Source: a virus (taxonomy: Duplodnaviria; Caudoviricetes). From it: a DNA stretch of 33,513 nt. Below the pieces are notes generated by a model. The model ran no database searches, was not told where the DNA came from, and worked only from the letters and a program-made list of their open reading frames with translations. The stretch is from IMG/VR virus record IMGVR_UViG_3300037423_002137, positions 1 to 33,513 of that record; one strand, given 5' to 3'. A program made the position numbers and the translations under genes. This document shows, in pieces, positions 1 to 33,513 of this stretch; within the stretch, counting starts at the first letter, position 1; each line of letters starts with the position of its first letter.

Positions 1-69
1 TCCCGCGCTTCGACGTGCGAGGACCCCCACGCTTCGACGTGCGAGGACTCCCGCGCTTCGACGTGCGAG
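1..69. repeat. 24-bp tandem repeat (at least 3 units, continues off the window)
   Basis: CGCTTCGACGTGCGAG recurs at a 24-bp period and encodes the octapeptide repeat. Confidence 0.9.
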
Positions 70-200
70 TTGTCCGGGCGCTTTGAGACGACGATCCGGT
101 TGAACGGGGAACCGCCGCGGATCTCAACCACGGTGAACTCCGAAAACTTCTCGGGGAGCGCGTCGAGTTCGGCCTGGGTCTTGACGACGATCGTGCTCAT
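1..200 (-). CDS. Phage protein with tandem octapeptide (SSHVEA[RW][EG]) repeats, 3' end outside the window
   Basis: Own translation from the ATG at 200, which overlaps the upstream stop as ATGA: MSTIVVKTQAELDALPEKFSEFTVVEIRGGSPFNRIVVSKRPDNSHVEARESSHVEAWGSSHVEAR. Not in the ORF track. Confidence 0.8.
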   Translation of the reverse strand, partial: MSTIVVKTQAELDALPEKFSEFTVVEIRGGSPFNRIVVSKRPDNSHVEARESSHVEAWGSSHVEAR

Positions 201-1030
201 GAGGCACCTCCGGCGAACTCGGTCGCGAGATTCCAGAGGTTCTGGTTGAGGCTGCGGTCGACAGAGAGGCTCGACACCCGGCGGGCATGCTGCATGCGGC
301 CGAACACCTCGCCCTCGTCCTTACGGGTCACGCGAGGACCGCCGCGGAGAAGGTTCTCCTGAACCCGGTTGAACGTGGTCCAGAAATCGGAGGAATTGTC
401 GTCGTAACGGCGCCGGCGAAGCAGATCGTCCGTGCGAACCGTGAGACCCGAGGATGGGTCGTTGATTTCCGGCCAACGGAGTTCCGCAGCGCGGTGGGCG
501 AATTCCTTCGTGCGGGGCTCGTCGAGACGGACCGAGCGCCACGACTCGACGACGCCGAGGACCTTCGAAAATTCGTTGCGGAGGTTGGACGCGGCCTCGA
601 TTGCCTGTTGCTGAAGCGATGCACCGCGATGGACTGCGGAGATGCCGGCAACCGTGGCGTCACCCACGACCATGCCGTTGAGGCACACGAACCGGAAAAG
701 GCCGGCGAAGAGCTTCAGCGCGGCCGTGCCGTCCGAGGAGTTCCCGAGGACAATCTGCGGGACATGGTCGCCAACGCGACGGATGCCAGGGGTGGCGTTG
801 ATCTCGGGAAGAACGAGACGAACCTCGTGCGAGACATGTTCCCGGTTCTCAAGGACCCGGGAACCGGATTGCCGAGCCGAGGCGATTTGCCAGCCGTCCT
901 TGGTGAGGCACTCGACCACTTCAGCCGTGGTGACGTGGGCGTAACGAGACGAGAGCGAAGCGGCCGGAGCCGTCGCGAACAATGAAGGGACCGAAGTCCG
1001 CAGCGATTCGAGTTGGATGATTTGATTCAT
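197..1030 (-). CDS. DUF932 (DUF945) family protein
   Basis: Typical motifs: LSSRYAHVTT, NSSDGT, AGLFRFVCLNG, WTTFNRVQEN, LNQNLW. The start at 1030 is preferred because the TCGTCCCTACC box abuts it. Confidence 0.85.
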   Translation of the reverse strand: MNQIIQLESLRTSVPSLFATAPAASLSSRYAHVTTAEVVECLTKDGWQIASARQSGSRVLENREHVSHEVRLVLPEINATPGIRRVGDHVPQIVLGNSSDGTAALKLFAGLFRFVCLNGMVVGDATVAGISAVHRGASLQQQAIEAASNLRNEFSKVLGVVESWRSVRLDEPRTKEFAHRAAELRWPEINDPSSGLTVRTDDLLRRRRYDDNSSDFWTTFNRVQENLLRGGPRVTRKDEGEVFGRMQHARRVSSLSVDRSLNQNLWNLATEFAGGAS

Positions 1031-1234
1031 GGTAGGGACGAGCCCGACCATGAGACCTTTTTGTTATACGTAAATACAAAATGTATTACATATGAGGCAC
1101 AGTTGTCTAACGTATTGTAATACGGCTTTTAACACCCGATCAAATTTCGCCCCGTTCGCGGGCAGCGCGCTTTTCGCGCCTCGCTTTCACGCAAAAGTAG
1201 AGGAAGCAGAGGACAGCGAAGACGAGGACCACTT

Positions 1235-1738
1235 TCATTGTTCGAACATTTCCGCCAAAGCCCGCGGACTTATCCGCGGGCTTTTAGTTTGGTTGACCGT
1301 CAGATACATCAACGCACGACCATCTTTCTGAATCTGCGGAGGGGTGTCGGAGAATTTGTTGAACGGGGAAAACTGAGAATACTCACTTCCGTAGATCCCA
1401 AACTCGTTCCAAATCGAGACCGAGCTGAACTTGCTCCCGTATTCTCCTTGGGCATTCAGGAACGATTTTCCTTCAAAGGGGGAGAGCAAGTAACCAACTA
1501 TTTTCCCGTCAGCCGCGACGATCATCGCCCCGTAGAGATTTTGGTAGGCCCCAGCCGATAAACCCGGGGGCGTGTAAGGCTGAAATTCCGCGTAGACGTG
1601 CCCGTCAGTTGATGCGGAGTGGCTAGCAAGATATGGCGCCGGAGCCTGAGCTATGAGAACGGCGGGACCACTCTCCCCTCTCGGCAAACTACACCCCGCT
1701 AAGATCATAAAAATACCAGCGCTGAAGATCACTCTCAC
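1235..1738 (-). CDS. Putative lipoprotein (moron-like)
   Basis: The GTG at 1738 overlaps the integrase stop and gives MRVIFSAGIFMILAG-C, a lipobox. The C-terminus has YGS repeats (YGSKFSSVSIWNEFGIYGSEYSQFSPFN). It looks more AT-rich than the neighbouring genes. Confidence 0.75.
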   Translation of the reverse strand: MRVIFSAGIFMILAGCSLPRGESGPAVLIAQAPAPYLASHSASTDGHVYAEFQPYTPPGLSAGAYQNLYGAMIVAADGKIVGYLLSPFEGKSFLNAQGEYGSKFSSVSIWNEFGIYGSEYSQFSPFNKFSDTPPQIQKDGRALMYLTVNQTKSPRISPRALAEMFEQ

Positions 1739-2958
1739 CCCGGAACACTGGCGCCCAGGGTCCCACGGCACAACTCAGGAGTGAGCTCCATGCAGCGAAC
1801 CCCGTCTTTGTGTGTCGCACGTCCGTTATAGGTGGTCCAGAGAAGCTCTTGGTCACGATGACACAAGATCGTCGAAGTCAGACCAGGGTTTTTGAACGCA
1901 GCGAGGTGGTAGGTGCAGAATCCGTGGCGGAGACAGTTGTGCGGGTGCGGCACTTTCGCTTCGTTAAAGCACCTCGACTTCGTCCGGAGGTATTCTCTCC
2001 CGGTCAGCGCCCACGTAGCATCGTTCGCCAACGCGAGCCACTTCCAAAGGACCTTCGGGAGCTTGTCGATGTAGTGACGCTGACCCGTCTTGATTTTGTT
2101 CCGGGGCAACAGGATTCCTTTGTCCTCGAAATTGATGTCTTTCTTTTCGATCCGGCTCGCGGACGAGAAGCGGAGTCCAGCAAAGATCTCGAGAGCAAGT
2201 CGCGGGACAACGGCCGGAAAATGCGTGAGGGCGTAGCCGAGCAAACGCGCCGTGTCGTCGACGGAGATTGTTTCGATGTCTCCGCCGTCGTCTCTCAGTT
2301 CAATATCTGAAGCAGGGTTGTGAGGGCACTCCTTCTTCACGCATTCGAACACAGCATGGATCACCTTCCGGTAAGTGTTGAAAGTCTCGGCGGCTTCAAA
2401 ACCAAGGTCGTCAATCCATTCCTCGATTTCTTCACTCTCGACCCGGGAAACTGAGTAGCTAGCAAAATCAGCTCCGAACGCTTTAGCTTTCGGGCAATTC
2501 TTTTTATGGGTTACCAAAGCGATTTTCTTTTCGGTGAGTCGCTCGTCCTGCTCGGCGAGGTATCTCTCGACCGCCTGGGCTACAGTTAATTTGGAAGTGA
2601 CTCCCCCGCCCCGTTTCCAAGCTGCAACAACGTCCCGCCAATCCGCGTCGCCGATCGCTGCGCGAAACGCGGCCCACTCCTGCGACTCGGCCCGTGTCGG
2701 GACAAGAACAAGGGCGCCTTTTCTCTTCTCCTTCCGGATCGTCGCGGCTCGACGGTCTCGGTCAGTCGCGTCTTTGAAGAACTCCGTCTTTCTCACCCCG
2801 TCGACACGCCATTGCACGCCATACGGGGACTTACGCGTCAGGTCATCGAAAACCCGGACTCCGTCACGGTCTCGTTGAGCTTCAGTTGTCGACTCAGTTG
2901 TTGGCGAGTTGTCGTCAGAGAGTGAAACGGGGTTGGATTCAGTTGGATCCGGTTGCAT
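1735..2958 (-). CDS. int: Tyrosine recombinase / phage integrase
   Basis: Catalytic set R (GLRFSS), K (KIKT), HxxR (HNCLRH), H (LCH), Y (TTYNG), with a core-binding region (ETFNTYRKVIHAVF). Confidence 0.92.
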   Translation of the reverse strand: MQPDPTESNPVSLSDDNSPTTESTTEAQRDRDGVRVFDDLTRKSPYGVQWRVDGVRKTEFFKDATDRDRRAATIRKEKRKGALVLVPTRAESQEWAAFRAAIGDADWRDVVAAWKRGGGVTSKLTVAQAVERYLAEQDERLTEKKIALVTHKKNCPKAKAFGADFASYSVSRVESEEIEEWIDDLGFEAAETFNTYRKVIHAVFECVKKECPHNPASDIELRDDGGDIETISVDDTARLLGYALTHFPAVVPRLALEIFAGLRFSSASRIEKKDINFEDKGILLPRNKIKTGQRHYIDKLPKVLWKWLALANDATWALTGREYLRTKSRCFNEAKVPHPHNCLRHGFCTYHLAAFKNPGLTSTILCHRDQELLWTTYNGRATHKDGVRCMELTPELCRGTLGASVPG

Positions 2959-3046
2959 CCTTCTCCTCTGAAACCGGCCTCCTCAGAGGGCAACAGGAAA
3001 GAGATGGTGCACCCGTAGGGAGTCGTTTTCCCCTCGTACGTAAGCT

Positions 3047-3265
3047 TCAGTTGCCGTCTAGTTGCTGCTTGCCCGGAAACAACTGCGGCCATGCTTCTGC
3101 CGCGTCGGCAACTGAGACCCCAAATTTTTCGAGCTCACGGCGGGGGATCAAATGCGGGCGTCCTTGCGCGTCGATATTCCGGGCCTTGATCTCCCGACGC
3201 ACGGTCTCATCGCAAACTCGGATGAGCTTTGCGAATTCCTGAACGGTGAGCCGCAGCGGCATCAT
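3047..3265 (-). CDS. xis: Excisionase-like helix-turn-helix protein
   Basis: LTVQEFAKLIRVCDETVRREIKARNI...HLIPRRELEKF, an HTH_17/MerR-like pattern, directly upstream of int. Confidence 0.8.
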   Translation of the reverse strand: MMPLRLTVQEFAKLIRVCDETVRREIKARNIDAQGRPHLIPRRELEKFGVSVADAAEAWPQLFPGKQQLDGN

Positions 3266-3438
3266 CGCTTCACCCTTTCACAGTATTTCAGGCCGGCTTT
3301 TGAGAGCCACGCCTTTGCCCAGCGAAGGAGCGTTTTGCACTCGGGGCAGACGACCTCGCCAAGGTCCTCGTCAACCCATTGGAGCACCCCCTCGAGGGGG
3401 TATTCGCAGCACCCGCACTTGACGGTTTGGGAGCTCAT
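3262..3438 (-). CDS. Small 58-aa zinc-finger-like protein
   Basis: Own translation: MSSQTVKCGCCEYPLEGVLQWVDEDLGEVVCPECKTLLRWAKAWLSKAGLKYCERVKR. It has two CxxC motifs and ATGA overlaps at both ends. It is below the ORF-track cutoff. Confidence 0.75.
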   Translation of the reverse strand: MSSQTVKCGCCEYPLEGVLQWVDEDLGEVVCPECKTLLRWAKAWLSKAGLKYCERVKR

Positions 3439-5537
3439 TTTTTGACAACGTAAAATTGCTTCCCGTTACTGCGCTTAAACTGGACCCAGTCGTAATCCTG
3501 TTGAACGAGCTTTTGCAGTTCGCGGCCGAGCGCGTTTCGGCTCGGGATCGTCGTATCGACGAGGCGTCGCAAGTTGTCCGTGTTCTGAAGTGCCACGAGC
3601 AACGCCGACGTGTTCCCCGTCCACTCCGTCTCGTCCGCGTTCGCGCGGAAATACTCCGTGCGCCACATCTCGAGGAGTTCGGCGAGGCCGGCTGTCGACG
3701 AGGACGCACGGGCGCTATTGATCAGGTCGGGATGATGAAACGAGTCGTGACCGAAGCGCGCGACCTCGCCCGGGCGCGTGAGCAGGATCTCCGGAATCCT
3801 GTAATCCCGGATAAATGCGGCGAAGAACGGAAGTTCCCGGGCGACGATTTCCTCGGCCCCCCGGAAATCAATCCCGGCGTCGCAGGCGAGGAGCATGACC
3901 AACTTGTCGAGGACTGAGTGGTCGATGTTGGGCAGCATCGCGATCGACTCCGGGTCATCGTTGAGGGTCACCACGAGCCGGCCGTCCCACCGCTGCGTCA
4001 CCGCGTCCTTGAATTTCGCGTGGAACTGTTGGTTCGGGTTGGCGACGATCTTTTTGACGATTTGGGAGTAAACCGCGTGGCGGCGCAGGTCCGCGCCCGC
4101 GACCGCATCGTCGATCGTCCAAACGGGTTTGTAGAAGAGCGAATTGTTGAACGTCGTGTTGCCAAGGACGTAGTCAGTTGCCTCGGAAAATCCTCCCATG
4201 AGGCCGCCGATGATGCGCCACGATAGGAACGTTTTGCCGGCGCCCGCCGGCCCGGCGATGAAGAGCGCCTGCCCCTTCTTCGGCTTCCCCTTCAGTGCGT
4301 TTTGATAGAACCGCGAGAGCCACGAGAGAAACACGTCGAGGTCCTCGGGGAAAATCCGGCCGAGGTAGTCGGCAATCCACGGGAAGTCCTCGCCCCAGTT
4401 CCGGGAATCCGGGGCCGGAGGCATGACGGCGACTCGCGAGATGTTGAGCAGGCGCTCGCCCTGACTCTCAACCAGGATGTCGGGGCAGAAGAGAAACGGG
4501 AACGCGCCGTCGACATGGTTACGGTCTTCGATCGCGGTCAGGCATTGGTCAACTTCCGCGGGCTTCCCTTTCTTCCGGTCACGACTGACCCCGTGCTTCA
4601 CGTTCAGGTGCCGAGCCATGATGTCCCCGTTGACCGAGGACCAAGTGTCACGGGCATCCCGATACCAGTAAAGCCGGCCGTCGAAAAAGCGGTTCTCGAT
4701 CGCCGCGGCGAACCGGGACTCGTTGAATGTGCGCACCCATTCAGCGCCGAAAATATCGGACCACGGGAGAAACCGGCCCTCGCCAGTGAACGCCTGCATG
4801 CCACCTTTGCGCACGACGGCACCGGACTCGTTATCCGCTTGGGGATCCCAGAAGCGGACGCCGCGGGCGCCCTCGACAAAATCGCCGTGCCAACGGCCAG
4901 GAAATCGCTTCGCGACTTCGGCCGCGACGATCTCGAGGGGGATGTCATCTCCGCCCAGGTCCGTGCGCTTCGACGCGTTCTCGATCAACGCCATCGTCGC
5001 ACTTACCGGGATAATCGGGGCGCCGAACGGCGCACGCCAGTTCGTGCCCAGTTCGTAGAACTGGCAGGTGTCGAAGAGCGCCTTGCGATCGAGCCCCGGG
5101 AAATGCTTGTTCAGCGCAAGCAGCTTCTCGAGCCCTTCGATGAAGCGCTCACCGCACGCTTGGTTAAAAATCGGGACCTTCTGTTCGAAAACGTAAATGA
5201 CGCGGAGTCCACCGGAGAAGGTCGAGGTAATGAACGCCGGGGAGTAGCTCGTCGGTTTGAACGCCTTAACCATGCTCTCGCTCACCTGCCCGTCGTAGTC
5301 GACGACGAGGCCGTGCAGCCATTGCGGCGGATTCTCCTTCGTCGGCCGCAGTGAGGGAATGCGCGGCTCCGTGAGCGAGAAGAACACATGGTCCGTCGTC
5401 TCGTCGACGCACCATGCGCGATACGCGGGCTTGTCGGCGAGCGTCGACGGACGTGCGTCGTGCTGTTGCAGCGTCTCGAGCGACTCTGTGATCAGCTCTG
5501 ACGAGGAGTGATTCCTGATGTAGAACGCCGGCGTCAC
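3435..5537 (-). CDS. Primase-helicase (prim-pol-like N-terminus, SF3/DUF5906-like NTPase C-terminus)
   Basis: GLVVDYD and TFSGGLRV primase-like motifs; Walker A GPAGAGKT, FN, Walker B WTIDD, VTLN sensor. Confidence 0.85.
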   Translation of the reverse strand: MTPAFYIRNHSSSELITESLETLQQHDARPSTLADKPAYRAWCVDETTDHVFFSLTEPRIPSLRPTKENPPQWLHGLVVDYDGQVSESMVKAFKPTSYSPAFITSTFSGGLRVIYVFEQKVPIFNQACGERFIEGLEKLLALNKHFPGLDRKALFDTCQFYELGTNWRAPFGAPIIPVSATMALIENASKRTDLGGDDIPLEIVAAEVAKRFPGRWHGDFVEGARGVRFWDPQADNESGAVVRKGGMQAFTGEGRFLPWSDIFGAEWVRTFNESRFAAAIENRFFDGRLYWYRDARDTWSSVNGDIMARHLNVKHGVSRDRKKGKPAEVDQCLTAIEDRNHVDGAFPFLFCPDILVESQGERLLNISRVAVMPPAPDSRNWGEDFPWIADYLGRIFPEDLDVFLSWLSRFYQNALKGKPKKGQALFIAGPAGAGKTFLSWRIIGGLMGGFSEATDYVLGNTTFNNSLFYKPVWTIDDAVAGADLRRHAVYSQIVKKIVANPNQQFHAKFKDAVTQRWDGRLVVTLNDDPESIAMLPNIDHSVLDKLVMLLACDAGIDFRGAEEIVARELPFFAAFIRDYRIPEILLTRPGEVARFGHDSFHHPDLINSARASSSTAGLAELLEMWRTEYFRANADETEWTGNTSALLVALQNTDNLRRLVDTTIPSRNALGRELQKLVQQDYDWVQFKRSNGKQFYVVKK

Positions 5538-6070
5538 AGGAGTTCGTTTTGAATGAACTCGTGAAGGCGGCGGACGTCGCGGGAGCCGGCGTAAAAATTG
5601 AAATCGACGAGCGACTCGTCAACCCCGGCTTCGCTCTTGTGCGTAGTCTGGACCGTGCCGTCCAATTGAAGGCGAATGATCACTCCGCCTGCGGCCCGCA
5701 CCGCCCTCGCCTCGTTGTCGAAACGGACGTCGTCGAACACGACGCCGAGACCTAACCCGCGGAGTCGAGCCGCGCGACGCATGGCGGTGTCAGTCCAGAG
5801 CGTCGGCGAGATCGTCTCCCGACCCCACTCCGTTCCGAGAGTTTGCAAAGCGTAACGTGGCGTCTTGCCGTTCAGTGCGGGGTGCGGCTGCTCCTTTGCC
5901 ACCGGGTCTGCCATCACTTCGCAAGGCACGCCGAGAACGTGCAGCATGTCGCGTAGCGGGTCGGCGAAGCTTACTTTCTTGTAACCGAGACCGACGAGAA
6001 ATTTTGCAGCGGTCGTTTTGCCGGCGCCAGCAGCGCCAGTGAATCCGATGAGGGGAAAACGGTAGTTCAT
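5534..6070 (-). CDS. Deoxynucleoside monophosphate kinase
   Basis: IGFTGAAGAGKT, SFADPLR, TPRYALQTLGTEWGR, DDVRFDNE, HKSEAG. Confidence 0.92.
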   Translation of the reverse strand: MNYRFPLIGFTGAAGAGKTTAAKFLVGLGYKKVSFADPLRDMLHVLGVPCEVMADPVAKEQPHPALNGKTPRYALQTLGTEWGRETISPTLWTDTAMRRAARLRGLGLGVVFDDVRFDNEARAVRAAGGVIIRLQLDGTVQTTHKSEAGVDESLVDFNFYAGSRDVRRLHEFIQNELL

Positions 6071-7287
6071 GGTTTTGAAATCAAACGTTGAGCGAGGACA
6101 CGGAAGGCGCGTTCAGCGGTGGCGGGGACGACCCCGTTTCCGAGGAGCCGCAGTTCGTCCACCCGATAGGAACGCCCATAAGGCACTCGACCCATCGGGG
6201 GTTCAGTTTGCCCGAGGATGGTGGGCTCAAACGAACCGCCCCAGGAAGCCCGGTTCTCGGGTCCCTCGCGTCGAAGTTGCCCCGTTTCTCCGGGTCGTTG
6301 GTCCTCGGCGTCGGCCACGCCTTCACCTGTCCCGGCAACATCAATCGAGGTTTTGAGTGGTTCCCCTGATCGTATTGGTAGTCCACCCCCGCCGCATCCG
6401 CCGTTCGAGGAGTTGCCCAAGCTTTCACCTGAAGCTGAAGGTCCGTCAGTGACACCCCGAGCGAATTTCCCCGGGCAACCGAGTCCCTCTTCCGACGGAT
6501 AAATTGTTCCGGGGTTCCGCCCGCCGGTTGCGCACAGGGTGTCGCCCACGACTCGGGGAGGTTCCCAGTCGAACTGGGGTTCTGATGGACGGCTCGGCCA
6601 AGCAGACAGTTCACCGGAACATTCGCGCATGACGCTGCTGTCCCGTCCTTGTGGTCCCGTGTTGTTGGAGTCGGCCAGGCCGACTCCAACAACACGACAG
6701 TTGTCAATGATTCCTGCGAACCCCTCATCCCCCGCGACCTGTCTTGGAAACCAAGACGGGCTTCCGATGCTGCGACGGTAGGCCAAGATGAAGACGCGTT
6801 TTCGTTGGTGCGGCGCGCCGACTTCAGCCGCCGAGAATAATCCCCACGTTGTTCGATAACCGAGGCTTTCCAAATCTTCGATGACGTCTCGGAGTCCGAG
6901 GGTGACATGTCCTTCGACGTTCTCAAAGAAACAGACGCCGGGTCGCATCGCGTCGATACCGTCGCGGATGTAGGGCCAAAGGTGCCGAGGGTCCTCGTGT
7001 CCGAGGCGCTTTCCCGCGGAACTAAACGGCTGGCATGGATAGCCGCCAGAAAGCAAGTCCACGAGTCCTCGAAATTTTGCGTATGGGAAGGTTTTAAGAT
7101 CCGTCCAGATAGGTGCCGGGTCCAGCAGGCCCGCTTCCATCTTTGCGACCAGGTTCGCACAGGCGAAGGCTTCGATCTCACTAAAAGCGATTGTGCGCAG
7201 ATTTGGGATTGCTCGTTTGAGTCCGAGGTCAATGCCGCCATATCCGGCACAAAGGGAGACGTGTGAAATTGTTTGGGGAGTATCCAC
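6067..7287 (-). CDS. C5 cytosine DNA methyltransferase, catalytic (alpha) polypeptide
   Basis: Motif I SLCAGYGG, IV GYPCQPFS, VI ENV, VIII HQRKRVF, X LLGNGVVP. Motif IX is not evident in this frame. Start is GTG 7287 or GTG 7308. Confidence 0.92.
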   Translation of the reverse strand: MDTPQTISHVSLCAGYGGIDLGLKRAIPNLRTIAFSEIEAFACANLVAKMEAGLLDPAPIWTDLKTFPYAKFRGLVDLLSGGYPCQPFSSAGKRLGHEDPRHLWPYIRDGIDAMRPGVCFFENVEGHVTLGLRDVIEDLESLGYRTTWGLFSAAEVGAPHQRKRVFILAYRRSIGSPSWFPRQVAGDEGFAGIIDNCRVVGVGLADSNNTGPQGRDSSVMRECSGELSAWPSRPSEPQFDWEPPRVVGDTLCATGGRNPGTIYPSEEGLGCPGKFARGVTDGPSASGESLGNSSNGGCGGGGLPIRSGEPLKTSIDVAGTGEGVADAEDQRPGETGQLRREGPENRASWGGSFEPTILGQTEPPMGRVPYGRSYRVDELRLLGNGVVPATAERAFRVLAQRLISKP

Positions 7288-7289
7288 AT
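6081..7289 (-). CDS. Overlapping alternative-frame (beta) polypeptide of the C5 methyltransferase: TRD-like W[PA]TP modules plus motif IX
   Basis: A 402-codon same-strand ORF nested in the MTase gene. It has five W[PA]T[PV] modules and ends in GKLNPRWVECLMGVPIGWT, a motif IX-like segment. Confidence 0.8.
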   Translation of the reverse strand: MWILPKQFHTSPFVPDMAALTSDSNEQSQICAQSLLVRSKPSPVRTWSQRWKRACWTRHLSGRILKPSHTQNFEDSWTCFLAAIHASRLVPRESASDTRTLGTFGPTSATVSTRCDPASVSLRTSKDMSPSDSETSSKIWKASVIEQRGDYSRRLKSARRTNENASSSWPTVAASEARLGFQDRSRGMRGSQESLTTVVLLESAWPTPTTRDHKDGTAASCANVPVNCLLGRAVHQNPSSTGNLPESWATPCAQPAGGTPEQFIRRKRDSVARGNSLGVSLTDLQLQVKAWATPRTADAAGVDYQYDQGNHSKPRLMLPGQVKAWPTPRTNDPEKRGNFDARDPRTGLPGAVRLSPPSSGKLNPRWVECLMGVPIGWTNCGSSETGSSPPPLNAPSVSSLNV

Positions 7290-7321
7290 TCGGCGTAGGT
7301 TTTACCACGCAACCGAGGCGG

Positions 7322-7359
7322 TCTGTGAATTACGAGGGAAGCTCGTTCTTGTGTAACAT
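7322..7359 (-). promoter_or_regulatory. Bipartite motif ATGTTACACAA-N19-TTCACAGA, copy 1 (upstream of the MTase)
   Basis: The same two boxes and spacing recur at 11172-11209 and 14178-14215. Confidence 0.65.
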
Positions 7360-7379
7360 CGCGTATTTCTTTTCCCGAT

Positions 7380-7781
7380 TCACCGGAAAATCCGCCAATT
7401 GTTCACGTTGCGCGCCCGGCCATGTCCCGGTGTTACCTGGACCATTGTCCCGGGAAGGGATTTCTCCGGGATGAAGACCCACGTGTCTTCGTCCTTCAGG
7501 AAGACTGCGAGAATGTCGTAACATCCCGCCGGATACCTTTTCGCCACCGACCCTTTGCGCGTCCTCATCAAACCCACACGGTAGCCGCTTTCTCTGGCGC
7601 TCGACTTTCCCCGGTGTTTGCGCACGGCCTTCACCTGCACGCGGTAGCACTTGCGTTTGCGCATCGCGACGAGGTCGATGCACGGATAATCGGCAGAGGG
7701 GGCGAACACGATCACCCCTTGCGCCATTGCGTCGGCGACAAAACGGGCCTGAGCGTATCTGCCGAGCTCAGCCTTGGTCAT
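7380..7781 (-). CDS. PD-(D/E)XK endonuclease (PDDEXK_5 / homing-type)
   Basis: DYPCIDLV...RVQVK...YDILAVF pattern. Confidence 0.75.
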   Translation of the reverse strand: MTKAELGRYAQARFVADAMAQGVIVFAPSADYPCIDLVAMRKRKCYRVQVKAVRKHRGKSSARESGYRVGLMRTRKGSVAKRYPAGCYDILAVFLKDEDTWVFIPEKSLPGTMVQVTPGHGRARNVNNWRIFR

Positions 7782-7939
7782 TCCTTGCCCTCCTCTTCGT
7801 CCTCGCCGAGGGCGAGCAACGCCCGGGTCATGCTATTGAACCCGGAGATGAAAAAGAAGGCGACGAAGCCCGCGGTCTGACCGACGAAAAAGATCGGGAG
7901 CCCGACCAAAAGAAAAATGCCCCGGAGAAATGTGATCAT
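7778..7939 (-). CDS. Small membrane protein (53 aa)
   Basis: MITFLRGIFLLVGLPIFFVGQTAGFVAFFFISG..., with ATGA overlaps on both sides. Confidence 0.65.
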   Translation of the reverse strand: MITFLRGIFLLVGLPIFFVGQTAGFVAFFFISGFNSMTRALLALGEDEEEGKE

Positions 7940-9993
7940 TTGGTGTAGTGCTTTGAAATTTTCCCCTCGGCCGCCACGGGCAGGCCGGCTGCCCACGCCG
8001 GCGTTTCGCCGAGGATGTCGAGAGCCTGCTTGATCGTCTGCCCGGCCTGCATTTCGAGAATGACCTCGTCGTGGACGTGGAAGAGCACGCGGAAGCCGGC
8101 TGCTTCCAAGCGGAGGACGCCGAGCGCGAACACGTCGCGGGCGATGGCCTGCACGCAATTCTCGACGGCAAGCCCGCCGTAAACGCGCGTGACTTTGAAC
8201 GCGCCGGGGTTGCCCTGCTTCGCAGTCCAGCCGCCGGACGAGGAGACGTTGAAGTATTTGAGCGATCGTCCAGACGGCAGCTCGTTTTCAAACACGCCGT
8301 CGGAGACCGAGGCTTTGAACGCAGCGTCGAGCGTGCCCCAGAAATCCTTGATCAGCGGATTATCGTGACGGAATCCCATCACCTGAACCCACGCGTTGAC
8401 CCAGATATTTTTTTCCCGGCGGTCGAGTTCCGTGTTGAAGAGCAGAATTTTCTTTTTCGCTTCCCGGTTGTTCTTCACGTTCGCCATCCATGCGAGGAAC
8501 GAGAGAAACGCCTCTTCCTGCTCGGCCGATACCTCGGCGTTGAAGATCAGTTCGAACTCATCCGCCGAGACGTATTGCAGCACCATCGTAATGAACTTGT
8601 GCCAGCCGGCGCCGTAACCGAGGGCGAGGACGCGGGCCTTCGCCAAAGCGTAAAGCGCCGGGTTTTCCGTCTTCAGCTCGCCGCCGGTCCATCCCATCGA
8701 CGCGCGAGCGTGCGCCTCGTAGGGCGACATTCCGGAGGCGCAGTAAGCGAGGAAGTCGCGATTGCCGACGATCCAGTTGAGGACGCGCGGCTCAATTTGG
8801 GAGAGATCAGCAATGCCGAGCGTGCCGACGATGCAGGACCGCGCGTCGATCACCTGGCATTCAGTGAGAGGAACGATGACGTCACCGAGCCGGCCGCCCG
8901 TCACCTTGCCCTTTTTGTCCGTGATGCGGTCGAGCCACCGAAATTCCTCGTCGAGAAGGAGCGGCTGCTTTTCGAGATTGTGCAGCGAGACACCGCTTGT
9001 GCCGGACCAGCGGCCCGTTTTCTGGGCGCCAAAATACATGAGGCCGATCGCCGCCCGTCCATCGGGCCGGATCCGCTCGAGCCACGATTCAAAGAGATTC
9101 AGCGCCCGGTTGATCTTGCGCCAGTGGGCCAGTTGCCGGAGCGCCGGCACCGCATCGCCGTATTCGTCGAGCCATTCGATGAACTCGGCTTTCTTGATCG
9201 AAGTCGTCGAAGGAACCGGGACGTCGGCCTTCACGCATTCCTTCTCGATCGCCCGGGGCGAAGTCAGTGCGTAGGGCTTCCCCTTCTCGTCCGTCTCCGT
9301 AATCCAGGGAATCGACTGCTCAATGACCCAGAGCGCCTGTTTCAGTGTGCGGATGTAGCCGTCGAGCTTTTCCCGGTCCGTCGGGATCCCGCGAAATTCG
9401 ATCTCGCCGGTGTGAAGCGAAAGTTGACGCTCGTGTTCCGGCCACTGCGGCGAGAACTTTTGCCAGAGAAGCCATCCAAGAATGGCGTCGTCCAAGGCAT
9501 ACACGCACACTTCGTTCCGGAATTCCGGGGACATGTCGGTCCAGCGTTTCCCCTTCATGCTGTCACGCGTCGTCTTCGAATGCGTGATCTCCAGGCCGTA
9601 GGCCGCCGCGCCAGCGAGGTTACGGGGAAGGTGGCACCATGCGGCGAGGTCGGCGGTGTCGTGCCAGACCTTCGGGCGAACGTTCGGGACGAGCTTCTGC
9701 TCAATCAGCCGCTCGATGACGGTCCGGTCGAAATTGCGGTTGTGCGAGAGCCACGTGCGACCCGCGATTTTTTCCCACGGTGCCTGACTCGGGTGTCCGA
9801 CGAAAGAAATGTCGCGGCTGAAAATGGAAACGAGGTAGCAGTCCCAATCTGAGTGCCGGCAATACGCCCAGTTCCCGAGGTCCTTCACCGAACACGTTTT
9901 CGAGTAAAACGTCTCGGTATCGACCATCACTGCGTCCGGGTCGGGCGCATTGAGCAAAGCAGTAGCTACGGCAGCTTGGAGAACGGGGCTCAT
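7936..9993 (-). CDS. polA: Family A DNA polymerase with 3'-5' exonuclease domain
   Basis: Exo motifs DTET, HNRNFD, YALDD; polymerase motifs TGRWSG, A (ADLSQIEPRV), B (KARVLALGYG), C (HVHDEV). Confidence 0.95.
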   Translation of the reverse strand: MSPVLQAAVATALLNAPDPDAVMVDTETFYSKTCSVKDLGNWAYCRHSDWDCYLVSIFSRDISFVGHPSQAPWEKIAGRTWLSHNRNFDRTVIERLIEQKLVPNVRPKVWHDTADLAAWCHLPRNLAGAAAYGLEITHSKTTRDSMKGKRWTDMSPEFRNEVCVYALDDAILGWLLWQKFSPQWPEHERQLSLHTGEIEFRGIPTDREKLDGYIRTLKQALWVIEQSIPWITETDEKGKPYALTSPRAIEKECVKADVPVPSTTSIKKAEFIEWLDEYGDAVPALRQLAHWRKINRALNLFESWLERIRPDGRAAIGLMYFGAQKTGRWSGTSGVSLHNLEKQPLLLDEEFRWLDRITDKKGKVTGGRLGDVIVPLTECQVIDARSCIVGTLGIADLSQIEPRVLNWIVGNRDFLAYCASGMSPYEAHARASMGWTGGELKTENPALYALAKARVLALGYGAGWHKFITMVLQYVSADEFELIFNAEVSAEQEEAFLSFLAWMANVKNNREAKKKILLFNTELDRREKNIWVNAWVQVMGFRHDNPLIKDFWGTLDAAFKASVSDGVFENELPSGRSLKYFNVSSSGGWTAKQGNPGAFKVTRVYGGLAVENCVQAIARDVFALGVLRLEAAGFRVLFHVHDEVILEMQAGQTIKQALDILGETPAWAAGLPVAAEGKISKHYTK

Positions 9994-10220
9994 TCAGTCG
10001 CGGGGACAGCGTCTCGCTCGGGGCGCTGAATGCGGAGGATGGCGAGCGCGATCTGCTCACCGTTCCTGCTGCGCTCGATCGACAGCGGCCAATCGGTGCG
10101 CTTCATCCGGGCCATTTCCATTTCGAGCCAACGCTCGTAACGGACCGGACCGTTCCGGGTCTCGATCACTTCGGAAGGAGGTGCAAAGCGGGTGATGTAT
10201 TGGAGAATTCGGGAGTCCAT
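9990..10220 (-). CDS. Hypothetical protein (76 aa)
   Basis: Fills the gap and its stop overlaps the polA start. Confidence 0.7.
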   Translation of the reverse strand: MDSRILQYITRFAPPSEVIETRNGPVRYERWLEMEMARMKRTDWPLSIERSRNGEQIALAILRIQRPERDAVPATE

Positions 10221-10293
10221 CTTGACGTTTTGAAAATCGGGGACTCCGCTTCGCCTCGGTTATGGAAATCCTATGGTAGGGACGACCGTGACT

Positions 10294-10328
10294 AAAAAGC
10301 CGGGAGCGGGTTGACGCTCGCTCCCGGC
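10294..10328 (-). terminator. Intrinsic terminator after the putative SSB gene
   Basis: GCCGGGAGCG / CGCTCCCGGC stem followed by TTTTT on the minus strand. Confidence 0.8.
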
Positions 10329-10354
10329 CCTAACCTTGACGGGCGGAGACGCAG

Positions 10355-11113
10355 TTACTTCGCGAGGCGAGCGCCCAGCTCGGTTTCGATCCAGGTCACG
10401 AAATCCGGGTCAAGCTTGCCCTCGGCCTTCGCGGTCCATTCAAACCAATCCTGCTGCTTCACGCTGTCTTCCTTGTGGAAGGAAGAGATCGTGTATTTCG
10501 TGTCGTAGACTTTCGCGCCGGGGCGGCTCGATCGCGAATTGATGAGGCGATACACGTCGCGGTAGGACCCGCGGCGGAGCGTCGTCTGGCCGATGCCCCA
10601 GATCGTGCCGTCGGGTGCGGTGTAGTAGAACTCGCCGCTCTTGTCGTCCTTCGGGCCTTGGACGAGGAACGCCATTTGAGCGGCCTCCTCGACCCGGCTC
10701 GCCAGCGGATTCTCGCGGTTGAAGTCGACGGCGTAACCGGCATCCGCGGCTTCGCGCGCGCTGCTGAACACGCGGGGCACGATGCCGTCGCCAAATTTCA
10801 GGTCGGTGCCATTGCGGCGGACCTCGACGTAAATCTTGTGCTTGGCGACAGGGACGACCGTGATCGCCTCACCAAGCAGGACATCGCCGAGCACCAACTC
10901 GCCGACGTTCTTCGGAAACTTCTTCGACAGCGGACCGACCTTATTGATCAGGCCAAGAATCGGCGTCTGAATGTCGCGATTCGGATCGTCGTATTGGTCG
11001 GGGTTGTAGTTCGCAGGGATGTTACTCGCGGCGTTTGCGACGGCCGGAAGGTCACGTTTGATCTCAGGGGAAGCGCCGGCAGAAGCCGGGGCGGCGATGG
11101 TAGTTTTAGCCAT
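10355..11113 (-). CDS. Putative single-stranded DNA-binding / replication accessory protein
   Basis: 252-aa ORF between the exonuclease and PolA, the usual SSB slot, with its own upstream motifs and a terminator. The function is inferred from position. Confidence 0.55.
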   Translation of the reverse strand: MAKTTIAAPASAGASPEIKRDLPAVANAASNIPANYNPDQYDDPNRDIQTPILGLINKVGPLSKKFPKNVGELVLGDVLLGEAITVVPVAKHKIYVEVRRNGTDLKFGDGIVPRVFSSAREAADAGYAVDFNRENPLASRVEEAAQMAFLVQGPKDDKSGEFYYTAPDGTIWGIGQTTLRRGSYRDVYRLINSRSSRPGAKVYDTKYTISSFHKEDSVKQQDWFEWTAKAEGKLDPDFVTWIETELGARLAK

Positions 11114-11171
11114 TTTGGTAGGGACGAATTTTTAGTTTTTAATCTTGGTCTGACGTGGGCGACTCGGCGCG

Positions 11172-11209
11172 TCCGTGAAACCGAAATCAACCGCTAAGTT
11201 GTGTAACAT
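11172..11209 (-). promoter_or_regulatory. Bipartite motif ATGTTACACAA-N19-TTCACGGA, copy 2
   Basis: Same boxes and spacing as copies 1 and 3; lies just downstream of a terminator. Confidence 0.65.
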
Positions 11210-11249
11210 TGGATACTGTATCCGGAGTCTGGATACCCGCTAGGCGATG

Positions 11250-11277
11250 AAAAAGCCCGCCGGATCGTGGCGGGCTT
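11250..11277 (-). terminator. Intrinsic terminator after the exonuclease gene
   Basis: GCCCGCC / GGCGGGC stem plus TTTTT on the minus strand. Confidence 0.8.
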
Positions 11278-11281
11278 GACC

Positions 11282-12463
11282 TCAGACTCGCGTGAGTGTC
11301 GGCGAATCTTCCGCACGCTCGAAGACGTCGAGGTCCTGGCACCGGGCGAGGAACGCGGCAACGCGCTTCGATTTCTGCCCGTGCTCGGCCTTCGCTTTCA
11401 GCGTCTCCTCGAGCTTCGAAAAAGAGACCTCCGCTGCGTCGAGGATCTCGTCATTCGAGAGATCGAACTCCCGCGCGACCTGAAGCAGGCCGGCCGGGTT
11501 GACGAGCGCGCGCTTACCCTTGCGGTAGTCGAGCGAGTAACCCTCCGGCACGTGGCCGTCGAGCGCCGCCTGGGTCGTGTGATGGTAGACCGCGGCGGCC
11601 CACGGCGCCATGACCGAGGCGAGCTTGCGCAGCCGGCCGAGCGTTTCCTCGTCGGTCACTTCGCTGGCGTGCAACTGCTCCGGAACTTCCGGAAGTGCGC
11701 CCTCGTTCTCCGGGTCGTAAGCGATGGCGATCTTGGTCGCGATGCGGGTGAGCGCCTTGCAATTCCACCGCACGCCACAAAAGCGGCAGGTGTCGAAGTG
11801 CGGACGGAGCGTTGCGCCCTTGTAGCGCGGACGATCGGTCCGCTTCGCCTGAATGAGCACCGCGAGAATCTCGAGCTTCAGCTCGTCGATCTGCGATCGG
11901 TGGAACGTCGCGGTCGTGACCGAACCAAAGCGCGGCATGACGAAGTGAACGTGAATCGTCTGAAGGTGCGGGTATCTCATGAAGAGACCGACGACATAAT
12001 CTTTACCCTGCAAATTGATTTCCGCGTCGGTCACCTCCGCAGCTTTCACGAACTTCCAATCGACGAGGTCCGCAACAGTCGGCGCCTGCCGGCGAAGCAA
12101 CCCGTCCGGCTCGAGGTTCTCAGCGCGGAACCGCAAAAGATCGATGTAGCCCCACCGCCCCTCGATCGTGTCGATCTTCATTTCTCGCTCCTCGCGCATA
12201 GCCGGCGGCAATGTGCCAACGTAGTCGTTGCACATCTGCACGAGGCGTTCCTCAAACGAGGAATCGAGCTCGCCCGTGTCCCCGGTGTCCAGCGCCTCGT
12301 GTCCGCGGACGCCCTGCTCCGTGACCCAGTGAACCTTCGCCTTCTTGTCGGGACGAAACCCGGGGCACAGGGTGAGGTTCCCCAATTGGGACGAGGACCG
12401 TTCGGCGTGAGGACGCTCTTCCGGGGAAACAGGGACGGAGGGTGACGGGGTTTCGGTGTTCAT
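11282..12463 (-). CDS. DUF2800 / Cas4-like PD-(D/E)XK exonuclease
   Basis: HAERSSS..CPG, GVRGHEAL, GYIDL, VDWKF, NLQGKDY, CRFC...C. The start at ATG 12463 overlaps the upstream stop. Confidence 0.85.
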   Translation of the reverse strand: MNTETPSPSVPVSPEERPHAERSSSQLGNLTLCPGFRPDKKAKVHWVTEQGVRGHEALDTGDTGELDSSFEERLVQMCNDYVGTLPPAMREEREMKIDTIEGRWGYIDLLRFRAENLEPDGLLRRQAPTVADLVDWKFVKAAEVTDAEINLQGKDYVVGLFMRYPHLQTIHVHFVMPRFGSVTTATFHRSQIDELKLEILAVLIQAKRTDRPRYKGATLRPHFDTCRFCGVRWNCKALTRIATKIAIAYDPENEGALPEVPEQLHASEVTDEETLGRLRKLASVMAPWAAAVYHHTTQAALDGHVPEGYSLDYRKGKRALVNPAGLLQVAREFDLSNDEILDAAEVSFSKLEETLKAKAEHGQKSKRVAAFLARCQDLDVFERAEDSPTLTRV

Positions 12464-12687
12464 TTTTCTTCGGGTGCCGGGGTTCCTGCGAAAGTTTGCT
12501 CGGCGGTTAATTCGATTTCGTAGTGACGACTCCCGTCGCGATCCTCGGGCCACGTCACGCCGTAGATAATGACCGGGTGCGTCGGGTGCCCAGAGGCTTG
12601 AACCGCGGTGACCGGGCCCGCGCCTTCCGCGTTTTTCTGGAACACGGTGTCACCAATCCAAAATTTGCTTTCGATTCGGCGAGTCAT
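12460..12687 (-). CDS. Small SH3/KOW-like hypothetical protein (75 aa)
   Basis: KFWIGDTV...VTAV...YGVTW...YEIEL, with ATGA overlaps. Confidence 0.7.
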   Translation of the reverse strand: MTRRIESKFWIGDTVFQKNAEGAGPVTAVQASGHPTHPVIIYGVTWPEDRDGSRHYEIELTAEQTFAGTPAPEEK

Positions 12688-12878
12688 CGGAAGAAAAACG
12701 AGAAGGTGTGACGAATCACGCTGAACGTGACCTCGTGACAAATCAGCCACTTGGCCCACGCGAGCGGTGCGAAAAAGAAATCCACGATCGCCCAGAATAC
12801 GCTGTGGTGAATCGTGTGGCCGATCATCGCCGTAGCGATGGCGCCGAAGAACGTAGAGATGCGGAGGCTATTTTTCAT
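12684..12878 (-). CDS. Small membrane protein (64 aa)
   Basis: Hydrophobic, with ATGA overlaps on both sides. Confidence 0.7.
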   Translation of the reverse strand: MKNSLRISTFFGAIATAMIGHTIHHSVFWAIVDFFFAPLAWAKWLICHEVTFSVIRHTFSFFFR

Positions 12879-14161
12879 TTTGAAATGGGGTCGAGGTCGC
12901 CGTCGTTGATCTGCTCAATCTGCTTCACCTTTTTCTCGCATGCCTTCCGAACCTTTTCCTCGATCGTGCCGGCGGCGAACACGAGCTTGCGGAACGCGGG
13001 GGACTTCTGCCCCGCTCGGCGATTGCGGCCGAGGATTTGGACGAGGGTGCGAGCGGACTCGGGCGTCGAGATGACCGAGCACCGCGGACGCCCGTGGAGA
13101 TCGTGAAGCGAGACACCCGTGCCCCCGGCTTCCGCCTGACATAGGATAACAGGTTTCCGGTTCGCCTGGAAATCGGCGATGGCCTGGCTGCGCTCCGCTT
13201 CGCTCTGCCCGCCGACGATCTTCGGCGCGTCCTTAAAACACGCGGAGAGCGCATTCAAGCTGTCGTGAAAATTCACGAATACCGGGACGCTCATGCCCTC
13301 GGCGACGAGGTCGCGGATGAGTTCGACCATTGCGGGCACCTTCGCGAGCTCGGCGACTTGTCGGGCGCGGAGACGGAGCGTAATTGCCTCAGTAGCCTGG
13401 CCTTTTTCCGCTTCGATTTCTCGAATTCGATTATAAATCTCGGCCAGTTCTCGAGTGACGGCCTCTCCCGCTGCTCCGCAATCGAGAGAAACGGCCTCGG
13501 TGTGCTCCTCCGGAAATCCGGGGATGTCGGCATACCGGGTGCGATTGCCGCGGGAGGGGAAAATGAGGTCGTGCAGCTTATCGAGGGCGGGTTTGCCGCC
13601 GTGAAACTCAAACGCGAAGCGACCGCGAACAACGCCGTGCGCAAACGCGAACGACATGAAGTCCACGCCGTTGTGCAGGCCGAGAAGGTAACCGAGGGCA
13701 TAAAGATCGAGCGGGTCCTGCGCGGCCGTGGCGCTCATCGCGAGGGTCGGGATTCCCTGCCGGCGCGCGGCCATCATCAGCTTCGCGTTCTGCGTCGTGC
13801 GTTCCTTGCAACGGTGGCACTCGTCAAAGACGAGACCGGCGACGCCGCTCCCCCACTCGTAAACGCGGCCCTTCACCTTCCAACGGCCTTGTTGGAATTT
13901 CGGGAGCTTGGCTTGTTCGTAATTGGTCACGAAGAGGGGTTCGACGCCGACAGCCGCGAGGGCTTCACGCCATTGAGAGATGATGGTCTTGGGACACAGG
14001 ATTCCGGGACGGATGCCCAGTTGCTTGAAAACGAAGGCCGCAATGTAGGTCTTCCCGACGCCTGGGTCCGACCCCTCGAGCGAGGTCCGGCGACCGGACG
14101 AGAGCAGGGCTAGGTTGTGGGCGATGGCGGCGTATTGATGCGGGAGCGGTGAGACTGGCAC
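12875..14161 (-). CDS. SF2 (SNF2-like) DNA helicase
   Basis: PGVGKT, NYE, DECH, SAT, GGTGVSL, QILGRNRRAG. Confidence 0.92.
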   Translation of the reverse strand: MPVSPLPHQYAAIAHNLALLSSGRRTSLEGSDPGVGKTYIAAFVFKQLGIRPGILCPKTIISQWREALAAVGVEPLFVTNYEQAKLPKFQQGRWKVKGRVYEWGSGVAGLVFDECHRCKERTTQNAKLMMAARRQGIPTLAMSATAAQDPLDLYALGYLLGLHNGVDFMSFAFAHGVVRGRFAFEFHGGKPALDKLHDLIFPSRGNRTRYADIPGFPEEHTEAVSLDCGAAGEAVTRELAEIYNRIREIEAEKGQATEAITLRLRARQVAELAKVPAMVELIRDLVAEGMSVPVFVNFHDSLNALSACFKDAPKIVGGQSEAERSQAIADFQANRKPVILCQAEAGGTGVSLHDLHGRPRCSVISTPESARTLVQILGRNRRAGQKSPAFRKLVFAAGTIEEKVRKACEKKVKQIEQINDGDLDPISK

Positions 14162-14177
14162 TCTCCCACCGCGGGAT

Positions 14178-14224
14178 TCTGTGAATTAGGAAGCGAGCCG
14201 GTGGTTGTGTAACATTGTGTAACA
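14178..14224 (-). promoter_or_regulatory. Bipartite motif copy 3, with a tandem second TGTTACACAA box
   Basis: On the plus strand TTGTGTAACA occurs twice (14205-14224) and TCTGTGAA lies at 14178-14185; 17 nt upstream of the helicase start. Confidence 0.65.
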
Positions 14225-14369
14225 GCCTGTATCTTTTCCCGCACTACGTTCGGTTCAGCCCGAGCCCAACGAATGCTGTCACCAAACATTTTTCCGGTAA
14301 TGATCGGGAAAAGCTGGGCACCCGTTTTCTCTTGTTGTTCGTCAGACATGGCTCGCCTCAACCATTCGG

Positions 14370-14594
14370 CTAAGCATTCCATGCGGTGGCGGGCACCCAA
14401 ACGACTATGCCCACGTAGTCAGCGGCTTTACCCCCGGTCATAACGCTCCGCGCGAGTTGGGACGCCACTTCCGATTCCGTCGAAAAAGTCACTTCAGCGT
14501 GCTCTTTCTTTTGCCGCATCGAAACGAAAGATCCGTCGAGTCGCTGGTGTTTTAGGTCATCGCCGGCGCGTTCGAGGAGTTCAGTGATTTTCAT
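14370..14594 (-). CDS. Hypothetical protein (74 aa)
   Basis: MKITELLERAGDD...YVGIVVWVP; the internal ATG avoids a long overlap with the upstream gene. Confidence 0.65.
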   Translation of the reverse strand: MKITELLERAGDDLKHQRLDGSFVSMRQKKEHAEVTFSTESEVASQLARSVMTGGKAADYVGIVVWVPATAWNA

Positions 14595-14787
14595 ATTTTG
14601 AGAGTCGAACGCGAAGAAAGTGCCGAATACGTTCTCGGATTTCTTTGCGAATTGTGTGCCGGGCCTCAGAGGCACCTTCCATTCGCTCAGAGCAGACCGC
14701 CGCTCCGGGCCGTTCTCCGCAGAAGCGCAGTAGTCGCCTGAGCTCTCGGACGACGGCTGTCGTGGCCCCCTGTTTTTCATCGGTCAT
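14581..14787 (-). CDS. Hypothetical basic protein (68 aa)
   Basis: Tiles between its neighbours on the minus strand. Confidence 0.55.
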   Translation of the reverse strand: MTDEKQGATTAVVRELRRLLRFCGERPGAAVCSERMEGASEARHTIRKEIRERIRHFLRVRLSKYENH

Positions 14788-14790
14788 GGC

Positions 14791-14898
14791 TCAGATGGGG
14801 CCGCCGTCGTGCGGGCCGTCATGGGGGCCGCCCACGAAGAGAACGATGCCCAGGGCGATAACGACGAAGATGGTGTAAGCTAGCATCGTGGAGATCAT
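14791..14898 (-). CDS. 35-aa single-TM peptide
   Basis: Own translation: MISTMLAYTIFVVIALGIVLFVGGPHDGPHDGGPI. ATGA overlap with the resolvase stop. Confidence 0.6.
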   Translation of the reverse strand: MISTMLAYTIFVVIALGIVLFVGGPHDGPHDGGPI

Positions 14899-15416
14899 AG
14901 GATTTTCCCTCCGGTGAGTCCGGTTCCCCGGAGATTGGTCAGAGCAGCCCGGGCGATGAGATACGCGTCACAGGTTGCCAGGGTGAAAACGGCGGGATTT
15001 TCCGAGCGACCAGCGAGGGTGTTCGCGAGGTTCCGCAGATTATTTTTGTGCTCGCGGCGCCGCTTATCGGGCGCGGTCTCTTTGAGCTCGGGCAGCATGC
15101 CAGGATAGCAACTCTGCCACTGCTGCGGACGGAGGCCGAAGATGGTGAGACCAACGGCTTTTGCCGCGCCACGCCAGGCGCCGAAGTTGTCGCCAAAGGC
15201 GAACGCCGACGCCGGGTTCATGATCGGCGACGCATGCACGTCCTCGATCACAGCACAGATGTCCTTCACGCCGCGCCAAGCTTTGAGCTCGGCGACCATG
15301 TCAGTCTCGCTCTGATACTTCGAGACCGAGATGACTTCGAAATTGGAGTCGAGGACGGCGTAGCCGCCGGATTCGCCCGGGTCGATGCCGAGGACGTGGG
15401 AGTAGGGCGATTTCAT
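14895..15416 (-). CDS. RuvC-like Holliday junction resolvase
   Basis: LGIDPG.SGG, VIEDV, SAFAFG.NFG, PQQWQ, DAYLIA. Confidence 0.88.
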   Translation of the reverse strand: MKSPYSHVLGIDPGESGGYAVLDSNFEVISVSKYQSETDMVAELKAWRGVKDICAVIEDVHASPIMNPASAFAFGDNFGAWRGAAKAVGLTIFGLRPQQWQSCYPGMLPELKETAPDKRRREHKNNLRNLANTLAGRSENPAVFTLATCDAYLIARAALTNLRGTGLTGGKIL

Positions 15417-15628
15417 TTCGCCCCTCCCGTCATGGCAAACACTCGCGTCACGAGGGGCTCCGCGACCTTGCCGCAGAAGAAAAGGCCCCAAACTAACGAG
15501 AACAGGAAGCAGGCGATGGCGGCGAGGACGGAGTGAGATGGCGTCAAGGCCACGACAGCCGCGATCGGTCCGAACCACGCGAGGCCCACGATCAGGGCGA
15601 GGAGAGACAGTTTGAGGACGGTTTTCAT
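15413..15628 (-). CDS. Two-TM membrane protein (71 aa)
   Basis: Two hydrophobic segments; ATGA overlap. Confidence 0.7.
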   Translation of the reverse strand: MKTVLKLSLLALIVGLAWFGPIAAVVALTPSHSVLAAIACFLFSLVWGLFFCGKVAEPLVTRVFAMTGGAK

Positions 15629-15631
15629 TGG

Positions 15632-15892
15632 TTAAATTTCTTTCTTGGCGAGAGCGGCGCGCATGGTGCGCAGCCGATCCTCATCGCGCTTCTTTCGGTT
15701 GAGTTTCGAGATGCCGCCGAACGCGCCCGCGGTTTTGTGAACGCGGATTTTCTGAAACTTCTCATACCAGTCCTTGATGAACGTGGTGAGGTTGAGCGGC
15801 TTTCCCGCCGGACCGTGGGATCCGAAGAGACGCGGACGACCGGAAACCGGGGTGGGAAGTTGTTGGTTACGGAGACGGGATTGGATGCTCAT
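15632..15892 (-). CDS. Basic hypothetical protein (86 aa)
   Basis: The ATG is directly preceded by the TCGTCCCTACC box. Confidence 0.7.
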   Translation of the reverse strand: MSIQSRLRNQQLPTPVSGRPRLFGSHGPAGKPLNLTTFIKDWYEKFQKIRVHKTAGAFGGISKLNRKKRDEDRLRTMRAALAKKEI

Positions 15893-15903
15893 GGTAGGGA
15901 CGA

Positions 15904-16147
15904 AAGGGGCCGGTATATTTTCGCACGCGTGCCGGGACGCTCGTTGGCCTTCGCTTTACTTCAGTGGGCGCTGAAAGGTGTTTTGAAAGAGGTGATCCGG
16001 AGAGGGTAACGCCCTCTGTCTCCTGCGCTCTGAACGTCTGCGCCCAACGAGGGACGGCTTATGACAGGGAACCGGCTGGATAGGCGCCGGGTTGCTGAGA
16101 GCAAAGATGCAGGTGTCCTAGGTTCCTGGACGACCGGATCGAAAGAG
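15904..16147 (-). ncRNA. Putative structured RNA domain 3' of the tRNA-like element
   Basis: GATCCGG/CCGGATC, CTCGTTGG/CCAACGAG (crossing), AGAGGG/CCCTCT, CCTGC/GCAGG, GTCC/GGAC, TTCAG/CTGAA; no credible ORF. Confidence 0.55.
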
Positions 16148-16262
16148 TGTCAGCGGGAGGGACTCGAACCCTCATCGTGAACCACGCGCGGTTCCCCGTG
16201 CTTCATTATAATTGGGCACAGGCCGGAAGTCCGGTGCGTCTGCCAATTCCGCCACCGCTGAC
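16148..16262 (-). ncRNA. tRNA-like RNA (Leu-type D arm) lacking an anticodon loop and carrying two extra hairpins
   Basis: GTCAGCGG-TG-GCGGAATTGGCAGACGC-A-CCGGA-CT-TCCGG-[CCTGTGC..GCACGGG]-[GAACCG..TGGTTC]-ACGAT-GAGGG-TTCGAGT-CCCTC-CCGCTGAC-A. No encoded CCA. Confidence 0.85.
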
Positions 16263-16461
16263 AAAGGTTGCCTTTCATCGCGTTGTGCTCGTGCCCAGAG
16301 GCAACCGTTTACAGGCGACGAAAGTGAGAAAGAACAGGCCGATGGAACGATTGCCCCTGCTCGGCGGAACACAGGGTTACATGTGACGAGACTGAACCGC
16401 TCTCATCACGGGCGGTTCGGATCGTTCCCGACCGCGCACCGCGCACTAAGCCCACGGGGAG
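16263..16461 (-). ncRNA. Putative structured RNA domain 5' of the tRNA-like element
   Basis: GGTCG-GGAACGAT/ATCGTTCC-AT-CGGCC encloses GAACCGC/GCGGTTC and CCCTG/CAGGG; GGTTGCCT/AGGCAACC abuts the tRNA-like 5' end. Confidence 0.55.
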
Positions 16462-17604
16462 CTACTGCTTCGCTGGGGAAGAAGGTTGCGAAGGGAGGTC
16501 AGGGACGAGGACGGTCCAACCGGTCGGGGCCGAGTCGAGCAAGTCCACGAGGAACGGGTTGAACTTGGTCTCTTCCCACTCCTTCCGACGGGCTTCGATT
16601 TTCTCCTGACCGAGGGTGCTCAAGAGCGCATCGAACACCTTGCCGGTGACGCGGCGCACGCTGTTCTTCGGATCGCCGGAGACCCGGCCGAGGAGGCAAT
16701 GCAGGTCGATCGCTTCCTGCTCGCTCAAGTCGAGGACGACCTGGACGCGGGACACGTCGCTGCCGCAGAGAGCGCACTCGCCCGAGAACTGAGTGACGGA
16801 GACCCGGGCGTCCGGGGTGACGGGTGACGGCGTCGCGCTGGGCGCGGTATCCGCGGTCTCGATGCGGCGATACGTCTTCGTGAAGACCTCCGGATCGTAA
16901 GCCATGCCGGCCGTTTCCGTCACAGGGCGGAGGACCTCCGTGAAAACGCCTTTGAAGATGTCGGTCTTCAGCATCGTCTCGCCCTTCGTCAACTCACGGT
17001 AACCGACAGGTGTGCCGTCCGCGTTCAGGGGGATGTCGAGCTTGTCGGAAGGCTTCGCCGACAGGCCGTCACCGCCTTCCGAGACCGCACGAAGCAGCCC
17101 CTCAAGTGCGTCGAACGGGTCCTCCCCGTCGGTGTCACCCGGCGCGGCAGCGTCAGCCTTGAACGGCTCACATCCGGGCGCGACGTGGGCATTGTCAACT
17201 GGCGGCTGCTCCGCAGGGGCGGCGCCATCGACGAGACGGGCGTCGCGGTAAACTTCGCCGTTCATCGAGTCGATTCGGTTGCCGATCATCATATTCGCCC
17301 ACTCGTTGATGTCGGCGAGCCAGTCGCCTTCCTGGATCCGTCCCGAGGAGACAGGGACGAACCCGAAAGGGATCGCGGAATCGCCATCCTCAACCTTGCG
17401 GTAGGTCGGGAAATGCTTGTCGAGCTCCGCTTCAGGGCCGGGATTGTAAGGACTCCCGACGTCTTCGTGCCCGGAGCGGCTTTCGAAAAAGCCGAGGCCG
17501 CGGTCAACGATGTCGGTCGCGAGGATGGTTTCACCTTTGTTCAGTTCACGGAAGCCAATCGGTTTCCCGGCGGCGGTTTTAGCAATATCGGATGTATTGG
17601 TCAT
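16462..17604 (-). CDS. Acidic multi-module hypothetical protein (380 aa)
   Basis: Repeated P.G[FY]REL.KGET....D...TYR[KR] modules; start preceded by a TTGTCCCTACCA box. Confidence 0.85.
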   Translation of the reverse strand: MTNTSDIAKTAAGKPIGFRELNKGETILATDIVDRGLGFFESRSGHEDVGSPYNPGPEAELDKHFPTYRKVEDGDSAIPFGFVPVSSGRIQEGDWLADINEWANMMIGNRIDSMNGEVYRDARLVDGAAPAEQPPVDNAHVAPGCEPFKADAAAPGDTDGEDPFDALEGLLRAVSEGGDGLSAKPSDKLDIPLNADGTPVGYRELTKGETMLKTDIFKGVFTEVLRPVTETAGMAYDPEVFTKTYRRIETADTAPSATPSPVTPDARVSVTQFSGECALCGSDVSRVQVVLDLSEQEAIDLHCLLGRVSGDPKNSVRRVTGKVFDALLSTLGQEKIEARRKEWEETKFNPFLVDLLDSAPTGWTVLVPDLPSQPSSPAKQ

Positions 17605-17632
17605 GGTTTTGGTAGGGACAAAGTGGGTGCGG

Positions 17633-18076
17633 TCAGCCGATCGGCTGGACCTTGGGTTTCGGGCCGCGTTTCGCGGGCGGCCGGCGGAAAATAAACGAGG
17701 AGGCGAGGACGGGCTTCTTCAGCGACCCCTGAGCGTAGGCGCCCGTGGCGCCGATGAAATCGCCCTTCTGCACTTGGCCGTGGTAGACACGGACCCAGCC
17801 CTCGGGCGGTTGGAAATTGTTAATGGACATTTTGACGTTGGTGAAAATTCCGGCGTGGCTCAGTTCGACGAGAGCAAGGTCGCGGGCTTCGTCCGTTTCG
17901 GTCTCGAGGAGCGATTTGAGCGCGGCGAGGATTTCGGGGAGCCGGGTTCCCTGGTCGATGGTGAGAGCGAAGAGGCGTTCCGCTTCCTTCGGGTCGGTCG
18001 GCTGCGTCACCGTCTCGAGTAGGTGCTTGATCACAGGCAGCGCATTGAGCGCGGCCTGAGTTGGCGTGGTGCTCAC
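17633..18076 (-). CDS. Hypothetical protein (147 aa)
   Basis: The GTG start overlaps the upstream stop (GTGA). The C-terminal PEGWVRVYHGQVQKGD module resembles those in the next gene. Confidence 0.7.
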   Translation of the reverse strand: MSTTPTQAALNALPVIKHLLETVTQPTDPKEAERLFALTIDQGTRLPEILAALKSLLETETDEARDLALVELSHAGIFTNVKMSINNFQPPEGWVRVYHGQVQKGDFIGATGAYAQGSLKKPVLASSFIFRRPPAKRGPKPKVQPIG

Positions 18077-18417
18077 AACGCGTCCTCCTTTGCCATTTGG
18101 GCGAGAAGTTGCCCTGCCCGCGCTTCGATTCTGGCGAGGGTTTCCTGCGCCTTCTCGAAATCGTGACGGCAAACTTCGGTGCTGAAGCGGGCGCCGAGCA
18201 AAAAGAGCTCGTAGTCATGCGGAACGCCGCGGCCCGTGCGGAGGAGACGCGCGTCCTGGTTGCCGACGGCGCAGGTTTTCCAACTCGAGGCGAGCGAGCG
18301 GACGTAGGTCAGGGCGTCGGGGAACCGGTCTTCCGGGTAGACGGTGGCCCGGGGATTCGCGAGACATTCGTTCCAGTTGAACGGGGGCAGGCCCTTCGTT
18401 TCGGCGAACGTTTTCAT
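18073..18417 (-). CDS. Hypothetical protein (114 aa)
   Basis: Tiles with overlaps on both sides; contains WKTCAVG. Confidence 0.75.
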   Translation of the reverse strand: MKTFAETKGLPPFNWNECLANPRATVYPEDRFPDALTYVRSLASSWKTCAVGNQDARLLRTGRGVPHDYELFLLGARFSTEVCRHDFEKAQETLARIEARAGQLLAQMAKEDAL

Positions 18418-18815
18418 CAGTCGGTGATCGTTGGCGATTCAACGGCGTTGATGGATTCCGAGGACGTTACCACGGTCTTGCCGTAGGTCGGTCGGGAGTA
18501 GCGGTTGAGCTCGACGCGCTCGGTCACGACGATCACCTCGGAGAGGCGAAACATGGCCGCCGCGTGCTCGGCGAGAGCGAGGACGTTGTCGCTATCGGTG
18601 ATGACCTCGAGCCGGAGCGTGCGCTCGTGGCTCACCTGCCCCGTCCCGTCATTCTGCCAGCCACCGTCGACGATCGCCGCGGTGAACCCGCCGTAGACGG
18701 TGAGAACGAGGTTCTTGATGCGCCGGACCTCGGGCTTCTGCTCAAGGTCGCGGTCGGTGAGGCCGTCACTGAACGGGAGCCACGAGAGGCCGATGTAAAG
18801 GGTATGGCGATACAT
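18417..18815 (-). CDS. DUF3574-like / SAM-lyase-fold-like protein
   Basis: LYIGL...GGFT....GGW.....V.HE.T..LEV...F..SEVIV pattern. The family was recognised by eye. Confidence 0.55.
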   Translation of the reverse strand: MYRHTLYIGLSWLPFSDGLTDRDLEQKPEVRRIKNLVLTVYGGFTAAIVDGGWQNDGTGQVSHERTLRLEVITDSDNVLALAEHAAAMFRLSEVIVVTERVELNRYSRPTYGKTVVTSSESINAVESPTITD

Positions 18816-18826
18816 GGTGGCTCCGC

Positions 18827-19123
18827 TCAGATGTCCGAGCCGTGGGACACGGCGTCGGTGTGTTGAAAGTGCCGCACGGCGCGCGCCCGATGCGACCGGG
18901 AGCGGTGATACTTTTTCTCCTCTTCACGGCGGCGCTTTTCCCGCCGGCGTTTGAAGATGTAAGCGACCGTCGCGATGACGATCACCGCCCCGAGGGCAGC
19001 TTCGCCCTTGTGATGCTGCACCGCTTCAGCCGCGACGGTGAATCCGCCGATGACCGAGCCGTGAATGATGGTCTCCGTGGCGCGCTCGACCACGTCGTTA
19101 GGAACGTCTTGTTCGGAAGACAT
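18827..19123 (-). CDS. Membrane protein with basic C-terminal tail (98 aa)
   Basis: ALGAVIVIATVAYIF followed by KRRREKRRREEEKK. Confidence 0.65.
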   Translation of the reverse strand: MSSEQDVPNDVVERATETIIHGSVIGGFTVAAEAVQHHKGEAALGAVIVIATVAYIFKRRREKRRREEEKKYHRSRSHRARAVRHFQHTDAVSHGSDI

Positions 19124-19127
19124 GGCA

Positions 19128-19388
19128 TCACGGGTTGAAGGTAATGGTGACGGGCGTGGTGACCTGCTCGTATTGCTCCGAGCTGATCTTGAGTCCGGTA
19201 GCGCTCGTTTCAGCGATCCTGTCGCCCACGTCGCCACCCTCCAACTTGGGGCCACAAAACAGCCGCAGGGCGTAGCCCGGGCGTGCCGCAATCCAAAGCG
19301 AGCCGGTTTCGAGCGAACGGAAGATTCCGGGGAAGGTAAACGCGGGCTTCGGAGCCGGCGGAACAGGAGTGACGAGTGTGGAGGTCAT
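19128..19388 (-). CDS. Hypothetical protein (86 aa)
   Basis: ORF preceded by the TCGTCCCTACCA box. Confidence 0.7.
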   Translation of the reverse strand: MTSTLVTPVPPAPKPAFTFPGIFRSLETGSLWIAARPGYALRLFCGPKLEGGDVGDRIAETSATGLKISSEQYEQVTTPVTITFNP

Positions 19389-19426
19389 GGCGTGTGGTCT
19401 GGTAGGGACGAAAAGTTCAGCAGGTA

Positions 19427-19789
19427 TTACAGATTAAAAATTTGTAATACACCGAGGGCGTGGCAAAGGGCGGAATTGGCGAGGGAAGCGGGGGTGGTGC
19501 GATGCAGGCGGGCGAACTTGCGGAAGCGGGAGCGCTCGTCGACAGTGAGACGGACTAGCTTTTGGTCGCCGGCCTTGGTCTCGAGGAGTCGATTGATTTG
19601 TTTCGCGGGTTTGGGATTGCAGCCGGAGGCGATGAAGTTGTTGATCGCAGCCCGGGTGTAGTTAGAGAAGTTGGCGGAGAATCCGGGGACCTCGTTGTTT
19701 CCTTTTTCAAGGACGGCTTCGGAGGGGCGGAACGAGAAATTTTTGCTTTTGGGTTTCGGCGGGGTCAGGACATCAGTTGCAGTGGACAT
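19427..19789 (-). CDS. Putative tandem ribbon-helix-helix regulator (Cro/Arc-position gene)
   Basis: Two strand-helix-helix-like units (KNFSFRP...FSNYTRAAINNF; QKLVRLTVDERSRFRKFA...TPASLANSAL). First gene of the leftward arm. Confidence 0.55.
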   Translation of the reverse strand: MSTATDVLTPPKPKSKNFSFRPSEAVLEKGNNEVPGFSANFSNYTRAAINNFIASGCNPKPAKQINRLLETKAGDQKLVRLTVDERSRFRKFARLHRTTPASLANSALCHALGVLQIFNL

Positions 19790-19992
19790 CGGGATTTAAG
19801 GGAGTTGAGTAATCGTGTGAGGGAACCGGGGTGCCGGTTGCGATGTCCGACAAATCGACGAATTTTGTAATACGTTCAAGGTGCAAATTGTGTAACATTA
19901 CGTAATGCGATCCGGAAAGATAGGTAATACACCTCAACCGACTTGTTTTAAGCTTGTGTCTAACAACGACGAAGATTTTCTGGTTCGGGCGT

Positions 19993-20631
19993 ATGAAAAA
20001 CACCGAATCCGTCCGTCAAACCCAGCAACAACAGTCGGCAAGAGAAGGGACCAAAGTGACCGGCGAAGGCGTTGAAGTGACCAAGTCTTTCAGGTTTTCA
20101 GCTGCCCAGGCGAAGCAGATCGAGGACGGGGCGGCTCGTCTGACCGATGGAAACGAGAGCGAGCTCGCCCGGTTGATTTTCGAGCTGGCCCTGTCGCCAG
20201 TGAAAAAGGGCGCCGGGAAAAGTGGGATCGCGGACGAGGTCCGGCGGGCGACGGAATACGTCGCGGCCAAGGACGCAGCCCTGCTTTTCGAGGGAGATGT
20301 CGAGGGTGTATTGAAAATGCAATACGGCGAGAAAGTCTCGAAACAAAAGCGGCTCGGCAACGGCGAGAAGTATGTCGCCGATTTCTTCGTCGAGCCGAAG
20401 CAGGGGCGAGGAGTCGTGGTCGAGTGCAAGTCCTCGAGCCGCCGTGATCGGTTGGAGCTGGCTCTGGGCCAAGCGATGATTGCGAAGCACCGGACGGGCT
20501 GCCCCGTAATCGTGGTCGTGCCTTACCTGCTGCCCGAAGGCGAGGAGCTGACGAAGAGTTTCGAGACTTTGGGGTGCCGATTGGTGAGCATTCAGGGCTT
20601 GGTCGACACGATCAACGGCCTTGTCGGTTAA
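19993..20631 (+). CDS. RHH DNA-binding domain fused to a PD-(D/E)XK restriction-endonuclease-like domain; candidate repressor
   Basis: N-terminal TKSFRFSAAQAKQIEDGAARLTDGNESELARLIFE; C-terminal FE...VADF...VVECK...ALGQ. Divergent from the early arm. Confidence 0.65.
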   Translation: MKNTESVRQTQQQQSAREGTKVTGEGVEVTKSFRFSAAQAKQIEDGAARLTDGNESELARLIFELALSPVKKGAGKSGIADEVRRATEYVAAKDAALLFEGDVEGVLKMQYGEKVSKQKRLGNGEKYVADFFVEPKQGRGVVVECKSSSRRDRLELALGQAMIAKHRTGCPVIVVVPYLLPEGEELTKSFETLGCRLVSIQGLVDTINGLVG

Positions 20632-20744
20632 TGCGAGAGGGTCTCAATAGTGAGACTTATTCGCATTTAAATTGCATTACTGGCGGTCGGAATCGAGATT
20701 GATGCAACGTAGTTGCTTTTTAAGGGCGAAAACAGAGTAGGCAA

Positions 20745-21010
20745 TTTTTGCAGTGCAAGATAATTTTTGGGCTGATTGCACTGTTTCGGCGTTGTAGTGG
20801 GAACGACTTACAAAACAGTGCAAGAAAAACACCTCTTTTAACTTTGAGGGGAGAGAGAGTATATATTATAGGGCTGGCTACCCTGTAGCCCTGCGATTTA
20901 AAAGTGCCTGCACTTCTTGCACTGGTTGCACTGTTTTTGCCCAACCCTCGTCTTAACCAACGGTTTAGACCCGGAACCCTGGTTGCGCTGCCAAATTTTT
21001 CCTGCACTGC
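20745..21010. other. Putative replication origin (iteron cluster around an AT-rich core)
   Basis: About 8 TGCACTG-like repeats in both orientations, an 11-bp inverted repeat (20776-20786 / 20813-20823) and a TATATATTATA core near 20860-20870. Confidence 0.55.
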
Positions 21011-21049
21011 CCTTGTTTGGGACCCCGGGAGCCGGGTAAACTGTCCCGC

Positions 21050-21667
21050 ATGGACACAATCGAGCAGGTCGCCGAGTCACCGGCGCTTGCTGAGCCGAAA
21101 GCCCCCGCCCGCTCCACCAAGGGCTCGCGAACCAAGATTCCCACAAGGTCTCCGTTTACCTGGCCCGCGGAGCATGCTGCGTATCTCCGCACGATTTACG
21201 TTAACGCTTCCCTCGCCCCTCGCCACGTTGCGGAGCGTCTAAACGCCAAGTTCGGCACAAGCTACACCGTCAAGCAGATATACTCGAAAGTGCATGAACA
21301 GGGGTGGACTGCCGAGAAGGTCGCGAAGATCGACGAATTCGAAAAGACGTCAGGTGTGAAGCACCGTTCGATCGCCGAGCAGCGCGCGACTGCTGAGCGG
21401 AGCAACGCGGAAATCATGGACCGTTGGAAAGAACGGTCGCGGAAGATCGCAGAAAAAGCCTTCGATTTAGCCGAGAGCTCGAAAACAGCGCGTGACCTCG
21501 CCTCCGCCACGTCCGCAGTGCGATCGATCGTTGGCACGTTTCGCCAGTGCGCCGGGATGGAATCGACAAGCGGCGCGCCCTCGCTCACGTTCAACTTTGG
21601 CTTCGCGGGCGGTCCCGCGCTGCCTCCGCCAGAGAAAACCGTTGTTGAGATTGAGCCATCGAAGTGA
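21050..21667 (+). CDS. Putative terminase small subunit (HTH plus helical region)
   Basis: LRTIYV....PRHVAERLN......QIYSKVHEQGW HTH, followed by helices (ARDLASATSAV). First gene of the late arm. Confidence 0.6.
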   Translation: MDTIEQVAESPALAEPKAPARSTKGSRTKIPTRSPFTWPAEHAAYLRTIYVNASLAPRHVAERLNAKFGTSYTVKQIYSKVHEQGWTAEKVAKIDEFEKTSGVKHRSIAEQRATAERSNAEIMDRWKERSRKIAEKAFDLAESSKTARDLASATSAVRSIVGTFRQCAGMESTSGAPSLTFNFGFAGGPALPPPEKTVVEIEPSK

Positions 21668-22152
21668 GGTCTTCACCCTATTTCCCGGGATCCTGAAGCC
21701 CTCGGCGACAGACTCACTTTCTCATTGTGTTACATATCAACACATTCAGATATTTACGACGCACAAGATTCGTTATGTTTAGAATCGTGTCATATTTTTG
21801 CGTTAATTGCTGCTTCTTCGATACTTACAGAATTAAGCATCCCGAAACCCTGAAATCCAGGCATTCTGGCGCCTCGGTCACCCGCTAGACAGCGACCACG
21901 CCAGCTCGAGCGTTTGTGTAACACGCCGCCAGCCGGCGCACGCACCCTCGACCCCCTGACGCCCCACCCGCCGGCACCCCCTGAACCCAGGCCCGCCGTC
22001 AACGGCCGTGTCGCCATCCTAACTGGAAAACTTCCCCTCACTTTTTACAGGCAACCCGGAACCCCGTTTCCCACCCTCCCCGGCTCCTTGTCGCGTCGCC
22101 CCTCGCAAAATTTTTCACCCCTTTCCCGTCCGATTGTGTAACACCCTAGCGC

Positions 22153-22175
22153 CGTCGCCGTTTTCCTGATACCTT
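22153..22175 (+). promoter_or_regulatory. Candidate late-gene motif CGTCGCCGTTTTCCTGATACCTT
   Basis: 21/23 identical to 32721-32743 upstream of the portal gene; a variant lies at 22289-22307. Confidence 0.55.
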
Positions 22176-22226
22176 GTCCCCCGTCACAATCCCTGCGACA
22201 GGCACTCGTTTGTGTGTTGGTTCATG

Positions 22227-22271
22227 GAAACGTCCCCCGGTCGACCAAAGTCGGCGGGGGACGTTTTCTTT
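22227..22271 (+). terminator. Intrinsic terminator-like hairpin
   Basis: AAACGTCCCCC...GGGGGACGTTT followed by TCTTT. Confidence 0.7.
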
Positions 22272-22379
22272 GGTCTCGCTCTTTCGGTGTCACCGTTTCC
22301 GTGATACACCGTTTTCCATCAACCCCGCACTGACCGGTGTGGGTCCCCGGCGACCTGTGTCCCGGGGGTTTCTCTTTTC

Positions 22380-22697
22380 ATGGATCTTCACCCGACCCTC
22401 CCCGGACTCACTCTCGACGACTTGGTGCATCGCGGCCCCTCGCCCAATATCGAGCCGCTTGTTCCAGCGGTGCCGCCCGTCTGCCACCCCGCGATCCCCT
22501 CGTCGGTGGGCTGGATGTGTCCCCGCTGTCACGCCGTCCTCGCTCCGTGGTGCCAGCGGTGCGACTGTCCTCCGTCAACCACGATCACGACGACTCCTTA
22601 TCCGGTCGTCACGTGGGGAGGTCCCTCGGAAGGCACAGAACGCTGTATCGTGCCTCACGGCGTAGTGGCATCGTCCAACCCCAGCGGCCCGCGGTGA
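22380..22697 (+). CDS. Pro-rich protein with a zinc-ribbon motif
   Basis: GWMCPRCHAVLAPWCQRCDC. Confidence 0.7.
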   Translation: MDLHPTLPGLTLDDLVHRGPSPNIEPLVPAVPPVCHPAIPSSVGWMCPRCHAVLAPWCQRCDCPPSTTITTTPYPVVTWGGPSEGTERCIVPHGVVASSNPSGPR

Positions 22698-23017
22698 TGC
22701 GCTACATCGCACACATCGAATGGCTCGAGTGTGATTGCGGGGCGCGGCGTCACGGGATTTTGCGGCTTTTCGAAGACCGCGGGCAGAAGCTCGCCGACGA
22801 TGGAATGCCCGACGGGGCTTGGCTTTGGCGCTGCCACGTTGAGCTCCGGACCCCGGTTTTGAAGTTCCGGGCCGCCCGGCACACTCCGCCCGATGGCTCG
22901 CGGCACCTGCTTTATGAGGTTGCACGGTCCCTCGGCTGCGAGCGGGTGTGGTGGCAGCGGTGCGTCAGCGGACGCCTCGTCACCGTGGAATTTCCGATTC
23001 CGTCCCTTGCGGCGTAG
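22697..23017 (+). CDS. Hypothetical protein (106 aa)
   Basis: MRYIAHIEWLECDCG...; TGATG overlap with the upstream stop. Confidence 0.6.
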   Translation: MRYIAHIEWLECDCGARRHGILRLFEDRGQKLADDGMPDGAWLWRCHVELRTPVLKFRAARHTPPDGSRHLLYEVARSLGCERVWWQRCVSGRLVTVEFPIPSLAA

Positions 23018-23047
23018 TTGTTTTTTCGTTACGCGTTGACGGAGCCA

Positions 23048-23392
23048 ATGAGCACCTTCGTCATTAAGCGCAACGATACGCTGCCCCCGATCGACGCGGT
23101 TCTCGCCATTGGCACTGACGACCCGGACGTCAACACCCCGGTCGACCTGACCGGCTGCACCGTGGCGTTCATCCTGCGGGAGCAGTGTTCCAAGCTCGCG
23201 AAGTTCCGGGGCGCGGGCCAGATCGTCGGTGACCCGACCCTCGGCCAAGCTCGGTATCAGTGGCAGACTGGCGACACGAACGTCGCGGGCAATTTCTTCG
23301 GAGAGTTCGAAGTGACGGACGCCGCGGGCCACGTCGCCAGTTACCCGAGCCCCAGTTACATTCCGATCCGGATTCCGGAGGATCTCGGGTGA
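23048..23392 (+). CDS. BppU N-terminal-like (Ig-fold) virion protein
   Basis: FVIKRNDT.P, VDLTG.TV.F, YQWQTGDT..AG.F.GEFEVT, YP...YI.I.I. Confidence 0.75.
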   Translation: MSTFVIKRNDTLPPIDAVLAIGTDDPDVNTPVDLTGCTVAFILREQCSKLAKFRGAGQIVGDPTLGQARYQWQTGDTNVAGNFFGEFEVTDAAGHVASYPSPSYIPIRIPEDLG

Positions 23393-23601
23393 GCTACATC
23401 CCCGGAACCCTGGCGACCATCACCGCGGCGCCGATTCGCTACGCGACCGTGTCGCCCGCAGGCCGCTTTGCCACGTTGACCGCAGTGCCGGCGCGTTTTG
23501 CAACTCTGACTGATTTCGGTCCCGCCACCCATTCGCCGACGCTCTTCGATTCTCTCGTCGGCCTTTTTGACAGCCTAGTCGGCCTCTTCGATTCGCTCTG
23601 A
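23389..23601 (+). CDS. Small repeat protein (70 aa)
   Basis: GTGA overlap; R[YF]AT[LV] x3 and LFDSL(VG) x3 with synonymous codon differences between copies. Confidence 0.65.
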   Translation: MSYIPGTLATITAAPIRYATVSPAGRFATLTAVPARFATLTDFGPATHSPTLFDSLVGLFDSLVGLFDSL

Positions 23602-23605
23602 TCAC

Positions 23606-25360
23606 ATGGCTTCGATTGTAGACATTTCCAACACGACTGCGGCGGTTCTTCGACCGAAGCTCAACGCCAACTTCTCCGCGATCAATACTGAGCTCGAGGC
23701 GGCTACTGCCGCGATCGTGACCAAAGCGGATTCCTCGGCGGTCACTGCCGCGCTTGCGGCGAAAGCGCCCCTCGCCTCCCCCACACTCACGGGAACGCCG
23801 ACGGCGCCGACAGCCGGCGCGGGGACGAATACGACGCAACTTGCGACCACGGCTCACGTCTTCGCGGAGCGGTCCAACCCGGCGACGCTCACGAATAAAA
23901 CCCTGACGTCGCCGGCCATCAGTTCGCCAACGGGGATCGTGAAAGCCGATGTTGGTCTTGGCAATGTCGATAATACAAGCGACGCGACGAAGAATGCGGC
24001 GTCGGCGACGCTGACGAACAAGACGATTTCGGGCGCGAGCAACACGCTCACGAATATCCCGTTCAGCGCGGTCACGATTACCGGAACGCCGACAGGTTCG
24101 AAATTTGTCCGCGACGATGGCTCGTTCCAGCCTATCCCCGGCGGAGGTGACGCGCTGACCGCAAATCCACTCTCTCAATTCGCATCGACGACCTCGGCGC
24201 AGTTGGCCGGCGTTCTGACCGATCCGGCCGGCTCGTCCGGCGGCTTCGTGCGCGCGGGCTACCTGGGCACCGCGGCGACCCTGAACGTTGCTTCGTCGGG
24301 CGACGCGAGCTCGGTTCAGGTCGTCAAGGGCAGCGACTCTCGTTTGACCGACAGCCGCACGCCGTCGGCGCACGCGTCAACCCACGCTTCGGCCGGGTCG
24401 GATCCAATCACGGTCGCGGAGTCGCAGGTTACCAACCTGGTATCCGACCTTGCGGCGAAAGCGCCCCTCGCCTCGCCGGCGTTGACGGGCGTTCCGACCG
24501 CCCCCACGGCCTCTGCGGGCACGAATACGACGCAGGTCGCCACGACGGCGCACGTGTTCGCGGAGCGCGCGAATACCGCGACGCTGACAAACAAGACGAT
24601 CTCCGGGGCGTCGAACACCCTTTCGAACATTCCGTTTAGCGCGATCGCTATTACTGGAACGCCGACGGGGTCAAAGTTTGTGCGCGATGACGGATCGTTT
24701 CAAACGATCCCCGGGGGCGGCGATGCGCTCACGACTAATCCGCTCTCGCAATTCGCATCGACGACCTCGGCGCAATTGCGCGGCGTGCTTTCGGACGAAA
24801 CGGGGACCGGTGCGGCCGTGTTCGCGACCTCGCCCACTCTCGTCACTCCGAATCTTGGGACCCCGTCAGCCGTTGTCCTGACGAACGGCACCGGGCTTCC
24901 TTTGTCCTCAGGTGTCACCGGAACGTTGCAGGCGGCCCAGTTCCCCGCGCTCACCGGTGCGGTGACGACTTCGGCGGGATCCCTCTCCACGACCGCAAAG
25001 GTCGTAATTCAGTTGGCGTGTTCGGACCCCACCACGGCGATCACGGCCGGCACGAACAAGATGACTTTCCGGATGCCGTTTGCGATGACCCTCACCGAAG
25101 TCAGGGCATCTGTGGCAACAGCACCCACGGGGTCGACGATGATCATCGACGTGAACGAAGCCGGCTCCTCGATTTTCTATGCGGGCACGTTGCTGTCGAT
25201 CGACGCGGGCGAAAAGACGTCCACGACCGCTGCGACTGCGGCAGTGCTCTTCGACATTCTTTTAGCGGATGACGCCGAAATCACTGTCGATTTTGATCAA
25301 GTCGGTTCGACGGTCGCCGGCGCGGGCGTGGTCGTGACGCTCATTGGCACCCGCACATAA
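23606..25360 (+). CDS. Tail fibre / virion fibre protein with an internal duplication
   Basis: T/A/S-rich; KAPLASP.LTG.PTAPTA..GTNTTQ.ATTA, KADVGLGNVDNTSD, LTNKT and SDETGTG fibre motifs; globular C-terminal domain. Confidence 0.85.
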   Translation: MASIVDISNTTAAVLRPKLNANFSAINTELEAATAAIVTKADSSAVTAALAAKAPLASPTLTGTPTAPTAGAGTNTTQLATTAHVFAERSNPATLTNKTLTSPAISSPTGIVKADVGLGNVDNTSDATKNAASATLTNKTISGASNTLTNIPFSAVTITGTPTGSKFVRDDGSFQPIPGGGDALTANPLSQFASTTSAQLAGVLTDPAGSSGGFVRAGYLGTAATLNVASSGDASSVQVVKGSDSRLTDSRTPSAHASTHASAGSDPITVAESQVTNLVSDLAAKAPLASPALTGVPTAPTASAGTNTTQVATTAHVFAERANTATLTNKTISGASNTLSNIPFSAIAITGTPTGSKFVRDDGSFQTIPGGGDALTTNPLSQFASTTSAQLRGVLSDETGTGAAVFATSPTLVTPNLGTPSAVVLTNGTGLPLSSGVTGTLQAAQFPALTGAVTTSAGSLSTTAKVVIQLACSDPTTAITAGTNKMTFRMPFAMTLTEVRASVATAPTGSTMIIDVNEAGSSIFYAGTLLSIDAGEKTSTTAATAAVLFDILLADDAEITVDFDQVGSTVAGAGVVVTLIGTRT

Positions 25361-25364
25361 TTTT

Positions 25365-25913
25365 ATGACGCCACTTACTAAAACCGTTAACGGAGTCGCT
25401 CTCCCGCTCTACGTTCTTCGTCGGATCTCGGACAAGTTCATCATCAACTCGCGTGCGCTTTCCAACACCACGGGTCTCCCTAATCCTGGCCCGGATCAGG
25501 AGTATCTTCCGATCTTGACCGATGAACCGCCGGACCACGATCCGGTTTTTACCGTTCGCACGCAAACGGAAGGCCCAAACGAGGAGGATAAGACGTGGGT
25601 GATTGGATACGTGGTTGCCGATCGCCCTAAGGAGGAGCAAATCGCCGCGGCGGAAAACGCGAAGCGCCTTGAGGTGCAAAAGCACGTTCCGCCGCAGGAC
25701 TCGACGGAAATGATTGTGCTCACTCTCGCGGCTGTTCTGCGGGACGCGAAGGGGCTTCAGCTCACCGAGCAGGAGCAAACCGCGAAAGACAAACTCATCG
25801 AAGTCGCAGGCATCCTGCGTCGAAATGATGACAATCTGACCGATATGAAAGAGGCGATTGACGCAGGACAAAAGCCGGATCTCTCCGCGGGCTGGGTCGA
25901 GCCGAAGTCGTGA
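25365..25913 (+). CDS. Hypothetical protein, possible fibre assembly chaperone
   Basis: Follows the fibre gene; EPPDHDP...W..GY.V.D.P.E then a helical region. Confidence 0.6.
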   Translation: MTPLTKTVNGVALPLYVLRRISDKFIINSRALSNTTGLPNPGPDQEYLPILTDEPPDHDPVFTVRTQTEGPNEEDKTWVIGYVVADRPKEEQIAAAENAKRLEVQKHVPPQDSTEMIVLTLAAVLRDAKGLQLTEQEQTAKDKLIEVAGILRRNDDNLTDMKEAIDAGQKPDLSAGWVEPKS

Positions 25914-26713
25914 GCGTCAGCCCTTGGCTGCTTTTTCCGAGGACTCCGGCACGTAGAATGATCATCAATCCATATGCTTTCCCGAGCGGAGGAGGCGGCT
26001 TCTCGCCGACGGACGTTTCAGGTCTTCAACTGTGGTTGAAAGCCGACGCAATCACGGGCCTTAGTGATGGTGACCCAGTTGCTTCGTGGGTTGATTCGTC
26101 AGGGAATTCTCGGCCAGCCGCGCAATCGACAGCGGGTTACCGCCCGCTATACAAAACGAGTATTTTGAATTCGAACCCGGTGGTTCGTTTCGACGGTTCC
26201 GACGATTTTCTCGTCACGGGTGGAGAATCTTACGCCATTCAAACGGTGTTTGCCGTTTTCAAATACACGGCGAATCCGACATATCTTGGGGTTTTCACCG
26301 GTCGACCATCTTCGGCCATTGGCTCAGGGTCTTCAGACGGTAATTACGGCTTCACTACCCTGCCATTGGCAGGCGGTGACAAGGTTTGTTCGACAAACTC
26401 GGTGTCGTCAGGCGGATCCGGCGCGCATAACTATTGTGCAACTGATGGCGTCTCCCTCGATCCTGACAATTTCGACAATTACAATACTGGCGTTGCGTGC
26501 ACTCAGAACGCTTTTCACGTGTTCTGTTGCATTCGAACGACTGCGTCGAGCGGAGGCGCGAAGTATCTCCACGTCGGAGTAGACCCCGCGATTTCCGGGC
26601 GCTTTCTGCAAGGCGACGTCGCGGAAGTTGTCGTCTACGACTCCGACATTGGAGCGACTCATCGAGGTCAAGTAGTTGGGTATCTCGGAGCTAAATACGG
26701 CATTTCAGTTTGA
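25910..26713 (+). CDS. LamG / concanavalin A-like lectin domain virion protein
   Basis: GLQLWLKAD...DGDPVASWVDSSGN, VVRFDGSDD, GDVAEVVVYD. Confidence 0.82.
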   Translation: MSVSPWLLFPRTPARRMIINPYAFPSGGGGFSPTDVSGLQLWLKADAITGLSDGDPVASWVDSSGNSRPAAQSTAGYRPLYKTSILNSNPVVRFDGSDDFLVTGGESYAIQTVFAVFKYTANPTYLGVFTGRPSSAIGSGSSDGNYGFTTLPLAGGDKVCSTNSVSSGGSGAHNYCATDGVSLDPDNFDNYNTGVACTQNAFHVFCCIRTTASSGGAKYLHVGVDPAISGRFLQGDVAEVVVYDSDIGATHRGQVVGYLGAKYGISV

Positions 26714-26715
26714 TT

Positions 26716-27456
26716 ATGAACGAAAATTATTCGATTTCCGACCTTCGTTCCGTTGATGAACGCATCGCTGTTCTCCCGGAGCTTTTTCGGCGCGACCCGA
26801 TCATGGTCGTTGGACAGACTTTCTATGGCACCGCCAAACAAGCTGGCGTAGACAATCACGCGCACACACCGGATCGTTCAGAACGTTCGATCATTTTTGT
26901 CGACTGTGTGATGAACGCGCGTGGCGCGTCCGAGGCTGAGAAGCTGTCGCGTCATTGGGGTGTGGCGTTCGTTAACTGTCAGTTTATCGGAGGAGCCGAA
27001 GAGCCGCTCGATATTTGCCGCGGCGGCGATCTTTATTTTTACCGCTGCGACTTTGTGAGCTCGAAACCGGAAGATCGTGACCTCACGCTGAAGGGCGGTG
27101 CTCGGCGTGTTACCTTTCACTCGTGCCAGAATCTTCGCCAGCTCACGCTCGGCGAGTATTCGAAATACGATTTGAAGGCGGTGTATCCCGACGGCACGAC
27201 CCGCAAGGCTTCAGTGCGTTTAAACGCACGCCCGCCCGTGCGCGAAACGCGGCTGATCGACAACGGTCCTTGCACCGTCACCTACATTCACGCCGAAGAC
27301 GTGCAGGCTGTCGGAGATACCCAGGTGACGAGCCGCCGATACATCCCGCGGTTTCTCGTGCCCGCCTATTTTTGGGCACGCGCGACGTTCTTCAAAGAGG
27401 TCAATCCGGTGCCGGAGGAAGAGTTCGCGATTGACCCGCGGGAGGTGCAACCGTGA
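26716..27456 (+). CDS. Putative short beta-helix (pectin-lyase-like) protein
   Basis: Periodic IIFVDC / VAFVNCQF / LYFYRCDF / VTFHSC rungs. Confidence 0.55.
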   Translation: MNENYSISDLRSVDERIAVLPELFRRDPIMVVGQTFYGTAKQAGVDNHAHTPDRSERSIIFVDCVMNARGASEAEKLSRHWGVAFVNCQFIGGAEEPLDICRGGDLYFYRCDFVSSKPEDRDLTLKGGARRVTFHSCQNLRQLTLGEYSKYDLKAVYPDGTTRKASVRLNARPPVRETRLIDNGPCTVTYIHAEDVQAVGDTQVTSRRYIPRFLVPAYFWARATFFKEVNPVPEEEFAIDPREVQP

Positions 27457-28175
27457 AAACGCGTGGCGTTGCACCGGTGGTCGTTATCCTAGTCCTCGCG
27501 CTCATCGGCGGAGGTTTATTCGTCGCGAAACCTTCTTTGTTCCCCGGAGCGTCGAAACGCGCAGCGCAATCGACCGTTGCAACGGCGAAAGTCGAGACTG
27601 CCGTCAATGCGCAGGCTTCTGCCGCCGCCGCGAGTGTCGCGAAAATCGGGGAAGCTAACGCCTCTGCACCCGAAAGCCCGGCGCGCGATTTCATTTCCCG
27701 GGAAATCCCCGTTGCGTTGGCCCGGCTCCCCTCGCCGGACCCAATGGAATTGCTCGCCGCCGAGAAACGGCGATCGGCGATTATGGAGGGGCGGCTCGAC
27801 GAAGCCCGGACACTTTATGAAGCGACGGCAAAGAAGTCAGCGCAGCTTCAGAAGGAACGAGACACGGCTTTCGCTGAACGTCGCGCGGCGGATCTCGCGC
27901 TCGAGCAAGCTGCGGCGGCCGAGCACGCACGGACTGTTCAGCTGATGATTGCTGGCGCGGTTGCAGTTCTCGCTTTCGCCGGGTGGGCCTACGCAAAACT
28001 GTTCGGGGTGAGTCTGCCGAATATCGGAAAAATGGCGGCCGATATTCGTGCGGGCGAAGACCCGATCACGGCGCTTAGCACTTACACGGCGCCGTGGCAC
28101 CACGCCACGGTGCAGAAATACGCGAAATTGAATTCCGAATTGCCGACCCCGCCCCCGGATGGGACTCCTTCCTGA
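27453..28175 (+). CDS. Membrane-anchored coiled-coil protein (possible lysis/spanin-like)
   Basis: N-terminal TM, Ala-rich coiled coil, second TM near the C-terminus. Function uncertain. Confidence 0.6.
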   Translation: MKTRGVAPVVVILVLALIGGGLFVAKPSLFPGASKRAAQSTVATAKVETAVNAQASAAAASVAKIGEANASAPESPARDFISREIPVALARLPSPDPMELLAAEKRRSAIMEGRLDEARTLYEATAKKSAQLQKERDTAFAERRAADLALEQAAAAEHARTVQLMIAGAVAVLAFAGWAYAKLFGVSLPNIGKMAADIRAGEDPITALSTYTAPWHHATVQKYAKLNSELPTPPPDGTPS

Positions 28176-30072
28176 AGAACTTTTCATCTCCCGGATTCGC
28201 AAGGAACGGGAAGCCCGTGAAGCGGCGGATGCCCGTTTGCAGGCGTTGATTGACGCGGCGAACGCCGACACGAAGACGACGTTTGAGGCGTTGGTCGCGC
28301 GGCTGCGCAAAGCCGAATCGACCTCCGGCCTCGAATCCACGGCCTTCATCACGAAGTTTCAGGAAGTGATTGCGGGCGACGGCTACGCCAAGGCGACGGA
28401 CATCGAAACGCTTTCGGCGAAAGTTGAAGGAATAAAGATCACGTCGGAGTCGACGATCGAGGACCTTCGCCAAACCTTCGCCAGCCAGACCGAGACCTTC
28501 GCGCTCGAGACGCGCACGTTGTCGTCGAAAATTGTCGCGGCGTCGAGCGGCCTCTCGACGGCAGTCTCGGCCTTGGAAACGCGCGTTACGACGGCGGAGG
28601 GGACAATTACCGCCCAGTCGACGAGCATCACGTCGCTTCAGAGCACGGTGAACAATCCCACGACCGGCGTTGCGGCTACCGCAACGGCTCTCTCATCTCT
28701 CACGACTCGGGTAACAACGGCGGAAGGCACGATTACATCGCAATCGTCGGCCATTACTGCGCTTCAGAACACCGTCAACAATCCAACGACAGGTGTCGCA
28801 GCGACGGCGACGGCTCTCTCGAGTCTGACGACGACGGTCTCCACGCAGGGGGGCACGATTACGTCGAACTCTTCGGCGATCACTGCGCTTCAGAGCACCG
28901 TCAATAATCCGACCACAGGCGTTGCGGCTACGGCGACGGGCCTTAGTTCGCTCACGACGACGGTCTCCACATTAAGCGGCTCCGTTTCGTCGCTCTCCTC
29001 GTCCGTCACGTCGCTCAATAGCACCGTTAATCAACGGAACCGCACGTTCGCGCAGTCGACGACCCCGACGGCGAGCAATATCGGTGACCTGTGGCTCGAC
29101 ACCGGGCACTCGAATCGGGCGTATCGTTGGGATGGCTCGTCCTGGGTCGCGGTGAATTACGGCGCCAAGGTCTTCGCGCAGTCGTCTACTCCCACTGCGG
29201 AAAATGTCGGTGATCTCTGGCTCGATACGACAGGCGGTGCGAACACCCCTTATCGTTGGGACGGCTCCTCATGGGTGCTTTTCCGCGACGGAGTCACCGC
29301 GGCGAACGCGAGCGCCGTCTCCTCGCTCACGAGCAGCGTCAGCACGATCAACGGCACGCTCACCTCGCAAGCCTCGTCCATCACGTCGTTGAGTTCGTCT
29401 GTCGGAGGTCTCTCGACCTCGCTCACGAGCGAAGCTTCGACGCGCGCTACCGCGGACGGGTATCTTTCGGGCAAGTATTCGCTGGAATTGGACGTCGGGG
29501 GCCGGGTCACCGGCCTCAATATCTCTTCGACCTCGGGGTCCGGCAGCACGACCTCGGATGTCGTATTTAACGCGGGAGCGTTCAAGATTTTTGACGGCTC
29601 GTCGACTGACATCCCTGTTTTCAGCGCAAGCGGCGGCGTGGTCTCGATGAATGATGTTGTGGTGACGCACAAGGTCGACATCGGCACAACGAATCACACG
29701 GTTATCGACGGAAGCGGGATTGCGATCGGCAACCATATCAGCCTCTACGGCTCGACGAGCGCCTCGAACATTCAACTTGGAAGCGGCGGATCTGCGATTA
29801 TTCTAGGCGGTGTCGCTGGCGTCGGCACTATCGGGTTTCAATCGGGGCGCGGGTTTAATTACTGGGGCGACGCCACCCTCGGGTCAGTCAACTGTGCTTC
29901 GCTGGACACCGGCACGATCAAGGCTTCTGTCGTCAATGCGGCCATCAATGTTGGCGCAGGTGACCCTGGGCAGATCGGCTGCGGTGAAGTCCCCGGCAGT
30001 GACGGAAATTACCTTGAGATCAAGTTTAATGGGTCGGTCAAATACGTCCGTTTCTTTGCTTCCCTACCTTAA
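28159..30072 (+). CDS. Tail fibre / central-tip J-like C-terminal region protein
   Basis: Three 42-aa coiled-coil repeats (126-bp period from 28582), two FAQS.TPTA...GDLWLDT...YRWDGSSWV repeats, and YSLELDVGGRVTG...FNAGAFKI (DUF1983-like). Confidence 0.8.
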   Translation: MGLLPEELFISRIRKEREAREAADARLQALIDAANADTKTTFEALVARLRKAESTSGLESTAFITKFQEVIAGDGYAKATDIETLSAKVEGIKITSESTIEDLRQTFASQTETFALETRTLSSKIVAASSGLSTAVSALETRVTTAEGTITAQSTSITSLQSTVNNPTTGVAATATALSSLTTRVTTAEGTITSQSSAITALQNTVNNPTTGVAATATALSSLTTTVSTQGGTITSNSSAITALQSTVNNPTTGVAATATGLSSLTTTVSTLSGSVSSLSSSVTSLNSTVNQRNRTFAQSTTPTASNIGDLWLDTGHSNRAYRWDGSSWVAVNYGAKVFAQSSTPTAENVGDLWLDTTGGANTPYRWDGSSWVLFRDGVTAANASAVSSLTSSVSTINGTLTSQASSITSLSSSVGGLSTSLTSEASTRATADGYLSGKYSLELDVGGRVTGLNISSTSGSGSTTSDVVFNAGAFKIFDGSSTDIPVFSASGGVVSMNDVVVTHKVDIGTTNHTVIDGSGIAIGNHISLYGSTSASNIQLGSGGSAIILGGVAGVGTIGFQSGRGFNYWGDATLGSVNCASLDTGTIKASVVNAAINVGAGDPGQIGCGEVPGSDGNYLEIKFNGSVKYVRFFASLP

Positions 30073-30150
30073 TTTGGCCATGACCAGTTATTTTGTGTAA
30101 CTCTATTTCGGATACTTGTCGCCTCTGTTATGGTGGCCTTCACCGTCACC

Positions 30151-30405
30151 ATGACACTCGAAACACTGAAACAACGCCACGCCGACTATAACGCGGTTTA
30201 CCTCACGCAAGCGCAGGAACTGAAGAACGCGGAGGCAAATGTCGCCCGTCTCCAACTCAACCAGCAGGCCCAGAGCGGGGCCGTCCAGGTCCTCACGAAT
30301 TTAATTCAGGAAGAGCAGGACCGCTTGAACCGAGAAGCGGCGATGCAGTCCGCTGAAAAGGCGGTCTCGGTCGCGATCGAGGAGCCTGAAGAAGTGGCGA
30401 AGTGA
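30151..30405 (+). CDS. Small coiled-coil protein (possible fibre chaperone)
   Basis: Helical Q/E/A-rich ORF; its stop overlaps the TerL start. Alternative start at 30130. Confidence 0.7.
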   Translation: MTLETLKQRHADYNAVYLTQAQELKNAEANVARLQLNQQAQSGAVQVLTNLIQEEQDRLNREAAMQSAEKAVSVAIEEPEEVAK

Positions 30406-32123
30406 AGAAATACGGCCGCGACTGGCCGGCCGATTTCACGCCGGCTCACATCGAGCTGTATTGCATGGTCCACAACCTCGGGCCGAGCGATAGCGCGCTC
30501 GGCCGAGACCGGCATTTGCGCAACGCAATGCTGCTCCTCTGGCCGCATGTGTATGACGGCTACGCCGAGCCGGGCATTTTGAAATGGCGCGACGAGCTCG
30601 AACTCCTCGTTTGGGCGTGGTCGAAGTTCAAAATCACTGCGGTCCTCGGTCACGCGAGCGCGGCGAAGACGCACACTTTCGGCCACATCGCGGCGGCCTC
30701 GTTTCTTGGGGACGCGCCGAACTCCATCATCACGCTCACGTCAACGCACTTGAGCGGGCTACGAAAGCGTCTCTGGGCAGATACCGAGATGGCGTGTCGG
30801 TCGACGATCTTCGGCGACATCTTCGACGTGCGTAAGCACGACATGACGATCCGCCCTCAAGGGTCGAAGGAAGACAAATATGTCATCGAAGGCATTGCGA
30901 CCGACCGCGGCGCAGACGCCGTCGAGAAGATTCAGGGCACGCACTCGCGAAACCATCGCTACTGCATCATTGACGAAGCCCAGGGCACGCCGCCGGCGAT
31001 TTTCGAAGCCGCCGCAAATTTGATGACGGACCCGGACTTCCGGATGGGTCTCCTCGCCAATCCGACGAAACGGTTCTCTGAGTTCGGAACTTGGTGCGAG
31101 CCCGTCGCCGGTTGGCACAAGATCGACCCCGAGGTTGATCTTTGGTGGGAGACGAAGCGCGGCGGCGTCTGCGTTCGTCTCGACGGGCTCAAGTCGCCGA
31201 ACATTAAACACGGTCGCACGATTTTTCCGTTCCTCATTCGGCAAGATTACATCGACCGAATCGGAAAATCTTACGGCGTCGGGTCCCCGCGGTGGTGGAT
31301 TTTCGTGCGCGGATGGTTTCCGCCCGAGGGGCTGTCGGGCATCATCTATCCGTCGAACGTCCTCGCGAAGGCGGAGAAACCGATCGTCTTCCAATTCCCT
31401 CCGAAGCGTTGCGCGGCGCTCGACCCCGCGTTCGAAGGCGGGGACCAGTGCGCAATTGTCCTCGGGGAATACGGGGAAGCGCACGGCAGTCGCTATGCGC
31501 TCAACATCACCGAAACGAGCGCGATCAAGGTCGCCGTCACCGAAGGGAGCGACCCCCTCGACTACCTCATTGCGCGCGAGGTGATGCGCATTTGTCAGGA
31601 TCCGGCTAACCCGATTGCTCCGGAGGATTTCATCATGGACGTCACGGGCGCCGGGCGCGGTGTCGCCGCCATCCTTCAAAAGGAATGGTCCCACTCGATC
31701 CAGCGATGCAATTTCGGTGGCTCTCCAACGGACCGGAAGCTGAAGACGACGGACACCGAAACCGCCGAGGATTTGTTTGATCGCTTCGTCTCTGAGTTGT
31801 GGTGGGCGGGCCGTGCTTGGATGGAAGAGGACCTGGTCGGCGGCATCGACCTCGCGAAAAAGACGCTCCGCGATCAGTTGTCGGCCCGCGAATACGAGAC
31901 CGTCAACGAGAAGAAAATTTCGATTGAGACCAAGCGCGAGATGAAGCTCCGGCTCGGGTATTCTCCCGACGAAGCCGACGGTTTCACGATGCTCGTCGAG
32001 CTTCTCCGGCGGAAAGGTGCCACTGCGGGGAGCACCGTAACCCCGGCCACCGGGACACCCGACAACCGGCTTCTGAAACGCGCGCAAATTTACTCCGCGA
32101 TCGAGGTTGAAACATGGCAGTAA
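30402..32123 (+). CDS. terL: Terminase large subunit
   Basis: Walker A-like GHASAAKT, Walker B CIIDEAQ, coupling motif LANP, nuclease motifs ALDPAFEGGD, DVTGAG, SPDEAD. Confidence 0.9.
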   Translation: MKKYGRDWPADFTPAHIELYCMVHNLGPSDSALGRDRHLRNAMLLLWPHVYDGYAEPGILKWRDELELLVWAWSKFKITAVLGHASAAKTHTFGHIAAASFLGDAPNSIITLTSTHLSGLRKRLWADTEMACRSTIFGDIFDVRKHDMTIRPQGSKEDKYVIEGIATDRGADAVEKIQGTHSRNHRYCIIDEAQGTPPAIFEAAANLMTDPDFRMGLLANPTKRFSEFGTWCEPVAGWHKIDPEVDLWWETKRGGVCVRLDGLKSPNIKHGRTIFPFLIRQDYIDRIGKSYGVGSPRWWIFVRGWFPPEGLSGIIYPSNVLAKAEKPIVFQFPPKRCAALDPAFEGGDQCAIVLGEYGEAHGSRYALNITETSAIKVAVTEGSDPLDYLIAREVMRICQDPANPIAPEDFIMDVTGAGRGVAAILQKEWSHSIQRCNFGGSPTDRKLKTTDTETAEDLFDRFVSELWWAGRAWMEEDLVGGIDLAKKTLRDQLSAREYETVNEKKISIETKREMKLRLGYSPDEADGFTMLVELLRRKGATAGSTVTPATGTPDNRLLKRAQIYSAIEVETWQ

Positions 32124-32737
32124 TTCGTTCCTTCCGCGACGTCCCGCCCGGGGGCTGGCGTTATATTCAGCCCGGGACAAACGTCCGCTTCGCCGAGGAC
32201 ACCTACGACGCCTTGCGCGCCAAGGTGGAGTCTCACCGCAAATACAAGGGCATCGCGACGGACACCCTCGACGAAGACATCCAGACGCAGCTTTGCCTCG
32301 CTCTCGACACCTCGGTTTGCCGGCCGCTACCGGGCGAGGATTACCAGCCTGTCGAGGACATGACGGCTCGGCTCACAACCGGGATGGTCGTCTCGCTCAA
32401 TCGGGCGCTCGTCGAAACCCTCGGCAATCTGCTCGCCGGCAAGGATCCGTTCATTGACAAGGCCGAAGCGGACCGGCGGGCCGAGATTTGCCGCGGCTGC
32501 CCGTTCAACAAACCGGCGTCGGCGTGTTCCTGTAACACCGCTTACCGGGTCGTTGAGGCCCTCGTCCCCGCTTCACGGAAGCAGGCTGGGATTTCTGTCT
32601 GCATGGCGTGCGGTTGCTCGCTTCAGGCCAAGGTCAACCTGCCCCTCTCCGTCGTCGCCAAGACTCTCGACCCCTCGAAACCCCTGCCCCCGTGGTGTTG
32701 GCAGCGTGAGGCCCTTGTTACGTCACCGGTTTCCTGA
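32114..32737 (+). CDS. Cys-rich hypothetical protein
   Basis: PPGGWRY, RAEICRGCPFN, CSC, CMACGC.L.AKV, WCW. Confidence 0.8.
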   Translation: MAVIRSFRDVPPGGWRYIQPGTNVRFAEDTYDALRAKVESHRKYKGIATDTLDEDIQTQLCLALDTSVCRPLPGEDYQPVEDMTARLTTGMVVSLNRALVETLGNLLAGKDPFIDKAEADRRAEICRGCPFNKPASACSCNTAYRVVEALVPASRKQAGISVCMACGCSLQAKVNLPLSVVAKTLDPSKPLPPWCWQREALVTSPVS

Positions 32738-32752
32738 TACCTTTTTACGAGC

Positions 32753-33513
32753 ATGGCCGACAACGAGGAAGTTTTCACCGAAAAACGGATCAAAGACGCC
32801 GGCGCCGCTCGCGCCCTTTTCAATAAGTGGCGTTCGAACTCCGACCCCCGTCGGCGCATTTGGGCCAAGGTTCAAGGCCAGCTCGACGGCGCGACGCCGT
32901 TCATTCAGGACAAGCTCGTCGAGAGCGGCCAAGGTTGGCGGTGCAACGTCAATTTCCGCGACGCCTCGAGCACGCTCGAGCAGGTCCTCATTGGTTATTG
33001 GCGTCTGCTTCATGACACCACGAATCTTGCGCAGGTCACGATTCACGAAGACGACCCGAACGCGCAGAAGTGGGAGCAGGTTTTCCAAGAGCAGTTCAAC
33101 CGTTTCGTCGACGACTGGGGCGCTGATTACGTCCGCAATTACCTCCTCTTCTCGCAAAACCACGTGGCGGCCGGCGTCGGCGTCGTCATGTATAACGATG
33201 CGGACAGCCCCCGTTGGGAAACTGTCCGTCTCGGAGACATCGAAGTCGAGGAACGCGCAAAAGCCTCCGTCGAGAAACTCGAGATGCTTTGCGTCCGACA
33301 GGAAATGTCAGTGTCCGACCTTTGGAAGCTGATTCGCACGCCGCAGAGTGCGGAAGCCGCTGCATCGGCCGGATGGAATGTCTCAATGCTCCGCGAGACT
33401 CTCGCTCGCCATGTGAAGAGTGGACACAGCGGCCCGCTGCCGCAATCGGACATCATCGAACTCGTCGAGCGCGTTCGAAACAACTCCCTCGGCATCTCGA
33501 GCGAGTTCGGGCC
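32753..33513 (+). CDS. Probable portal protein (5' part; runs off the window)
   Basis: Own translation: MADNEEVFTEKRIKDAGAARALFNKWRSNSDPRRRIWAKVQGQLDGATPF...CNVNFRDA. Helical N-terminus, located just after TerL. Not in the ORF track. Confidence 0.7.
   Translation, partial: MADNEEVFTEKRIKDAGAARALFNKWRSNSDPRRRIWAKVQGQLDGATPFIQDKLVESGQGWRCNVNFRDASSTLEQVLIGYWRLLHDTTNLAQVTIHEDDPNAQKWEQVFQEQFNRFVDDWGADYVRNYLLFSQNHVAAGVGVVMYNDADSPRWETVRLGDIEVEERAKASVEKLEMLCVRQEMSVSDLWKLIRTPQSAEAAASAGWNVSMLRETLARHVKSGHSGPLPQSDIIELVERVRNNSLGISSEFG

Follow-up and report, generated by a model that had tools for sequence, protein, structure and literature searches.

A predicted phage cytosine-C5 methyltransferase gene with conserved dual coding, paired start codons and an array of shuffled cassettes in its second frame

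Can one stretch of phage DNA encode, in two frames opened side by side, two chains of a single DNA methyltransferase? This question is raised by a virus record of 33,513 nucleotides (33.5 kb, 60% G+C; below, "the window" is this whole stretch), which carries a methylase region on its minus strand. Two frames of this strand stay open for about 1.2 kb: one, designated alpha, runs from position 7287 to 6067, and the other, designated beta, from 7289 to 6081. The original prediction had placed motifs I, IV, VI, VIII and X of a C5 methyltransferase in the first frame and TRD-like modules with a motif IX-like segment in the second, and had pointed to the overlap of the ATG at 7289 with the GTG at 7287 as ATGTG; this layout of the two frames was confirmed. 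The third frame of the same strand contains 16 stops over this span in the window, and always contains stops in the relatives.

Parts of such an arrangement are known already. M.EcoHK31I of E. coli (YGGCCR) is a C5-MTase heterodimer encoded in two frames, as described in the available text of PMC2836561 and PMC3404938. Split methylase genes, whose products were left unresolved, occur in mycobacteriophage Corndog (gp6/gp7) and halophage phiH (PMC4351075, available text), and both frames are annotated in Paenibacillus phage Leyra. For comparison we used (i) the best 80 of 227 viral relatives obtained with alpha as the query, (ii) at least 549 viral stretches matching a beta profile and (iii) 10 relatives from a genome scan. 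Motif names were assigned from consensus sequences together with Pfam and PDB alignments.

The alpha ORF (6067..7287, minus strand) starts with GTG and encodes 406 aa. On the same strand it contains motif I (LCAGYGG, aa 12; 7234..7254), motif IV with the catalytic Cys (GYPCQPF, aa 82; 7024..7044), motif VI (ENV, aa 122; 6916..6924), motif VIII (RKRVF, aa 162; 6790..6804) and the core of motif X (LGNGV, aa 382; 6130..6144), followed by a confidently predicted helix. PF00145 matches residues 9-173 (E 2e-33). In the AF2 model (mean pLDDT 65) confidence is high over residues 1-175 and 385-400, as it is for the motif X helix (387-403), and Foldseek returned M.HaeIII and M.HhaI as the best matches of this model (E about 1e-12). 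Alpha thus possesses motifs I, IV (PC), VI (ENV) and VIII, the catalytic fold and the motif X helix expected of a PF00145 protein, and is likely, judged from its sequence, to be the catalytic chain of a SAM-dependent cytosine-C5 methyltransferase. It lacks a further feature of PF00145, a TRD with motif IX on the same chain; an IX-like segment is found in beta. Residues 185-380 of alpha are mostly modelled at low confidence and are variable in sequence, the middle of the chain appearing disordered in the model. A mid-gene motif, WPSRP..WEPPRV (6550..6600, minus strand), is invariant at seven columns across all 58 rows, and in two relatives (L103 and L104) alpha terminates shortly after it.

The beta ORF (6081..7289, minus strand; ATG start, 402 aa) lies in the +1 frame relative to alpha and consists of a conserved N-terminal part, a cassette array and the motif IX-like segment KLNPRWVECLMGVP (6168..6209, minus strand). 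A search of both products with PF00145, as proposed in the original prediction, succeeded with alpha and gave nothing with beta, which has no match in Pfam or NCBIfam. Beta matches the PHROG family phrog_1008, named "DNA methyltransferase" (E 9e-27), and neither beta nor its profile had any match among PDB sequences at E 10. Modelled alone by AF2 (pTM 0.23), beta forms helices only at residues 24-37, 43-60, 71-82 and 130-163, and most of the cassettes are of low confidence. In the ESM Atlas, residues 165-385 lie nearest to PF00145 clusters (10/10 named matches, score 0.81), which we treat as a lead only. The best window of the IX profile in E. coli Dcm is RLTPRECARLMGFE, the motif IX of that protein (2/1000 shuffles); against M.SPbeta the corresponding value was 432/1000, with no hmmsearch match and an hhalign probability of 0.1. 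In proteins where beta is fused to motif X, Pfam did not detect IX-X or anything else of relevance, and NCBIfam likewise returned nothing relevant.

One explanation of such a frame is that it is open by chance, or was created at assembly by two compensating indels. A G+C content of 60% favours open frames, and the window by itself gives a P value of 0.055 for beta being open across alpha I-VIII: when this part of alpha was recoded synonymously, beta remained open in 5.5% of 200 trials (2.4 stops expected), so that the window null alone is not decisive for this half. When the cassette-IX part of beta was recoded in the same way, 5.2 alpha-frame stops were expected, and none of 200 trials kept alpha open.

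The homologues show the stop avoidance and the uninterrupted second frame that the original prediction had anticipated. In 79 of the 80 alpha-picked relatives (best 80 of 227) beta runs without interruption from motif I to the end of the IX-like segment, and in 73 of the 80 both frames are whole with motif X in alpha (71 by pattern; L030 and L081 by eye). The remaining loci carry motif X in beta (4), run off the contig end (L029), have a stop in alpha (L058) or are scrambled by frame changes (L074). We further examined 59 de-duplicated loci (84 minus near-duplicates; a failure of the pattern removed L005, L006 and L023). Over alpha I-VIII the beta frame has no stop in 59/59, against a mean of 5.2 expected, and under the beta cassettes and IX 7.3 alpha-frame stops are expected from synonymous recoding; these loci are related, and hence do not amount to 59 independent tests, and codon usage was taken crudely from the flanks. 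Since the beta frames of the relatives are only 35-53% identical to that of the window, divergence has been sufficient for an unused frame to have closed. In single-chain controls the +1 frame contains 14 stops (Dcm) and 41 stops (M.SPbeta). Three contigs from one public DNA run, possibly the source sample, cover the region except 6667-6692 with zero base or indel differences.

The frame under selection switches along the gene. This was examined by codon position in 53 loci (the 59 minus five with motif X moved or scrambled and one truncated). Mismatch at alpha codon positions 1/2/3 was 0.36/0.14/0.16 for the leader and 0.13/0.10/0.47 around motif IV; beneath IX and X it came to 0.46/0.13/0.05 and 0.10/0.06/0.53, respectively. 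Among fourfold alpha sites of residues 2-170, 13 of 45 are at least 90% fixed, four of them invariant (beta L35, V144, R154 and P170); the corresponding counts are 0/14 in residues 79-116 and 0/13 under X. The constrained stretches of beta coincide with its AF2-predicted helices. A comparison of fourfold identity between the whole region and flanking genes (by identity band, 0.51 vs 0.44, 0.58 vs 0.55, 0.65 vs 0.60 and 0.78 vs 0.61) was set aside in favour of the per-site test, as the gains are modest and confounded by gene mobility.

According to the original prediction, each frame would be filler wherever the other is informative. This is true of beta beneath motif IV, where it is unconstrained, and does not hold for the N-terminal half of beta, which is under selection, or for alpha, which keeps WPSRP..WEPPRV; from these two stretches it follows that in places both frames code under each other. 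Near-total dual coding is therefore conserved, with both frames under selection. A chance frame or an assembly artefact is ruled out by the stop nulls, the codon-position selection and the 79/80 relatives, is also at odds with the clean contigs, the controls and the at least 549 viral stretches matching the beta profile, and has in our estimate next to no probability.

How are the two frames opened? The overlapping starts (ATGTG; 7285..7289, minus strand) comprise the beta ATG (7289-7287) and the alpha GTG (7287-7285), with one G in common. In 84 of 84 parsed loci the beta ATG lies 2, 5, 8 or 11 nt before the alpha start: ATGTG is found in 56, an offset of 5 (ATG..ATG) in 25, an offset of 8 in two and an offset of 11 in one (38, 18, 2 and 1 after de-duplication). 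A partly overlapping set, picked with beta, has paired starts in all 72 parsed loci (33, 31 and 8 across the spacings; 8 loci were unparsed). The alpha start is always ATG, GTG or TTG, and both codons are kept when the layout changes. ATGTG likewise opens both frames in phage isolates that infect Synechococcus (Yong-M2-251) and Acidovorax. The beta sequence WILPKQL is retained where alpha residues vary (mismatch 0.16 at position 3 vs 0.36 at position 1). From these data we infer that co-initiation is a conserved trait of this clade. In distant relatives beta starts well inside alpha (184 nt in for Leyra; also in phages of Klebsiella, Salmonella and Burkholderia), hence co-initiation is not required by the two-frame design.

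It is nevertheless conceivable that two chains are made and that the ATGTG overlap is incidental, with alpha starting at the GTG at 7308, beta at an internal ATG, or translation of each chain reinitiating after an upstream gene. The window does contain that in-frame GTG and an ATG at beta codon 17, no SD was found upstream of its starts, and Trp2 of beta is partly forced by the alpha start codon. In 28 of the 59 loci the stop of an upstream frame, at least 45 codons long, falls at -3..+4 nt relative to the beta ATG, a raw count given without a chance baseline. The search for a conserved SD spacing was negative: an SD-like site is present in 21/59 loci, and among the 38 ATGTG loci the spacing is 12/14 in 2 and 13/15 in 4, which speaks against a simple model with one shared SD. 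The leaders are A-rich (45%). We nevertheless consider an incidental overlap improbable, as both codons are kept in every parsed locus at four different spacings, WILPKQL is conserved and the GTG at 7308 has no counterpart in most relatives.

Initiation in both frames at AUGUG has been demonstrated in E. coli reporters in which the SD sets a 12/14 spacing (Kohl et al., PMC9841429, available text). That source shows the mechanism, leaves open whether the second products matter, and as natural cases names only short peptides and Thermus rpmH/rnpA. As in E. coli pqiA and tamA and in Thermus rpmH/rnpA, starts 2-5 nt apart would here open two frames (PMC9841429). The second products of the E. coli AUGUG cases are peptides of 10-15 residues, of unknown use and dependent on SD spacing (PMC9841429), whereas in the present loci both frames comprise about 400 codons, are conserved and often lack an SD. 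The gene may thus represent a natural, conserved case in which both AUGUG products would be long and needed.

The location of motif X bears on whether the two frames serve one enzyme. In L037, L043, L055, L059 and L104 alpha ends before motif X, which is found behind IX in the beta frame; X is thus on beta in 4/80 viral relatives plus L104. Because motif X occurs on either chain, the two frames would supply a single active site. In a tree obtained by a quick method, with 39 of its 69 inner branches open, the loci that lack X in alpha (8 in all) do not group together and force at least 5 changes, which fits either recurrent origin or recombination at the 3' end.

The same active site could be completed within one polypeptide, if a +1 shift after motif VIII led into the cassettes and IX and a -1 shift led back into X (one shift sufficing where X is in beta). 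The shifted product would have the canonical motif order, cassette 1 begins exactly where motif VIII ends, L103 and L074 show extra frame changes, and for Corndog gp6/gp7 this choice had likewise not been settled (PMC4351075, available text). Recoding would, however, make superfluous the ATG of beta, its 170 upstream stop-free codons and the invariant residues there, along with the open filler and mid-gene motif of alpha; moreover, neither of the supposed shift points coincides with a stop in alpha. We therefore assign recoding a low probability. That two chains, of whatever kind, are produced we consider very likely. The present gene makes the Corndog question (two chains or recoding) a testable one.

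A partition similar to that of M.EcoHK31I, as originally predicted, is supported: in both systems two frames of one strand are used, alpha carries motifs I-VIII as well as X, and IX or, here, a candidate IX-like segment is in the other frame (PMC2836561, PMC3404938, available text). The comparison was based on the description of M.EcoHK31I, as its gene was not found in the plasmid set searched. Its beta chain is described as smaller and lying wholly inside alpha, with the first ~42 residues dispensable, and its TRD is assigned to alpha (PMC2836561, PMC3404938). Neither a small nested beta nor a TRD on alpha is seen in the window, where beta approaches alpha in length, starts 2 nt earlier, is under selection in its N-terminal half and bears the variable modules as shuffled cassettes; nor is there a fixed endonuclease partner. 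In M.AquI (CYCGRG) alpha has motifs I-VIII and beta the distal variable region with IX-X (available text of PMC3404938), a partition matched by the five relatives with X in beta. The window differs in keeping X on alpha, with no IX+X on beta, and the X-in-beta relatives differ in that their frames still overlap from a shared start. Corndog gp6/gp7 and phiH also place parts of a phage C5-MTase in two overlapping frames; the overlap is partial there, with C-terminal helices in the second gene, and a shared start or cassette array is not described in the available text of PMC4351075.

Detailed inspection of beta in the window revealed five cassettes with the head W-[PA]-T-[PA], all on the minus strand. 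They are (i) WPTVAASEARLGFQDR... (6678..6785), directly after the alpha motif VIII codons and of a type that accounts for 11 of the 243 parsed cassettes, (ii) WPTPTTRDHKDG... (6579..6677), whose type is shared with Klebsiella and Salmonella phages, (iii) WATPCAQPAGGTPEQF... (6420..6548), shared with a Burkholderia phage and a cyanophage, (iv) WATPRTADAAGVDYQYDQG... (6318..6419), shared with L002, L003 and L005, and (v) WPTPRTNDPEKRG... (6222..6317), a singleton in this sample. The alpha motif WPSRP..WEPPRV lies under the spacer between cassettes 2 and 3. The position of the array is exact: it follows the end of motif VIII and precedes motif IX. When 68 beta frames were parsed automatically, the 243 cassettes were obtained (0-9 per gene), which fall into 108 clusters, 47 of them types seen at least twice and 61 singletons; L086 and L021 are relatives with a single cassette. 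This parse is rough, as one cluster (12) is a false call and another (1) is chained, heads without Trp escape it and the singletons inflate distinctness. No two parsed genes have an identical cassette string, and cassettes 2, 3 and 4 of the window recur nearly intact, at differing positions, in distant phages. The cassettes are thus shuffled modules of variable number, for which a role in DNA recognition is predicted.

This prediction rests in part on the resemblance to the multispecific C5-MTases of Bacillus phages (SPR, phi3T, rho11, H2, M.SPbeta), which are orphan enzymes whose variable modules stand in tandem between VIII and IX (PMC8936443, PMC5923457, available text). The recurrence of cassettes at differing positions resembles the behaviour of the tandem TRDs in those methylases, and tandem exchangeable modules between VIII and IX are common to both. 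The Bacillus phage enzymes, however, are single chains read from a single frame, whereas here the motifs are divided over two frames. Profiles of the cassette heads did not exceed shuffles with M.SPbeta (100/1000) or with Dcm (492/1000), though the best window in the latter was RTLSARYYKDG of Dcm.

The two chains might also assemble into an enzyme whose specificity is single or resides in alpha, for example in WPSRP..WEPPRV. Beta would then contribute no more than motif IX and a scaffold; its cassettes would be tolerated repeats, or only one of them would be used. The TRD of M.EcoHK31I is assigned to alpha (PMC2836561, available text), the mid-gene motif of alpha has its seven invariant columns, and the cassettes have no significant TRD match and, for the most part, low AF2 confidence. 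An invariant motif, on the other hand, would not explain diverse specificities, each cassette is conserved as a unit in phages that are unrelated, the array has a precise place between VIII and IX, and the ESM Atlas places beta 165-385 near PF00145 clusters (as a lead only). We regard this alternative as rather unlikely.

We favour a model in which ribosomes likely start at both paired codons, giving alpha and beta chains whose amounts would be coupled by the common initiation region. Together, by this prediction, the chains would form a single orphan cytosine-C5 methyltransferase. Alpha would bind SAM and carry the catalytic Cys, its filler looping out to bring motif X home, and from beta would come motif IX as well as the part that recognises DNA, in which each cassette would play the role of a single TRD of the Bacillus phage multispecific enzymes. 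A single gene could in this way methylate several sequences and shield phage DNA from host restriction. We consider it probable that one initiation region yields two chains and that these form a protective orphan methylase, probably of multiple specificity. A more specific proposal is nearly, though not quite, an even bet: in a widespread phage gene, deliberate ambiguous initiation at AUGUG would make both chains of about 400 residues, the second frame hiding combinatorial recognition cassettes, of at least 47 recurring types, whose gain, loss and exchange leave both frames open, to yield a multispecific anti-restriction methylase. If each cassette reads one sequence, they would amount to a large repertoire of short 5mC specificity modules that can be exchanged, of use in viral methylome prediction and in engineering.

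The neighbourhood of the gene was also inspected. Minus-strand genes near it encode a family-A DNA polymerase (weak Pfam match), a PD-(D/E)XK nuclease, a dNMP kinase and a DUF5906 primase-like protein. None of these neighbours is kept: each is near the methylase in 1 of the 80 viral relatives, and the methylase is therefore a mobile orphan gene. The PD-(D/E)XK gene, located upstream of the methylase region, was considered as a cognate restriction enzyme and rejected, being near 1/80 relatives only. The genome scan placed relatives of the methylase in contigs that resemble prophages, from Verrucomicrobiota, Lentisphaerota and others; one relative, L095, is that of Geminisphaera colitermitum TAV2.

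A two-frame co-initiated layout was not found in PMC4472890, nor in the available text of PMC3706429, PMC6070908 and PMC11855218. No report of the full-length co-initiated form or of a second-frame cassette array was found in the full-text literature searched, which covers few subscription papers and not the original work of the 1990s. Two features absent from the original prediction are that the cassettes form a shuffled array of variable number and that motif X may be on either chain. Its expectation that gene callers drop one subunit was borne out by GenBank phage records. Of the eight examined, one (Leyra) annotates both frames, three only alpha, and four only beta or a piece of it; one frame is thus usually missing, which constitutes a systematic annotation gap in these records. 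If the model is correct, the specificity code of a multispecific anti-restriction methylase would be invisible to annotation. In three of the four beta-only records the non-catalytic frame is called a methyltransferase.

The GenBank records of three phages carrying related two-frame methylases label the beta frame (the overlapping +1 frame with the cassette array) as the methyltransferase and leave out the catalytic alpha frame. These are Acidovorax phage Alfacinha3 (L089:2001-3167), Klebsiella phage VLCpiM12a (L091:1656-2531) and cyanophage Cy-LDV1 (L090:2322-2876); L-numbers denote loci, followed by locus-internal coordinates.

Some relatives have rearranged layouts. In L103 (2462-3753), the N-terminal part of beta stops close to the stop of alpha, past the conserved WPSRP..WEPPRV motif of the latter, and the cassettes (W-[PA]-T-headed repeats) and motifs IX and X restart 6 nt further on, in the frame of alpha. 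This locus is possibly a three-piece form of the two-frame methylase. Similar scrambling was observed in L074. Motif X sits in beta in L165 and L171, and a match to motif IX is absent from both.

The alpha frame of L058 contains one stop (641-643), at a conserved Trp position ahead of motif VIII, and its beta is intact; the stop may reflect a pseudogene, a read error or read-through. In L037 and L055, and also in L043, all of them loci where motif X has moved to beta, the 3′ end of alpha codes for a Cys-rich tail (C-x2-C...C-x2-C...H...C-x-C), a pattern that could bind zinc. In Paenibacillus phage Leyra, beta starts inside alpha, and its first residues (L093:1755-1800) are QLTLF, which resembles a sliding-clamp-binding motif. 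DLFG occurs nearby in Burkholderia-type betas.

The genes neighbouring the methylase in the window lie on the minus strand: a primase-like DUF5906 gene (3435-5537), a dNMP kinase gene (5534-6070), whose own ATG overlaps the stop of alpha, and, upstream of the methylase, a PD-(D/E)XK nuclease gene (PF11645; 7380-7781), followed on its other side by a divergent family-A polymerase gene (7936-9993) with only a weak Pfam match. The nuclease was rejected as a fixed partner of the methylase, being present with 1 of the 80 relatives. In Burkholderia phage vB_PL1, a reverse transcriptase gene (L094:465-1463) is located directly upstream of the two-frame methylase.
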